This document shows, one piece after another, positions 1 to 64,000 of a DNA stretch of 64,000 bases. Under the pieces are notes generated by a model, which searched no databases, had not been told where the DNA came from, and saw only the letters and a list, made by a program, of their open reading frames with translations. The translations under genes were made by a program, and so were the position numbers. Source of the DNA: Naegleria gruberi (taxonomy: Eukaryota); the NCBI GenBank assembly GCA_000004985.1, contig GG738873.1; one strand, written 5' to 3'. How positions within the stretch are numbered: the first letter of the stretch is position 1; every line of letters begins with the position of its first letter.

Positions 1-7
1 TTGTAGC

Positions 8-397
8 ATGACATATACACTTCCAGCAGAGATTAGACCATCTTTCCCTTTTAGCGAGATTACTTTCAAGACCCATGCAGAGCTTGATCAATTTTGGTTA
101 ACTGTTTGTTCAAAACATGTAAAATGGGTTTCTAATGAAGGAGCGGCACATGAGGATTTGCTCAAAAGTTTTGACAGAGCATTTTGGATTCGAAGACTTT
201 CTTCAAAGGAAGGTTGCAATGAAGTTAATGAACCATTAAGAGAGGAACATAATGAAACTACTCAATCTCGTCGTTGTCTGTGTCCTTTCAATGTCTATGA
301 GATGGATACCCACACATTCTTCCTGGCTGAGTCTGTTATGGGTCAAAACTTTTTAGGAACTTGGGTTCCAGAAACACCTTATAGAGCTTTAAGGTAA
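8..397 (+). CDS. Hypothetical protein fragment. The ORF is open from the window edge and may be an internal exon; a GTAAAT donor-like site follows at 396.
   Basis: 129-aa ORF open to the 5' window edge, with no homologue I recognise. AT-poor coding-like composition. Confidence 0.3.
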   Translation: MTYTLPAEIRPSFPFSEITFKTHAELDQFWLTVCSKHVKWVSNEGAAHEDLLKSFDRAFWIRRLSSKEGCNEVNEPLREEHNETTQSRRCLCPFNVYEMDTHTFFLAESVMGQNFLGTWVPETPYRALR

Positions 398-530
398 ATT
401 TTGACAAATTGTAAATATAAATCGATTCAAAACTCAAATTTTTGAACAATTTAATTTTATTCTTCACTACAAAGTACAACCGATAATGAATTGGCGCTAA
501 ATATTTTCAAACTCAAAAAAATTACAGAAA

Positions 531-967
531 ATGGCCTATCAGGTAGGTTATATCAGAATTAAAATAATGATGTTCATTCTGGAAATGATACTTCATTCCG
601 AAACTTTACTTTTTATTGGTGATCATCATGACAATAGTCAATAAATGCTAGAAAGGAAGAGTTCCGAAAGTATTTGGAAAAGAATGGAGTTGTAGAAAGT
701 TTTACTAAATCACTCGTTGCTTTGTATGAAGAACCAGAAAGACCACCAAATCCATTAGAGTAGGTTTTTAAATTTTCATCAATTTGGAATTAAATTTAAA
801 TTTAAAGCTACATTAAACATCATCTTGGAGGACCATCAGCCGAAGATATTGAACAATTAAAACAAGAAAACGAAAAACTCAAACAAAGAATTAAGGATCT
901 GGAGGAACAAAGAAATCAAAATGAGGATAAAAAGGATGACGATAAAAAAGATGATAGTCAGAAATAA
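531..967 (+). CDS. mycbp: c-Myc-binding protein (MYCBP/AMY-1) homologue, 3 exons: 531..542, 638..759, 808..967
   Basis: The spliced product is MAYQ|SINARKEEFRKYLEKNGVVESFTKSLVALYEEPERPPNPLD|YIKHHLGGPSAEDIEQLKQENEKLKQRIKDLEE.... It aligns colinearly with human MYCBP (…REQFRRYLEKSGVLDTLTKVLVALYEEPEKPNSALDFLKHHLG…). Donors are GTAGGT at 543 and 760; acceptors are AG at 636-637 and 806-807. Confidence 0.7.
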
Positions 968-1156
968 TCTCTCTTCCTCTCTCCTTAATAAACAACCTCC
1001 ACCACATTGTATTGTAATAAAATCTCTAGACTATTAATCATGGTTTTGTATGATCCAATGCTCTTCTTTGTGGTTCAGAGCATAAGGCAAACATCTTCAA
1101 AGGGTTTTAGATGATGTCTCAAACAAAGCTGGCAATGCACATCACTATTTTAGATA

Positions 1157-3451
1157 ATGCGCCCTCATCTCCTCTTTTTAAAAAAAAAAATGAGCACATG
1201 GATCGATGAAAGAAAGTCAAGCTCTAGCAGCTGCAGTTCGACACATAGTGATAGAAAAGACAGTATATCTGTTTGTATACCTCAATTACTAACGGATTCA
1301 ACAATAGTACCACATATTTTGGTTATTGACGATGATCCAGTGACTCGTAAAACATTAGCTAAACTTTTATCAAATCTTGGATACAAAAGTAGAACAGCAA
1401 GTGGAGGTAAAGAGGCTTTAAATCTTCTTGTACAAGATAACGAAGACCCTTTCCATTGCTTGTTAGTAGATGTTCTTATGCCGGAGATGGACGGTTTTGG
1501 ATTTCTTAGAGTTTTAAAACAAGCCATCAACAGAGAAATTCCTTGTATTATGATGAGTGGAAGTGAAGACCCTGAAACAGTCTCAAAATCATTTCAATGC
1601 GGAGCCGAAGATTTCCTTCCAAAACCTATCAAGGAAGAAATTCTTAGGGCAAGAATTCAAACCGTATTAGCCTATCGTGATCGAAGAATTAGAGAAAAAT
1701 TCTATATTAACAAGATTCATGAAGAACAACGATTAAGAAATCAATTACACATACAAGAAAAACAAAATGAAGAAGAGTTATTAGCCTTTAAAAAGAAGGT
1801 TGGTGAATCCATCGAAACACCTATTCAATTAATTGTTGGTGCTGTTGGTGATATCATTAGTGGAAATTTGGACAAAGAACAAACCAAACTTGCTTTAATA
1901 TCAGTTATGAAATCATTAAGTTCATCTAATTTGTATAGACCAGCCTTTTTGGATTCTTTAAAAACTGCAGAAATGGATGAAGCCACCCGAAAATGGCTTG
2001 TGAATCAATATACCAAAGATGCCGAAGAGTATAAAACAAAGATCAAGGCTGATAGAAGTGATAGCATTGATTCAACTGCCTCAAATGATTCTACTCCTGG
2101 TGTTGCTTTAGCTTCACCACTTCCACCAAAAACAGAAGTTTTACCTTATGATCTTGAAACATACAAACCTGATGTTGATGTAAAATCACTCAATTATGAT
2201 GCATTTAAGTATAATGATTATGAAGAACTCAAGAAGCACGCAATGTATTACTTTAAATCCCTCAATATGTTTGAAAGATTCAATATTAATCCGATCAAAC
2301 TTTGGAATTTCCTAGGAGAATTGAAAAAGAAGTATAGAAATAACCATTATCACAATTTTAGACATTGTTGTGATGTCACTCAATATCTCTTCATGCTCCT
2401 CAATCATGAAAAGATTGATAGTTTCTTCTCTGATATGGAAAAATTAGTACTCCTTCTCTCAGGTCTTACTCACGACATTGACCATCCAGGAGTTAACAAT
2501 AACTTCTTAATCATGACTGAAGATGAACTTGCATACAGATACAATGATAAGAGTGTATTGGAAAATTATCACGCTTTCAATGCTTTTAAAATTATGCAAA
2601 AGGATGAGTTCAATGTGTTGGATGGTTTAACAGAGGAACAATACAGAGAACTCAGGAAGATAATGGTTCAAACAATTCTTGCAACAGATATGACAAACCA
2701 CTTTTCAATCATTTCTATTTTTGAATCAAGAATTGGTACAGGTAGACTTTCTAATGAAAATGCTGAAGACAAATTGTTATTAATGAGAGTATTGATGAAA
2801 TGTTCCGATATCAGTAACCTTAGTAGACCTTTTGCAATTGCTAAGAAGTGGGCCAATGCCTGTATTAATGAGTTCTTTTCACAGGGTGATTTGGAAAGAC
2901 AAAAGGGATTACCAATCAGCCCTCTAATGGATAGAAATACTTTAGATTTTCCAAAATCTCAAATGGACTTTGGTAAATTCGTAGTTTCTCCTTTGTTTAA
3001 ATTACTTGCAACATCATTCAAAGAATTGAGCTATATTTATGAATCTGTCTGTAATAATATTGAAACATGGAAACAAATATTTGATGAAGAACAACTGAAA
3101 AAGGCCAAACAGTCTGAAATTGCAAAGGAAGAACCAAAAGAAACGAAAGAAAAGATTGAATCTCCTCAAACCGAAAAGCCTCAACAGCCCTCACAAACAG
3201 CTGAAACTCAAAGTACTACGTCCAACTCACCACCTACCACTTCTGTAAACAACACTTCCTCTACTTCATCATCTAACACTAGCAGTCCAACTGAATCCAC
3301 AACAAGTCAAACAACACTTGCAAGCCGTTCATCCAATGCTTCCACAAGCTCAACTCCTTCCAAAGGATCTAACCTCAACGTTTTGCTCCCAATCTTTATT
3401 CTAATTCTTTCTCTAATTTTGTATTTCCTTACTCAATCAACCTCTCAGTAA
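1157..3451 (+). CDS. regA: Response-regulator cAMP phosphodiesterase (RegA orthologue): N-terminal receiver domain plus HD-type PDE catalytic domain
   Basis: Receiver motif ILVIDDDPVTRKTLAKLL…LLVDVLMPEMDG, with the phospho-acceptor Asp in LLVD. PDEase_I motifs YHNFRHCCDV and LTHDIDHPGVNN, then the Ser/Thr-rich tail. The alternative start ATG at 1190 (MSTWIDE…) follows an A11 run. The C-terminus is the hydrophobic stretch LLPIFILILSLILYFL. Confidence 0.85.
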   Translation: MRPHLLFLKKKMSTWIDERKSSSSSCSSTHSDRKDSISVCIPQLLTDSTIVPHILVIDDDPVTRKTLAKLLSNLGYKSRTASGGKEALNLLVQDNEDPFHCLLVDVLMPEMDGFGFLRVLKQAINREIPCIMMSGSEDPETVSKSFQCGAEDFLPKPIKEEILRARIQTVLAYRDRRIREKFYINKIHEEQRLRNQLHIQEKQNEEELLAFKKKVGESIETPIQLIVGAVGDIISGNLDKEQTKLALISVMKSLSSSNLYRPAFLDSLKTAEMDEATRKWLVNQYTKDAEEYKTKIKADRSDSIDSTASNDSTPGVALASPLPPKTEVLPYDLETYKPDVDVKSLNYDAFKYNDYEELKKHAMYYFKSLNMFERFNINPIKLWNFLGELKKKYRNNHYHNFRHCCDVTQYLFMLLNHEKIDSFFSDMEKLVLLLSGLTHDIDHPGVNNNFLIMTEDELAYRYNDKSVLENYHAFNAFKIMQKDEFNVLDGLTEEQYRELRKIMVQTILATDMTNHFSIISIFESRIGTGRLSNENAEDKLLLMRVLMKCSDISNLSRPFAIAKKWANACINEFFSQGDLERQKGLPISPLMDRNTLDFPKSQMDFGKFVVSPLFKLLATSFKELSYIYESVCNNIETWKQIFDEEQLKKAKQSEIAKEEPKETKEKIESPQTEKPQQPSQTAETQSTTSNSPPTTSVNNTSSTSSSNTSSPTESTTSQTTLASRSSNASTSSTPSKGSNLNVLLPIFILILSLILYFLTQSTSQ

Positions 3452-3506
3452 ATTTTCTTCTACCTTTATCATGAAATTTTATTTTTATTTCAAAAGCAAA
3501 AAAAAA

Positions 3507-4623
3507 ATGAACAAGTCATCAGCTTCATCAGCAGCCATGGACACAGGCTTTCAATCGGTAAATATTACTGATGAGTTGGAGTTGCTGGTGATTCTTCTAG
3601 ATATTAATCCGTATACGTGGGGAAAAAGAAAATTGGACAATGAACAACAACAATCATCATCAGCAAAAAGTTTAATTTCCTTCTCACAATTTATAAATCA
3701 ACTTCTTGTATTCATTAACACTTTCCTAACTATTCAGAGAAATAAGAAAATAGCAGTTATTGCTAGTTCGGAAAACAACAAATCACATTTTCTATTTCCG
3801 AATAGATTTAGATCAAAGAAGGATGGTAAACATAACCATAATCAAATTCAAGTTAAGAGTACTGATAGTACAAGTATGTTAAACATGATGGGTGTAAAAT
3901 CAGGAGATGATATCGAAGATTTCTTCTTGAATGATATTGGTTTTGAGAGTGTACAAAATGCAGTCTTATCCGGATTAAATAGTGAAGAAGTTACTCCGAG
4001 TGAAGACACTGAATATATGGAAGATGATGGCAATCACACCACTTCAACAGCACAGGGTTTCTCCCTCAGTGGTGCCTTGTCTATGGCTTTGTGTTTTATT
4101 AACAGATTGGAAAAGGAAAAACCTTTGGGAATGTCACTCAATTCTAGAATTTTAACATTCCAAGTTTCTCCTGATATTTCATCACAATATATTTCTGTCA
4201 TGAATGCCATTTTCTCAGCAGAGAAAATGAGTATCATGTTAGATGCTTGTGTTTTATCAAATGATGATTCCACATTTTTACAACAAGCTTGCTTCTTAAC
4301 TGGAGGAAATTATTTGAAACCTCAACGACAAGAAGGTTTAATTCAATATTTATTAACTATTTTCATGTTGGAAAAGAGTCTTCGTTCTTATATTCAATTA
4401 CCTGTACAAAATACTGTAGATTTCAGAGCAAGTTGTTTCGAAACTAGAAAGCCAATTGATGATGGTTATGTTTGTCCTGTTTGTTTATCAAGTAAGTATT
4501 TTAATATGAATGTTATGAGAATTCTAACCCATTTCAGTTTTCAGTTCTCACAAGCCAGTCTGTTCTACCTGTGCCTCTAAGTTACAAAGACCGACCAATA
4601 GATCTGTACTTTCGTACAAGTAA
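3507..4623 (+). CDS. gtf2h3: TFIIH subunit p34/Tfb4 (GTF2H3), 2 exons: 3507..4491, 4538..4623, with a 46-nt intron
   Basis: N-terminal LLVILLDINPYTWG matches p34 LLVIVVDANPIWWG. The C-terminal zinc finger spans the intron: CPVCLS|IFSSHKPVCSTC, compared with human CSVCLSIFCNFSPICTTC. Donor GTAAGT at 4492, acceptor …TTTCAG at 4537. The ORF track stops at 4580 because it reads into the intron. Confidence 0.8.
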
Positions 4624-4675
4624 TGTAAATATAAATCTATCCTTAATAAACCTAATTTATAAACAATTTATTCAT

Positions 4676-5569
4676 CTAAGGAAAGTAAATTTCCCGAACC
4701 TTTACACATTCCTCATCATGGCTGGCATCTTGTAAAATTACTGGACGTTTCTTGTTGAGCATGAGAACGCAAGATGCACCAGCAAATTGAGTATCCTTTT
4801 CAATGCCAGTTCTATTGCAAGCAGCAAAATATGTGATTGGTTGACTTTTCATTATTGGGGCCATTCTCTCTACCCAATAGGATTGTGTAGAAAGGCAATC
4901 ACTTGGATCATCTCTATTTGCCAGCCAATTGGCAGCAAATAGAATTAGTTCAGATTCTTTATCTTTGTGGAAATTAGCAAACTCTTTAGCATAATAATCT
5001 GTTGAAAAGTCAGTTCCATTATTAATATCCATACAAATTCCTGCCCCCACTCTAATATAATTGTTACAATTTTCCTCATCATCAACTGGATCATCCTCCA
5101 ATATTTTCTTATCATTAATTCTTAAGATAAATGATTTAAATTCCTCTCCTTCTTGTGCCCATTTCATATCCTGTTCATACAAGAAGTGTTTTCTATAATT
5201 TACAAAAGATCCATCTGCCGAAACAATATAAATTGAATTAAATAATTTAAATGGTATTGCTGATCCTTGATTTTGTTCCTTCTCTGGATATCCACAAACT
5301 ACAGCACAATCATACATTTCCGATAAATTCTTGCAAAATTCATAACAGCTTCCCTTTCCTTGTTCCTCACAATACGGAAAAACATCATCATAATTATCAA
5401 ACATGTACCCACTCAGTGCCATCTCTGGAAACATTAAAATATCAAAACTCTTCTTTTCAAAGCCTTCCAATAATTTCCGAATTTTATTTTGATTTTGCTG
5501 TACCTGTTTAAATTGTACATTGAATTGACAAAAGGCTACACGAACCGTCCGAGAAGCATTTTTTATCAT
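4676..5569 (-). CDS. Carbon-nitrogen hydrolase family protein, protein N-terminal amidase (Nta1)-like
   Basis: CN-hydrolase signatures: FPEMALSGY (catalytic Glu region; compare yeast Nta1 FPEFALTGYSF) and a catalytic Cys in GAGICMDIN. Length 297 aa. Confidence 0.55.
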   Translation of the reverse strand: MIKNASRTVRVAFCQFNVQFKQVQQNQNKIRKLLEGFEKKSFDILMFPEMALSGYMFDNYDDVFPYCEEQGKGSCYEFCKNLSEMYDCAVVCGYPEKEQNQGSAIPFKLFNSIYIVSADGSFVNYRKHFLYEQDMKWAQEGEEFKSFILRINDKKILEDDPVDDEENCNNYIRVGAGICMDINNGTDFSTDYYAKEFANFHKDKESELILFAANWLANRDDPSDCLSTQSYWVERMAPIMKSQPITYFAACNRTGIEKDTQFAGASCVLMLNKKRPVILQDASHDEECVKVREIYFP

Positions 5570-5715
5570 TTTTTTTAATTTGTTTTTTTAAATTTGCAAT
5601 GTTTACAATAAAACGTCAAATTCTAATTTGGTCCTCAAATTGTTGCTCCACATATTCATGGTTCAAAACACAATCAATGATCATTTTGAGTCTAAGTATT
5701 ATCTCTAGATGCAAT

Positions 5716-7176
5716 TTAAATTCTGGCTCCATAATAGAAATGGTTCATTCTCTCCTCGAACAATAAATCAGAATATTCGAAAGCAAAACCGTTTTGCTTT
5801 ACGGCTTCCTTCTCCATCTCCTCATCTGGATATAATCGCTGCAGATATTTCAAGCAATGGCCATTAATTTTGATAAGACTCATTGCCATATCTCTGTCAA
5901 CATCTATGGCTGCATATTCTAGAACTGAAGGATAACCTTCTTTAACTAATTCCACTATGAATCCAGTATCTTCTCTCAACGCAGACGAGGCGTACATAAA
6001 TGATTCCTCAATAGAAGCCAAAGCTTCTTTAACAATCACCTTATCTGACTGTAGAGAGGGATGAACATACTGAAGAGCCAATCCTTGTTTTTTCACAATT
6101 TCTAACACAAATTCTCTATCACTCTTTAAATTATCTGAAGCTAAATAAAGAAATGACTGATTCTGTTTGTGATTTGCTGCTTCTATAAGAATCTCCTTAT
6201 CTACAACAAATTCATTTGGTACATATGTTAATGCCTCTGAATTTTGAGATACAGCAGCTAAAACAACATCTCTATCCATTCTTAGCCTATGTGATGCATA
6301 GTATATGAGCATTCCATCTTTTCTCATTAATTCAATAATAAACTCTTTGTTATCAATCAATGTAAAAGGAGCAAGTTCTAAAACAGAGTTTCTCTTCATT
6401 ATTAACTGTTTCATTAATTCCAAGTCTTGAAAACAATGTGGAATATGCTTAATAGCATATATTTCAGCAAGAGCTTGGACCATCACATCAAAATCATTTT
6501 TCAACTCGTCTGAAACAAATTCCAAGGCCCTTCCATTCAGTAACAAGGCAGCCAGTACAAATTCCTTATTATTTCTCAAACTATAAGGAGTTTCACTATT
6601 CAAATTGCAATCAGGAAGATTCATTCCCAAATATTTGTCGACCTTCGACACTTTTTCAATAAAGGATTGAGAATGAATCAAATCCTTCGATACAAATAAA
6701 ATTGCACGCCTATGTCTCGATACTATTTCCACATTAAAATCCTCATCACAATCAAAAAACAATAATATTTTAGGATCTAAAGAGATACAATCTAACAAGA
6801 ACTCTCTATCATCAAGTAATTCCCCAGGAATATCGTCAACCATACAAATACGATTTTTAAACAATTCAAGTGCTACTCGACGATTATACATTATAAACCT
6901 GGGAATCACCACTGTAGGAGTAATCTTTTGATTTTTAATTAAATTTAAAATCATATCTGTTTCTTTCATCCACTCGATTGGAATAAAACCTTCAAAAACC
7001 ATGCCACTCATCCGATCAAGCCTATTTTCCAACCATTTCTTCTTTCCTTTCTGTTGGTTAGAGAATTTACCTTTAAGAAGGCTTGTTAGAAATTCCAAAT
7101 GATCTTCAACTTCCGAATCATCACCCAATCCGTGTAAGGAACTTGACTGAGTAATAATCAAAACACAAGATGACAT
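5716..7176 (-). CDS. DUF4116 repeat-containing protein
   Basis: About 8 tandem ~36-aa repeats of the form (S/K)DRE(F/I)VL.AV.QNG.AL.Y(A/V)…L. This is the same repeat family found in the C-terminus of the kinase gene at 50865-53309. Confidence 0.6.
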   Translation of the reverse strand: MSSCVLIITQSSSLHGLGDDSEVEDHLEFLTSLLKGKFSNQQKGKKKWLENRLDRMSGMVFEGFIPIEWMKETDMILNLIKNQKITPTVVIPRFIMYNRRVALELFKNRICMVDDIPGELLDDREFLLDCISLDPKILLFFDCDEDFNVEIVSRHRRAILFVSKDLIHSQSFIEKVSKVDKYLGMNLPDCNLNSETPYSLRNNKEFVLAALLLNGRALEFVSDELKNDFDVMVQALAEIYAIKHIPHCFQDLELMKQLIMKRNSVLELAPFTLIDNKEFIIELMRKDGMLIYYASHRLRMDRDVVLAAVSQNSEALTYVPNEFVVDKEILIEAANHKQNQSFLYLASDNLKSDREFVLEIVKKQGLALQYVHPSLQSDKVIVKEALASIEESFMYASSALREDTGFIVELVKEGYPSVLEYAAIDVDRDMAMSLIKINGHCLKYLQRLYPDEEMEKEAVKQNGFAFEYSDLLFEERMNHFYYGARI

Positions 7177-7363
7177 TTTTTACATGAACAACTTTTAGTA
7201 TATTCTTACAATTTTTGAAAACATTATTCAGATCAGCAATTCATTTTGTAAATAAACATAAAACGTGATCCACCATGATTGGTATTAAGCAAGAGTAATA
7301 CTTTCTATTGATGTGAAGGTCACCTCATAAGCTACTCTTATCCAATATGCTAATAAAAATCTT

Positions 7364-10300
7364 TTGAAAGCCAAAAAAATGCAAAAACTCTCGTCCCACA
7401 CAAATATGAGGTTGATGGGTGTTGTCTTGTTGTTGGCGATCACAACACTCACTCTGATACAATCATCAATGGGGAATCATCAAAAAGCAAGTGGTGATAT
7501 TTATTTTAAAACTGTACACATCATTCCGCACAGCCATTGGGATGTTGGTTGGTTGAAAACAAAGAAAGATTATTATGAACAAGAAGTGAGAAACATTATC
7601 GGATCGGTGATTAAAGCTTTGACCGAAAAGCCTGATAGAAAATTTATATTTGTAGAGATGAGTTTTATTAGTTATTGGTGGGAAGATTCTTCAGTGAGCA
7701 AGGAAGAGAAAAATCTTTTCATGAAATTCTTGAATGAAAAGAGGATTGAATTTGCATTGGCAGCTATGACAATGTCTGATGAAGCAGCTAATACCTACTC
7801 TTCTGTTATTCACACATTGACAAGAGGACACCAATATGTAATTGACACTTTTAATACCAAAGATCGTGATTTTATTCCTACTTCATCATTTAGAATTGAT
7901 CCTTTTGGATCTACAACAACAATGACTCGTATTTATAGAGAATCTGGTTTGAGTGACACTGTTATTATGCGAATTCCACAAGGTAAACAAACGGAAATGA
8001 GAGATAATAAGCAAATGTCATTCTATTGGAATTTAGCTGATGGGTCTTCTGTGTATAGTAATATTATGGATTATCAATATTGTGTAAGAGCACTCTTCTT
8101 TGATGGAGAATCATCTATTTCATATGGCTCTGATGAAATTGTTGCAGATGAAATGCACAGAGAAATTTTGAAATACTCTTTGGGATTTAATCAATCTGAT
8201 ATTATGCTTCCTGGAGGTTGTGATTTCTCATTCCAAAATGCTCCAGAAAGATTTGCTAAAATCGAAAAAGGTATGAAGTATATCAATGACCATCCTGAAA
8301 TCTATCCATATAAGGTTAAATTCTCACTCTTAAGTGAATATATGCAAGCTTCTAGACCTAAAAAATCTGGAGATGTTTATTCATACAATGCTGACTTTAT
8401 GCCATATGCAGATGGTCCAAATGCATTCTGGACTGGTTATTATACATCTTATCCAATTTTGAAACAAGCCATCAGAACTGCTGAAAGCTTCTTTAGAGCT
8501 GCCAAAGCACTCTTTGCCATCAGTACACCATATGTCAAAGATGATCAAAGAAAAGGATTTATTGAACAAGGATTTAAACAATTAGATCAGTTGGCCGTCT
8601 CTATGGCTGATGTTACTCACCACGACGCTGTAACTGGTACCTCCAAATTAGAAGTTACCAAAGATTACATTGATTCATTGTCTGATGGTGTAAAGGAGGC
8701 TAAGCAAGCATTGACTCAATCATTAACTGCTCTTATTACCAGCAAGTTATCACAATCAGATATTGTATTGGAAGATTATCTGAATAAGTTGGTTTCAAAC
8801 AGCTTCTCTTTTACAGAACTTATGCAAAAGTTCTCCTCCCTCATTAGTCAAAGAAAATACAGCTATTCCATTCCAATTGTACTTTTCAATAGTCTCTCAT
8901 GGGACATTGAGAACCATGTAGAAACAATTGGTCCAGATGAAGCAGCTCCATTTTCCTCAATTATCAAACAAATATGCTTCTTTTCTATGGAAGGAACTAG
9001 ATTGAAATCACAATACTCAAAATCTGTACTTGCTCCTGATGAATATGATTTGCATTTCGTCGTTCCAAAAATTCCAGCCCTTGGCTATACAACTGTTCTC
9101 ATTAAGCCATGTGATACTATGGAGCAAGGAAGTATTAATGAAGAAATTATCAACATAGAAGACAAACCATACACTATTTCCAACTCAAAGACTAGTGTCA
9201 CTTTCTGTAAGAAGAACAATATGGTCTCTCTTTGTTCAATTGAAAAAGAAGGAAATAAGTATGAAATCTCCCAAAAACTAATGACCTATACAGGAATTTC
9301 AGGCTACACCTTTGGAGTTAATCAACAAAAGAGCGGTGCCTACATCTTTGCTCCAAAGAGCCAAGAACCAACTCTTATTACTCCTACCTCTAGCTCTCTT
9401 CTCATTTCTAATTCAATCTCTAACAACATTTTCACACAAGTGGAACAAACTGTTGAAAAATATGTTAAACAAATAGTTAGACTTTATCAACCAGAAATTG
9501 CTCAAAAGCAAGGATATGATTTGGAATATATTTACTACTTTGATGATATTCCTGGTGATGACGAAATAATTACCAAGTTCGATGCTTCAGCATTTATTTC
9601 CTCTAAGGGCGTATTCTATTGTGATAAGAATGGTTTGGAAACAGTTAAATCAAATACCAAGAGCAAAGTTGAAGCAACTTATCTCCCAATTGTATTTAAC
9701 TGTTTTATCAGAGATGAAGAAAAGAAGACTCAATTGACTCTCTTTGTTTCTGAAACTCATGGTGCTGCTAGTATGAAGAATGGTGAATTGGAAATTATGC
9801 TCCACAGAAGAACCCTCAGTGATGATGGTAGAGGTGTAGATCAACCAGTTAATGATGAATCTAATATTGCTATTAATATTAAGGTTAGAATTGATTCTAC
9901 CTCAGCCGAACCTAATTTGAGAGGCATTCTTTATCCAAAGGTTGCTCTCACAATCAATTTCCCTCCATTCGTTGCGCCATTCCAAAAGTCTTTCTATACA
10001 CCAATTAATAGAGATTTTGTGGATACTTTCTCTATGAGAAATTTGGTAACATCATTCTCCATTCTCGAGAAACCATTACCATCATCTATTCATGTTTCCA
10101 ATATTGATATTGTTCTCAACAGAAAGAACCCATCAGCATCTGATGTTAAAGCTCTTGTTCAACTTCAAAGTTTGGACATCAACTCTGAGCAGGCTCAATT
10201 CAGTTTGACTGATTGCTTTAAGAAGGAATTTATTGATAAGAAGATTCGCTCAATGAATGAAACCAATCTTTCCACATCAAGAACCAGAGGCCCAATCCCA

Positions 10301-10531
10301 ACCAATAGCAAGATTGAGCTTTCTCCTTTCAATTTCAGAACATTCCTTTTAAGACAAGGAAGACATGCACAGAAATTAATCTTCAAAGAACAAGATCAAG
10401 CCCTAGAATGGACTTTCACTGTTGGTTTAATGATTGGATGTATTTCAATGATTGCCCTCTTAGCAACTCTTGTTGTTTACTTTATCTATCACCAAGCCAA
10501 ATACGCATACACAATGCTCGAAAATAAATAA
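7364..10531 (+). CDS. Glycoside hydrolase family 38 alpha-mannosidase with signal peptide and C-terminal TM segment
   Basis: GH38 motif HIIPHSHWDVGWLKT near the N-terminus. The 1055 aa length is typical of lysosomal/class II alpha-mannosidases. Hydrophobic signal peptide MRLMGVVLLLAITTLTLIQS and C-terminal TM LMIGCISMIALLATLVVYFIY. Confidence 0.85.
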   Translation: MKAKKMQKLSSHTNMRLMGVVLLLAITTLTLIQSSMGNHQKASGDIYFKTVHIIPHSHWDVGWLKTKKDYYEQEVRNIIGSVIKALTEKPDRKFIFVEMSFISYWWEDSSVSKEEKNLFMKFLNEKRIEFALAAMTMSDEAANTYSSVIHTLTRGHQYVIDTFNTKDRDFIPTSSFRIDPFGSTTTMTRIYRESGLSDTVIMRIPQGKQTEMRDNKQMSFYWNLADGSSVYSNIMDYQYCVRALFFDGESSISYGSDEIVADEMHREILKYSLGFNQSDIMLPGGCDFSFQNAPERFAKIEKGMKYINDHPEIYPYKVKFSLLSEYMQASRPKKSGDVYSYNADFMPYADGPNAFWTGYYTSYPILKQAIRTAESFFRAAKALFAISTPYVKDDQRKGFIEQGFKQLDQLAVSMADVTHHDAVTGTSKLEVTKDYIDSLSDGVKEAKQALTQSLTALITSKLSQSDIVLEDYLNKLVSNSFSFTELMQKFSSLISQRKYSYSIPIVLFNSLSWDIENHVETIGPDEAAPFSSIIKQICFFSMEGTRLKSQYSKSVLAPDEYDLHFVVPKIPALGYTTVLIKPCDTMEQGSINEEIINIEDKPYTISNSKTSVTFCKKNNMVSLCSIEKEGNKYEISQKLMTYTGISGYTFGVNQQKSGAYIFAPKSQEPTLITPTSSSLLISNSISNNIFTQVEQTVEKYVKQIVRLYQPEIAQKQGYDLEYIYYFDDIPGDDEIITKFDASAFISSKGVFYCDKNGLETVKSNTKSKVEATYLPIVFNCFIRDEEKKTQLTLFVSETHGAASMKNGELEIMLHRRTLSDDGRGVDQPVNDESNIAINIKVRIDSTSAEPNLRGILYPKVALTINFPPFVAPFQKSFYTPINRDFVDTFSMRNLVTSFSILEKPLPSSIHVSNIDIVLNRKNPSASDVKALVQLQSLDINSEQAQFSLTDCFKKEFIDKKIRSMNETNLSTSRTRGPIPTNSKIELSPFNFRTFLLRQGRHAQKLIFKEQDQALEWTFTVGLMIGCISMIALLATLVVYFIYHQAKYAYTMLENK

Positions 10532-10554
10532 TTTATTGAACTACCTCTGATAGT

Positions 10555-11442
10555 TTATCTTTTTGCCTTCAAAAGACCTAAAGCTAAAACGCCCAACCCA
10601 AGTACACCTCCAATAGCTAAACTTGCACCTCCTGCCAGAGCAAGTCCTATCATTCCATCTCTTTCCACCTTCTTTTTCTTTCTTTTGATGAGGGACTTCA
10701 ACCTAAGACCTTGTTCATTTTGATAATCAAAATCTAAAAGCTTTGCAACAGCTGATTCGGCCTTTGCATAATCCCTTAAAAAGAAAAATCCCAATGAAAT
10801 CAAATATAAACAATCTCTCTTATAATGTGACGAATCATCAACCATAATTTCATTAAATATATCACTGTGATCTCTTAGGATTGATTCTAACAGTTTAATT
10901 CCTTTATGTATTAAAGCTTCATTTCCTGACTTGACATATAGAATAGCCAATGTGAAAGATGACTGTGCTCTCTCCTTTTCATTACTACTTGTCTCCAATA
11001 ATTGTTCAGCTGATTCAATCATGTCACTTGTAATAAACTTTTGCTCTTCCTCCAATGATTTTTCCAGAAAATCCAAATATTCATCTTCGTCATTTCTATC
11101 CAATTTTCTAGCATGATGAGTTTCCATATTATTATCAACAATAGTTGTTGTATTCTTATTATAATCTACACTATTAAAATATTTATCATAACCATTAATA
11201 AGTGGTGATTGAATAGTTGGATCAATCAAATTATTATCATTTGATATGCTAGTTGTTTCGATTTGTAGTTGTGATGAAGAATTGTTATCCGAAGGTGCAA
11301 CATCACTATCATGATCGGCAGTTGAAGCACCAATAGCACTAGTACTGATGGTACTGCTATCCAATTCTCTTTCTTCCTCTGATTTTGGTGGGCCAATGTA
11401 AACCATTTTTATTCTTGTTGTTTTTCTATTAATAATTTTCAA
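10555..11442 (-). CDS. fis1: Mitochondrial/peroxisomal fission protein Fis1 homologue (TPR-like domain plus C-terminal tail anchor), with a ~120-aa low-complexity N-terminal extension
   Basis: C-terminal half aligns with Fis1. ERAQSSFTLAILYVKSGNEALIHKGIKLLESIL…RDCLYLISLGFFFLRDYAKAESAVAKLL…NEQ matches Fis1 …KSQFEYAWCLVRS…IRKGIVLLEELL…RDYVFYLAVGNYRLKEYEKALKYV…NNQ. A single C-terminal TM, GLALAGGASLAIGGVLGLGVLALGLL, is followed by KAKR. Confidence 0.7.
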   Translation of the reverse strand: MKIINRKTTRIKMVYIGPPKSEEERELDSSTISTSAIGASTADHDSDVAPSDNNSSSQLQIETTSISNDNNLIDPTIQSPLINGYDKYFNSVDYNKNTTTIVDNNMETHHARKLDRNDEDEYLDFLEKSLEEEQKFITSDMIESAEQLLETSSNEKERAQSSFTLAILYVKSGNEALIHKGIKLLESILRDHSDIFNEIMVDDSSHYKRDCLYLISLGFFFLRDYAKAESAVAKLLDFDYQNEQGLRLKSLIKRKKKKVERDGMIGLALAGGASLAIGGVLGLGVLALGLLKAKR

Positions 11443-11947
11443 GTATTGATTGCTTTCTAATTGAGTTCTATGTTTTGTAAAATTATCAAAATTTGTAATT
11501 GGCTAATAATTAGTGTAGAGTAATTTAATAAATTAACAGTCAATTAGAAGGGTAATGATGTGGAATTTGTTTTTTTAATATTTGCATTGAATTTCATCAT
11601 GATGATGATTTGAAAAAGTAATACGCCAATCAAATATTTACACAAATTAATATCAACTCCATATCTTGACAATACTCTAAATTCATCCGAGTCAATTAGA
11701 CAACTTATTTCTTCATGAAGAGAAGAACCACATCATCACAACTGTCGGAGGGAAAAAAGTAAAAAATTTTCTTCATCAATAGGAAATAGAAAGAGAAAAT
11801 AGCGCACATAGGCATTCTAGTATTGAAATGAATGTATTTTCAATATAATCCCTTCATTCTCATCATTGAATTTGCTATGAAGAGAAAGGTGACTTGCCTC
11901 TGGCGACAATAAAAAGCTTTGTAACAATTTGTTGTTGAAGAAAAAAA

Positions 11948-13855
11948 ATGTCATCAAAGTCGAAGAAGGGTAGTAGTTCCGGAGAAGAAACACTTACTCG
12001 TATTGCTATCGTTAGCGAAGATCGATGCAAACCAAAGAAGTGTTCTCAAGAATGTAAAAAATCATGTCCTGTTGTTCGTATTGGTAAACTCTGTATTGAA
12101 GTTAAACCAACCGATAAAATTGCCTTCTTATCTGAAGAATTGTGTGTTGGTTGTGGTATTTGCGTCAAGAAGTGTCCATTTGAAGCTATTCAAATTATCA
12201 ACTTGCCAAAGAACCTTGAAAAGGAAACCACTCACAGATATGGTCCAAACTCTTTCAAACTCCACAGATTGCCACTTCCACGTCCAGGACAAGTTCTTGG
12301 TTTAGTCGGAACCAATGGTATTGGTAAATCAACAGCTTTGAAGATTTTAGCTGGTAAGGAAAAGCCAAACTTGGGTCAATTTGCCAAGCCACCAGAATGG
12401 ACAGAAATCTTGGCCTATTTCCGTGGAAGTGAATTACAATCATATTTTACTAAACTTTTGGAAGATAACTTGAAGACTACTATGAAGCCACAATACGTCG
12501 ATCAAATTCCTCGTGCCGTCAAGGGTAAAGTTCTCCCTATGCTTAAGAGTAAGGATGAAAGAGAAGTTTTGCAAGATCAAATTGAAAAGCTTGATTTGGG
12601 AAGTGTTTTGGATAGAGAAATTGGTGACTTGTCTGGAGGTGAATTGCAACGTTTTGCTATTGCCATTGTCTGTGTTCGTAAAGCTGATGTTTACATGTTT
12701 GACGAACCATCATCATATTTGGATGTTAAACAAAGATTGCAAGCTGCTCAAGTTATTAGAGATCTTTTGAGTCACGACAACTATGTTATTGTCGTTGAAC
12801 ACGATTTGAGTATTTTGGATTATTTGAGTGACTTTATCTGTTGTTTATATGGTGTTCCTGGTGCTTATGGTGTTGTTACTATGCCTTTCTCTGTTAGAGA
12901 AGGTATTAACATTTTCTTGGCAGGTTTCGTTCCAACTGAAAACTTGCGTTTCAGAGAAGATGCTTTGAACTTCAAGGCCAGTGAAAATCTTGAAGAAATT
13001 GAAGAATCTGCCTCAAGAAAGACCTATTCTTATCCTGCTATGAAGAAGTCTTTCGGTAAGGCTTTCGAATTGAGCGTTTGCCCTGGTTCATTCTCTGCTT
13101 CTGAAATTGTTGTCTTGTTGGGTGAAAACGGTACTGGTAAAACTACTTTCATTAAGATGCTTGCTGGTAAGGAACAACCTGATGATCCTTCTGTCAATGT
13201 TCCTGAATTGAGTGTTTCATTCAAGCCTCAAACTATTGCTCCAAAGTATCCTGGTTCAGTTAAAGATTTATTGTTGACAAAGATTAGAGAAGCTTTCTCT
13301 CATCCTCAATTCAATGCTGATGTTTTGAAGCCAATGAGTATTGGTCACTTGATGGATCAAAGAGTTCAATTCTTGTCTGGTGGTGAATTGCAAAGAGTTG
13401 CCTTGGTTTTGGCTTTGGGTACTCCTGCTGATGTTTATTTGATTGATGAACCTAGTGCTTATTTGGATTCTGAACAACGTCTCCATGCTGCTAAGGTCAT
13501 TAAGAGATTCATTCTCCACACCAAGAAGACTGCTTTCATTGTAGAACACGACTTTATCATGGCTACTTATCTTGCTGATAGAGTTATTGTCTATGAAGGT
13601 GTTCCTTCAGTTAAGGCTCTTGCCAACTCTCCACAAGCTTTGCTCAGTGGTATGAACAAGTTCTTAAAGTCACTCAACATTACTTTCCGTCGTGATCCAA
13701 CCAACTATAGACCACGTATCAATAAGTTGAACTCTATGAAGGATAAGGAACAAAAAGAACAAGGAAATTATTTCTTCCTCGATGATGATGAAGATGAAGA
13801 AGAAAAGTCAAACAAGAAGAAGACTGAAAAGAAGAATACTGAAAAGAAGAAGTAA
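11948..13855 (+). CDS. abcE1: ABCE1 / RNase L inhibitor (Rli1): Fe-S-cluster ABC ATPase
   Basis: N-terminal RLI domain with two 4Fe-4S ferredoxin motifs ([27 protein letters not shown]). Twin ABC cassettes with Walker [10 protein letters not shown] and GENGTGKTT, and signature LSGGELQR twice. Length 635 aa. Confidence 0.95.
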
Positions 13856-14354
13856 ATTAATTCCCTAATACTAATACCCAAACCAATTCCCTCCCAAAAT
13901 TTTGGTTCTCCCTCTTTAACAAATAGCTACTCTAGTAAACAATAATTATTTAATTCATATTCCAATTCTTTAAATCAATATTTCTGAACTACCTTATTCG
14001 AATCTAGATTAGGGATGTTGCTCTAACAAAAATTTGAATTGGTAATTTACAATAGTGGTGAACTTGTCTCTAAAAGGTTCTCAATAATTATTCAATTTCT
14101 TACCCCAGACCTCAATTTCTCTGCATAACCACAACAATAAAAAAATTAGCGAGAATTGAAGGTAGGTGTCAGCATAGAATGTTCCCATATTCATAACCAT
14201 CCTACTGTAACTGAATTATATTATCATCACAAATGTTATTAAAATAATACCGTCACCAACTTCATCATACTATTTGGTGTTTATCTGTCAATACAATGAA
14301 CGGAATATTTTAATGACCATTTTGGAATTATTGGATGAATTGATCACCATATAG

Positions 14355-15512
14355 ATGGGTTATGATTTAAAACTTATTAGTTGTTCTGCCAGTGAATCAA
14401 TTGCTGAGAATATTGCACAATATTTGGATGTCAAAATTTGTAAATCAAAGAAAGTCAAATTTGCTGATGGTATGTAAATATTCAAATAATCGGAATGAAA
14501 TTATAATACAAGGATTCAATTATAGGTGAATGTTATGTACAAATCAATGAAAATGTTCGTGGAAGGTAAATTTCAAAGATAACATTTTGCTAATAATTAT
14601 TTCAGTGATGCTTTTGTTGTTCAATCCATGTCTGATCCAGTTAATGATAATTTCATGGAAATGTTGTTGATGATTGATGCTTTGAAGAGATCTAGTGTGA
14701 ATAGAATTAATGTTGTCATTACTTATTATGCATATGCAAGACAAGACAGAAAGACCAAATCAAGAGTTCCAATTAGTGCAGCTCTTCTTGCTAAATTAAT
14801 TGAAGCAGCTGGTGCTGATCACGTAGTTTGTGTTGATTTGCATGCTGGACAAATTGAAGGATACTTTTCAATTCCAGTTGACAATGTCAGTGTTGGTCGT
14901 TCAGTTTTATCTGCATTGATTAGAAAAGTTCATGATTTGAGTCCAAAATTGACAATTGTTTCACCTGATGCTGCAGGTGGTAGTAGAGCTGATGTTCAAT
15001 TGCAATATGTTACAAAGCATTATGAAAAATTTGGAGATGCTCAAATTGCTGTCATGAACAAGTGGAAGAAGGCTAAATCTGCAACCAACACTGATTGTTG
15101 GAATGATTTCAAACCAGCTAGCTCTGCACCAAATACTTTGCCAACTAAGGATGATAAGTTACCATGGCTTATGGAACTTGTCGGTGAAGTTAATGGAAGA
15201 GATTGTATCATTGTTGATGATATTGTGGATACAGCTGGTACTTTGTGCAGTGCTGCCAAGTGTTTGAAGGAACAAGGAGCCACCAGAGTTTTTGCCTGCG
15301 TAACTCACGGATTGTTGAATGGACCTGCTCTTCAAAGAATTAACGATTCCCCAGATTTGGATATGCTTATCATTTCCAATACTGTTAATCAATCTGAAGA
15401 AGTATTAAGCAGTTCCAAGATTATGGTTGTGGATGTAAGTGAGGTTTTGGGTGAAACCATTCGTCGTATCCATAATGATGAATCTTTGAATAACATTTTA
15501 TTCCAGAAATAA
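14355..15512 (+). CDS. prps: Ribose-phosphate pyrophosphokinase (PRPP synthetase), 3 exons: 14355..14469, 14526..14565, 14606..15512
   Basis: The spliced product is MGYDLKLISCSASESIAENIAQYLDVKICKSKKVKFADG|ECYVQINENVRGS|DAFVVQSMSDPVNDNFMEMLLMIDALKRSS…VITYYAYARQDRK…. It is colinear with human PRPS1 (…[27 protein letters not shown]…NDNLMELLIMINACK…PYARQDKK). PRPP-binding loop CIIVDDIVDTAGT. Contains an NHR-like insertion (NKWKK…LPWLMEL). Donors are GTATGT at 14470 and GTAAAT at 14566. Confidence 0.85.
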
Positions 15513-15524
15513 ACAACATATTTA

Positions 15525-17505
15525 TTAAACAGAAGGATTGCAGAAGAAGTAGAATTGTTGAATCATGATAATATACTCGATATAACCAACTTGAAAAAGT
15601 AGTGTTAATATTAAATTTTGAATTGAAATAGCTCAACTTACCAAAAGATGCACCAATAAGCGGAATTCTCTTGAATATTGGTAAAAGGATTGACTTTAAG
15701 ATTCTTTCCATTACAATTTCAAATAATGGTCCTCTGTACAAATAATGGGAAAGACTGCTTGTTCTTCTATTCAATTCCTCCTCAATTGTTGACCCAACTT
15801 CAGGTGGAACAGAAGGAGATTTTTCTTTAATATCTTTCTTTACAATTCTGATAGCTCTTCTTGTCAAATAAATAGATGCAAGCTCGATGATTAGAGACAC
15901 AATAAATGGTATCCATGATTTAAATCCATACTTGGAAAGAAGGTAGGCTAGAATATTTTAGAATTTCCAATATTCAAACTAGTGTGAAAAACTTACAATA
16001 AACTACTGGCCTTAATGAATACAAGGTATCTGATATGTACATGAGAATTTTACCAAGTGAACCCTTCAATTCTTCAGTTTGTGGGGAAAGTAACATGAAT
16101 TTATCTCCATCAATATTTAATCCTAATTGTTCTCCCAATTGAGACGTGGTTGGTACATCATCATTTCCACTCTTTAGCATTGCCATTAATTGATCAGATG
16201 AAGGAATTTGTCTTCCACTCCTCGAGCCAACCTTTGGTTTGGCTTGATTTTTATAATTATTTGCAAACTTTTCCATAGAAGCAGATTCCTTGTCAAATGG
16301 GGAATACTTTGGAACTACTGGAAGGAAAGATGCCATTGGAATATTACTGGCCTGTTCATCAGGTGGTAGGATGTTATAATTGAGGAAGAGTGGAGTGTTG
16401 GTTTTGGATTTAGAGGTTGCAAATAATTTAATGATTGCTCTATTTTGGTTAGTAATAGAATTTTGAAAACTTACTTGACAACTTCAGTCATAATTAACAA
16501 ATTCCAATAATTCTTTTTACCATTCTCTCCATATGTTGATCTCTTTTTGAAAATAATTTCAACAAGTAGAATGAAACACTCGAGTAATCTTAAATATTGA
16601 CCTGCTCTGTGATATGGTGAAAATCTATCATCTGATTGAATTCTCTTATTTTGCAACTTGTGCTTATCAGAGACGTAGTCTTGATACCATCCAATTACAG
16701 AAATCACAGTTGAAATCTTTTCAGTTTCATAAATATCATTCAAGAGTGACAAAGTTTCAGAACTTTCATTTTCAACGTCAACATCTGTTCTTGTTTTACT
16801 TCCCAGATACATTAAATTACCAAGACTTTTCATCATTTCAATTCTTCCCTTATTACTAATAATTAACTTTTCGAAAAAGTTCAAAATTTTAGATGGTACA
16901 CTTGTCAATGTAAATTCAGAATCATTCTTGTCATTTTCCAATGATGCTTGTTCATTACTTCTATTTTCTTGAATTGTGGAATTTCTTTCATTTCCTCTTC
17001 TGACAGGTTCTTCCTCTTCAATTGTTAATTCCTCAAATCTTGGAGTTTTAACAGGCTTTTCATAAATTTTAGGTGTTGATGCTTGTGTAGTATTTGGTGT
17101 TTTTAAATCCTCTTCTTTAATTTCATCACTAACATTAGGCTTTTTCAATTCATCATCACTATTAATTTCCTCCTTTTCATCATCAATTGTAAATATATTT
17201 GTTGGTTCGCATTGTTCATCGTCATCAATCTCAACTCTATTAAATTGTTGTTCTTGCTCTCGTTGATTATCCACAATTACCAAAGGCTCTGATGATGAGG
17301 AAGGAAGAGTTTCATCTTTCTCCGAGGCTTTATCAAGGATATTTGTTATTGTATGTTGCATCAGTGAATTAGCATCATCATTACTATTATTATTAGCCTC
17401 TTGAAAATCATCATCATTAATTGTCAGTCCGACCGAGATGTGATGATCATCAGCAGTTGCCAAAAGATTTACTTTAATTTTCCTTTGAGTTGTTTGCGTT
17501 GACAT
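15525..17505 (-). CDS. pex16: Peroxin PEX16 homologue, 4 exons on the minus strand: 17505..16475, 16346..15997, 15947..15642, 15589..15525
   Basis: The C-terminal exons give …YLYRGPLFEIVMERILKSILLPIFKRIPLIGASFG|VGYIEYIIMIQQFYFF…, compare human PEX16 [23 protein letters not shown]…GVGLV…PLMDYLPTWQKIYFY. Exon 1 carries LRLLECFILLVEI, compare LSVLECVEVFMEM. Introns have GTAAGT donors at 16474, 15996 and 15641 on the minus strand. The first ~190 aa are an acidic low-complexity N-terminal extension whose status is uncertain. Confidence 0.65.
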
Positions 17506-17622
17506 TTTTTTCTCCTATTATTTTATTAAATACTGTAATTTTCCTATTTAAAATCATGTATTGGATATTATTACAAATTTATTTAAAATTATTATCTTGT
17601 TAATATAAAAGATTAAATACTA

Positions 17623-18423
17623 TTGAATAAGAACAATAAGAGAAATCAATATTTAAAAAAAATGACTCAACAACCAATTCAATCTCGTCCTATTTTATAT
17701 CTAGTAGGTGATTCCCTCACTGAATATTCAACAAAGCCTGAAGGTCTTCATTCCCGATTATTAAATTGGATGAACATTAAAGTAGATATTATTAATAGAG
17801 GTTATTCAGGCTGGAATACTGATTTGATGAGATTGGCCTTGGAAAAACATTTTGATCAGAGTTTCAATTTATCTAATTCGGAAGATTATAATATTTGTGT
17901 TTTTATTTGTTTGGGAGCTAATGATGCTTCTAGTGCTGAATTACCACTTCCTAGACAACATGTTCCATTGGAGAGATTTGGAGAGAATTTGAAAAAGATT
18001 ATTGAAATGTTGAAGAGTGGATTGAAATGTAAAAAGTTGGATGTCTTGTTGTGCACTCCTCCACCGGTTAATACTCAACAATATGCTGAATTTGTGAAAA
18101 AGTCTTATAATATGGATGTACTTGTGAGAAGTAGGGAGTTGGTAGCTCCATATGCCGAAAGTGTTAGAAATATTGTGAAAGAGTCTGTATCAGATGATAA
18201 GTTTAAGGTTCATTTGGTGGATTTGTGGACACACGATTGGGAATCTGAAGAATGCTTTACGGATGGTTTACATTTCAATTCTAAGGGATATGAAATCATG
18301 TTCGAAAGTTTGAAACAAACAATTAAGAGCAGTGTTCCTAATTTCAACGGTGACTCAATGCCATTTTCTCATATGTATTGGAGAGATTATCTTGATTATT
18401 ATTCTAAACAAGATTCACAATAA
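17623..18423 (+). CDS. SGNH/GDSL hydrolase (Iah1-like esterase)
   Basis: Block I ILYLVGDSLTEY (GDS(L)), block III ICLGANDA, block V TDGLHFNSKGYEIM (DxxH). Length 266 aa. Confidence 0.8.
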   Translation: MNKNNKRNQYLKKMTQQPIQSRPILYLVGDSLTEYSTKPEGLHSRLLNWMNIKVDIINRGYSGWNTDLMRLALEKHFDQSFNLSNSEDYNICVFICLGANDASSAELPLPRQHVPLERFGENLKKIIEMLKSGLKCKKLDVLLCTPPPVNTQQYAEFVKKSYNMDVLVRSRELVAPYAESVRNIVKESVSDDKFKVHLVDLWTHDWESEECFTDGLHFNSKGYEIMFESLKQTIKSSVPNFNGDSMPFSHMYWRDYLDYYSKQDSQ

Positions 18424-18760
18424 TTCAAAATATTGATATTATAATGTGAGCATATCTTGCTAATTGATCATCCTTATTGAAACCAACAACTTGGAAGGAT
18501 ATTGACTTTACTAAACTCAAAAGATAATGTTACAATCTCATTCGTGTCGCAACCTTTTTCTGGATGATACATTCACCCGCTCATTAATTAGCAGCATTGA
18601 CGTATCTTCATCCAAACATGGGATCACTATTCAGCGTGATAGCTTTTTATCCGTTCTCCAAAAACCTATGTTAAATTCTTATTGGTTATGCTCTCCTTGT
18701 GTTCTCCACCGTGATAGTGTCAAGAATTGAGAATGAATTGAATATTTATCTTTAAAAAAA

Positions 18761-19817
18761 ATGACAAAGGGAGGTCAACTTGGATTTGCTTTGATATGTT
18801 TGTTTTCATTGTGTCTATTGTTGCATGTTGAGCATGTTTGGATGTCTCGTCCTAATTGTGCCTCAACAATCAGCACGACCAGTGCCAAAACAAGTGATTC
18901 ATTTAAGAAGAACACTCTCCAAATGCATGCAACTGAAGAAGAAGATTTTGAAATGATGCATGCAGTTACTGTCTTGGGCAGAGGGGGTGGTCGTGGTGGC
19001 AGAGGTGGCAGAGGTGGCCGTAGTGGTCGTGGAGGTACGAGGAGGTAAGGGAGGTAGAGGTGGATCTGCAGGTCGTGGAGGTAGAGGAGGTAGAGGAGGT
19101 CGTGGAGGCAGAGGTGGAAAAGGTGGAAAAGGTGGACGTGGAGGTAAAGGTGGTAAAGGTCGTGGACGTGGTGGAAGAGCTGGAAAATCAGGTAAAGGTG
19201 CAAAAGGTTCTAAAGGAGCCAAATCATCTACTGCCAAGTCAACCAAAGCCAGCAAAGCCCAAGGAAGAAGATCTAAAACATCCGTTTCAGCTTCTCGTTT
19301 GGGAACAGCAACTGGATTCACCTCCATCTCCTCTATCAGTCAAGTTAAAGAGCAAAAGGAGACCAGTAGAACTGGAACTAAATCAGAATCAGGAGGTTTA
19401 CGTTTCTCTAATGCTGCATTGTTGACAGCATTGAATTCTCCTGCACTATTTAATGGTATTCTTGGACCTACTTCATTGGATTTACCACAAGTTCAATTCA
19501 CATCATATTCTAATACAACATGTGTTGCATGTCAAGTTGAATGTAAAAAGAAGTGGAATGGTTTGGGACATAGATCTCTCTTTACAACATGCAAACATGA
19601 ATTTTTCTATTATGGATGTGAGAAGGCAACACCATGTTTGAGAACTAATAGTGCAACCACAAAAGAAACAGAATCGATGATTGCCATCTGTCTACACAGA
19701 AATGAATGCACATTGGAACCAAGTATTACTTTGGAATATTCTCAAAGATACAAGAATAGTGCTCTTTCAAAGATGATTGCAGATATTGCAACTTCCAATC
19801 AAGATCCAAGAAATTAA
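18761..19817 (+). CDS. Secreted RGG/GGK-repeat protein with a Cys-rich C-terminal domain, copy 1. The reading frame shifts by 1 nt near 19040-19048 inside the GGR repeat.
   Basis: Signal-peptide-like N-terminus MTKGGQLGFALICLFSLCLLL, then an (RGG)n/(KGG)n block, a Lys/Ser-rich block and a conserved 8-Cys domain (…TTCVACQVECKKKWNGLG.RSLFTTCKHEFFYYGCEK.TPCL…). The two ORF-track pieces (18761..19048 and 18960..19817) join if one base in 'ggt acg agg' is removed. This is a paralogue of 37345..38610 on the minus strand. Confidence 0.55.
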
Positions 19818-20106
19818 ACTTGTTTTTTACTTGGAAATTGATTAATATTGTATTCTATTGTATGCAAAGTTATCAGATCAATTCATAAGATCAAATAAGA
19901 TTCCAATAACACAGACGATATAGCAAGTGTTTCTCAGAAAGTAACGAAATGAAGAAACTTGATTGTTAAAAGGAATGAGTGAAGTTGCTGATTTCAATTT
20001 AGACGATTCGTTCTCTAGAAATGACTCTTCGAATATAATGAGACAGTGAACAAATCACTTTTCAAAAGAAACTTAACAGAAAAGAAATGGCTCAACACAT
20101 CTGGCA

Positions 20107-20201
20107 NNNNNNNNNNNNNNNNNNNNNNNNNNNNNNNNNNNNNNNNNNNNNNNNNNNNNNNNNNNNNNNNNNNNNNNNNNNNNNNNNNNNNNNNNNNNNN
20201 N
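20107..20201. other. Assembly gap (run of N); an additional single N lies at 20275
   Basis: Literal n characters in the sequence. Confidence 1.
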
Positions 20202-20329
20202 TTATTTGACAGCTGTCATGTGGAAAGATGTTGCTAATGAATACAAGTTAAAATCAACAGGAGATTTAAATACANCTTCTCAAACAACAACATGATCTAA
20301 ATATTGCCTACATTCCTACTAATTCGAAA

Positions 20330-22219
20330 ATGTCAGAATTATGGACAAGTGTCAGTTCAGAATTTTATAAAGCAAAGATGGTGAATTTTTATGTGTTTGT
20401 TCGAGGTTATGGGCAAAGATTTCACATTCTTGAAGATTTTGATATCATCATCACGTCCAGAAACTTGTTTTTGGAAAAGTTTAGATACTACCAGAAGGGT
20501 AGTGGAAAGAGAACTGAGAAGGGTCATTTATTCGAAACTTCTGACTTTGAATTTATAAATGTTCACCCATTTTCCGTTTACCAGGTGGATGAGGCTGCAA
20601 CTGGCTTGAATTTGAGTGTTATAGTTGCTAAACCATCATGTGAATCATCAACTCTTCTTTCGTTTGATTACGAACCTTCACTTTTCAACTCATGGCAAAT
20701 AATGAATTTGACAGAAGGGAAAATGATTTGTGATTACGACATGGAGTGCTTGAAAAGATATAACAAGATCGAGTTTAAATTGATATCTATGGTACGTTGG
20801 TGATTTATTTCTAACAATCAAAAGGTGAATCAACAAATTATTCGAAATGAAATTTCATCAGTCTACGGATTGACCAGTAATTCCTCAATTTCCCAATTAG
20901 AATCTCTTTACCTTCCACCATCATGCCACAATTGTCAAAATGAATATTGTGCCGATCTCATCTTTAACGATTTCGAATATTGGTTAATTCCACAAACTTT
21001 AATTGTAATCATTCATTTTCTTTTCCTTTTTTGTACTGGAGCATTGAAACAGCCATCAGTCAAGAGAAGATTATTCACGCCCTATTTACCAATCACTATT
21101 TTATATATCGAGTTGGCTATTTCTGATTTGTTTTGGCCAATTTGCAATCAATTGTTGACAAGTATTGGAATTATTGTTAATTTTTGCATTCTAGTTCATT
21201 TGTTTACCTATTTAAGGTTATATTATTTGAGGAATTTGTATGGAGTATTTTCATTATCAAAGAATATCAATTCTAAACTGTCAGGATTAGGTGGTATAAT
21301 TCCTGGAATGTTAGTTACATTAATTTTACCATTTTTCTTAAGTTTTTTGGTTTCTGTTCCATATATTGCAATCTATTTCATGGTTAATTTGGCTCTCAAT
21401 TTAGTATTCAACATTATTCTTGGCATTTCACTTGGTGTTGCCTGCATCATTGGATTTATTGTAATCTTAATTGACTTGGTTCTCAATAGGAAGAAGTGGA
21501 AAGAGAAGGGTTTGAGATATATGCTTTTCTTTGACGATCCATTCCTCATTAGAATTGACATGACCTTGTTAACAATTAATTTGATTTTTATCATTTTGAT
21601 TGCATCGGTAGGAGCTGTCTATCGACATGCTTCATACTTTTTCAGAGTGATGGTTTTTATGATATTTTGTTTGGTGAGTGGTGGAAGTTGTGTGATTAAA
21701 TTATTGGTTGAAAAGATGAGAGGAAATTCGAGGGATCACCAGGGAGAGGAGGATGTGATTGACACCTATCTGAAACATGATGATTTTAAGATGCTGTTTA
21801 GGGAATATTGTGTGAAGGAGTTGTCGTTGGAGAATTTTAATTTTTATATCATGTTAATTGATTTGAAAGCAAAGGCAAATAGGAGGTTGACCACTGAGAT
21901 GATGGATACTATTCAGAAAGAGTATTTGTCATCTTCAGCTATGTTCGAATTGAATATTTCAAGTCAGTGTAGACAATCTTTTTTCTTATTAAGGAAAAAT
22001 CTCGAAAAGCAAATTGCCAATTTAGAATTATCATCTAATAAGGATATGGCCTCTGATTCTGGTGAATCTCCATGTTTGAGAATTCATGATTTAATTTTAT
22101 TGTTCGAATATGAAGTGTTAACAAATCTCAAAGATACATTCTCAAGAATGGAGAAAACAAGTGAATTCAGAACATGGCTTCATACTCTCAAAATTCAAAA
22201 ACAAAACAACATTTGTTAA
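20330..22219 (+). CDS. Multi-pass (7-8 TM) membrane protein with a C-terminal RGS domain. Possibly 2 exons, 20330..20791 and 20825..22219, joined by a 33-nt intron; alternatively two separate genes.
   Basis: Downstream ORF: 7-8 hydrophobic helices (LIPQTLIVIIHFLFLFCTGAL, LPITILYIELAISDLFWPI, LLTSIGIIVNFCILVHLF, IIPGMLVTLILPFFLSFLVSV, YIAIYFMVNLALNLVFNIILGISLGVACIIGFIVILIDLVL, LLTINLIFIILIASVGAVY, VMVFMIFCLVSGGSCVIKLLV). Then an RGS domain: FKMLFREYCVKELSLENFNFYIMLIDLKA…IQKEYLSSSAMFELNIS…FEYEVLTNLKDTFSRMEKTSEFRTWL. The upstream 157-aa ORF ends in ATG|GTACGT…TTCTAACAATCAAAAG|GTG, i.e. an in-phase donor, a CTAAC branch point and an AG acceptor. Confidence 0.5.
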
Positions 22220-22390
22220 CAAATATCTGTTCTCTTTTTCAAATCTGAAACTCAAATAGGATTTAATTACTAAATGAGAAAGTAAACTATAAACATCCTC
22301 AATTAAGGAAGTTTGAATTAAATATCTAATAGATACAGCCTTAATAATGGAGAACAATTCTCAGAACATGATTCAAAAACAGTGTTAACT

Positions 22391-23830
22391 TTATTGTTGC
22401 TTTTGCTTCTTACACAGTTGCATTATAGCTTGACTTAGATCTGAGATCATATTGTTTTGAGCTTCTACTAGTTGGTAAAGTTTGGAAATATCTGAACTAT
22501 TCTTCTCAATTAGAAGAGTCAAACTCCTTATTCTACTATCCTCGCTTATCTTTCTCTTTCTATATGGTAAATCACTAGTAATACAATCAATATGTGGAAG
22601 GGAAGAATCTTTCATTGGAGAAGTGGCACTTTCTTGTTGAGGAACTGGAGGACTTGACAATGTTAAATCAGCAAAGCTGGGCAATCTTTCTTTCACAATA
22701 CTCGATGCAACATTAGCGAGGGAGGAGAGAGGATCAGAGGAACTTTGGTTAGTGCTGGAGATTGGAGATTGAATGATTGCTTTTTGCTTTAGTGAAGGTG
22801 GTATGGTAATAACTTCATCTTCAATGACGTTGGAAAGTGTGCTTATTTCTTGCTCACCTCCTTCATCAGATGGTGAATCATTCGATGAGGTGGTAGAATG
22901 AGATTGATGTACAATTTCAGATTGCTTGGATGCAGATGATGGCTCTTTTCTTCTCTTTGCCATGTCCAACATCATCTGACCTCTACTTCTTGATCTTACC
23001 CAGAAAGAATCAGAAACACATATTAGTTTGTTATTCGAATCATAGATATCAATGTATGCCACCCTACTACTTGTATTACCCTTCATGTTATTGATTTTAG
23101 ACACTACTTGAAACTCGACGACATGTTTTCTTGTTTTTGGATCAAACGTGAAGAATGCTTCAGTCACAACTTTTCCCCCAGCAGAATCTTTCAACTTGAG
23201 AAAGCTCTTACAATTCTCAAAGTCATTACCTTCAATCACAAGATAATCCTTGATGCTACAATTATGAGTTGTTGAGTGTGGATGTTTAGTTTTTGGATCA
23301 TTCAATCTCCATCCTTCTCTACACTCAAAAACAACAGCATGCTGTTGTTGAGCACCATTCACAAAGTGAAGACAAGGCTTAGAAATGGGAAATGATGAAA
23401 GGGAATCATTGGTAGTCTTTGGGAGAAGAGTTTGTGATTGGTAAGGTGATTGGTTAGTATTTACATTATCAAGCAAATTCATTTCAGTGATGGAGGTAGT
23501 GGTGATGGTCTGAGGAGATGATAAATGATTGGATGGATATTGATCGTCGGAATCAGTTAATGTACAAGATCCTGAAGAAATCACTTGAAAACTTCTATTC
23601 GATTCTGATGGTAACAATGTTGAATTGAGAAAGCCTTTGTTATTTAACAAGGATTCTTGCTTAATATTTGATTGATTGTTGGAACAACTTGTATCACTAC
23701 TAATAGAAGTATTATTACTATTACTACTACTACTATTCAACAGCAGCCGAGGCTTCGTTGCAGGTGGTGTTGTTGTGTTGGTGGTGGTGGTGTAACTTGA
23801 ACGAGGACTGTTTTCAGCAGAGGTGACCAT
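22391..23830 (-). CDS. Hypothetical Ser/Thr/Asn-rich protein with a central globular domain and a C-terminal coiled-coil
   Basis: 479-aa ORF. The central block HAVVFECREGWRLNDPKTKHPHSTTHNCSIKDYLVIEGNDFENCKSFLKLKDSAGGKVVTEAFFTFDPKTRKHVVEFQVVSK is non-repetitive. The C-terminus LYQLVEAQNNMISDLSQAIMQLCKKQKQQ is coiled-coil-like. I recognise no family. Confidence 0.45.
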   Translation of the reverse strand: MVTSAENSPRSSYTTTTNTTTPPATKPRLLLNSSSSNSNNTSISSDTSCSNNQSNIKQESLLNNKGFLNSTLLPSESNRSFQVISSGSCTLTDSDDQYPSNHLSSPQTITTTSITEMNLLDNVNTNQSPYQSQTLLPKTTNDSLSSFPISKPCLHFVNGAQQQHAVVFECREGWRLNDPKTKHPHSTTHNCSIKDYLVIEGNDFENCKSFLKLKDSAGGKVVTEAFFTFDPKTRKHVVEFQVVSKINNMKGNTSSRVAYIDIYDSNNKLICVSDSFWVRSRSRGQMMLDMAKRRKEPSSASKQSEIVHQSHSTTSSNDSPSDEGGEQEISTLSNVIEDEVITIPPSLKQKAIIQSPISSTNQSSSDPLSSLANVASSIVKERLPSFADLTLSSPPVPQQESATSPMKDSSLPHIDCITSDLPYRKRKISEDSRIRSLTLLIEKNSSDISKLYQLVEAQNNMISDLSQAIMQLCKKQKQQ

Positions 23831-24324
23831 TCAAGCCTTTTCTTGAAACCTTTGGCTTTTGCGCTTTTTTTTTTAACTGAAATTACTTCAAAAACAATGC
23901 TCGGATTCATCAATTCCGTTCTAGAGCAAAGAATTTTCCATCCATCATCACTCTAGCAGCATGAATTGATTGAAAATTGTACTTGCAATGAAATAAATAG
24001 AAATCGGTTTGTTTTTGATGGAGGTTGGTAATGAAAATGTTGTATGGAGCAGAATGAGGTTGAACCTCTTGATGATGACGACAGCACACGTGTGTTTTTT
24101 ATGGTAAATCAATCTGTTATGGATATTTGAAAGTTTAGGAAGAATCGATATCGTTTCGAAACTGATTGAATCACAATAAATACCAGTTAAATGCATTTTA
24201 ACATGGGAAGCCAATAAGAGACATCATCATCATTGAAAATAATGAAAATAACACCTTTCAATTTTCATCATCGGAGCAAAAATAATAAAAATTAAATAAT
24301 ATTCGTGATGAGCTAAAAATCAAG

Positions 24325-26703
24325 TTGTTTGATGAAAAAAAAATGTTGAAACGATTCCTCAGTGCTAGTGTTGCTCATCATCACTATTCGAACACAACCT
24401 CATCATCAACAATACTCTCATCGGTAATTCCTTCAGGTAAAAATTTTGCCAATAATGCCTCTTCATTAGTATTAAATTTGAGAAATTATTCTTCGTCATC
24501 TTCTCAAGATAAGAAAGTTTCATCTCTAAAACACACAACACGTCAAAAGGATATTAAAAGTAATCAAGATAGTACGGATTCTCTCGGAAATATTATGTTT
24601 GAATTACCAAGTGATAAAATCAGAAATGTAGGAATTATTGCTCATATTGATGCTGGAAAAACAACAACAACTGAAAGAATGCTTTATTATAGTGGATATA
24701 GTTCTCATTTGGGAAATGTTGATGATGGTGATACAATTACTGATTATATGCCACAAGAACAAGAAAGAGGTATCACCATTACAAGTGCTGCAATTACATT
24801 TAAATGGAAGGATCATAGAGTTAATTTAATTGATACTCCTGGTCACGTTGACTTTACTTTTGAAGTGGAAAGATCAGTGAGTGTTTTGGATGGTGCTGTT
24901 GCAATTTTTGATGTTGTCAATGGTGTGGAAGCTCAAAGTAAGACAGTTTGGAGACAAGCAGATAGATATAATGTACCAAGAATTGTTTACATGAATAAGA
25001 TGGATAAAATTGGAGCTAATTTTGAAACAGCAATTGAAACCTTGTTGGAAAGATTGCCAAGTTGTCCAACCCCAATTCCTATTCAATTACCTAGTGGAAC
25101 AGAAGATGCTTTCAATTCAGTTTTTGATTTGATTGAATTGAAGGAATATGTTTTCACAGGTGATGAATCTAGAACTTATAACATTAAACCAATTCAGGAA
25201 AAGGATTTAGCAAGAGTTACGGAAGCAAGAGAAACAATGATTGATACTATTGCTAGTCTTGATGATGAATTAGGAGAAAAATATTTAAACGAGGAAGAAA
25301 TTACATCTGAGGATATTCACAATGCTGTCAGAAGAGTTACAATTGAGAGAAAGGGTATTCCAATTTTCTGTGGAAGTTCATTGAAGAATAAGGGAGTTCA
25401 ACAAGTTATGGATGGTATTGTGAGATATCTTCCTGGTCCAAAAATTGATGAAGCTTCAAAGCAAAGAGAATTGAATGCCTTTGCCTTCAAGGTTATTAAC
25501 GATGTACAAAGAGGGTTATTGGTATTCGTTAGAGTTTATAGTGGTTCTGTTGATATCACTAAATCTCCAGCAATTTTCAATCACTCAAAGAATCAAAAGG
25601 AAAGAATTGGTAAAGTTTATCAAATGCATGCCAACGTTCCTCAAGAAGTCAAGAAAATCTCAGCTGGTAACATTGGTGTCCTTGTTGGTTTGAAAGAAAC
25701 AGGTACAGGTGATATTCTTGTTGCTAAACAAGGATCCAAGACTGACCCGTCAATTCCACAACTTTCTGTTCCAAAACCTGTTTTCTTCTGTTCAATAGAG
25801 GCTGAAAATAGTGCAGATCAAGATGCTCTCGATAATGCCTTGTCAATTATGCAAAAGGAAGACCCAAGTTTACAAATTACAAATAATGAAGAAACCAATC
25901 AAACACTTGTGAGTGGTATGGGTGAATTGCATTTGGAAATTATTAAGGATAGAATTTTAACAGAATACGGTATCAATGTTGAAATGGGTGAGGTACAAAT
26001 TTCATACAGAGAAACACTTACTGTCGAATCACCAGTCACATATTTGGAATTTGATAAGAAACTCACCACTGGAAAGAGACTTTATGCTAGGTTGTGGATT
26101 AAAGTTGGTCCTGCCGAATCTGGTGTAGGAAATAACGTCGAGTTTGATTGGGATGAGGATAAATGTACTCCAGACATGAAGACTATCAAGAAATTTGAAA
26201 AATCCATTAGATATGGTCTTGAAAGTAGTTTCATGAGAGGTGCTCTCTTGGGATATCCAATCGAAGAAATCAAGGTTACAGTTGTTGGAGCATCAGTTTT
26301 GGATGAGAATAGAGAACAAATCGTTGTAGGAGAAGAATTACAAAATCAATCATTTATTCAATGTGCCCACTCATTGTTTACTAAGATTTTGAAGGACAAT
26401 GAACAGAGTGCCAGACTTTTGGAACCATATATGAATTTGGAAATTGAAACAGATAGAGCATATATTGGTACAATTATGTCAGATTTGACAGGTTCTAGAA
26501 GAGCTAAGATTAAGGGTATGCAAGCTAGAAATGACCTCACAGTTATTTCAGCAGAAGTACCACTCAGTGAAATGATTGGATACAGTTCTCATTTGAGATC
26601 ACTCACATCTGGTCAATGCCACTATCATATGGACTTTGCTAGATATGAAACTTTACAACAAGAATATCAAAGAAAGCTCATTACAAAACTGAGAGGTTAT
26701 TAG
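24325..26703 (+). CDS. gfm2: Mitochondrial elongation factor G 2 / ribosome-recycling GTPase (EF-G2mt, GFM2/MEF2-like)
   Basis: N-terminal presequence-like region, then EF-G GTPase motifs GIIAHIDAGKTTTTERMLY (G1), DTPGHVDF (G3), NKMDK (G4). EF-G domains II-V are colinear. Length 792 aa. Confidence 0.88.
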   Translation: MFDEKKMLKRFLSASVAHHHYSNTTSSSTILSSVIPSGKNFANNASSLVLNLRNYSSSSSQDKKVSSLKHTTRQKDIKSNQDSTDSLGNIMFELPSDKIRNVGIIAHIDAGKTTTTERMLYYSGYSSHLGNVDDGDTITDYMPQEQERGITITSAAITFKWKDHRVNLIDTPGHVDFTFEVERSVSVLDGAVAIFDVVNGVEAQSKTVWRQADRYNVPRIVYMNKMDKIGANFETAIETLLERLPSCPTPIPIQLPSGTEDAFNSVFDLIELKEYVFTGDESRTYNIKPIQEKDLARVTEARETMIDTIASLDDELGEKYLNEEEITSEDIHNAVRRVTIERKGIPIFCGSSLKNKGVQQVMDGIVRYLPGPKIDEASKQRELNAFAFKVINDVQRGLLVFVRVYSGSVDITKSPAIFNHSKNQKERIGKVYQMHANVPQEVKKISAGNIGVLVGLKETGTGDILVAKQGSKTDPSIPQLSVPKPVFFCSIEAENSADQDALDNALSIMQKEDPSLQITNNEETNQTLVSGMGELHLEIIKDRILTEYGINVEMGEVQISYRETLTVESPVTYLEFDKKLTTGKRLYARLWIKVGPAESGVGNNVEFDWDEDKCTPDMKTIKKFEKSIRYGLESSFMRGALLGYPIEEIKVTVVGASVLDENREQIVVGEELQNQSFIQCAHSLFTKILKDNEQSARLLEPYMNLEIETDRAYIGTIMSDLTGSRRAKIKGMQARNDLTVISAEVPLSEMIGYSSHLRSLTSGQCHYHMDFARYETLQQEYQRKLITKLRGY

Positions 26704-26715
26704 GCTCTTTATAAA

Positions 26716-27657
26716 TTAAATACTTTCTTTTTGATACTCTTCTGTTGTTACTCGTTTGTAATTAGATCCACAAATTATACAAGAAACGGAAAATCTTTTA
26801 GCCCAAGGTGACAGTGGCATGTAGGTGCTTATTCTGCCACAGAACTTGCATTCCTTAATTGGCATGCTATTACTTGGAGTACTAGATTGTCTCTTTTGTG
26901 GGAATTCAACAATAGGACCTTTCTTAGTGATACAATCATAAAACTTTTTGTGTGGTAAAATATCATACCCTTGTTTGAAAAGGAATCCTCTAAAGTTAGG
27001 TGCAAGATCCAAAAACTCAATATATTGTTGTGTTGAATATTGACAAATATACTCATTAGATCCAAAATTAGAGGATTGTAAAATTGATTTCCATGTTTCA
27101 ACATCCAAATAATTATTGGTCTTTAGAGCAGGGTTAGCTGCCAAAGACCAATAAAATTGAACAACTTGTGTAATTGTTTGTTGACTGAATATGAATGAAT
27201 CCACCTTGTTGTGTGTAACAACTACTGAAATTAAATACGCATAGAATGATAATTCCTTCAGAACATCCATTGAAATCTTGGATTTAATGAGTGAACTCTT
27301 TAAATTGCTGTTAATCAAAATGATAATTAGCAAACGTACCAAAAAGTATACAGAAATAGCGTGCTTTTTTTCAGTGGCTGGTTCATTAACAAGATCAGTG
27401 GCTGCTTTCTTTACGAACAGCAATAATCGAATACACCAGTTAGCAAATGGAGCAAATGGTAAAAGAACATTAGGATCCCTAAAGTTTCCAACCTTTTCAT
27501 CAATAATCTTTTTAACATTCTCAAATGATGCATCATTAAGCTGTTTATCAAAATTAGGAACAACTCTGTCATTTCTAATGACCTCTGTGATAGTCTTTGC
27601 ATATACCATAGATTGCATGTAAATACTGTGACCTCTCTTTGCAGCACTTGCACTCAT
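26716..27657 (-). CDS. Hypothetical protein with a C-terminal C4 zinc-ribbon (CKFCGR…CIICGS)
   Basis: 313-aa ORF with a C-terminal Cx2C…Cx2C motif. No family recognised. Confidence 0.4.
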   Translation of the reverse strand: MSASAAKRGHSIYMQSMVYAKTITEVIRNDRVVPNFDKQLNDASFENVKKIIDEKVGNFRDPNVLLPFAPFANWCIRLLLFVKKAATDLVNEPATEKKHAISVYFLVRLLIIILINSNLKSSLIKSKISMDVLKELSFYAYLISVVVTHNKVDSFIFSQQTITQVVQFYWSLAANPALKTNNYLDVETWKSILQSSNFGSNEYICQYSTQQYIEFLDLAPNFRGFLFKQGYDILPHKKFYDCITKKGPIVEFPQKRQSSTPSNSMPIKECKFCGRISTYMPLSPWAKRFSVSCIICGSNYKRVTTEEYQKESI

Positions 27658-27700
27658 ACTAATTCAATATTGTTAATAGTTCATGAAAATCCCAAATAAC

Positions 27701-29257
27701 TTACAAATAAATAGAAAATATAAACATTTCTAAAGAATAAATATAAATAACATTCTTGGAAGAATTTTCCAATTTCAATCTGCATTGTTCAAATTCTGCT
27801 CCAATAGTTGTAATTTCCTCAGGAGACACCAATTTTTTGATTGATGCAAATAAATCCCATCTGTCGTAATTGTTAATAAGACATAAATTAAGCATATTGA
27901 TATACTCTGCATTGGATCTCTTTTGTAATGGGAAGAGTCTAACTTTCATAGATGAATCTAAAACAGCAATAACACAACAATTTGGGGATATATCTGCATC
28001 ACAAATTGTGGTATCAACAGGTTCCTCTGTCAGTTTTCTCTTTTTTGGTAATGGATTATTAATAGGTTCTTCCAATATTAATTCATCAGTTTCTCCTTTG
28101 GTATCTATTGTTTGGTAGTGCTTGAAGGACATTATTTCTGCAGCATATTTATATACATGGACTTTAGTGGTATCTGTAAATAATAAATAATTTCCATCAA
28201 TTGAAGTTTTAAATGAGAGCATTTCGGCTTTAAGAGGAGTAAAGTGCTTATCTTCTCTCCAATATTTTAGGGCGTGGGTTATATCGTCTTTAGAGTCTTT
28301 GGAATCTTTAAATTGCAAGCTTTGATCTCCTGCACTGGTCATTACTGCTTTCAAGCTCATTCTTTTAGGGTATTGGTGATAAATCATATATTTGTTATCT
28401 TGGGTCTGTATCATGATCTTATTCTTATATGGAATCAAGTATAGACCTGCAACAAGACCATCTATTGAGAAGCAAGTTCTCGAAATTAATATTAAATTAT
28501 TTGGAAGGGTAGTATCTACATTTCTACCTCTTTCAATGGCTAACTTTGCAACATGAATAGTTGAACTATCTCTTTCTGAACATATTACACAAATATTTCC
28601 ATCTTCCAATATTGTGAAATCTGCACAAATAAGTCCATTTAAATTCAATTGAATACTAGAAGTTACCCATTTGTATTTTGAATGGTCATAGAAATAAAAT
28701 AAAACCTCTCCATGGCTTGTGATGGCAATAAATGAACGAGTTCCACTTGGTAAATTAACAATTGATGAATATTTTCGGGTGTATCTAGCTTCCAATTCTG
28801 GTGAATCATTATTAATTGTTGTATTGTCATTAAGATAAGTAATAACATTGTCACACCATTTACAACACAATACATTCTCGCAATAAAAAGTCTTTCTTAA
28901 ATGATAATCGTTAACACATTGATTGACACATTTCCACAAAGTAATAGTATTGTATCTATCATGAGACAATAACATTCCAACTCCTTGAGAAAGTTGCCAA
29001 TTTAATCCTCTAACTTCATCATACAAATGATTTGACGGAATTTTCTCCACTTTTGATGGTTCATTCGGATCCACAACAAAAATCTTGTTCTGTGTAGAAT
29101 AGGATAACATGTTATGCTTGTTGAAGGAAATTACTCCCTTTGGTACAAATTTACTTAGTTCGATCGGTTTTTCATCATCAATAGTACCATTCATCAAACT
29201 TTCCGTTCCATTAGCAACAAGAGAAAAACAACTTCCCTCTTGTGATGATCCGAGCAT
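27701..29257 (-). CDS. Hypothetical protein, possibly a beta-propeller-like repeat protein
   Basis: 518-aa ORF, non-low-complexity, with periodic hydrophobic/Trp-Asp-like patterns. No confident family assignment. Confidence 0.4.
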   Translation of the reverse strand: MLGSSQEGSCFSLVANGTESLMNGTIDDEKPIELSKFVPKGVISFNKHNMLSYSTQNKIFVVDPNEPSKVEKIPSNHLYDEVRGLNWQLSQGVGMLLSHDRYNTITLWKCVNQCVNDYHLRKTFYCENVLCCKWCDNVITYLNDNTTINNDSPELEARYTRKYSSIVNLPSGTRSFIAITSHGEVLFYFYDHSKYKWVTSSIQLNLNGLICADFTILEDGNICVICSERDSSTIHVAKLAIERGRNVDTTLPNNLILISRTCFSIDGLVAGLYLIPYKNKIMIQTQDNKYMIYHQYPKRMSLKAVMTSAGDQSLQFKDSKDSKDDITHALKYWREDKHFTPLKAEMLSFKTSIDGNYLLFTDTTKVHVYKYAAEIMSFKHYQTIDTKGETDELILEEPINNPLPKKRKLTEEPVDTTICDADISPNCCVIAVLDSSMKVRLFPLQKRSNAEYINMLNLCLINNYDRWDLFASIKKLVSPEEITTIGAEFEQCRLKLENSSKNVIYIYSLEMFIFSIYL

Positions 29258-29362
29258 TTTTTTTAATTAATTTGAAATTATTTTTTTATAAAACTTAAAT
29301 ACAATTTTAAATCTATTAATAGTTGTCAATAGTTGAATGAAAAAGTATTGAAATTTTTGGAG

Positions 29363-30379
29363 CTAACTAATGTTTTGAGTGGGATAATTAACAATCTTGC
29401 TTAAAATAGTGGCAAATTGAATGCATTCTTGAACTGAGTTTGGATTGCAGCTCACTATTGAAACCATATTCGATTCTCCAAAGAAATCACCTTTTAAACT
29501 CTTGACAAATGAACATCCTTTGAGTGGTATGATGGGTTGTTGACATAGATCCAATGATCTTGCAATAGGCTTCAATTGTTTAAACACACAAGTCAATTCT
29601 TCACATTGATAATTGACCATTCGAATAAATTTCAATTGACTCTTATGAATGTGCTCTTTCTTTTCATTTTCATCCATGATTCTCCTATCCACTTCTATTA
29701 AAATATAATTTGACATTGTAAATGATGACGTTTCCTTTTGATTGTAGAAACAAGATGTGTTAAATAAACATCTTTCCAAAAATTCCAATGAATCTTTCAA
29801 ATTGAAAAGTGAAATCTTTGAATAGCCGTGAAGAATTGGTTCCTCATTGCTCTGAAATTTAATTACAGGAAAGTTTGCACTTAAAATATCATGAAATCGT
29901 TCACCTGTTAAGCAGAGACAAGATGCTTTGAGTGAAACTGAACTTTTCTGATCAGAAAATAAATGTTCAAACGATTGTTGTATCATTCCATTCATATCAT
30001 CATGTGTATTTCCCATCATTCTATGTCATTCATAACCAATTAATAGAAGAAAATATTAGAATTCAATTTGAAAGTAATCTTACATGTTCATATGGCTGAC
30101 ATCCTCTACAATCATAACAGTTCCATTGTATCCATGGAGTGTTTTATCAATGGTTGGCATGATTGCTTCTTTGAAATATATATTACAATTGACAGGACTT
30201 CATTCTTAAGAGAATTAGAATTTCTTGAAAACTTACTCTTCCACAACTCCATCATATTGATATTCTCTATTATTTTTCAAGTCAACAATGCACTTTCCCT
30301 TGTTGTCCTTAATTTCCATGTCTGTCAATTGATTACCATCATAAACATGCAAGACAACCACTGCTTGACTTTTAGACAT
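29363..30379 (-). CDS. Kinesin motor-domain homologue with degenerate ATPase motifs (pseudo-kinesin), paralogue 1; 3 exons: 30379..30237, 30197..30084, 30020..29363
   Basis: The spliced product is colinear with the kinesin motor. YQYDGVVEED aligns with YAFDRVF. GYNGTVMIVEDVSHMNIMMG aligns with [32 protein letters not shown] aligns with GIIPRIVQDIF. Switch I reads …KETSSFTMSNYILIEV and switch II LKFIRMVNYQCE. The terminal FATILSKIVNYP aligns with the kinesin STLRFANRAKNI tail motif. GTAAGT and GTAAGA donors. Motor-only length of about 305 aa, with no stalk or tail. Confidence 0.65.
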
Positions 30380-30427
30380 TTTTTAATTGTGAAGAGATTA
30401 AAAAGTGTGACACATTGTGACTTGTTA

Positions 30428-39336: not shown

Positions 39337-41649
39337 ATGTCTTCACAACACATCAATGACGACAAGGAGGGGGATCGTACTACTAATGACGACCATAGTA
39401 AATCGGTTGTTAGTGAAGATTTTACTCCTAGAACCTTGCAACAATTAAATGAAGCTGTAATAGAAGGTACAAATGACCATTCTTTGGATTTAGAACCACC
39501 AAATCAACACGAACATCAACTCTATAAAAAAATGGCTTCAGATCATCAACCAGAGCCATCCTCTAATAATAAGGAGGTTGAACATCAAAAGGAAAATCAA
39601 CCTCATAAGGAAGCCACTAAGGAAAGCCATAATGTAGATGAAACCAAAAAGGAAAAAAAAGAACATAAACAAGATGAGCACAAGGAACAAAAAGAAAACA
39701 AGGAAACTAAGGAACACAAGGAGGAAAAAGAACACAAGGAAGAAAGGAAGGACCACAAAGAACCAAATAATGATGAGGAATTTTTGCATCCAGACGAAAA
39801 ACCATCAAACATAGTACCACCACAAAGAAGTTATGGTAGTTCGCCTTCATTAGAAGATCAAGAAAGAGCAGATATGCATTTCCAAAATACTATATTAACA
39901 TTGGATAATTTAAAAAATCGTAGCACAACAAGACACACTAAACAAGTTATTTCAACATCCAACTCATCTTCCTCAATAACCTCTAAAGCTTCCCGTTCTT
40001 CATCCAATAGTACTTCAACCTCAAATCTTAATAATCTTAACAACACTGCTCCTAACAATGAAGAAAATAGTAACACCAGTAGTAGTAATACAGTAGAAGA
40101 AAAGAAGGAAACAACTACCAAACAACATGAAGTTGAAAATCATCTCACCAAACCTGAGCAATCAGACACAACTCATGATACTCCAACAGCTCCAATCAAT
40201 GAGTCAAAACAACAAAATGAGGAAAAGAAGGAGCACAAGGAAAAGAAGGAACATAAAGAAAAGGAAGCCACTAAAGAAAACCATAGTGTTGATCAACCCA
40301 AAAAGGATCAAGAGCATAAGGAGGTTAAAGAACACAAAGAAACTAAGGAACAAAAGGATCATAAAGAAGAAAAGAAGCAAGTTAAAGAACACAAGGAAGA
40401 ACCTAAAAAGCAACACAAAGAAGAGCACAAAGTGGACGAACATCCTGTTGTTCAAAAGGAACCAGTGAATCCGAAGAAAACTCAACCACAAGCTTCTGAA
40501 CACAAACAGCAAGAACCAACATTTAATGTAGAAGAACAATCCAATATTATCTCCACAACCACAACAACAGAAAAGAAAAAGAAGAAGAAACCATCAGGGC
40601 AAGTCACAACAGAAACTACTACTGTCACAACAACAGTGATAAAGAAGAAAAAGACGCCTCCAACAGACGAGCCACCTGAAAGAGATTTTCTTCAAGAAAG
40701 ATTGGAGGAACAACGTAAACAAGAGTCAATATCTGATGCCAATAACACAAAGAAAAATGATGGTTCAAAACCTCTTTATAAAAGATTAGAAGAAGAGTTT
40801 AATGACAGAATGATGAAAGAAAAGGAAAAGGAAAAAGAATTGCTTAAGGAACTGAGGAAAGATTTCGAACCTAAAAGACAAGGATTTAAGGACTCTCAAT
40901 TTGAATCAGTTCACAAAGAAAAGTTACAAATAATGAGAGAAGAAAGGGAAAGGGAACGTCTCAGAGCACAATCAGAGAAAACATTACAACAATATCATTA
41001 CAATAAGATCTTTGACATCATGCAAGAGGAGGAAAAGCAAAAAAAAATTGCAGAAGAACAGGAGAAAGAAAAGAAGAAACAACTTTTGAAACAACAACAA
41101 GTATATGCTGAAAAGTTGAGAAAAGTCAAGGTTAAAATTGATGATAAAAAGAGAGAAGAAATTGAAAATAGATTACATAAGAAATCAAAGCTTAAAGATA
41201 TGACAAAGAATAGTTCTTCAACTGGTGTCATTCAAACAGACGCCCCATCAACACCAACTCGCGAATTATCAGAAATTCCACCCACCAAGATTCTTAATCC
41301 TCCTCATACTGTTCCTAAAAAGAAGAAGAGATCAAACAAATTGCCTTCTCTTGACAAAAAACTTCCTAAGAAAGCCTCCACTTCAGAACAAAACCGACGT
41401 CAAAAAGATCTAGGTGAAAACTATATGGAAGCCAATAAGAAACATGGTAAAAAGAAGAGTAAGCAACCTGAGGTTAACGTTGAAGAAATAGAAGAATTGA
41501 AGAGGAGAGCTGAAAGAATGGAAAAGAGAGCAGAACAAGCCTTAAATAAGGATGATATTGATGATACAGATACTGACGTTTTGGCTAATGCTTTAAAGGC
41601 AAAATTAGAATTATATCAACGTGTAAAAAGGAATAACAACCAAAAGTAA
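39337..41649 (+). CDS. Highly charged KEHKE-repeat protein with a C-terminal coiled-coil (hypothetical)
   Basis: 770-aa ORF. Two blocks of degenerate tandem peptide repeats (KEHKEEKEHKEE…, KEHKEKKEHKEKEATKENHSVDQPKK…). The C-terminus is K/E/R-rich heptad-like. No enzymatic motifs. Confidence 0.5.
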   Translation: MSSQHINDDKEGDRTTNDDHSKSVVSEDFTPRTLQQLNEAVIEGTNDHSLDLEPPNQHEHQLYKKMASDHQPEPSSNNKEVEHQKENQPHKEATKESHNVDETKKEKKEHKQDEHKEQKENKETKEHKEEKEHKEERKDHKEPNNDEEFLHPDEKPSNIVPPQRSYGSSPSLEDQERADMHFQNTILTLDNLKNRSTTRHTKQVISTSNSSSSITSKASRSSSNSTSTSNLNNLNNTAPNNEENSNTSSSNTVEEKKETTTKQHEVENHLTKPEQSDTTHDTPTAPINESKQQNEEKKEHKEKKEHKEKEATKENHSVDQPKKDQEHKEVKEHKETKEQKDHKEEKKQVKEHKEEPKKQHKEEHKVDEHPVVQKEPVNPKKTQPQASEHKQQEPTFNVEEQSNIISTTTTTEKKKKKKPSGQVTTETTTVTTTVIKKKKTPPTDEPPERDFLQERLEEQRKQESISDANNTKKNDGSKPLYKRLEEEFNDRMMKEKEKEKELLKELRKDFEPKRQGFKDSQFESVHKEKLQIMREERERERLRAQSEKTLQQYHYNKIFDIMQEEEKQKKIAEEQEKEKKKQLLKQQQVYAEKLRKVKVKIDDKKREEIENRLHKKSKLKDMTKNSSSTGVIQTDAPSTPTRELSEIPPTKILNPPHTVPKKKKRSNKLPSLDKKLPKKASTSEQNRRQKDLGENYMEANKKHGKKKSKQPEVNVEEIEELKRRAERMEKRAEQALNKDDIDDTDTDVLANALKAKLELYQRVKRNNNQK

Positions 41650-41938
41650 AATTATATATTTATTGATATTGGTTGAGTTATTCGAAGCCTTAGTTACACT
41701 AAAGCATCAACTAACCTATTGAACAACAGCTGTTAAGGAATTTTGTTCGAATCTGTTTCCGTATCGTTTTTTTAAGGCAAAGTGAAAGTTCTATACAACA
41801 GTTAATGATTGGACAATTGTTGGGTTAATCAATTTCGTCTGGAGAGAAATTTTTCGATCCACTTGTTGAAGAGCTTCGTGTAACGAAAGAAATAATTGAT
41901 GGAAATTAACAAAAATAAATCAAAATATAATTTAAAAA

Positions 41939-42700
41939 ATGCTCAGACGTACCCTCGCTGTTAAAAGTACTTTCGCTCTTGCTCAAGGTTTTGCCACCAA
42001 GCAAGCCATGATGTTCCACACTGCTAGATCCATGATGATGAACACTGAAAAGCTTGACGTTAATGTCTTGTTGAAGGAACAAAAGGAAAAGCAAAAGCTC
42101 AAGGAATTGGAAAAGAAACTCCAAAGAGAACACGCCCAAAAGATTAAACAACAAAAACAAAAGTCTAAAGAAGCCCTCGATTTGATCAAACAAAAGCAAG
42201 CCGACAAGGAAAAGGAAAAGAGTACTCGTAAAAAGAAGGACGTTAATTCACCAAAGAGAGCCTTGACTCCATTGCTTTGGTTTACTACTCGTAACTTTGC
42301 TTTGATCCAAGGTGAATTGATTTCAAATGGTACTATTAAACCAGATACTCCAAGCAAGTTTACTCTTGTTCAAGGTGAACTAAAGAAGAGATGGGACTCT
42401 TTGGCTGAAGCTGAAAAGAATATTTATGTTGATTTGGCTGCTCAAGATAAACTTCGTTATCAAAAGGAAATGAAGGCTTACAACAAAAAGAAGGAAGCTA
42501 ACAAGAGACCAATGACTTCTTACATGCGTTTCTTCATGGAAATTAGACCTCAATTGATCCAAGAAAATCCAACTGCCAAGGTTACTGAAATCACAAAGCT
42601 AGCTGCTCAACGTTGGAAGGAATTGTCAGCAACAAAGAAGAAGGTTTATCAAGAAGCTTTCGAAGCTGATATGGAAGTTTATAGATCAGCTCGCGAATAA
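41939..42700 (+). CDS. Mitochondrial HMG-box protein (TFAM/Abf2-like), with two HMG boxes
   Basis: Presequence-like N-terminus MLRRTLAVKSTFALAQGFATKQAMMFHTARS. Two HMG-box-like segments (PKRALTPLLWFTTRNF…KRWDSLAEAEKNIYVDLAAQDKLRYQKEMKAY and RPMTSYMRFFMEIRPQLIQENP…TKLAAQRWKELSATKKKVYQEAFEADMEVYR). Confidence 0.65.
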   Translation: MLRRTLAVKSTFALAQGFATKQAMMFHTARSMMMNTEKLDVNVLLKEQKEKQKLKELEKKLQREHAQKIKQQKQKSKEALDLIKQKQADKEKEKSTRKKKDVNSPKRALTPLLWFTTRNFALIQGELISNGTIKPDTPSKFTLVQGELKKRWDSLAEAEKNIYVDLAAQDKLRYQKEMKAYNKKKEANKRPMTSYMRFFMEIRPQLIQENPTAKVTEITKLAAQRWKELSATKKKVYQEAFEADMEVYRSARE

Positions 42701-42771
42701 ATCATTCACTCACTAATTGGTTATTACAAAAATTGTTTAATTCGTGTGAAATAGGCCAAAAAAGGGATGTT

Positions 42772-43740
42772 TTATAATTTTTTGAATTTGTAACGATGGT
42801 TGTTCAAATCAATGATATCAACAAAATTTTGATTCAACAAGAAGTGACCATACTCACTTGCAACAATCATGATTGGTAATACGAATGGAAATACAAGAAT
42901 TGCCAATTTGAAATGTTCTCTTCCGAGTGGAGCTCCAACTTGAGTCAACAAATGATAATGTTCAATCATTGAAGGTGTCCATAATAATAATTCAAATGCA
43001 GCAACTAAAATTGAAATGAATAGGCAAATGAATAATATTTGTGGAATCTTTAAATTTCCAATTACTTGAACATTGTTGGAATTTTCAATAACTTGTGAAG
43101 GTGTTGAAATAACCGAATGATGAGATAAAGAGTTTGATGATTCACCATCGTCCATTGGATGATCTGTTAATATTGTACTAGGAGTTGCAAAATATGCTGA
43201 TGTATTAGACCTATTATTTAAATTATTATTCGTAAATGAATTATATCCCTCTTCACCAGATTTTAATGATAAATTAGAATTATTTAAAATTAATTCATTA
43301 TTATCCATATTATTATTATTATTATTATTGATATTATTGATGTTATAAGTAAAATTACTAGTACTATTATTCATTAATAAGTAATTAATAGTTGATTGTT
43401 TCCAAATAGTATATCTATAAAAACAACGTATAGACAAAGTTAATAAACCAATTGAAGATAATGTATGAACAAGTCTAATTCTTTCCATTCCAATTGATTC
43501 ACCAAAGTCTTCCCCAATCACAGCAAAATACAAGAATAACAATGAACACAAGCCTGATACAATTCCAACACTATACGAATAAATCTTGTATTGAACACTT
43601 GCATTTTGATAATATGTTTCAACCATTTCCATTTGTTCATCTTCATCATAGAATTGTTTCATTGAATCCGTTTGTTCATGAGGCGATGATGTTGGTGAAG
43701 GAGGAGTTGCTGTAGGGGATCGAATGTAAAGTGTTTTCAT
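42772..43740 (-). CDS. Hypothetical membrane protein with a poly-Asn tract
   Basis: The ORF track begins at 43833, but the ATG at 43740 (MKTLYIRSP…) is preceded by an A-run. Contains 4 predicted TM helices and an N9 tract encoded by (ATT)n on the plus strand. Confidence 0.4.
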   Translation of the reverse strand: MKTLYIRSPTATPPSPTSSPHEQTDSMKQFYDEDEQMEMVETYYQNASVQYKIYSYSVGIVSGLCSLLFLYFAVIGEDFGESIGMERIRLVHTLSSIGLLTLSIRCFYRYTIWKQSTINYLLMNNSTSNFTYNINNINNNNNNNMDNNELILNNSNLSLKSGEEGYNSFTNNNLNNRSNTSAYFATPSTILTDHPMDDGESSNSLSHHSVISTPSQVIENSNNVQVIGNLKIPQILFICLFISILVAAFELLLWTPSMIEHYHLLTQVGAPLGREHFKLAILVFPFVLPIMIVASEYGHFLLNQNFVDIIDLNNHRYKFKKL

Positions 43741-44083
43741 TTTTTTTATATTGTTGAAGATGAAAATTACAATTTTTCTTCTTGTTGTTTGCAATTGTTG
43801 TTGATACAATGAGAGATGCAGAGATGAAGGCAAGTGAAAGTGTTTTTTTATTGTTGCTGTTGATGATGAATCATTTTGGGTAGTGTTATTAATTAATTAG
43901 CATGTGGGGACTCGAGAATTGGAAATGATTCACACAACGAAAATTGATTAATTTTAATTTTAAAAAGTGCAAGTTTGTTCAAATTTGTCATAAATATCAA
44001 AAATCAGTGAAATTGTCCTTCATAAGACTCTCAATATTTAGTTTCTTCAACTTTCTTGCTTTACTCACAGTTGAATTATGTTT

Positions 44084-46731
44084 CTAATCTTTCATATCAG
44101 TAAGCTTTCTTTCACATTCACGAATTAAACACCTCGATGGTAAATCATTTGGAGCAGTAATCAAGTATTGATTGAATAAATCCATTGCATCACTGTAGGC
44201 CTTATCAAAGTAATATTTGGTTCCTTGATTGTAGGAATTCCATTTTGTCAGCTTAATTTTCTCTTGCAATTCGTACATCCATTCATCTTCAGTAACTTTG
44301 AGAGAAGGTCCCAATTCATAGATTTTCAATTCTTCTTCATCTTGATACGATTGATAGGGAGTTCCTCCCATTCCATCCATGAAAGCATCATTCAGATTTG
44401 GATTCAAGCATGACGGGTCAATTGATTCCACAGAATCTACATAACGATTTTGGAATGATTTTTCACATCGTTCCTTAGTTGGTTGACTCATTACAAAGGA
44501 TAGGCCAAGTCGAAGAGCAGATGCCATTAACTTTTCCAAATTATATCGAACACTCGAGATGATTGTAAAGTTTTTCGCTTCATTTGTTCCAACATTTCCA
44601 CAAAATGCTTCTTGGGTATGAATGGCAAATCTAAAACTCACACAATCGAATAAATTTCCATACTTTTTGGTCAATTCTGGAGTTTTCCATTTTGAAACTT
44701 TGATATTTGAAAGTCTGGAAAGAAGAGTGGCTGCAGTTATAGCTCCCTTTTCTTCATGATTTGATTGACAAGAGGCAGCATTGAATGATATTGTAATAGT
44801 TTCATTTTCAAATTGACCAACAAATCCTCCCATACTTCTACTAACGCTATTCACTTGTTCAAACATATCAGACATGATATGAACCAATTCTGAAGGATTC
44901 ATTGTAATTAAACATTCTGAAAATCCATGAACTAGCAATTGAACACAAGTGATCACTCTTTGCTCCATGTACAGTGAAAACTTATGGCTCTTACAAACCT
45001 TTCGCATATGACTATCTGAATTCTTACTGTTCATAGATAGAGAGTTTTGACTGGAAGTGTCTCCTAATTTGGAAGATTGTAGTTTCTTTGAAGATTTCTT
45101 TTTAAAAGAATAATCTTCATGTGTTGGTTCTTCATCTTCTTCTGTTTCTTCTTTCTCTTCCTCTTGTCCATTCTCAATTTCTGAAAGTAAATGGGCAGGA
45201 ATGAAACTCTTATACAGCTTAATTCGGTTGACCATACTAAGAAAGTGACCTTGAAGTTGTTTCACCTCTGAAAATGCAGAAGTAATAATACTTAATTGTT
45301 CCAGATCCATTTTAGCAACACTTTCGAATTGTTCAATAAGATTATACAATGGTCTGGCTACTCTAATTGAAAAATAAACTCCCACAATGATACCAATAAC
45401 AATCGTAACAAATCCGGCAACACAGGCACAGATAATGGCAATGATCATTGAACCAACATAATTCCAGTATGGAACTGACAATACTATAGTCCAATCAATT
45501 TGAGAATTAGTACACAATCTAAAAACTGAATTGTAGAAATTATCATGGGAGATTAAGATTAGAGTATTGCAAGGAATGTTACTCCAATCTTTATACTGTT
45601 CAAGTAAATTGGCTCCTAATCGACTCACCTTATCATCTCCAACAGTAGATGGTGTTTTTCTATGTACTTGTCCACTGTTATCCCAAGTTGACAGTGGCAG
45701 CTCATTATTCACTATTATGAAAAATAAGATTATCTTTCCAAAAGTACTACTTACAAGCAATTAAAAATCCAGTTTTGGTTTCAACAATAAATCCAGTTGA
45801 TCTCTGAATATCACTTGTTTGCTCTCTTAAGAAATTAGAAATAGTCGTTACTGTTAAATCATTGGCAATGTAGTAATGGAAATTATGTCCATTGGGTAAG
45901 GGGTATTCACTATTCACAACACAATTGATTGAGGTAATGAAAGTATATTCTGGTACATTTGGATCAGTGTAGCTCAATGAAAAAACTTGTTGATTTGGGA
46001 AAGAATCACACACTGAAACCAATATACTCATATCGAAGAGTGTTGAATATTCATTCGGTGTGGAATTCCTAAAACATGTGTTATGTTTAGGAACATCAAG
46101 ACAATAGTAGATTTCTGATTGATTTCCATTCATTGAAGAATTAATGGTTGCTAAGTAAGGACCCCACTGAAGCTGACCAAAAGCAGATCCTGCATAATCA
46201 CCAGCATAGCTTGATATTGTTACATGTGAGAGGTATTTTAAAGAGGACTAATATTAGCATAGTAAACCATTCACACATCTGTTCAAGAAATTATTAAGGT
46301 TAATAACTTACCTTATAGCCAGAGTAGAGTACACGTTCAAGGTAATTGAAACTATCCTTATCATACATATATTCATCAGTGATGGTTTGTTGTTTGATGG
46401 CTTCATTAAGTACTGAAACTTCCACTAAAGTATCATTTGCAAAATTCAATATTGAAGTAAATTGTTCTTCTCTAATCATTGTTGATAGATTGAGGACACT
46501 TGGTGAAAAACTTGCCAAACAAGTAAGAGTCAATAGAAACACATTCAAAAACAGTAAACCACACGTCAGGACAATGATACAGCACCGAATGGAAGTTCCC
46601 TTCTTTTGTGTTGTTGTTGTTGTACCAGGAGTTCTTCTTGTTGATTTAGTAGGCTGATGAGTTTGTTCATGTGATTTCTTGTATTGATGTTCAGGTGCCA
46701 CTCTTTGTGATGACCTGAATGAGTGTAGCAT
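44084..46731 (-). CDS. Receptor-type class III nucleotidyl-cyclase-homology protein with apparently degenerate catalytic residues; 3 exons: 46731..46312, 46247..45755, 45711..44084
   Basis: Exon 1 has an N-terminal TM (IRCCIIVLTCGLLFLNVFLLTLTCL). Exons 2-3 give a ~250-aa ectodomain (Cys-containing, N-glycosylation sites), then TM2 (VGSMIIAIICACVAGFVTIVIGIIVGVYF) and a linker. The cyclase-homology domain reads VITCVQLLVHGFSEC (compare V.ILF.DIVGFT) and FAIHTQEAFCGNVGTNEAKNFTIISSVRYNLEKLMASA (compare GIHTGPV.AGVVG…Y.V.GDTVN.ASRMES). Introns have GTAAGT donors at 46311 and 45754 on the minus strand; the acceptors are AG at 46249-46248 and 45713-45712. Confidence 0.5.
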
Positions 46732-47185
46732 GTTACTGTTTCAATGTGTGCTTGTTTTCTTAATAATTCTTGGAACGTATGTTCCCCATCGAACTTCCAA
46801 CAAACACCCATTCACAATAATCATCAAGCAGTACGGTTACTATAGGTGTTTTTTAAACTAATATATTAAGCAATATGTAATATCGCAAGAATCCTTATAT
46901 TTGTCTTGGAAAATGAAACTGAGGTAAATATCGTGAGTACACACTGAGGATTAATAGTCAAATTGCAACATATGAGACTTTCAGTATTAATTGGTCCACT
47001 ATGAGGATTTGGAAGTTGAAGTATTTCTTGTTATTGAAGAAATTGTATTGTAAGTACACATATTTGGAAAGACTTATGCCAAACAAAGTATTACTGCTTT
47101 TGCACAGCTGTTAAACAACTTTAGTTTTTTCATTGGACAGATTTAAATCCAATGAATATTTAATAATAAATAAAAATTAAAAAAA

Positions 47186-47782
47186 ATGACAACAACTGAT
47201 GATCATCATCCTGTACAAGAAGAATCGACCACCACATCAGCAGAAGTGATCAATAATAATTTAGGATCATCACCATCGGAACAATTAAATAATACACCAT
47301 CCAATATACCATCATCACAAATATCACCAGTTAAATATACAACAGAATTATTTTGTACACAATATACGGAATTACTTAGTAAATCAACAAATCAAAAGGA
47401 AATTGAACAAGAAGAACAATTTAAACAAATTGAAAATTTAATTGAAGTGTTATTGAAAAGATGTGATGAGCTTGGTGAAAATTTAGATTTAATTCAAACA
47501 AATTCGGTTCAAATCAATGATGAATTATTACCAAATTTATTGAAAATGATGGTACACGTCAAACAAATATATTCTAAAATTGATAATTTAAATTCTGTAG
47601 TTTCTAATGCTAAAGAGAAGGTCAATTCGTTAGACTTGAAATTAAGTGAATTTGAAAAACAAAAATCATCAGAAAAGTATGCCAAGTTTGTCCCAAGTTT
47701 TTTCAAATTTGGTAAATCAAATGATAATACTTCTGCTACTGAAAATGTCATTCAATTCAATAAAGATGATTATTTATTGTAA
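47186..47782 (+). CDS. Small hypothetical coiled-coil protein
   Basis: 198-aa ORF. N-terminal S/T-rich region, then heptad-like regions (EQFKQIENLIEVLLKRCDELGENLDLIQ…VNSLDLKLSEFEKQ). Possibly a snapin/BLOC-1-like small subunit, but this is not verifiable from sequence alone. Confidence 0.4.
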   Translation: MTTTDDHHPVQEESTTTSAEVINNNLGSSPSEQLNNTPSNIPSSQISPVKYTTELFCTQYTELLSKSTNQKEIEQEEQFKQIENLIEVLLKRCDELGENLDLIQTNSVQINDELLPNLLKMMVHVKQIYSKIDNLNSVVSNAKEKVNSLDLKLSEFEKQKSSEKYAKFVPSFFKFGKSNDNTSATENVIQFNKDDYLL

Positions 47783-47915
47783 AGAATAGATCTTTTCTTT
47801 ATAGCTTAACAAGAGTAATATGTACAAGTTTATTAGCTTTTTGAATCATGACAAGATTCTTTAATATATTTGTTGTAATGAATTTTAAAAGATGAAGTAG
47901 ATTGTATTACTTGGT

Positions 47916-49040
47916 TTAGAAACATTTTCTGTGAACAATTGCACAGCCAGCATCTTGATACTCCTCTGCCGTAATCCACATGGATTGAAAGGTTGATAAA
48001 GAAGAGAGAATACTTCCACCAATCCAAACTGAATACTTTCTTTCTGGTGGAGCAATAACTTTAATCTTCATTGAAGCTGGAGCCATAGCTGTCAATTCCT
48101 TGTTCATTCTCTCAGCAATTCCTTCAAACATGGTTGAACCACCAGAAAGAACAACACTTCCATATAATTCCTTTCTAATATCAATATCACACTTTCCAAT
48201 AGAATTGAAAGTTGTTTCGTGAACACCAGCTGCTTCCATTCCAATAAAATTTGGTTGAAATAATACTTCTGGACATCTGAATCTTTCGTTACCAACTGTA
48301 ATGACATTACCATCTGGCAATTCATATGACTTCTCAACTGAGGATGATTCAGCAGCAACCTTCATTTCTGCTTCAAAATCCAAAGCAACATAACAGAGCT
48401 TTTCCTTAATATCTCTGACGATTTCTCTTTCAGCAGTAGTATTGAATGAATAACCTCTTTCCATCAAAATCTTCATCAAGTAATCAGTCAAATCACGACC
48501 TGCCAAATCCAGTCTCAAAATGGCATGAGGCAAGGCATAACCTTCATAGATTGGAACAGTATGTGAAACACCATCACCTGAATCCAAGACAATACCAGTA
48601 GTTCTACCAGTAGCGTACAAGGACAAGACAGCTTGAATAGCAACATACATGGCTGGAACTCTAAAAGTTTCGAACATGATTTGAGTCATCTTTTCACGAT
48701 TTGCCTTTGGATTTAATGGAGCTTCTGTCAATAAGACACCATGCTCTTCAGGACCAACTCTCAATTCATTATAGAAAGAGTGATGCCAAATCTTTTCCAT
48801 ATCATCCCAGTTGGTGATAATTCCGTGCTCAATTGGATATTTGAGAGCGAGGATTCCCTTCTTTGACATGGCTTCATCTCCAACATAGGCATCCTTACTA
48901 CCCATTCCAACCATGATTGACCTATGTTTTGGTCTTCCAATTAATGATGGAAATACAGCTCGTGGAGCATCTTCACCAGCGAAACCAGCTTTACACATTC
49001 CAGAACCATTGTCAATTACGAGAGCTTGATTTTCTTTCAT
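47916..49040 (-). CDS. Actin
   Basis: 374 aa. [32 protein letters not shown]…[34 protein letters not shown]…IVHRKCF is near-identical to conventional actin along its entire length. Confidence 0.9.
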
Positions 49041-49314
49041 TTTGAGTTTAATATTATTATGTTTTTGAGTCTTTTGTTTTGTTTGGACGAATATCTCAAG
49101 TGCATAGCTCTGGATTTATAGAGTTTAGAATAGAATTTTGTTATGCCTTTGTCTTAGTATAATAGTTCATTGTTCCTTGACCTAAACTAGTTTGATTGTT
49201 TGGATGGAAACTCCAAATACCACTTTGAACGGAACATGTAGGAAGAAATTCAGTTTATTACACCTAACCCAAGTACATTTCGATATTGAAAATTAAAAAG
49301 TTTGGATTAATCCA

Positions 49315-50814
49315 ATGAACAATTTGAAAATTGAAATTTGTAAAAAAAATATGAAACCAGTCGAAACTGGGAATGTAATATTTGCTGATGATGTAATCTA
49401 TGAAATCCTATCTTTCCTAAATAATGAATGGAAGTTTATTTTATTGAACGGTTGTTTAGTTTCTAAACAATGGTTTACAATGATTAAGAAATATTCGAAA
49501 CTAGAAGTTGAATTTAATCATCGGATCAATACTGAACAATTATTTTCAAGTGACTTTTTAAATTCAATTGCAAAATTGAGAATTGATAAATATTGTGGAA
49601 TTTTATATCCGAGAAAATTCAATGAAAATCTTGGAATGATGACTCAGTTGACTGAATTGAATCTTTCAGCATGGAAATTAAAAATGGAACATGTTGAAGC
49701 TATTTCAAAATTATATAATTTGAAAAAATTAATCATTAATAATCGTTTCAATAATTTTGATACAAAGGAAGCAAAATTAATTGGGAAATTAGAAAATTTA
49801 ACATTTTTGGAAATTTCTAGAATTGGTGATATGGGACTGAAATATATTTCAGAATTGAAAAATTTGAGAATTCTAAATATACATGATCCATGTTTTACCT
49901 TTACAAGGTATGGACTTGAATCCATCAGTGAAATGCCCAAATTGACTTGTTTGAAAGTTAGAGATTTGAAAATTTGTAACGAAGGTGTCAATTGGATTAG
50001 TCAATCAACTCAATTGACTGATTTAGATTTTACAACCTGTACTTTAGATCAAGGATTAGAATCATTATGTGAAATGAAGCGATTAACAAGTCTATGGTTG
50101 CCAAGTTGCCCAAAATATGCAAACAAAGTTGAATTAATTGGCCAATTGACACAATTGACTAGTCTCAACATTTGTGCTAGAGGAATTAATGATCAAGATG
50201 GAGTACATATCAAAGAATTGACGCAATTGACTGAACTTGATATTAGTCTGAATCAAATTGTTTTTGAAACTATCGAATCTATTAGCCAATTGACCAATTT
50301 AATTATTCTAAACATGTCCTATTGTAATATTGGAGATGATGGAGCATGCCTTATTGGAGAATTGAGTCAATTAAGAGAGTTGAAAGTTTTAAAAAATTTA
50401 ATTACTGATGCAGGAGTTATTTCAATCAGTCAATTAAAACATCTTATCAAGTTGGATATTAGTAATAATGAAATTAGTAAGACTGGAGCTGAATCAATTA
50501 GTGGATTGAGAAATTTAACTTACCTTAATATTGGATATAATTTAATTGGAGATGAGGGATGCGATTTCATTTGTGATCTGTCTCTATTAAGATCTCTTCA
50601 TGCTGATAAAACTGGTATCAGCTCAGAAGGTATCAAGTCAATCAGAAATTTGAGAAAATTGACTAGTCTTTCTTTATCAAATAATAATATTTGTGATGAA
50701 GGATGCAAATTCATTAATATTAAGCAATTGAACTACCTTAATGTCAAGTCAAATCCATGTAATGCAGATTTAAGTTTCTCAAATCTTTACTCTAAAACCA
50801 CATTATTTCCATAA
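49315..50814 (+). CDS. F-box-like / leucine-rich-repeat (RNI-type LRR) protein
   Basis: The N-terminal DDVIYEILSFLNNEWKFILLNGCLVSKQWFTMI is F-box-like. It is followed by ~16 regular 24-26-aa LRRs (L..L..L.L..C.I.D.G…L..L..L). Confidence 0.65.
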   Translation: MNNLKIEICKKNMKPVETGNVIFADDVIYEILSFLNNEWKFILLNGCLVSKQWFTMIKKYSKLEVEFNHRINTEQLFSSDFLNSIAKLRIDKYCGILYPRKFNENLGMMTQLTELNLSAWKLKMEHVEAISKLYNLKKLIINNRFNNFDTKEAKLIGKLENLTFLEISRIGDMGLKYISELKNLRILNIHDPCFTFTRYGLESISEMPKLTCLKVRDLKICNEGVNWISQSTQLTDLDFTTCTLDQGLESLCEMKRLTSLWLPSCPKYANKVELIGQLTQLTSLNICARGINDQDGVHIKELTQLTELDISLNQIVFETIESISQLTNLIILNMSYCNIGDDGACLIGELSQLRELKVLKNLITDAGVISISQLKHLIKLDISNNEISKTGAESISGLRNLTYLNIGYNLIGDEGCDFICDLSLLRSLHADKTGISSEGIKSIRNLRKLTSLSLSNNNICDEGCKFINIKQLNYLNVKSNPCNADLSFSNLYSKTTLFP

Positions 50815-50864
50815 TAGAACCAGTTTCGGATAAATCTTATTTTATCCAGTCGATGTTGATTCAT

Positions 50865-52037
50865 TTATTGCCTCAGAATTTCAAATTCCTCAATTTTTGC
50901 ATAACTTGATGCTCTTTTGTCCTGTCTTACTGATTCTGACACTATTTCTATGTCTCTTTTCAATTCATCACTGGCATATTTAAGGGCTACTCCTTGTAAC
51001 TTGACAACTGTTAACACGAATAGTCTATCATTTCTTAATGAAACATCTGCATATTCAAATGCTAGACCATTTTGTGATGCTGCAAGTAAAACTATCTCTC
51101 TATCTTTCTTGAGTGATTCAATCGCGTAACAAAGGGCTTTACCATTCTGTTTCACAGCCCCAGTTACTATTTCTCTATCTTCCCTTAATATCAAGTCAGC
51201 AAATTTTAAGGATTTTCCATTTTGTAGAACAGCTTTTAATACAATTTCTCTATCTTTCTTTAAAGATATATCAACGTATTGTAAAATAAGTCCATTTCTT
51301 TGTAGCGCCAATAGTACAAATTCTCTATCTCTTTTGAATACATCATTTGCAAGTGAAAACTCCCGTGGATTATATTTGATGGTGAGTAACAAGATATTCT
51401 TATCTTTTCTGTGATATTCCTTATAGACTGTTCGTGGTAATAAATGCCCAAAAGGAATGGAGGATATCACGCCTTGATGATTATTCCCATCTTCAATTAT
51501 TTCTTTTGACATGATTAATGAATCAATATTAATTGATTCATCTGCATATTCCACAGCATCCACATTTTGATTTACAGCTACGGTAACTATTTCTCTATCT
51601 TTTCTTAATGAAGGATCAGCATATCTAAGAGCCCTTCCATCTTGTTTTACTGCCATTAATACTATTTCTCTATCACAATTCAAAGGATATTCAATAAATT
51701 CGAGAGCTCTTCCATTTGTTGACACTGCTATTAAAGCCATGTCTTTTTGTTTCTTAAATATTTCGTTCGCATATTTAAGAGCAGAACCATTTTGATGAAT
51801 TGCCTTTCGTACTATTTCTTCTTCTCTTTTCAATGACTCATCAGCATACTTCAATGAGCATCCATTTTGTCCAATGGCAGTTTCAACAATCTCTCTATCT
51901 TTTCTGAAACGATAAGCTGCGCTTGCTAAATGCCAGCCATTTTTTCTGACAGCTTCCAATGCAATTTCTCTATCTTCTCTAAATGATTTATCAAGATGCC
52001 TAAAGATTGATCTACTACTACTTTTAACGGCCTCCAA
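50865..52037 (-). CDS. DUF4116 repeat array, in frame with and immediately downstream of the kinase ORF. It is probably the C-terminal part of the same gene, separated only by a single TAG.
   Basis: The 19 codons between the ORFs (52038..52094) have no stop and read FGYSIKYVNFELRKDREIV, continuing the repeat. By analogy with the preceding repeat QAVKQFGYYLKYA, the TAG position corresponds to Gln (CAG). The track 'M' at 52037 is a TTG. Confidence 0.6.
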   Translation of the reverse strand: MEAVKSSSRSIFRHLDKSFREDREIALEAVRKNGWHLASAAYRFRKDREIVETAIGQNGCSLKYADESLKREEEIVRKAIHQNGSALKYANEIFKKQKDMALIAVSTNGRALEFIEYPLNCDREIVLMAVKQDGRALRYADPSLRKDREIVTVAVNQNVDAVEYADESINIDSLIMSKEIIEDGNNHQGVISSIPFGHLLPRTVYKEYHRKDKNILLLTIKYNPREFSLANDVFKRDREFVLLALQRNGLILQYVDISLKKDREIVLKAVLQNGKSLKFADLILREDREIVTGAVKQNGKALCYAIESLKKDREIVLLAASQNGLAFEYADVSLRNDRLFVLTVVKLQGVALKYASDELKRDIEIVSESVRQDKRASSYAKIEEFEILRQ

Positions 52038-52094
52038 TACTATTTCTCTATCTTTCCTTAATTCAAAATTAACATATTTGATGGAATAACCAAA

Positions 52095-53309
52095 CTATTT
52101 AACTGCTTGCAATACAATTTCTTTTTCGTTCTTGAAATCTTCTTTCGCATATTTGAGATAATATCCAAATTGTTTAACAGATTGTAAGGTTATCTCCCTA
52201 TCATCTTTATCAAGTAGTTCAAGAGAGACACCAAGAGAAGCACAGATTAATTGAACATTCCTATTCTCTGCAAGAGCTTGATTGAGGTGATGAAATTGAT
52301 GAGATAACATGATTGGTCCTTCAATCTGTCCATTTTCAGAGAATATTCTTTTCAAAATTTGTTGACAAGAAGGTCTATTCTCTGGATTCTCACTCAACAT
52401 TTCCACAAGCAATTTAAATATAAAAATCCATCCATCTTCATCTTCCTCTAAATTACCTAACTCTATTAATTTTCGTACAGTTTCCACTTCATTAGATATT
52501 ATTTCTCTTACCATAGAAGAGTATTGATCTAGATGTGTTATTCTGTTTTCATTTGTTGGAAAAAGAATAAACAGAATTAATCTAGCCAAACTCCAAATAT
52601 CACTCTTGAACGATTCTCCCAATTTTGCACATTCAGGTGCAACAAAACCTGGACTACCATTAAGAGTATAACTCTCATGCATGTTGAGATCATTCGAATA
52701 ATCAATGTGGTCCATTCCTTGGTTAGAAAACCGATCATCATTAGAAATGGCAATCCCAAAATCTGCCAAAACAACATCAATAGCACATATTTTACAATCA
52801 GTATCATGAAGTGAAATAATAATATTCTCTGGTTTGATATCTCTGTGAATTATGTTTGCCTCCTCAAGTTTACAAAGAGCATTCACAATTCTAATGAAAA
52901 TTTGTAAAATTTGACATAATAAAATCCTTCCATTCTTGTTAATTTGCATATCTGTATAATTTTTCAAATCAATTCCTCTATATTTTGATACTGTCACAAC
53001 CATGTCATTAAAATTATCCACAAAATCAAATGTCAATAAACTGGCATCATGTAATTCTTCTGAAATTTTAGCAAATTTCCAATCACCAACCGGACAATCA
53101 TCAAAATCATCATCTTCTCCTCGTTTAACAATTTTTACAACATATTCCTGATTGTCAATGGATAGACATTTGCAAACTACAACATTGTTTCCCTTCTTAA
53201 ATATTTGAATAGGAATATATTGAATATTATTAATGAAAAATGGTTTTCCAAGCCTGGAGAGAGCCTCGTATAGATTTTGATCATCGTTCGTACTTTGATG
53301 TTCAATCAT
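52095..53309 (-). CDS. Ser/Thr protein kinase domain followed by the start of a DUF4116 repeat region. It terminates at an in-frame TAG (52095-52097), after which the same frame continues into the feature at 50865..52037.
   Basis: Kinase subdomains: VVKIVKRGE (VAIK-like), HRDIKPENIIIS (catalytic loop), DFGIA (DFG), GSPGFVAPE (APE). The last ~50 aa, KDDREITLQSVKQFGYYLKYAKEDFKNEKEIVLQAVK, are DUF4116 repeats. Confidence 0.7.
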   Translation of the reverse strand: MIEHQSTNDDQNLYEALSRLGKPFFINNIQYIPIQIFKKGNNVVVCKCLSIDNQEYVVKIVKRGEDDDFDDCPVGDWKFAKISEELHDASLLTFDFVDNFNDMVVTVSKYRGIDLKNYTDMQINKNGRILLCQILQIFIRIVNALCKLEEANIIHRDIKPENIIISLHDTDCKICAIDVVLADFGIAISNDDRFSNQGMDHIDYSNDLNMHESYTLNGSPGFVAPECAKLGESFKSDIWSLARLILFILFPTNENRITHLDQYSSMVREIISNEVETVRKLIELGNLEEDEDGWIFIFKLLVEMLSENPENRPSCQQILKRIFSENGQIEGPIMLSHQFHHLNQALAENRNVQLICASLGVSLELLDKDDREITLQSVKQFGYYLKYAKEDFKNEKEIVLQAVK

Positions 53310-53455
53310 TTTTTAATGAATTTATTCATAATTTTAGTGGCAGTGTTGCATATTTAAGTTGATTGTAAACCTCTAATTAAGCAACATACTGTATTGGATC
53401 AACATCATTCAGAATACCAAATATTTACTGTTCATAATTCCCAATAAGCTGAAAT

Positions 53456-53460
53456 AAAAA
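53456..53460 (-). terminator. Pol III T5 terminator directly 3' of the 5S rRNA gene
   Basis: Plus-strand AAAAA at 53456-53460, i.e. TTTTT on the 5S (minus) strand immediately after the 3' end of helix I. Confidence 0.7.
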
Positions 53461-53578
53461 GACTACAGCACCACAGGTTCCCAAGTTGTCTCCAACCTCA
53501 GTACTGATGTGGCTCGACGATGCTTAACTTCTCAAATCGGACGGGATGAGGTGCATTCATCGTGATATGGCCGTAGCC
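53461..53578 (-). rRNA. 5S ribosomal RNA gene
   Basis: The minus-strand sequence GGCTACGGCCATATCACGATGAATGCACCTCATCCCGTCCGATTTGAGAAGTTAAGCATCGTCGAGCCACATCAGTACTGAGGTTGGAGACAACTTGGGAACCTGTGGTGCTGTAGTC is colinear with the universal 5S consensus (GCCTACGGCCATACCACCCTGAACGCGCCCGATCTCGTCTGATCTCGGAAGCTAAGCAGGGTCGGGCC…GTACT…GGGAGACC…GGGAA.ACC.GGTGCTGTAGGC). The 5' GGCUACGGC pairs with the 3' GCUGUAGUC to form helix I. A TTTTT run follows immediately. Confidence 0.85.
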
Positions 53579-53822
53579 ATTCATTGATTTAAAATGTTGA
53601 ATATTAATGAAGAAAACTATGAGGTTATTTCTTGATGAATATTACCTGATTGGTTAAAGTTAGGAAATTCAGCAACATAACACGTCAATTGATGTGACGA
53701 TTGAATTTCAACTCCATAAAAGATTAACAAATAAATGTTGCGTTAGTATGTAGAAATTCAAAAATTAGAATTAATTCTGTTGATCATTTATTTACATTTT
53801 GGCTATACAAGTATTTGATGTT

Positions 53823-54170
53823 TCATTTAAAGGTTCTATGCAACAATTCCATTTGATATTGTTGTTTTTCAATTTGCTGTAATTCAATTAATTTTAATCT
53901 TCTTTGCTCCACTGATTTATTATATTCAGATCTTGATGAAATCAATGGATATCTTCCACTCACGATTCGTTGAAGTGAATACTTTGGTTTGTTCTTTTCC
54001 CAAAAATCTACTTTTCTATTTGTTATTTCCTTATCCCGAACATAATCAGAAAAGTATTTCAGTTTACTCTCTTCCTTAATTCTAGCATCCAAATTTGATG
54101 GATTATTGGGATGCTTATTTCCAAACATTTTTTTTAAATTGTAGTTTATTTTGGCGGGTAAAACCATCAA
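53823..54170 (-). CDS. Small basic hypothetical protein (115 aa)
   Basis: ORF with an A-run before the ATG. Basic, with a coiled-coil-like C-terminus (RRLKLIELQQIEKQQYQMELL). It could be a small mitochondrial ribosomal or respiratory-complex subunit, but no family was recognised. Confidence 0.35.
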   Translation of the reverse strand: MMVLPAKINYNLKKMFGNKHPNNPSNLDARIKEESKLKYFSDYVRDKEITNRKVDFWEKNKPKYSLQRIVSGRYPLISSRSEYNKSVEQRRLKLIELQQIEKQQYQMELLHRTFK

Positions 54171-54674
54171 TTCTTTTAAAACTCACAAACACCATATGAG
54201 ATAATATATTCAATCATATATTTGTATCTAAGAATGTTAAAATCAATAACAACTCGTATGTTCATTGTTTGCTTGCTTTCTCATTCAAGTGGAATCATAT
54301 TTCACTACAATATTCAGTTATTCCGTTACACCACCAAACAACAGTTAAACTTTTCAAAGTATCATCACCTGTTGCAGCTGAGCATCAGTAGTAGTCTCTC
54401 AGCACATAACGTAACGGTTGCAATTTATTTTAAAAAAATTAAGGCAACATCATTCACCTCCAATCATTTTACTCTTTTGAGAAGAGTTATTGACTACAAT
54501 ATATAAAACTTCGAGGGGATTGATAGAAAATACGTATCATCATCATCGTTTAAAACTATTGTTGTTTAAACAGGATAAAATTAGACACAATCGTTAAACA
54601 CAATTCTGTTCCTCACTCAGCCTTATTAATATCAAAAAAAGGAAGATTTAAATTTTGATAATAATAATTTTGCA

Positions 54675-55994
54675 ATGTTTCCGCATATTTACCATGGTTA
54701 CATTCCGACCAATCAACAGCAAATAATTAAGGCCAAAATTGATCATTATACATATGAAAAGGATGATGGATATTTTAACAAACCTTTAAATTCATCATCA
54801 CTTTCTCAATCTACAAAGAGAGGTGATTCACTTAATTCAACAAATAACCAATCCGCCTATTTTGTAAAATCATTTGATCCAAAACAAAACACAACAAATA
54901 CTACTATTACCATGAGTCATGCCACTCAGAAAACTCATAGTAATCGAGTTGACCAATTAATGAATAGTGTTGAAAAAGTGGCGCTTTCAACAACACGTTC
55001 TATCAAATCAGAACAATTATCAATTAGACCCAATTCTAATCAATTTATTAATAAGAAACTTACTGAAACAACAAGTGGAGATTACAGAACATATTCTTCA
55101 ACGGATTTCCCAAAAAGAGTGACAGCTCAGCAAGTTGAATTTCGAAAAGGTCCACAAAATATTGAAAAGCATGAATATGAACATTTATCAACAAGTATTT
55201 CACAAAGAAACAAAGATGAATTATCTAGAATTCCAGCTTCATCCTATAACCCAAAGAATCACCTTGTAAAAACAGATATCAGTGAAGATTTCAAACCATC
55301 AACCATTACGAAATGTCCACCTGGTAAATTAGCTTTAACTCAACCAGATATTAAAACATATCCAAAACCTGAATGTGGACTTGATGGTCAACCCTCTGGT
55401 TATTCAACAGACTTTTCTATCAAGAATGATTTTCTTTCCTCAACTGCTGATATTGAAGGAGTTCATCCCCATTCTAAATTTTATAGAAGTATGGGATATT
55501 CTGGTTATGTTCCAGACGAAAATCATACTTCTCTGTATGGTAAAACATTGTCGAATAGTAGTGGCAATAACAAAACAATGAGTAAGAGTTTTGGTTCATC
55601 ACTTGAGAAGAATACTGTTGCATTTTCAAGTACGAATGGAATGAATGCAAATCAATCTCTTTACAGAAATAATGGATCTCTTAGACAACCTCGATGTATT
55701 ACATTCCAATCCAGCAACCATGGATCTAATCATTTGCCAGGATATGGTGGATTTATTTCGCCTTCAATATCTAGAGATTCCAAACCCCAACCTCCATCCA
55801 ATACTTCTGATTACCATCTTGTAAATACAATGAAGAAAGCTGCCTCAATAGAGAATCCAAATGTAACACGAGAAGACTATATGAAAGGGTGGAAAAATGA
55901 TTCACAATTGAAAACAATATTTGGTGATAATAAGGACAAATCCTACTTTAGAAATAATGCAATGTTGCGAGAATTTTACACTTATAATTATTAA
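54675..55994 (+). CDS. Hypothetical Ser/Thr/Asn-rich low-complexity protein
   Basis: 439-aa ORF in an otherwise stop-rich AT-rich context. No motifs recognised. Confidence 0.4.
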   Translation: MFPHIYHGYIPTNQQQIIKAKIDHYTYEKDDGYFNKPLNSSSLSQSTKRGDSLNSTNNQSAYFVKSFDPKQNTTNTTITMSHATQKTHSNRVDQLMNSVEKVALSTTRSIKSEQLSIRPNSNQFINKKLTETTSGDYRTYSSTDFPKRVTAQQVEFRKGPQNIEKHEYEHLSTSISQRNKDELSRIPASSYNPKNHLVKTDISEDFKPSTITKCPPGKLALTQPDIKTYPKPECGLDGQPSGYSTDFSIKNDFLSSTADIEGVHPHSKFYRSMGYSGYVPDENHTSLYGKTLSNSSGNNKTMSKSFGSSLEKNTVAFSSTNGMNANQSLYRNNGSLRQPRCITFQSSNHGSNHLPGYGGFISPSISRDSKPQPPSNTSDYHLVNTMKKAASIENPNVTREDYMKGWKNDSQLKTIFGDNKDKSYFRNNAMLREFYTYNY

Positions 55995-56159
55995 ATAAAT
56001 TAATGTATCAATAAATTAAACGTAAAGAATATCTAAATTATTCTTCAAATTTGAAGACATCCAAACAACAAGAATTTGTTCCAGCGAGTTTCGTTAATTT
56101 ACGCACACAAGAAATTACCTCAGTTTTGAAATTTATGTTTTTTATTATAAGTCGGAAAT

Positions 56160-56528
56160 TTACTTCTTCTTTGATTTGGTGGTTTCAACAGCAGCTTCAA
56201 CTGGAGCATCTTCCTTCTTGACAACGTAAATCATCATGTTAGAGTGCTTGATGACTGGCTTGATCAAATCCTTTTCTTCGAGGTATCTCAAACCCTTCTT
56301 GGCAACGCTACCAGTAACACCGAGAGCTTCAGAAACTCTAGCAATGGTGATCAACTTCATCTTTGGGACTTCCTTGACCAATTGGTTGAATGACTTGGTG
56401 TCGAAGAGAACCTTGTTGTTCAACTTCTCCTTAACTCTTGATTTAGACCACTTCTTCTTCTTTCCCTTTGAGCCGCTTTCTCTGGCTGCGGCCTTTTGGG
56501 CTTGAATTTCCTTAGACTTTCCAGCCAT
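56160..56528 (-). CDS. rps25: 40S ribosomal protein S25 (eS25)
   Basis: KKKKWSKSRVKEKLNNKVLFDTKSFNQLVKEVPKMKLITIARVSEALGVTGSVAKKGLRYLEEKDLIKPV is colinear with human RPS25 [70 protein letters not shown]. Confidence 0.92.
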   Translation of the reverse strand: MAGKSKEIQAQKAAARESGSKGKKKKWSKSRVKEKLNNKVLFDTKSFNQLVKEVPKMKLITIARVSEALGVTGSVAKKGLRYLEEKDLIKPVIKHSNMMIYVVKKEDAPVEAAVETTKSKKK

Positions 56529-56925
56529 GTTTGTTTATTTTTTTTTGCAACGAAATTTTAAAAATTATTTTGTGGTTGGTTTATTAAAGTCAACCACTCT
56601 TTGTGTTGATTTTACAATAAATGTTTTCTCGTTGCAAAATTTAGAAGAGGGCGTTTGTTCAACAAGCGATAAGAACAAAGCGCTGAAGAGCCACACCTTC
56701 AATTCCTGCGAGAAACAATTCACAACATGAATACTTTCTGAACCACTCAAGAGAATAATAACAACCATTGTCAACCTGTTCAACGATATTGATTGGATTA
56801 AAAGATACTTCACTCAATGCTTCTCTCCAAAATAATACAATTTTTTCAACTCTACCAATACCTGCTTGAAGTAATAAGGAAAACACATAACGATTATAAT
56901 AAATAAACTTTAATACATTTACAAA

Positions 56926-58174
56926 TTATGAACTTTGATTAGTTTCAGAAGTGGTAGTAGTAGTAGTGGTTGTTTGTTGTGGCTCAGCATGAGTATTTGT
57001 AACTACAGTTGCAGTGGTGGTTGCAGTAACTGTTGGTTGAGGTTTTGGAATGAAACCCTTTTCAATTAAAGAACGAGTAACTTTAGATCTGACCTTTTCA
57101 ATATTTTGCTCAATGGCAGGAACATCAATAATATCAAATTCATTATCAATCAACAATTCCAAAGTTGGTAATGTTTGAGATTTGTAAGTTTCCATTCTAT
57201 TAACAATAGCTTCATCATTAAGATCATCATCTCTCTTTGAAAGATCATCACCTGTAATATCATCTTTTTCAGTATTTAATGGTTTTCTAAATTCAACATG
57301 ATAGGTACGTCCACTTTTATCATGAATAAGTCTTCCTTTCAATCTTTCCTTTATACATTCCTTATCAACTAACAAGTGAAGAATGAGTGTATTTGGTTTT
57401 GAAAAATGGATATCACCTCCAGTAAACCAAGTTAAAAATTGTTTACATTGAGTAATATTACGTGGATAACCTTCAAGAATGAAATTAGGAGGAATTGGAG
57501 TGTTATCTTGATTTAAACTTGTTGCAACATTGCTGGATGAAGAAGTGGTTGTAGTAGTATTAACAGTACTCTCACTTGATTGTTCTTGTTCAGTTGTTGT
57601 TGTTGTTGTTGATGTTTGTTGTTCTGTGACATTTTCACTTTCCTTCAATAAGATTTGTTCATAATATTCCTTGTAAATGATATTCATCTTTTTTAAGAGA
57701 TATTTAGCTGTTTCATCTTCTGGTGCCAATTTACCACTAGCTAACAATTCCTTTAATTGTGGATTAGTTTGACTTTCTTCTCTCAATGTATCACCTGCTG
57801 AAATGATATGATAATTTGGATTTTCTCCAGTAATAAATCTTGACTAAAAGATATTATCATCATGATCAGTATAAGACTCTATTTTAATAAATCCTTACCT
57901 GTGTTCCTTTTCCTGAACCTGGAGGTCCTAACAAGATGATAAGTTTTGGTGAAGCAAACTTTAAACCTCTTTGAAGGAAACGGAATTGTGTTTGATCTTC
58001 CTCTGTTGTTTGTTCAACATTGAAAAGAATTCTTCCGTAATGGAATTGTCTGATCAAACTATTTGATGATGAAGCAGCAGACAAAATGATAGAACCATTA
58101 TTAACTGTTGTTAAATTGTTATGATGATGGTGGAAGAGAATGTTTGAGGTTGGTTTGCTAAAGAGTTTTCTCAT
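56926..58174 (-). CDS. adk: Adenylate kinase (long LID type, with a mitochondrial-presequence-like N-terminus and an internal T/S-rich insertion); 2 exons: 58174..57900, 57843..56926
   Basis: Exon 1 ends in the P-loop …KLIILLGPPGSGKGTQ, followed by GTAAGG. Exon 2 continues SRFITGENPNYHIISAGDTLREESQTNPQLKELLASGKLAPEDETAKYLLKKM, which is the AK NMP-binding region (G.GKGTQ…HLS.GD.LR…G…G.L.PD). LID region GRLIHDKSGRTYHVEFRKP…DDITGDDLSKRDDDLNDEAIVNRMETYKSQT. The track ORF 'M' at 58213 is a TTG; the ATG at 58174 is preceded by an A-run. Confidence 0.8.
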
Positions 58175-58449
58175 ATTTTTTATTGTTGATTGCCCAACCA
58201 AGGAAAGGCACAAGCAAAACAGGACTTCAACAACTCTAGTTGCAATGCAAAGAGAAAATGGAAAATCGGATGTTGTAGGACTTGCAAATATTTCCTCTTC
58301 TTACCTTGCTATTACAGTTAAATTAGAAAAATTCTCCTTGATAATAACCTTCTCGGAAACAGAAAATTGGATAGTTTAATTTCACTATCAATAATGAACA
58401 AAAGATTCGAAAGTAGTTTTTGAAATTTTTAATTATGGAGGTTTTAAAT

Positions 58450-58953
58450 TTATTGTTCTGGGATCTTGAATTCAACAGTACCGTTGGTGATTTGTTCTTG
58501 GAGAGTCTTTGGGTTTTCACCAGCAACAGTGCAACCAATAGAGTAACAAGTACCCAAAATTTCCTTAACTGAACCAGCCATGGTCTTAGCGAAAGACTTG
58601 CTTCTCATGGTTCTAGCAATGGAGAGGACATCATCGAAAGAAATGTTACCGTTGTGTTTAATATTCTTGACCTTCTTTCTATCTCTTGGAGCTTCCTTCA
58701 AAGCCTTGATAACCAATGATGAGGCAGATGGGATGATTTCAATTTCAGCTTGTCTGTTTTGAATAGTCAATTTGACAGTGACCTTGAGACCCTTCCAATC
58801 CTTGGTGACCTTAGCGATATCATCACCAACCTTCTTGGCGGACAAACCCAATGGACCGACCTTTGGGGCCAAGGTGGCGGTAGCACCAGCTTCACCTCCC
58901 AAACATCTAACGAACAAGATCTTAACTTCACTTGGATCTGCTTTTGGTGGCAT
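58450..58953 (-). CDS. rpl12: 60S ribosomal protein L12 (uL11)
   Basis: [78 protein letters not shown]… is near-identical to eukaryotic RPL12 ([78 protein letters not shown]). Confidence 0.92.
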
Positions 58954-59304
58954 TCTGTAAATTGTTTGTTGGCTTCAACACATGATGGTAAAACTTACGT
59001 TATAGACTTTTGATATTTTTTTTCAACAAGAAATTTAAAATGACTCGCTACTTTGGTATTTTACAATGAAAATTTTTTCTCAACATTTTCTTTGCAACAA
59101 ACACAACCAAGCAAATTTTGAGTTTTAGAAGAAAACCAACAAGTGTTTTCATAACTTTCAAGATTGAATATGAGTCTATTGTGTTGGGCCATGTCATTGA
59201 ATGGGTTCCAATTGCAAGACTCAAACTATTTGCTTCTACTATTAAATGTTCAGCAACAACAACACACCGGAGTGCAAGGTGTTCAATCAATAATTGAATA
59301 AAAA

Positions 59305-64000: not shown

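What the first reader, a model, noticed from the sequence alone, without database searches (positions are those of the whole stretch)
20330..22219. Multi-TM protein with a C-terminal RGS domain (7TM-RGS-like), possibly fused to a 154-aa N-terminal domain via a 33-nt micro-intron
A polytopic membrane region of 7-8 helices is followed by a clear RGS fold (FREYCVKELSLENFNFYIM… / …EYEVLTNLKDTFSRMEKTSEFRTWL). This architecture is known from plant AtRGS1-type proteins, where the 7TM receptor itself is the GAP, and is rare elsewhere. The upstream ORF ends …ISM|GTACGTtggtgatttattTCTAACaatcaaaAG|GTG…, an in-phase donor, branch point and acceptor spanning exactly 33 nt. That is shorter than the other introns here (39-128 nt) but has the correct motifs. 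If real, the N-terminal soluble domain has no signal peptide and must be cytosolic, which would require an even TM count (8) to keep the RGS domain cytosolic.
Basis: partly seen in the sequence, partly recalled or inferred. Interest (0 to 1): 0.55.

Follow-up and report, generated by a model that had tools for sequence, protein, structure and literature searches.

The report
Naegleria receptor-like 7TM-RGS gene
This is an already annotated Naegleria gruberi gene for a cell-surface protein with an outside domain, seven membrane helices and an inside RGS (G-protein off-switch) domain; this class is already known and tested in Naegleria, so the finding is correct but ordinary, apart from a corrected gene start and a possible ligand-binding fold.

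Summary
The window is Naegleria gruberi NEG-M. The two ORFs (20330-20803 and 20825-22219) are real, lie in the same frame and are joined by a 33-nt GT-AG intron (20792-20824). The public model NAEGRDRAFT_68613 (XP_002676220.1, 618 aa) is exactly this fused protein. The RGS domain is significant by Pfam (28.6 bits, cut-off 23.9), and the residues that contact G-alpha are conserved. Hydropathy averaged over the family gives exactly seven helices with N-out/C-in topology.

The gene starts at 20087, not 20330. An assembly gap (20107-20201) and a spurious N (20275) hide 87 residues, including a signal peptide. These were recovered from a contig of a ~98% identical environmental strain. The N-terminal domain is therefore extracellular, and there are 7 TM helices, not 8.

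A 35-nt intron elsewhere in the window (in the Pex16 gene) shows that such micro-introns are genuine here.

The class is known. N. fowleri has 28 7TM-RGS proteins whose RGS domains work as GAPs (Bosch 2022).

The only possibly new element is the ectodomain. Its predicted fold weakly but consistently resembles type II periplasmic binding proteins, across a large family found so far in Naegleria and Willaertia.

The parts
20087..20791 (+). Exon 1. It runs from the start codon ATG at 20087 and encodes the signal peptide and most of the extracellular domain. It is interrupted by assembly gap 20107-20201 and a spurious N at 20275.
   Evidence: 20087 is the first in-frame ATG after a stop. Strain contig L002 and protein P0008 begin MAQHI... 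at the same place and read through continuously.
20107..20201 (.). Assembly gap of 95 N. In the related strain this stretch is ~114 nt and encodes the signal-peptide h-region and the first ~40 residues of the ectodomain.
   Evidence: alignment of the window with L002.
20275..20275 (.). A single spurious N, an extra base that creates an apparent +1 frameshift. Removing it joins ...GDLNT to LLKQQHDLNIAY...
20792..20824 (+). A 33-nt phase-0 spliceosomal intron: GTACGT donor, TCTAAC branch site with the branch A at 20814 (10 nt from the 3' end), AG acceptor. It carries an in-frame TGA at 20801-20803.
   Evidence: It is spliced in the public model P0023. GT/AG and the TGA are kept in strain contig L002, where the donor is GTAAGT. 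Paralogs are colinear across the junction. A 35-nt analogue is validated in the Pex16 gene.
20825..22219 (+). Exon 2. It encodes the end of the ectodomain, the 7TM bundle and the RGS domain, and ends with the stop codon TAA at 22217-22219.
20924..20950 (+). Conserved juxtamembrane cysteine motif CxxCxxxxC, just before TM1.
   Evidence: Family consensus ...LPSTCxxCxxxxC....
20978..21709 (+). Seven-transmembrane region. TM1 20978-21040, TM2 21080-21142, TM3 21158-21226, TM4 21293-21373, TM5 21395-21478, TM6 21554-21616, TM7 21638-21709.
21755..22204 (+). Cytosolic RGS domain. The Pfam hit covers 21770-21979. A low-complexity insert lies before the last helices.

Best explanation
One two-exon gene (20087-22219, + strand; public locus NAEGRDRAFT_68613 of Naegleria gruberi NEG-M) encodes a protein of about 705 aa. 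Its parts, in order, are a signal peptide, an extracellular domain of about 265 aa, a CxxCxxxxC linker, seven transmembrane helices and a cytosolic RGS domain. A 33-nt GT-AG intron with an in-frame stop must be removed to join the ectodomain to the membrane part.

The protein most likely works as a receptor-type GTPase-activating protein. The RGS domain sits at the inner face of the membrane and accelerates GTP hydrolysis on Naegleria G-alpha subunits, some of which self-activate. An extracellular cue sensed by the ectodomain and 7TM part would change the availability of that GAP activity, as proposed for plant AtRGS1 and for the N. fowleri 7TM-RGS proteins.

Shown here: the gene structure, the RGS domain with conserved G-alpha contact residues, seven predicted helices, N-out/C-in topology, and a signal peptide (read from a near-identical strain). 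Inferred: GAP activity, ligand binding and the coupling between the two.
For: - Organism and locus. The neighbouring ORFs are exact matches to N. gruberi proteins EFC43560.1 and EFC43556.1. The fused 618-aa model EFC43476.1 equals ORF1 plus ORF2 spliced at the 33-nt intron.
- True 5' end. Strain contig L002 and protein P0008 supply the start and the signal peptide.
- Paralogs. Full-length paralogs of 697-784 aa share the layout ectodomain - 7TM - RGS; all but P0004 begin with a signal peptide. All are colinear across the exon junction.
- No independent start. ORF2 has no ATG until residue 161.
- Micro-intron precedent. Splicing out a 35-nt GTAAGT..TACTAAC..AG intron at 16440-16474(-) restores one continuous Pex16 domain, E=2e-28. 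The motif occurs twice against 0.22 expected. Minimum intron length was set to 30 bp for N. fowleri on the basis of predicted genes (PMC8296547).
- RGS domain.. The equivalents of RGS4 E87/N88, N128 and D163/R167 are at least 90% conserved in 39 family members.
- Topology. Seven hydropathy peaks. Mean K+R per loop is 3.7, 0.26, 5.0, 0.32, 5.6, 0.69 and 3.9 in order from ICL1 to the post-TM7 segment. There are 4 N-glycosylation sequons in the ectodomain.
- Class function. Isolated RGS domains of N. fowleri 7TM RGS2-4 accelerate GTP hydrolysis on Nf G-alpha2, 3, 5 and 7 (PMC9283941).
Against: - No RNA evidence was available, so the splice junction rests on homology, motif and the existing annotation.
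- The signal peptide is read from a related strain, because the window has a gap there.
- The AF2 model of the membrane part is low-confidence (pLDDT 45-75, pTM 0.36).
- No sequence similarity of the 7TM or the ectodomain to any Pfam family or solved structure was found.
- The environmental strain's allele carries a 2-nt deletion (frameshift) at 21078-21079. Substitutions between the strains are 10 synonymous to 15 non-synonymous. This particular paralog may therefore be under weak constraint.
- GAP activity of this protein is untested.
Confidence: 0.85

Rival explanations
1. These are two separate genes: a small secreted protein (exon 1, ending at the TGA at 20801-20803) and an independent 7TM-RGS protein.
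For: An in-frame TGA lies 9 nt after the proposed donor. Prokaryote-style gene callers, and one official paralog model (P0025, 250 aa), stop right there.
Against: ORF2 has no in-frame ATG before residue 161, which is inside TM4. Only 33 nt separate the ORFs. Ten or more paralogs and two unspliceable single-ORF metagenome relatives (P0007, P0014) are continuous across this point. The public model splices the intron.
Confidence: 0.03
2. The locus is a decaying pseudogene in a large, fast-turnover receptor family. The stop and the frameshift are real lesions, not an intron and an assembly artefact.
For: There is an apparent frameshift at 20275 and a stop at 20801. The environmental strain has a true 2-nt deletion at 21078-21079 in two independent assemblies. 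The substitution ratio is 10 synonymous to 15 non-synonymous.
Against: The 'frameshift' is a literal N next to a gap and is absent in the strain contig. The stop lies inside a perfect GT..CTAAC..AG unit that is also kept in the strain. The remaining ~2.1 kb is open, and every family-invariant residue is intact in the window copy.
Confidence: 0.05
3. The gene is as described, but the RGS domain is a non-catalytic scaffold or G-alpha effector-type module rather than a GAP.
For: Some RGS domains have lost GAP activity (statement in PMC3971589). Pfam aligns only the first two thirds of the domain, and there is an insert before the last helices.
Against: The G-alpha contact residues are conserved: E/N in KELSLEN, N in ELNIS and D..R in KDTFSR. 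The predicted fold superposes on RGS4 at 2.2 A. Tested N. fowleri 7TM-RGS domains are GAPs.
Confidence: 0.1
4. Retention of the in-frame, stop-containing 33-nt intron is used to produce a soluble, secreted ectodomain (244 aa) alongside the full receptor.
For: The intron is a multiple of 3 with a TGA at its fourth codon, and the TGA is conserved in the strain. A paralog model ends at the same point.
Against: This is purely structural inference with no expression data. Stop-containing short introns are the norm.
Confidence: 0.07

Closest known systems
Naegleria fowleri 7TM RGS protein family (28 members; Nf 7TM RGS1-4 studied by Bosch, Jeck & Siderovski 2022, PMC9283941)
   Same: Same genus. Same architecture: extracellular N-terminus, 7TM, C-terminal RGS. 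Belongs to a large lineage-specific expansion. The RGS domains have canonical G-alpha contact residues, and in N. fowleri they are demonstrated GAPs for self-activating G-alpha subunits.
   Different: The described N. fowleri examples have EGF-like, lectin and GPS-motif ectodomains. This subfamily has a ~265-aa ectodomain with no Pfam match, whose predicted fold resembles type II periplasmic binding proteins. Direct orthology to any of Nf 7TM RGS1-4 was not tested.
Arabidopsis AtRGS1 (plant 7TM-RGS)
   Same: A 7TM domain fused to a cytosolic C-terminal RGS box. The proposed logic is also the same: a membrane GAP restrains a self-activating G-alpha and is modulated by an extracellular cue.
   Different: AtRGS1 has no large signal-peptide-led ectodomain. 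No sequence similarity between the 7TM parts was detected or tested here. The fusion may have arisen independently: convergent domain arrangements are reported for RGS proteins (PMC3971589).
Class C GPCRs and iGluR ligand-binding domains (PBP-fold sensor plus membrane domain)
   Same: A bilobed solute-binding-protein-like ectodomain is placed in front of a membrane signalling module through a short Cys-containing linker.
Ultrashort spliceosomal introns (for example ~25-nt introns of Paramecium, PMC5014332)
   Same: A GT-AG intron near the lower size limit, a multiple of three, with an in-frame stop.
   Different: The Naegleria average is 203 nt (PMC8296547). The 33-35-nt examples here are the tail of the distribution, and they have a yeast-like CTAAC branch site 9-10 nt from the acceptor.

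Membership tests
RGS domain (Pfam PF00615) | Profile HMM score above the curated gathering threshold | tested here: met
   28.6 bits against 23.9, E=2e-6, residues 316-385 of ORF2. 8 of 11 family members hit.
RGS domain (Pfam PF00615) | All-helical RGS fold | tested here: met
RGS domain (Pfam PF00615) | Conserved G-alpha contact residues (RGS4 E87/N88, N128, D163/R167 equivalents; RGS4 numbering is from my own knowledge) | tested here: met
   KELSLEN, ELNIS and KDTFSR align to the RGS17/RGS10 motifs. These positions are at least 90% conserved in 39 family members.
RGS domain (Pfam PF00615) | GTPase-accelerating activity on a G-alpha subunit | not testable with these tools
   Needs a biochemical assay. 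Shown only for N. fowleri class members (PMC9283941).
7TM-RGS receptor-type GAPs (AtRGS1 / Naegleria 7TM RGS) | Seven transmembrane helices N-terminal to the RGS domain | tested here: met
7TM-RGS receptor-type GAPs (AtRGS1 / Naegleria 7TM RGS) | Topology that puts the RGS domain in the cytosol | tested here: met
   Signal peptide at the true N-terminus. Positive-inside pattern: 3.7/5.0/5.6/3.9 K+R in the inside loops against 0.26/0.32/0.69 outside. N-glycosylation sequons occur only in the ectodomain, plus one in the RGS domain. This is a prediction only.
7TM-RGS receptor-type GAPs (AtRGS1 / Naegleria 7TM RGS) | Sequence homology of the 7TM part to AtRGS1 or to Nf 7TM RGS1-4 | not tested
Named homologues came only from N. 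gruberi, N. lovaniensis and Willaertia magna; the other hits were unnamed ENA metagenome proteins.
Class C-like / PBP-ectodomain receptors | Bilobed periplasmic-binding-protein fold in the ectodomain | tested here: inconclusive
Class C-like / PBP-ectodomain receptors | 7tm_3-type transmembrane domain | tested here: not met
   No Pfam family hits the TM region in any of 11 members, even at E<=10.
Spliceosomal GT-AG intron | GT donor, branch-site consensus and AG acceptor, with removal needed to restore the ORF and colinearity with homologues | tested here: met
   GTACGT..TCTAAC..AG. In-frame TGA inside. 34 of 38 relatives have no insertion at the junction. The motif occurs 2 times against 0.22 expected. 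Conserved in a second strain.
Spliceosomal GT-AG intron | Spliced junction observed in RNA | not testable with these tools
   No transcript data could be reached. The scan of JGI metagenome contigs for the spliced junction was empty, but so was the exon control.

The most novel reading that the evidence does not exclude
The ectodomain is a genuine type II periplasmic-binding-protein (solute-binding, clamshell) domain. That would define a large family of 'PBP-7TM-RGS' receptors in which binding of a small molecule directly gates a membrane GAP acting on self-activating G-alpha subunits. All named members come from Naegleria and Willaertia (heteroloboseans). The family has at least 105 clusters at 50% identity with E<=1e-30, about 50 of them full length. 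This would be a third, independent marriage of a PBP sensor with a eukaryotic membrane signalling module, besides class C GPCRs and iGluRs. It was not noted in the N. fowleri 7TM-RGS study.
Probability: 0.35. Interest if true: 0.5.

Novelty: new member of a known kind. Interest (0 to 1): 0.25.

Why it matters
The practical value is modest. First, it corrects a public gene model: NAEGRDRAFT_68613 lacks its first 87 residues and its signal peptide because of an assembly gap and an inserted N. The correction reverses the inferred topology of the N-terminal domain. Second, it shows that 33-35-nt introns are real in N. gruberi and are sometimes missed, as in the Pex16 model NAEGRDRAFT_68610, which is truncated. 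Third, if the PBP-like fold holds, this subfamily offers ectodomains that could be screened for ligands. Such screens could address how extracellular cues control GAP-type receptors, a question left open for both AtRGS1 and the N. fowleri 7TM-RGS proteins.

Tried and rejected
- I first concluded that the gene was unannotated, because the homology searches showed no 100% hit. That was wrong. The public 618-aa model was hidden inside the 90% cluster of an environmental protein.
- Look-ups of genomic DNA for N. gruberi paralogs P0002, P0003 and P0009, to test whether the intron position is conserved, were not on record.
- The Logan contig for P0024 came from the same run as the ENA contig and does not reach the intron.
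- A scan of JGI metagenome contigs for the spliced junction was empty, and so was an exon control, so the result is uninformative.
The membrane part and the ectodomain were therefore modelled separately with shallow alignments.
- The afdb50 fold library was unavailable.
- Pfam at E<=10 gives nothing for the ectodomain or the 7TM part. A 39-member profile against the PDB gives only RGS hits.
- Long relatives carry no recognisable extra Pfam domains.
- Bradford 2013 and Anantharaman 2011 could not be read.
- Alternative acceptors for the donor at 20792 (introns of 69, 261 or 273 nt) were rejected because they delete conserved residues or TM1 (reasoning).

Full report
**What is there.** The window is AT-rich eukaryotic DNA. 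Exact look-ups identify it as Naegleria gruberi NEG-M. ORF 22394-23830(-) is EFC43560.1 and ORF 5719-7176(-) is EFC43556.1, both on a 461,873-bp scaffold. At the finding, ORF 20330-20803 (157 aa) and ORF 20825-22219 (464 aa) lie in the same reading frame. They are separated by a single TGA at 20801-20803. The 33 nt at 20792-20824 read GTACGTTGGTGATTTATTTCTAACAATCAAAAG.

**Gene model and the 33-nt intron.** Homology searches return N. gruberi paralogs of 697-761 aa, an N. lovaniensis protein of 784 aa and a Willaertia magna protein. Apart from the shorter N. gruberi protein P0013 (561 aa), they share the layout N-terminal domain - 7TM - RGS. The spliced product aligns across the exon junction without a gap...KLISM|VNQQIIRN... 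against ...NLMSVTNQQLFRT... and ...KQLNKYNQQIILN.... In a 39-member alignment, 34 of 38 relatives have no insertion at that point. Two relatives come from metagenome contigs where genes were called without splicing (P0007, P0014), and both are single ORFs across the junction. ORF2 has no in-frame ATG until residue 161, inside TM4, so it cannot be a stand-alone gene.

EFC43476.1 / XP_002676220.1 / UniProt D2VIA2 (NAEGRDRAFT_68613, 618 aa) reads ...KIEFKLISMVNQQIIRNE.... My interim idea that the gene was unannotated was wrong.

**Are 33-nt introns credible here?** Yes, for four reasons.
- A scan for donors flanked by long open frames found short candidates of 35, 43, 46, 49, 53 and 64 nt.
- The 35-nt candidate, 16440-16474(-), reads GTAAGT...TACTAAC-7 nt-AG and has the same architecture as the 33-nt one. 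Removing it together with the 49-nt candidate yields one continuous Pfam Pex16 match, E=2.2e-28, residues 261-596, spanning both junctions. The public model for that gene (EFC43559.1, 344 aa) reads into the intron and stops.
- The composite motif GTA[ACT]GT-8..24-CTAAC-4..12-AG occurs exactly twice in the 64 kb on both strands. Those are these two sites, against 0.22 expected by chance.
- A second strain keeps the GT, the AG, the branch site and the TGA, with a single change that turns GTACGT into GTAAGT.

The literature sets the minimum intron at 30 bp for N. fowleri 'based on an assessment of predicted genes', and gives an N. gruberi mean of 203 bp (PMC8296547). What is missing is RNA evidence, which I could not reach.

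**The true N-terminus.** Searching with the N-terminal domain found P0008, a 244-aa protein on an ENA metagenome contig (L002). That contig comes from a strain whose contig L001 is 98.5% identical to the window. P0008 begins MAQHILALVLILLVQVQINIVECNSFVSK.... The window has ATGGCTCAACACATC (MAQHI) at 20087, the first ATG after a stop. It then runs straight into the 95-N gap at 20107-20201, which corresponds to about 114 nt in L002. After the gap the window reads YLTAVMWKDV..., which matches a motif found in most family members (N/D-Y-L/M-x-A-x-x-W). The frame then appears to shift at the single N at 20275. L002 shows that this N is simply an extra base.

The gene therefore starts at 20087. Exon 1 encodes 241 aa, and the whole protein is about 705 aa, in line with paralogs of 697-728 aa.

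**Topology.** That inference was no signal peptide, hence a cytosolic domain, hence 8 TM helices.
- Kyte-Doolittle analysis of the protein gives the signal peptide plus TM1 and TM3-7 as strong peaks, with a weaker TM2.
- Hydropathy averaged over 39 family members gives exactly seven peaks.
- Mean K+R per loop alternates: ICL1 3.7, ECL1 0.26, ICL2 5.0, ECL2 0.32, ICL3 5.6, ECL3 0.69, post-TM7 3.9. This is a textbook positive-inside pattern for N-out/C-in.
- Four N-x-S/T sequons lie in the ectodomain.
- Family-invariant motifs sit at cytoplasmic helix ends: KRRLxxPY after TM1, RxYYLRNLY after TM3 (the position of the DRY motif in class A receptors) and KEKGLRxxLFFDDPFxxRxD before TM6.

**The ectodomain.** No Pfam family hits it, and no PDB sequence does either. 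The AF2 model of P0008 has pLDDT 65.5 overall. The core (residues 26-177) is mostly 65-90, and the last ~70 residues are poor. It is alpha/beta.
- Foldseek returns the same class, but weakly, with E about 1e-3 and TM about 0.3.

This is a consistent but low-strength signal. I treat 'PBP-like ligand-binding ectodomain' as a hypothesis at roughly 35-50%.

**Family size.** A profile search of 1.84 billion cluster representatives gives 905 proteins at E<=1e-3 and 105 at E<=1e-30. About 50 of them match over the whole length, from ectodomain to RGS. Named members come only from Naegleria and Willaertia.

**Comparison with what is known.**
- 7TM-RGS proteins are established in plants (AtRGS1) and Trichomonas, and in 'many bikonts', chytrids, filastereans and ichthyosporeans (PMC3971589; PMC3865004).
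- N. gruberi is reported to have 229 RGS genes (PMC5784254) and about 44 G-alpha subunits (PMC8584482).
- Most directly, Bosch, Jeck and Siderovski (2022, PMC9283941) describe 28 7TM-RGS proteins in N. fowleri. They show that the RGS domains of three of them are selective GAPs for Nf G-alpha2, 3, 5 and 7, which includes self-activating subunits. They note ectodomains with EGF-like, lectin and GPS modules. They do not mention a PBP-type ectodomain.

The gene here is thus an uncharacterised member of a known and experimentally supported class.

**Mechanism.**
- Shown or strongly supported: a secretory signal, a large extracellular domain, seven helices, and a cytosolic RGS domain with intact G-alpha contact residues.
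- Also inferred: a cue bound by the ectodomain and 7TM part changes GAP access, either by conformation or by endocytosis as in AtRGS1, and so releases signalling.

**Caveats.** The environmental strain's allele has a 2-nt deletion at 21078-21079 and a 12-nt deletion at 21163-21174, seen in two independent assemblies of the same run. Substitutions between the strains are 10 synonymous to 15 non-synonymous. This paralog may be dispensable or decaying in that strain, as expected in a large, fast-evolving receptor family. The window copy itself is intact apart from the assembly artefacts.

**Verdict.** The finding is a new member of a known kind, and interest is low to moderate.

Noticed in passing
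window 15948-17505 (- strand): This is a Pex16 gene. The public model NAEGRDRAFT_68610 (EFC43559.1, 344 aa) stops inside an unrecognised 35-nt intron at 16440-16474 (GTAAGT..TACTAAC..AG). Splicing out that intron and a 49-nt intron (15948-15996) gives one continuous Pfam Pex16 match, E=2.2e-28, across both junctions. The public model is therefore truncated. The 3' end of my reconstruction probably needs one more intron.
   Followed up: partly
window 20107-20201 and 20275: A 95-N assembly gap (about 114 nt in a related strain) and a single inserted N mask the start, the signal peptide and 87 residues of NAEGRDRAFT_68613. There is also a 1-nt discrepancy at the gap edge: ATCTGGCA in the window against ATCTTGGCA in the strain.
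   Followed up: yes
L001 and L003 (run ERR1078381), aligned to window 21078-21079 and 21163-21174: A ~98.5% identical environmental Naegleria strain carries a 2-nt deletion (a frameshift just before TM2) and a 12-nt deletion in this gene. Both appear in the ENA and the Logan assemblies. Substitutions against the window are 10 synonymous to 15 non-synonymous, including Cys to Ser at 20729. The gene may be a pseudogene in that strain.
   Followed up: partly
protein P0025 (NAEGRDRAFT_75820, a paralog on another scaffold): The 250-aa public model of the closest paralog ends ...NFKILSK|VGFLKYCF*, immediately after the position homologous to the 33-nt intron. This looks like read-through into an intron at the same phase-0 site, with the 7TM-RGS part left unannotated or annotated separately. 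Its DNA was not retrievable.
   Followed up: no
window 26716-29257 (- strand): Two long ORFs (518 and 313 aa) can be joined by a 46-nt GTAAGT..TTAAC..AG candidate intron (27659-27704) into an 831-aa product. That exact product is not in the protein collection, so the public model probably differs.
   Followed up: no
window 4492-4544(+), 45712-45754(-), 46248-46311(-): These are further short candidate introns (53, 43 and 64 nt) with GTAAGT donors, flanked by long open frames. The 43-nt one has no recognisable CTAAC-type branch site.
   Followed up: no
window 18960-19817 (+ strand): The ORF immediately upstream encodes a protein with a long Gly/Arg-rich repeat tract (RGGKGGRGGSAGRGGRGG...). It has no Pfam hit, and this exact ORF is not in the protein collection.
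   Followed up: no

What the first reader, a model, noticed from the sequence alone, without database searches (positions are those of the whole stretch)
44084..46731. Receptor-type protein with a class III cyclase-homology domain whose catalytic motifs look degenerate
The three-exon minus-strand gene encodes an N-terminal TM, a ~250-aa Cys-containing, N-glycosylated ectodomain, TM2, a linker and a cyclase-homology domain. That domain reads VITCVQLLVHGFSEC and FAIHTQEAFCGNVGTNEAKNFTIISSVRYNLEKLMASA, where active cyclases have F.DI.GFT and GIHTG.V.AGVVG…Y.V.GDTVN.ASRMES. The metal-binding Asp is replaced by His and the transition-state Asn/Arg positions are altered. The topology resembles the dictyostelid osmosensing cyclase ACG or trypanosomatid receptor cyclases, but with a likely inactive catalytic core. 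This would be a pseudo-cyclase receptor that could signal by dimerising with an active cyclase, or sense a ligand.
Basis: partly seen in the sequence, partly recalled or inferred. Interest (0 to 1): 0.55.

Follow-up and report, generated by a model that had tools for sequence, protein, structure and literature searches.

The report
Catalytically dead receptor-type cyclase homologue
This Naegleria gruberi gene encodes a bacterial-style membrane receptor whose cyclase-like output domain has lost the residues needed to make cAMP or cGMP, and it belongs to a large family of such probably inactive receptors in this group of amoebae that has not been described as such in the papers I could search.

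Summary
Window 44084-46731 (minus strand) carries an intact three-exon gene (introns of 64 and 43 nt, GT..AG) for an 846-aa protein. The window is Naegleria gruberi NEG-M, not a dictyostelid.

The architecture is: TM1, dCache ectodomain (aa 76-389), TM2, HAMP-like segment, a highly conserved pre-cyclase helix (FIPAHLL), a 64-aa low-complexity insert, a class III cyclase-homology domain (aa 548-772) and a TPR-like helical tail.

Pfam PF00211 does not hit the protein. More sensitive tests establish the homology: family profiles against PDB cyclases give E=4e-7 to 5e-24, an HMM built from bacterial cyclases scores 42.5 bits, and Foldseek returns only class III cyclases.

The catalytic set is broken. 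Metal Asp1 is Leu564, the base-recognition Lys is Gln604, metal Asp2 is Glu608, the transition-state Arg is Leu699, and the beta7-beta8 Lys is missing. Thr687, Asn695 and Arg665 remain.

Of 98 family members, only one (from Willaertia) has the full catalytic set. The members come from Naegleria, Percolomonas, Pharyngomonas and metagenomes.

The most likely function is a ligand-sensing receptor with a non-enzymatic output. It is a new variant of a known kind and of moderate interest. No protein from this locus appeared in any protein search.

The parts
44084..46731 (-). Whole gene: ATG at 46731, stop codon at 44086-44084, 846 aa.
   Evidence: Alignment to homologues P0001-P0005.
46312..46731 (-). 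Exon 1 (aa 1-140): cytosolic N-terminus, TM1, and the start of the ectodomain including its long N-terminal helix.
46248..46311 (-). Intron 1: 64 nt, GTAAGT...TTAG, phase 0.
   Evidence: The junction aligns without a gap to the orthologues.
45755..46247 (-). Exon 2 (aa 141-304 plus the first base of codon 305): the central part of the ectodomain.
45712..45754 (-). Intron 2: 43 nt, GTAAGT...ATAG, phase 1.
   Evidence: The junction aligns without a gap to the orthologues.
44084..45711 (-). Exon 3 (aa 305-846 plus the stop codon).
46507..46590 (-). TM1 (aa 48-75, IRCCIIVLTCGLLFLNVFLLTLTCLASF).
   Evidence: Hydropathy. Coordinates verified.
45458..46506 (-). dCache-type ectodomain (aa 76-389; the span includes both introns). 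It has 5 sequons and 6 Cys: C189, C198, C220, C249, C352 and C371.
45371..45457 (-). TM2 (aa 390-418).
45221..45370 (-). HAMP-like segment (aa 419-468). Pro425 and Glu453 are invariant or nearly invariant across the family.
   Evidence: The family sub-profile hits the NarQ HAMP domain (chain residues 175-228) at E=0.008. The AF2 model shows two helices with a connector. Conservation.
45176..45220 (-). Pre-cyclase helix resembling a cyclase-transducer element (aa 469-483, KLYKSFIPAHLLSEI). This is the most conserved segment of the protein.
   Evidence: 93-100% identical in four of the five close homologues and 67% in P0003. F474 and P476 are at least 90% conserved in 98 sequences. It aligns with the helix that precedes the catalytic domain by 7 residues in the active Willaertia relative P0155.
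44984..45175 (-). Acidic and Ser-rich low-complexity insert (aa 484-547) between the transducer-like helix and beta1 of the cyclase domain.
   Evidence: 20-29% identity to homologues, with variable length (43-75 aa) across the family. pLDDT is below 50.
44309..44983 (-). Degenerate class III cyclase-homology domain (aa 548-772), with an insert where active cyclases have the beta7-beta8 VKGK loop.
   Evidence: sequence. (Foldseek: 2w01 E=1.2e-7, all top hits are class III cyclases). (comparison with P0155).
44933..44935 (-). Leu564, at the position of metal-binding Asp 1.
44813..44815 (-). Gln604, at the position of the base-recognition Lys/Glu.
44801..44803 (-). Glu608, at the position of metal-binding Asp 2. 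Close orthologues keep Asp here.
44564..44566 (-). Thr687, at the second base-recognition position. Retained; it is T or S in 68 of 98 family members.
44540..44542 (-). Asn695, at the ribose-orienting Asn position. Retained, but the assignment depends on a one-residue insertion in the alignment.
   Evidence: The ungapped MAFFT alternative is discussed under.
44528..44530 (-). Leu699, at the position of the transition-state Arg.
44087..44290 (-). C-terminal helical module (aa 779-846): a DEWMYEL helix followed by one TPR/PPR-like hairpin. W782, W804, Y807, A822, D836 and C846-region residues are conserved in the family.
   Evidence: AF2 predicts three helices with pLDDT around 80. Single-stretch hits to TPR proteins: CTPR3 1.5e-4, YbgF 3.4e-4, CDC27 5.9e-4. 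Conservation.

Best explanation
**What it is.** The locus is a functional Naegleria gruberi gene for a bacterial-type transmembrane receptor.

**Proposed mechanism.**
1. An extracellular dCache domain binds a small-molecule ligand. This step is inferred.
2. The signal passes through TM2, a HAMP-like segment and a very strongly conserved pre-cyclase helix into a dimeric cyclase-homology domain.
3. That domain can no longer carry out two-metal cyclisation of ATP or GTP. The first metal Asp, the base-recognition Lys, the transition-state Arg and the beta7-beta8 Lys are all replaced or missing.
4. The output is therefore not cAMP or cGMP. It is a ligand-dependent change in the shape of the dead cyclase dimer and its TPR-like tail, read out by binding partners. 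This step is inferred.

**Evolutionary origin.** The protein belongs to a paralogous family spread across Heterolobosea. The family appears to descend from active receptor cyclases with the same ectodomain, pre-cyclase helix and TPR-like tail, and has lost catalysis almost throughout.

**Shown versus inferred.** Shown here: the gene structure, domain homologies, residue substitutions, family distribution and conservation pattern. Inferred: ligand binding, dimerisation, lack of activity and the nature of the output.
For: **Gene and organism.** The ORF is intact, with two GT-AG introns validated by homologue alignment. The organism is identified by exact matches of neighbouring genes.

**Cyclase-domain homology.**
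- Profile of the six closest relatives against PDB: E=3.6e-7.
- Profile of the wider family against PDB: E=4.8e-24.
- HMM of 8 bacterial PF00211-positive cyclases: 42.5 bits over aa 548-733.
- Foldseek: top 50 hits are all class III cyclases.
- Distant family members pass the Pfam PF00211 threshold.

**Catalytic residues.** Three alignments agree on L564, Q604, E608, T687, N695 and L699. The roles of these positions are taken from PMC2576301. Only 1 of 98 family members has the full set and only 2 of 98 have both Asp residues.

**Purifying selection.**
- Pre-cyclase helix: 93-100% identical in four of the five close homologues, 67% in P0003.
- HAMP-like segment: 52-60%.
- Cyclase domain: 39-47%.
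- Ectodomain: 31-42%.
- Low-complexity linker: 20-29%.

**Active relative.** Willaertia P0155 shares the ectodomain, pre-cyclase helix and TPR-like tail, and keeps FLDIENFT, IDKYIGD, GDGVNFASRLE and VKGK.

**Precedent.** A fully degenerate cyclase subunit, CcNeoR4, was non-functional in all combinations tested (PMC10622942).
Against: - No activity assay, expression data or ligand is available.
- Pfam PF00211, dCache and HAMP models do not hit this protein directly.
- Both AF2 models have low overall confidence: mean pLDDT 52.6 and 56.8. The ectodomain model is of the 43%-identical orthologue, not of this protein.
- Glu608 could still ligate a metal. Thr687, Asn695 and Arg665 are retained, so nucleotide binding, or some unusual chemistry, cannot be excluded.
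- The 64-aa disordered insert between the transducer-like helix and the cyclase domain is hard to reconcile with rigid mechanical coupling.
- No interaction partner is known for the TPR-like tail, and the active relative has the same tail, so the tail is not specific to the dead forms.
Confidence: 0.6

Rival explanations
1. The protein is a regulatory or decoy subunit that heterodimerises with active receptor-cyclase paralogues through the cyclase-homology domain. Class III active sites are built from both subunits. This protein lacks both the Asp pair and the Lys/Arg half, so such a heterodimer would have two dead sites. The protein would therefore act as a ligand-dependent inhibitor of cyclic-nucleotide synthesis.
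For: - Active sites are composed of residues from both monomers (PMC2576301).
- Naegleria has many cyclase paralogues, at least 81 (PMC9928731).
- An active relative with the same architecture exists in the sister genus Willaertia.
- Obligate heterodimeric receptor cyclases with one weaker subunit are known in chytrids (PMC10622942).
Against: - dCache/HAMP receptors are normally homodimers.
- At least 7 paralogues of the dead type occur in N. gruberi, and more than 100 clusters at 50% identity exist. That is many more than a simple inhibitor role would need.
- No active partner with a matching ectodomain was identified in Naegleria itself.
- The strong conservation of the transducer helix argues that the protein's own output is regulated.
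Confidence: 0.2
2. The protein is still an active nucleotidyl cyclase, or catalyses a related nucleotide reaction, using a non-canonical residue set. For example, Glu608 plus another acidic residue could bind metal.
For: - Glu608, Arg665, Thr687 and Asn695 are retained.
- Orthologues keep Asp at the second metal position.
- From my own knowledge, substrate-specifying residues are known to vary in active mycobacterial cyclases.
Against: - The first metal Asp is Leu here and K/R/H/Y/L across the family.
- No conserved acidic residue lies in beta1.
- The transition-state Arg and the beta7-beta8 Lys are absent.
- Positively charged residues at the metal position in about a third of members are incompatible with metal binding.
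Confidence: 0.08
3. The locus is a decaying pseudogene or a gene-prediction artefact. This would explain why no protein from this locus is found in public protein sets.
For: No identical or near-identical protein was returned by any search, although neighbouring genes are present.
Against: - The reading frame is open for 846 codons across three exons with canonical splice sites.
- There is full-length collinear alignment to orthologues in N. lovaniensis and N. fowleri, at 41-43% identity.
- Conservation is domain-specific, with the linker helix nearly invariant.
Confidence: 0.05

Closest known systems
Bacterial dCache-HAMP-class III adenylate/guanylate cyclases (for example the cyanobacterial protein P0013, with PF02743 + PF00672 + PF00211) and CHASE2-type cyclases such as Cya2
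   Same: - The order of modules is the same: TM, extracytoplasmic Cache-type sensor, TM, HAMP, pre-cyclase helix, cyclase-homology domain.
- The nearest solved cyclase domains are Cya2 (2w01), CyaB (3r5g) and CyaC (1wc0).
   Different: - Those enzymes have the full Asp/Asp/Lys/Thr-Asp/Asn/Arg set and are active.
- Here four of the key positions are replaced.
- A 64-aa low-complexity insert separates the transducer helix from the domain.
- A TPR-like tail is appended.
Active heterolobosean receptor cyclase KAL9648894.1 of Willaertia magna (P0155)
   Same: - Homologous ectodomain (family profile positions 19-333).
- Pre-cyclase helix (KKFVPVKVL).
- Cyclase-homology domain.
- C-terminal TPR-like motif.
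   Different: - P0155 keeps all catalytic residues and the VKGK loop.
- It passes PF00211 at E=7e-20.
- It has only 7 residues between the helix and the domain.
Dictyostelium ACG and trypanosomatid receptor adenylate cyclases
   Same: Each is a eukaryotic membrane protein with an extracellular sensor and an intracellular class III cyclase domain. ACG also has two TM segments.
   Different: - From my own knowledge and PMC9928731, those are active enzymes.
- ACG has a CHASE-type sensor. The trypanosomatid enzymes have a single TM and a periplasmic-binding-protein-like ectodomain.
- Here the sensor is dCache.
- No direct sequence comparison with ACG was run.
Degenerate cyclase subunits in heterodimeric systems: C1/C2 halves of mammalian adenylyl cyclases, the sGC alpha/beta pair, and chytrid NeoR/RGC pairs including CcNeoR4
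   Same: Each is a cyclase-homology domain that lacks part of the catalytic set. CcNeoR4 lacks metal-binding and base-binding residues and was non-functional (PMC10622942).
   Different: - C1/C2-type halves are complementary, each keeping one half of the site.
- This protein lacks essential residues of both halves.
- It also forms a large, conserved family of its own.
Degenerate GGDEF/EAL receptors of bacteria (for example LapD or FimX)
   Same: This is a functional analogy, drawn from my own knowledge. Each is a transmembrane or HAMP-linked receptor whose nucleotide-cyclase-type domain has become non-catalytic and serves as a binding or scaffold module.
   Different: - The domain family is different.
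- Nucleotide binding by the Naegleria domain is untested.

Membership tests
Class III nucleotidyl cyclase (catalytic domain, PF00211) | [quoted passage not shown] | tested here: met
   - PDB profile searches: E=3.6e-7 and 4.8e-24.
- HMM of bacterial cyclases: 42.5 bits.
- Foldseek: E=1.2e-7, hits to cyclases only.
- Secondary-structure order matches.
Class III nucleotidyl cyclase (catalytic domain, PF00211) | Passes Pfam's own PF00211 gathering score. | tested here: not met
   There is no PF00211 hit even at E<=10, for either the whole protein or the C-terminal 308 aa. More distant family members P0073, P0094 and P0141 do pass.
Class III nucleotidyl cyclase (catalytically competent) | First metal-binding Asp (beta1, F-x-D-I-x-G-F). 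| tested here: not met
   Leu564 occupies this position. Across the family it is K/R/Y/H/L, with Asp in at most 5 of 98.
Class III nucleotidyl cyclase (catalytically competent) | Second metal-binding Asp (beta2-beta3, G-D). | tested here: not met
   Glu608 occupies this position in this protein. Close orthologues have Asp, and Asp occurs in 29-30 of 98 family members.
Class III nucleotidyl cyclase (catalytically competent) | Base-recognition Lys (adenylyl cyclases) or Glu (guanylyl cyclases), four residues before Asp 2. | tested here: not met
   Gln604 occupies this position. Across the family it is mostly Ser, Asn or Thr.
Class III nucleotidyl cyclase (catalytically competent) | Second base-recognition residue (Asp or Thr for adenylyl cyclases, Cys for guanylyl cyclases). 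| tested here: met
   Thr687 aligns with the Thr of the bacterial consensus. The position is T or S in 68 of 98 members.
Class III nucleotidyl cyclase (catalytically competent) | Ribose-orienting Asn in helix alpha4. | tested here: inconclusive
   Asn695 aligns in all HMMER alignments, but only with a one-residue insertion. MAFFT without that gap puts Tyr694 there.
Class III nucleotidyl cyclase (catalytically competent) | Transition-state-stabilising Arg in helix alpha4. | tested here: not met
   Leu699 occupies this position. In the ungapped alternative the residue is Lys698, but that position is S/T/Q/N in the orthologues.
Class III nucleotidyl cyclase (catalytically competent) | Triphosphate-positioning Lys in the beta7-beta8 loop (VKGK). 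| tested here: not met
   The loop is replaced by a variable insert between RYVD and IYELG. The active relative P0155 has VVVKGKKK.
Class III nucleotidyl cyclase (catalytically competent) | Makes cAMP or cGMP. | not testable with these tools
   This needs an enzyme assay.
dCache (double Cache/PDC) extracytoplasmic sensor | Extracytoplasmic domain between two TM helices, with a long N-terminal helix and two PAS-like modules. | tested here: met
   - Position between the two TM segments.
- Family profile hits dCache structures at 3.8e-7 to 1.1e-4, covering aa 123-392.
- Caveat: the membrane-distal module of the model has pLDDT below 50.
dCache (double Cache/PDC) extracytoplasmic sensor | Match to Pfam dCache models. 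| tested here: not met
   There is no Pfam hit in this protein. The only related result is a weak MCP-like_PDC_1 hit (E=7e-4) in the distant member P0073.
HAMP domain | About 50-aa two-helix module directly after TM2, with a conserved Pro in helix 1 and Glu in helix 2. | tested here: inconclusive
   - The family sub-profile matches the NarQ HAMP domain end to end, but only at E=0.008.
- Pfam HAMP does not hit.
- Pro425 and Glu453 are invariant or at least 90% conserved.
Cyclase-transducer element | Conserved short helix immediately N-terminal to the catalytic domain. | tested here: inconclusive
   - FIPAHLL is the most conserved segment.
- It aligns with the pre-domain helix of the active P0155.
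- It is separated from beta1 by a 64-aa insert.
- It was not compared with a curated element profile.
TPR/PPR-like helical repeat | 34-35-aa helix-turn-helix repeat with the W/Y...A...F/L pattern. | tested here: inconclusive
   - Single-stretch hits to TPR proteins at 1.5e-4 to 5.9e-4.
- The much lower E-values to designer PPR proteins come from summing nine weak repeats, none of which is significant alone.
- The AF2 model shows three helices with pLDDT around 80.
Trypanosomatid receptor adenylate cyclase / Dictyostelium ACG | Single TM with a periplasmic-binding-protein-like ectodomain (trypanosomatids), or a CHASE ectodomain with an active homodimeric domain (ACG). | tested here: not met
   - The protein has two TM segments.
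- The catalytic set is broken.
- No direct alignment with ACG was made.

The most novel reading that the evidence does not exclude
Heterolobosean amoebae carry a large, unrecognised class of bacterial-type dCache receptors in which the cyclase domain has been converted into a non-catalytic signalling module. There are at least 7 paralogues in N. gruberi, and 132 clusters at 50% identity match the family profile at E<1e-30.

If so:
- A substantial part of the famous '80-100+ cyclases' of Naegleria makes no cyclic nucleotide.
- Cache sensors are far more common in this eukaryote than the single case reported (PMC4822843).
- These receptors signal by a protein-protein route that is still unknown.
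Probability: 0.45. Interest if true: 0.6.

Novelty: new variant of a known kind. Interest (0 to 1): 0.5.

Why it matters
**Cyclase counts.** Naegleria is cited for an exceptionally large set of membrane cyclases, taken as evidence for rich cAMP/cGMP-based environmental sensing (PMC9928731). At least one paralogue of this family, EFC40623, is named 'adenylate/guanylate cyclase'. Orthologues carry the automatic name 'Guanylate cyclase domain-containing protein'. If the family is inactive, cyclase counts and pathway inferences for these amoebae are inflated. This includes the pathogen N. fowleri, which has members of the family.

**A route for signal-transduction evolution.** The family shows a bacterial sensor-cyclase taken up by a eukaryote, expanded, and stripped of catalysis, while the sensor, the transmembrane relay and the fold are kept under selection.

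**Cache domains in eukaryotes.** Eukaryotic Cache sensors are under-detected by current Pfam models.

**Annotation.** This particular gene seems to be missing from the public N. gruberi protein set.

Tried and rejected
- **Pfam.** A scan of the whole protein and of the C-terminal 308 aa found no cyclase, Cache, HAMP or TPR hit, only noise.
- **Word-indexed homology searches**. They returned only a handful of Naegleria homologues and far bacterial cyclases. The third search was meant to enlarge the set allowed for structure prediction, but it was capped at 8000 candidates and added nothing useful.
- **The look-up of encoding contigs.** No record was found for the neighbouring actin gene or for the paralogue P0004. 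As a result I could not obtain genomic context of paralogues, or an annotation table of the scaffold.
- **Spliced protein as input.** The exon-3 product and the orthologue's ectodomain were used instead.
- **AF2 models.** Both are of low overall confidence. I used them only for fold-level searches, not for active-site geometry.
- **Designer-PPR matches.** The very low E-values (3e-13) were rejected as evidence for PPR identity, because they are sums of nine sub-threshold repeats.
- **tblastn against the window.** No paralogue was found in the window.
- **Literature searches.** Searches for pseudo-cyclases or degenerate cyclase domains in Naegleria found nothing relevant.
- **Dictyostelid origin.** I considered this because the window is 33% GC, but exact matches to N. 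gruberi proteins ruled it out.
- **Plus strand.** Opposite the gene there are only short ORFs of 103 aa or less, with no support.
Full report
**Source and gene model**

The window is about 33% G+C and gene-dense. Three of ten long ORFs match Naegleria gruberi NEG-M proteins exactly (EFC43556, EFC43560 and the actin EFC43567 at 47916-49040). The window is therefore N. gruberi, not a dictyostelid.

On the minus strand, enumerating GT/AG pairs leaves one model that is consistent with homologues:
- Exons at 46731-46312, 46247-45755 and 45711-44084.
- Introns of 64 and 43 nt, both starting GTAAGT.
- A product of 846 aa.

Both junctions align without gaps to homologues from N. lovaniensis, N. fowleri and N. 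gruberi. No protein from this locus was returned by any of the four large protein searches, although neighbouring genes are in those collections. The gene therefore appears to be unannotated.

**Topology**

- Hydropathy gives two membrane segments, aa 48-75 and 390-418.
- The 314-aa loop between them has five N-glycosylation sequons and six Cys.
- C189, C198, C352 and C371 are conserved in every homologue that covers their columns. C220 and C249 are each replaced in one of the four.

**Is the C-terminal domain a cyclase-homology domain?**

Pfam says no: there is no PF00211 hit even at E<=10. More sensitive comparisons say yes.
- The single sequence gives weak hits to CyaB and Cya2 (E about 1e-3).
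- A profile of the six closest relatives gives E=3.6e-7 and 4.9e-7.
- A profile of 98 family members gives 4.8e-24, followed by dozens of class III cyclases. That profile includes one active member.
- An HMM that I built from eight bacterial PF00211-positive cyclases alone scores the query at 42.5 bits over aa 548-733, and hits all 98 family members.
- The AlphaFold model of the exon-3 product is poor overall (mean pLDDT 52.6). [quoted passage not shown] Foldseek returns only class III cyclases for it, with the best at E=1.2e-7.
- More distant members of the same family (P0073, P0094, P0141) pass Pfam's PF00211 threshold.

**Catalytic residues**

The required residues, as listed in PMC2576301, are:
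- two metal-binding Asp and a triphosphate Arg from one monomer;
- the ribose-orienting Asn, the transition-state Arg and a beta7-beta8 Lys from the other monomer;
- the two base-recognition residues.

Three independent HMMER alignments agree on the following.

| Role | Residue in this protein |
|---|---|
| Metal Asp 1 | Leu564 |
| Base-recognition Lys | Gln604 |
| Metal Asp 2 | Glu608 |
| Second base-recognition residue | Thr687 |
| Ribose-orienting Asn | Asn695 |
| Transition-state Arg | Leu699 |

Some orthologues do have His at the Asp position.

The Asn/Arg assignment needs a one-residue insertion. In the ungapped alternative, Lys698 would face the Arg position. That position is S/T/Q/N in the orthologues, so no conserved Arg exists under either alignment.

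By my reading of the sequences, the triphosphate Arg is kept (Arg665 in FRFA). The VKGK loop is replaced by an insert.

Because the protein lacks essential residues of both half-sites, neither a homodimer nor a heterodimer with an active subunit could form a canonical active site.

**The family**

An exhaustive profile search of 1.84 billion cluster representatives found 132 proteins at E<1e-30 and 1081 at E<1e-10. The named members are:
- from N. gruberi: P0004, EFC46793, EFC40623, EFC43585, EFC47106 and EFC46062;
- from N. lovaniensis and N. fowleri;
- from Percolomonas cosmopolitus and Pharyngomonas kirbyi;
- from Willaertia magna;
- from metagenomes.

In 98 longer members, only the Willaertia protein P0155 has the complete catalytic set, and only two have both Asp residues. 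The Asp1 column is K or R in about a third of members.

P0155 is a bona fide cyclase by Pfam (E=7e-20). It shares the ectodomain, the pre-cyclase helix and the C-terminal helical motif. The dead family therefore most likely descends from active receptor cyclases of the same architecture.

Some members carry other additions:
- ankyrin repeats at the N-terminus;
- a BTB domain;
- in Pharyngomonas, a solute-binding-protein domain and a SAM domain.

**Other domains**

*HAMP-like segment.* The stretch after TM2 has the HAMP signature: Pro425, Glu453 and F..M. It matches the NarQ HAMP domain only weakly (E=0.008).

*Pre-cyclase helix.* KLYKSFIPAHLLSEI is the most conserved part of the protein. It is 93-100% identical in four of the five close homologues and 67% identical in the fifth, P0003. 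F474 and P476 are at least 90% conserved in the 98 sequences. It corresponds to the pre-domain helix of the active relative. It resembles the cyclase-transducer element described for class III cyclases (PMC5995499).

*Linker.* A 64-aa acidic and Ser-rich insert follows the helix.

*C-terminal tail.* The last 68 aa are predicted as three helices with pLDDT around 80. They give single-repeat matches to TPR proteins at about 1e-4. The far lower E-values to designer PPR proteins are artefacts of summing repeats.

**Selection**

| Segment | Identity to homologues |
|---|---|
| Pre-cyclase helix | 93-100% (67% in P0003) |
| HAMP-like segment | 52-60% |
| Cyclase domain | 39-47% |
| Ectodomain | 31-42% |
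| Low-complexity linker | 20-29% |
| N-terminus | 14-24% |

The dead domain is as constrained as the sensor, which argues for a retained non-catalytic role and against a pseudogene.

**Interpretation**

The best-supported reading is a ligand-sensing, probably homodimeric receptor. Its relay (dCache, TM2, HAMP-like segment, transducer-like helix) still drives a conformational change in a cyclase-fold dimer that no longer makes cyclic nucleotides. The output would then be through partner binding, possibly via the TPR-like tail, or through nucleotide binding without turnover.

The alternatives are:
- an inhibitory heterodimer partner of active paralogues;
- residual or unconventional catalysis;
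- a pseudogene.

None of these can be settled without expression data and biochemistry.

**Novelty**

I found no paper describing degenerate cyclase receptors in Naegleria or other Heterolobosea. The nearest described case is the non-functional CcNeoR4 subunit of chytrid rhodopsin cyclases (PMC10622942). Receptor cyclases, Cache sensors and pseudoenzymes are all known concepts. I therefore rate this as a new variant of a known kind, of moderate interest.

Noticed in passing
window 44084-46731: No protein from this locus, identical or near-identical, was returned by two word-indexed searches, a profile search or the exhaustive representative search. Neighbouring N. gruberi genes are present in the same collections. 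The gene seems to be missing from the public annotation.
   Followed up: partly
window 50865-52037 (-) and 52095-53309 (-): Two adjacent genes share the domain of unknown function DUF4116. One is made of 7 DUF4116 repeats (E=4.5e-105). The next is a protein kinase with a C-terminal DUF4116 repeat.
   Followed up: no
window 47916-49040 (-): An intron-less actin gene (EFC43567, NAEGRDRAFT_49788; Pfam Actin E=4e-143) lies about 1.2 kb upstream of the receptor gene's start codon, on the same strand.
   Followed up: no
window 42772-43833 (-), 39337-41649 (+), 37345-38610 (-), 47186-47782 (+): Four sizeable ORFs flanking the receptor gene have no Pfam match. The one at 42772-43833 has hydrophobic segments and poly-Asn runs.
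   Followed up: no
window 41939-42700 (+), 35942-37111 (-), 49315-50814 (+): Three ordinary neighbours: an HMG-box protein, a C3HC4 RING-finger protein and a leucine-rich-repeat protein.
   Followed up: no
related proteins P0073, P0094, P0100 (metagenomes), P0057 (N. gruberi EFC46062), P0141 (Pharyngomonas kirbyi): Family members carry extra modules.
- P0073 and P0094 (by Pfam) and P0100 (by its IMG source name) have ankyrin repeats, N-terminal in P0073 and upstream of the cyclase-like domain in P0094.
- P0057 has a BTB domain.
- P0141 has a bacterial solute-binding-protein domain and a SAM domain. It keeps both metal Asp residues but lacks the Lys and the Arg, which makes it a possible intermediate in the loss of catalysis.
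   Followed up: partly
related protein P0020 (N. gruberi EFC40623): This paralogue is named 'adenylate/guanylate cyclase' in GenBank although it also lacks the canonical set (string LHDT..). Published cyclase counts for Naegleria probably include inactive members.
   Followed up: partly
[not shown]
   Followed up: partly

What the first reader, a model, noticed from the sequence alone, without database searches (positions are those of the whole stretch)
53440..53600. Stand-alone 5S rRNA gene embedded between Pol II genes
A canonical 118-nt 5S rRNA on the minus strand, with helix I pairing and an immediate T5 Pol III terminator, sits in the 500-bp spacer between the kinase gene and a small ORF. 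There is no adjacent rDNA. In D. discoideum the 5S gene lies on the extrachromosomal rDNA palindrome, so a dispersed chromosomal 5S copy is informative about rDNA organisation in this species. It may also come with co-located Pol III elements. Only one copy lies in this window.
Basis: partly seen in the sequence, partly recalled or inferred. Interest (0 to 1): 0.5.

Follow-up and report, generated by a model that had tools for sequence, protein, structure and literature searches.

The report
Ordinary dispersed Naegleria 5S rRNA gene
This is an intact 5S ribosomal RNA gene, but the DNA comes from the amoeboflagellate Naegleria gruberi, where a 2012 survey already listed about 280 such copies scattered among protein-coding genes, so it is ordinary.

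Summary
Rfam RF00001 matches window 53460-53578 (- strand) at 105.4 bits (gathering score 38), over the full model. All 34 consensus base pairs are standard pairs and a T5 run follows the 3' end. It is the only 5S gene in the 64 kb, and there is no tRNA or other rRNA. Related 5S genes from metagenome contigs show compensatory changes at 13 of 34 pairs, so the fold is under selection.

The neighbouring kinase is 100% identical to a Naegleria gruberi predicted protein on a 462-kb contig, so the organism is not a dictyostelid. In Naegleria the 18S/5.8S/28S genes sit on a circular extrachromosomal element. PMC3369914 (2012) already listed 279 putative 5S genes in the N. gruberi assembly and reported them as unlinked to rDNA. 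My parse of its Table S1 gives 117 scaffolds, a median neighbour spacing of about 34 kb, and no head-to-tail arrays.

A solitary 5S gene in an intergenic spacer is therefore the norm here. I found no co-located Pol III genes and no support for a mobile-element origin. Upstream there is only a weak TATA-like element near -27. Verdict: real feature, already known, low interest.

The parts
53460..53578 (-). 5S rRNA gene (118 nt plus terminal U)
   Evidence: RF00001 at 105.4 bits, gathering score 38, full model. 34 of 34 consensus pairs are standard. Covariation is seen across 12 related genes.
53456..53460 (-). T5 run, the inferred RNA polymerase III terminator. Its first T is the last nucleotide of the Rfam match.
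   Evidence: Read from the sequence. A T3-T5 run sits at the same place in 10 of the 11 related copies that have downstream sequence.
53515..53529 (-). Box A of the internal control region (+50 to +64), AGTTAAGCATCGTCG
   Evidence: Exact match to the consensus quoted in PMC3369914, at the canonical position. The consensus core alone is not specific: 163 matches in the window against 190 expected by chance.
53482..53499 (-). Box C-like segment of the internal control region (+80 to +97), GAGGTTGGAGACAACTTG
   Evidence: 10 of 12 specified consensus positions match. Only 5 sites this good occur in the window, both strands counted.
53600..53607 (-). TATA-like element TTAATATT at -29 to -22 (inferred upstream promoter element)
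   Evidence: Several related copies have an A/T-rich TATA-like motif at about -21 to -30, and AT content peaks there at 0.77 against 0.60-0.74 elsewhere. Support is weak. PMC3369914 also reports a TATA box upstream of N. gruberi 5S genes.
52095..53309 (-). Context: downstream neighbour, a protein kinase with a C-terminal DUF4116 repeat. Its ATG lies 146 bp beyond the 5S terminator.
   Evidence: 100% identical to an N. gruberi predicted protein.
53823..54170 (-). Context: upstream neighbour, a 115-aa ORF with no Pfam family. Its stop lies 244 bp upstream of 5S +1.

Best explanation
This is one copy of the nuclear, multi-copy, dispersed 5S rRNA gene family of Naegleria gruberi. It is a self-contained RNA polymerase III unit. 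Inferred from established knowledge of type-1 Pol III genes: the internal control region (box A at +50, a box C-like segment at +80) and probably a TATA-like element near -27 recruit the Pol III machinery. Transcription starts at or next to G53578 and stops in the T5 run at 53456-53460. The roughly 119-nt RNA folds into the usual three-helix-junction 5S structure and enters the large ribosomal subunit. It is separate from the 18S/5.8S/28S genes, which in Naegleria lie on an extrachromosomal circle. Shown here: identity, integrity, covariation of the fold, solitary position, and organism. Inferred: promoter use, the exact start site, and that this particular copy is transcribed.
For: RF00001 at 105.4 bits against a gathering score of 38, full length, with no non-standard pair flagged. 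34 of 34 consensus pairs are standard. The MFE fold is the 5S shape. In 12 related genes, 98.7% of pair cells are standard pairs against 27-41% with slid partners. 13 of 34 pairs change on both sides, and 0 of 500 shuffles reach this. A T5 terminator follows the 3' end. Box A matches exactly at +50 and box C at 10 of 12 positions at +80. The organism is N. gruberi, and GC of about 33% fits. PMC3369914 lists 279 putative N. gruberi 5S genes as not located with rDNA units and as having an ICR and a TATA box. Its Table S1 gives 117 scaffolds and a median neighbour gap of 33.9 kb. Each of 13 metagenome contigs sharing the same helix III 27-mer holds exactly one 5S gene. In L009 the gene sits in a 400-bp spacer between two long co-directional ORFs, as it does here. 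Naegleria rDNA lies on a circular extrachromosomal element carrying 18S, 5.8S and 28S (abstracts of PMC5805870, PMC10586121 and PMC11075319).
Against: No expression data exist for this copy. With about 280 copies, some may be silent. Position 24 (loop B, unpaired) is U here but A in all 11 related genes, so this may be a minor variant. I could not map the window onto the scaffold coordinates of Table S1, so I have not shown that this exact copy is among the 279. The TATA-like element is only weakly supported, and the box A consensus is not discriminating. PMC3369914 found no TFIIIA in N. gruberi by BLAST or PSI-BLAST, so how the internal promoter is read there is unknown.
Confidence: 0.93

Rival explanations
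1. A silent or decaying copy: structurally intact but not transcribed, one of many redundant dispersed copies.
For: The copy number is high, 279 hits of which 15 are clearly partial. U24 is unique among the 12 aligned genes. The IE consensus is not matched at its canonical +67 to +72.
Against: It is full length with 34 of 34 pairs intact and a terminator present. It scores the same as its closest relative, L006: 105.4 against 106.3 bits. U24 is in an unpaired loop position that is only weakly conserved in the Rfam consensus.
Confidence: 0.1
2. A 5S-derived mobile or retroposed unit (SINE-like or Cassandra-like) inserted between two genes, bracketed by a 14-nt target-site duplication at 53375-53388 and 53666-53679.
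For: A 13/14 direct repeat brackets the gene (family D5). Only 2 of 40 shuffles of the flanks reach it. The many dispersed copies need some spreading mechanism.
Against: There is no poly(A) tail and no LTR. Similarity between copies stops at the gene ends, even for L006, which differs by 1 nt within the gene. None of the 8 other loci tested has a comparable flanking repeat. About one such repeat is expected among all pairs in a 1.2-kb AT-rich region (my estimate).
Confidence: 0.03
3. One reading: a dispersed chromosomal 5S copy in a dictyostelid species, contrasting with the D. discoideum palindrome-borne 5S.
For: The genome is AT-rich with dictyostelid-looking genes such as actin, LRR and kinase.
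Against: The kinase is 100% identical over its full length to an N. gruberi protein, and no other hit is above about 37% identity. A GC of 33% is well above the roughly 22% I recall for D. discoideum (my own knowledge).
Confidence: 0.01

Closest known systems
The Naegleria gruberi 5S rRNA gene family as catalogued in PMC3369914 (PLoS One 2012), Table S1
   Same: Same organism. Same gene length (117-119 nt), TATA-like upstream element, ICR and T-run terminator as described there. Not linked to rDNA.
   Different: Nothing substantive differs. I could not match this copy to a specific Table S1 row. That paper's Table 1 calls the arrangement 'tandem', but its own coordinates show dispersal.
Dispersed 5S rRNA genes of Neurospora crassa, Schizosaccharomyces pombe and Acanthamoeba castellanii (reviewed in PMC1635290)
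   Same: Solitary 5S units scattered along the chromosomes and detached from the large rDNA.
   Different: A different eukaryotic supergroup. In Naegleria the large rDNA is on an extrachromosomal circle. TFIIIA is documented in Acanthamoeba (reference title) but was not found in N. gruberi by BLAST.
Yarrowia lipolytica dispersed 5S genes, including tRNA-5S dicistrons (PMC2566860)
   Same: 5S genes are scattered through the genome and are not in rDNA units.
   Different: No tRNA gene lies upstream of this copy or anywhere in the 64 kb, so it is not a tRNA-5S transcriptional fusion.
Dictyostelium discoideum 5S gene on the extrachromosomal rDNA palindrome
   Same: Both organisms keep their large rRNA genes on an extrachromosomal element.
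   Different: In D. discoideum the 5S gene lies within the rDNA repeat. In Naegleria it does not. The organisms are unrelated.

Membership tests
5S rRNA (Rfam RF00001) | Covariance-model score at or above the curated gathering score, over the full model | tested here: met
   105.4 bits against 38, model 1-120 of 120, E 4.4e-22
5S rRNA (Rfam RF00001) | Helices I-V of the consensus structure can form | tested here: met
   34 of 34 consensus pairs are standard. The MFE fold gives the same three-way junction.
5S rRNA (Rfam RF00001) | The structure is maintained by compensatory change among relatives | tested here: met
   13 of 34 pairs change on both sides. 98.7% of cells are paired against 27-41% with slid partners, and 0 of 500 shuffles reach this. 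Helix III is uninformative because the search seed lay in it.
Type-1 RNA polymerase III gene | Oligo-T terminator directly after the mature 3' end | tested here: met
   T5 at 53456-53460
Type-1 RNA polymerase III gene | Internal control region: box A (+50-64), intermediate element (+67-72), box C (+80-97) | tested here: inconclusive
   Box A matches exactly at +50 and box C at 10 of 12 positions at +80. The IE matches only at +61, not +67. The box A core is non-specific. All of these overlap conserved RNA sequence, so a match does not prove promoter function.
Type-1 RNA polymerase III gene | Transcription by Pol III with TFIIIA, TFIIIC and TFIIIB | not testable with these tools
   This needs ChIP or in vitro transcription. 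PMC3369914 reports TFIIIB and TFIIIC but no TFIIIA in N. gruberi.
Dispersed (unlinked, non-tandem) 5S organisation | No 18S, 5.8S or 28S gene and no second 5S gene nearby | tested here: met
   This is the only Rfam match at gathering score in 64 kb. The permissive scan adds nothing credible. The 27-mer scan with 3 mismatches finds 1 site.
Dispersed (unlinked, non-tandem) 5S organisation | Genome-wide scatter of copies | tested here: met
   Taken from published coordinates, not from the assembly itself: 279 hits on 117 scaffolds, median gap 33.9 kb, minimum 462 bp
tRNA-5S dicistronic gene (Yarrowia type) | A tRNA gene immediately 5' of the 5S gene | tested here: not met
   ARAGORN finds 0 tRNAs in the window. 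Rfam at E<=1 finds no tRNA.
5S-derived SINE or retroposed copy | Shared non-5S body or tail, a poly(A) or simple-repeat tail, and target-site duplications | tested here: not met
   Flanks cannot be aligned between copies. There is no A-tail. The bracketing repeat is borderline here and absent from 8 other loci.

The most novel reading that the evidence does not exclude
Naegleria's roughly 280 solitary 5S genes might be transcribed without a TFIIIA. None was found by BLAST or PSI-BLAST in PMC3369914, and no upstream tRNA could supply a Yarrowia-style bypass. Transcription would then depend on an upstream TATA-like element plus an unknown factor. Because a copy such as this one ends only 146 bp from the next gene's ATG, it might also influence Pol II neighbours. 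My data neither test nor exclude this.
Probability: 0.12. Interest if true: 0.45.

Novelty: already known. Interest (0 to 1): 0.08.

Why it matters
It matters little in itself. It confirms a correct 5S annotation and corrects the assumed organism. Its modest value is as a clean example of the scattered 5S arrangement, which reviews call rare (Neurospora, S. pombe, Acanthamoeba, Yarrowia), in a heterolobosean whose large rDNA is entirely extrachromosomal. It also shows that the 2012 survey's 'tandem' label is not borne out by that survey's own coordinates. The open question is not raised by this locus in particular. It is how a dispersed family of this size is kept near-uniform and transcribed if TFIIIA is truly absent.

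Tried and rejected
1. Exact-product look-up of the RPS25 ORF returned only a 514-bp ENA metagenome contig. The same look-up for the kinase found nothing on record. I therefore could not get scaffold coordinates to match this copy to a row of Table S1.
2. A permissive Rfam scan for further Pol III genes or 5S fragments gave only two sub-threshold snoRNA-like hits, at E 0.4-0.6 and far below their gathering scores. I treated them as chance.
3. The bacterial-type promoter and terminator scan is not appropriate for a eukaryote. It found no promoter-like sites, and its terminator-like hits were a small palindrome at 53683-53699 (scored on both strands) and a hairpin at 53567-53580 at the 5' end of the gene.
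4. Box A consensus as evidence of a promoter: rejected as non-discriminating.
5. Target-site duplication or mobile unit: borderline in the window and absent elsewhere, so rejected.
6. Conserved upstream motif across copies: the flanks are not alignable. There is only a slight A/T peak at -30 to -21.
7. Two literature calls failed because a search term was shorter than 3 characters.

Full report
**Observation.** Rfam cmscan of the whole window returns a single match at gathering level: RF00001 (5S rRNA) at 53460-53578 on the - strand. It scores 105.4 bits against a gathering score of 38, with E 4.4e-22, covers model positions 1-120 of 120, and no non-standard pair is flagged.

I mapped the Rfam consensus pairing onto the sequence, and all 34 pairs are standard. 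Helix I has 9 pairs, two of them G-U. The minimum-free-energy fold independently gives the three-way-junction 5S shape, at -41.5 kcal/mol with z = -2.6.

The last nucleotide of the match is the first T of a T5 run at 53456-53460. The gene lies in the 513-bp spacer between the ATG of a kinase ORF (53309) and the stop of a 115-aa ORF (53823). All three are on the - strand.

**More than chance, and under selection.** One scan of the metagenome collection with a 27-mer from helix III found 13 contigs. Each holds exactly one 5S gene.

- One of them, L006, differs from the window copy by a single base.
- The others carry a related 5S.
- On the gapless alignment of 12 genes, 98.7% of pair cells are standard pairs, against 27-41% when the 3' partners are slid.
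- 13 of 34 pairs show changes on both sides, and no shuffle out of 500 reaches the observed values.
- Helix III never varies, but that is uninformative because the search seed lay in it.

**Organism.** The kinase ORF next to the gene (52095-53309, -) is 100% identical over all 404 residues to 'predicted protein [Naegleria gruberi]' on a 461,873-bp contig. The next-best hit is about 30% identical. GC is about 33% across the window. The window is N. gruberi nuclear DNA, so the comparison with the D. discoideum rDNA palindrome does not apply.

**What is already known.**

- PMC3369914 (PLoS One 2012) searched the JGI N. gruberi assembly and reported 279 putative 5S genes. It described them as not located with rDNA units and as having an internal control region and a TATA box. 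It found no TFIIIA by BLAST or PSI-BLAST.
- Its Table S1 gives scaffold coordinates. I parsed them and found hits on 117 scaffolds, with a median distance of 33.9 kb between neighbours on the same scaffold. The minimum distance is 462 bp and only 9 gaps are under 2 kb.
- Fifteen rows are short partial hits. The rest span 112-140 nt.
- The family is therefore dispersed with some loose clusters, not arranged in head-to-tail arrays, although that paper's Table 1 ticks 'tandem'.
- At about 279 copies in a genome I recall as about 41 Mb (my own knowledge), roughly 0.4 copies are expected per 64 kb. One solitary copy in this window is what the genome normally looks like.

I could not place the window on a named scaffold, so I have not shown that this exact copy is a row of that table.

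**Surroundings.** There is no tRNA in 64 kb, and no other credible RNA family even at E <= 1. The neighbours are ordinary Pol II genes: a kinase with a DUF4116 repeat, a DUF4116-repeat ORF, an LRR protein, actin, RPS25 and an adenylate kinase. In the longest related contig, L009, the 5S gene likewise sits in a 400-bp spacer between two long co-directional ORFs. L006 and L003 also have ORFs close by.

**Promoter anatomy.** I used the consensus patterns quoted in PMC3369914.

- Box A matches exactly at +50 to +64.
- A box C-like segment matches 10 of 12 specified positions at +80 to +97. Only 5 sites that good occur in the whole window.
- The intermediate element is not matched at its canonical +67 to +72.
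- The box A core is statistically worthless on its own, with 163 matches against 190 expected by chance.
- All of these elements overlap conserved RNA sequence, so 'ICR present' is little more than a restatement of '5S rRNA'.

Upstream, TTAATATT lies at -29 to -22 (53600-53607). Several related copies have TATA-like motifs at about -21 to -30, and AT content peaks there at 0.77 against 0.60-0.74 in other bins. This is suggestive only. Otherwise the flanks of different copies do not align at all, even between the window and L006.

**Mobile-element rival.** A 14-nt direct repeat (13/14 identical) brackets the gene at 53375-53388 and 53666-53679. Only 2 of 40 shuffles of the 250-nt flanks reach that level, but none of the eight other loci shows anything comparable. 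There is no A-tail, and similarity between copies ends at the gene borders. I regard the repeat as chance.

**Mechanism (inferred).** As a type-1 Pol III gene, the unit should be recognised through its internal control region and possibly the -27 TATA-like element. It should be transcribed from about G53578 and terminated in the T5 run. Its product enters the large ribosomal subunit. None of this is measured for this copy. Position 24 (unpaired, loop B) is U here and A in all 11 relatives. This may mark a minor variant, but it does not affect pairing.

**Comparison and novelty.** The closest known thing is the N. gruberi 5S family itself, as already catalogued. By analogy, the arrangement matches the scattered 5S genes of Neurospora, S. 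pombe and Acanthamoeba (PMC1635290) and of Yarrowia (PMC2566860). It is already known.

The only loosely novel thread concerns how Naegleria reads 5S promoters if TFIIIA is really absent, and how about 280 scattered copies stay nearly uniform. That question belongs to the whole family and not to this locus, and it was not tested here.

**Verdict.** This is a real, intact and probably functional 5S rRNA gene. The feature is ordinary and already described, and interest is low.

Noticed in passing
window 53375-53388 and 53666-53679: A 14-nt direct repeat (AATTAAGCAACATA / AATTCAGCAACATA, 13/14) brackets the 5S gene at -101 to -88 and at 72-85 nt past its 3' end. It is borderline against shuffles (2 of 40), and eight other 5S loci have no counterpart.
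   Followed up: yes
window 53683-53699: Palindrome CGTCACATCAATTGACG (5-bp arms with CGTCA/TGACG half-sites), 105-121 nt upstream of 5S +1 and about 125 nt downstream of the stop of ORF 53823-54170. It could be a factor-binding site or the 3'-end signal of the upstream gene. Its function is unknown.
   Followed up: no
window 50865-53309 (- strand): The kinase ORF (52095-53309) ends in a DUF4116 repeat. After a 57-nt gap it is followed by a 390-aa ORF (50865-52037) made of 7 DUF4116 repeats. The two may be exons of one kinase-DUF4116 gene separated by a short intron.
   Followed up: no
PMC3369914, Table 1 versus Table S1: The paper marks N. gruberi 5S genes as 'tandem'. Its own coordinates put 279 hits on 117 scaffolds with a median spacing of 34 kb and no arrays, so they are dispersed with a few loose clusters 1.5-5 kb apart.
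   Followed up: yes
window 53555 (5S position 24): The window copy has U in loop B where all 11 related metagenome 5S genes, including the otherwise identical L006, have A. This may be a minor variant within the family.
   Followed up: partly
L009 2227-2345, L006 539-657 and the other metagenome loci L002-L014: Each of the 13 environmental contigs sharing the helix III 27-mer carries a single 5S gene next to long ORFs, so the solitary arrangement extends to relatives. L014 has GC-rich flanks and no T-run directly after the gene, which suggests a more distant organism.
   Followed up: partly
window 36514-36573 (+) and 24357-24410 (-): Sub-threshold box C/D snoRNA-like Rfam hits: snoCD11 at 27 bits against a gathering score of 60, and sR28 at 21 bits against 39, with E about 0.4-0.6. 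These are probably chance.
   Followed up: no
L001 (ENA ERZ4842812, 514-bp contig): A metagenome contig encodes an RPS25 100% identical to the window's RPS25 (56160-56528), which suggests Naegleria DNA in that sample.
   Followed up: no
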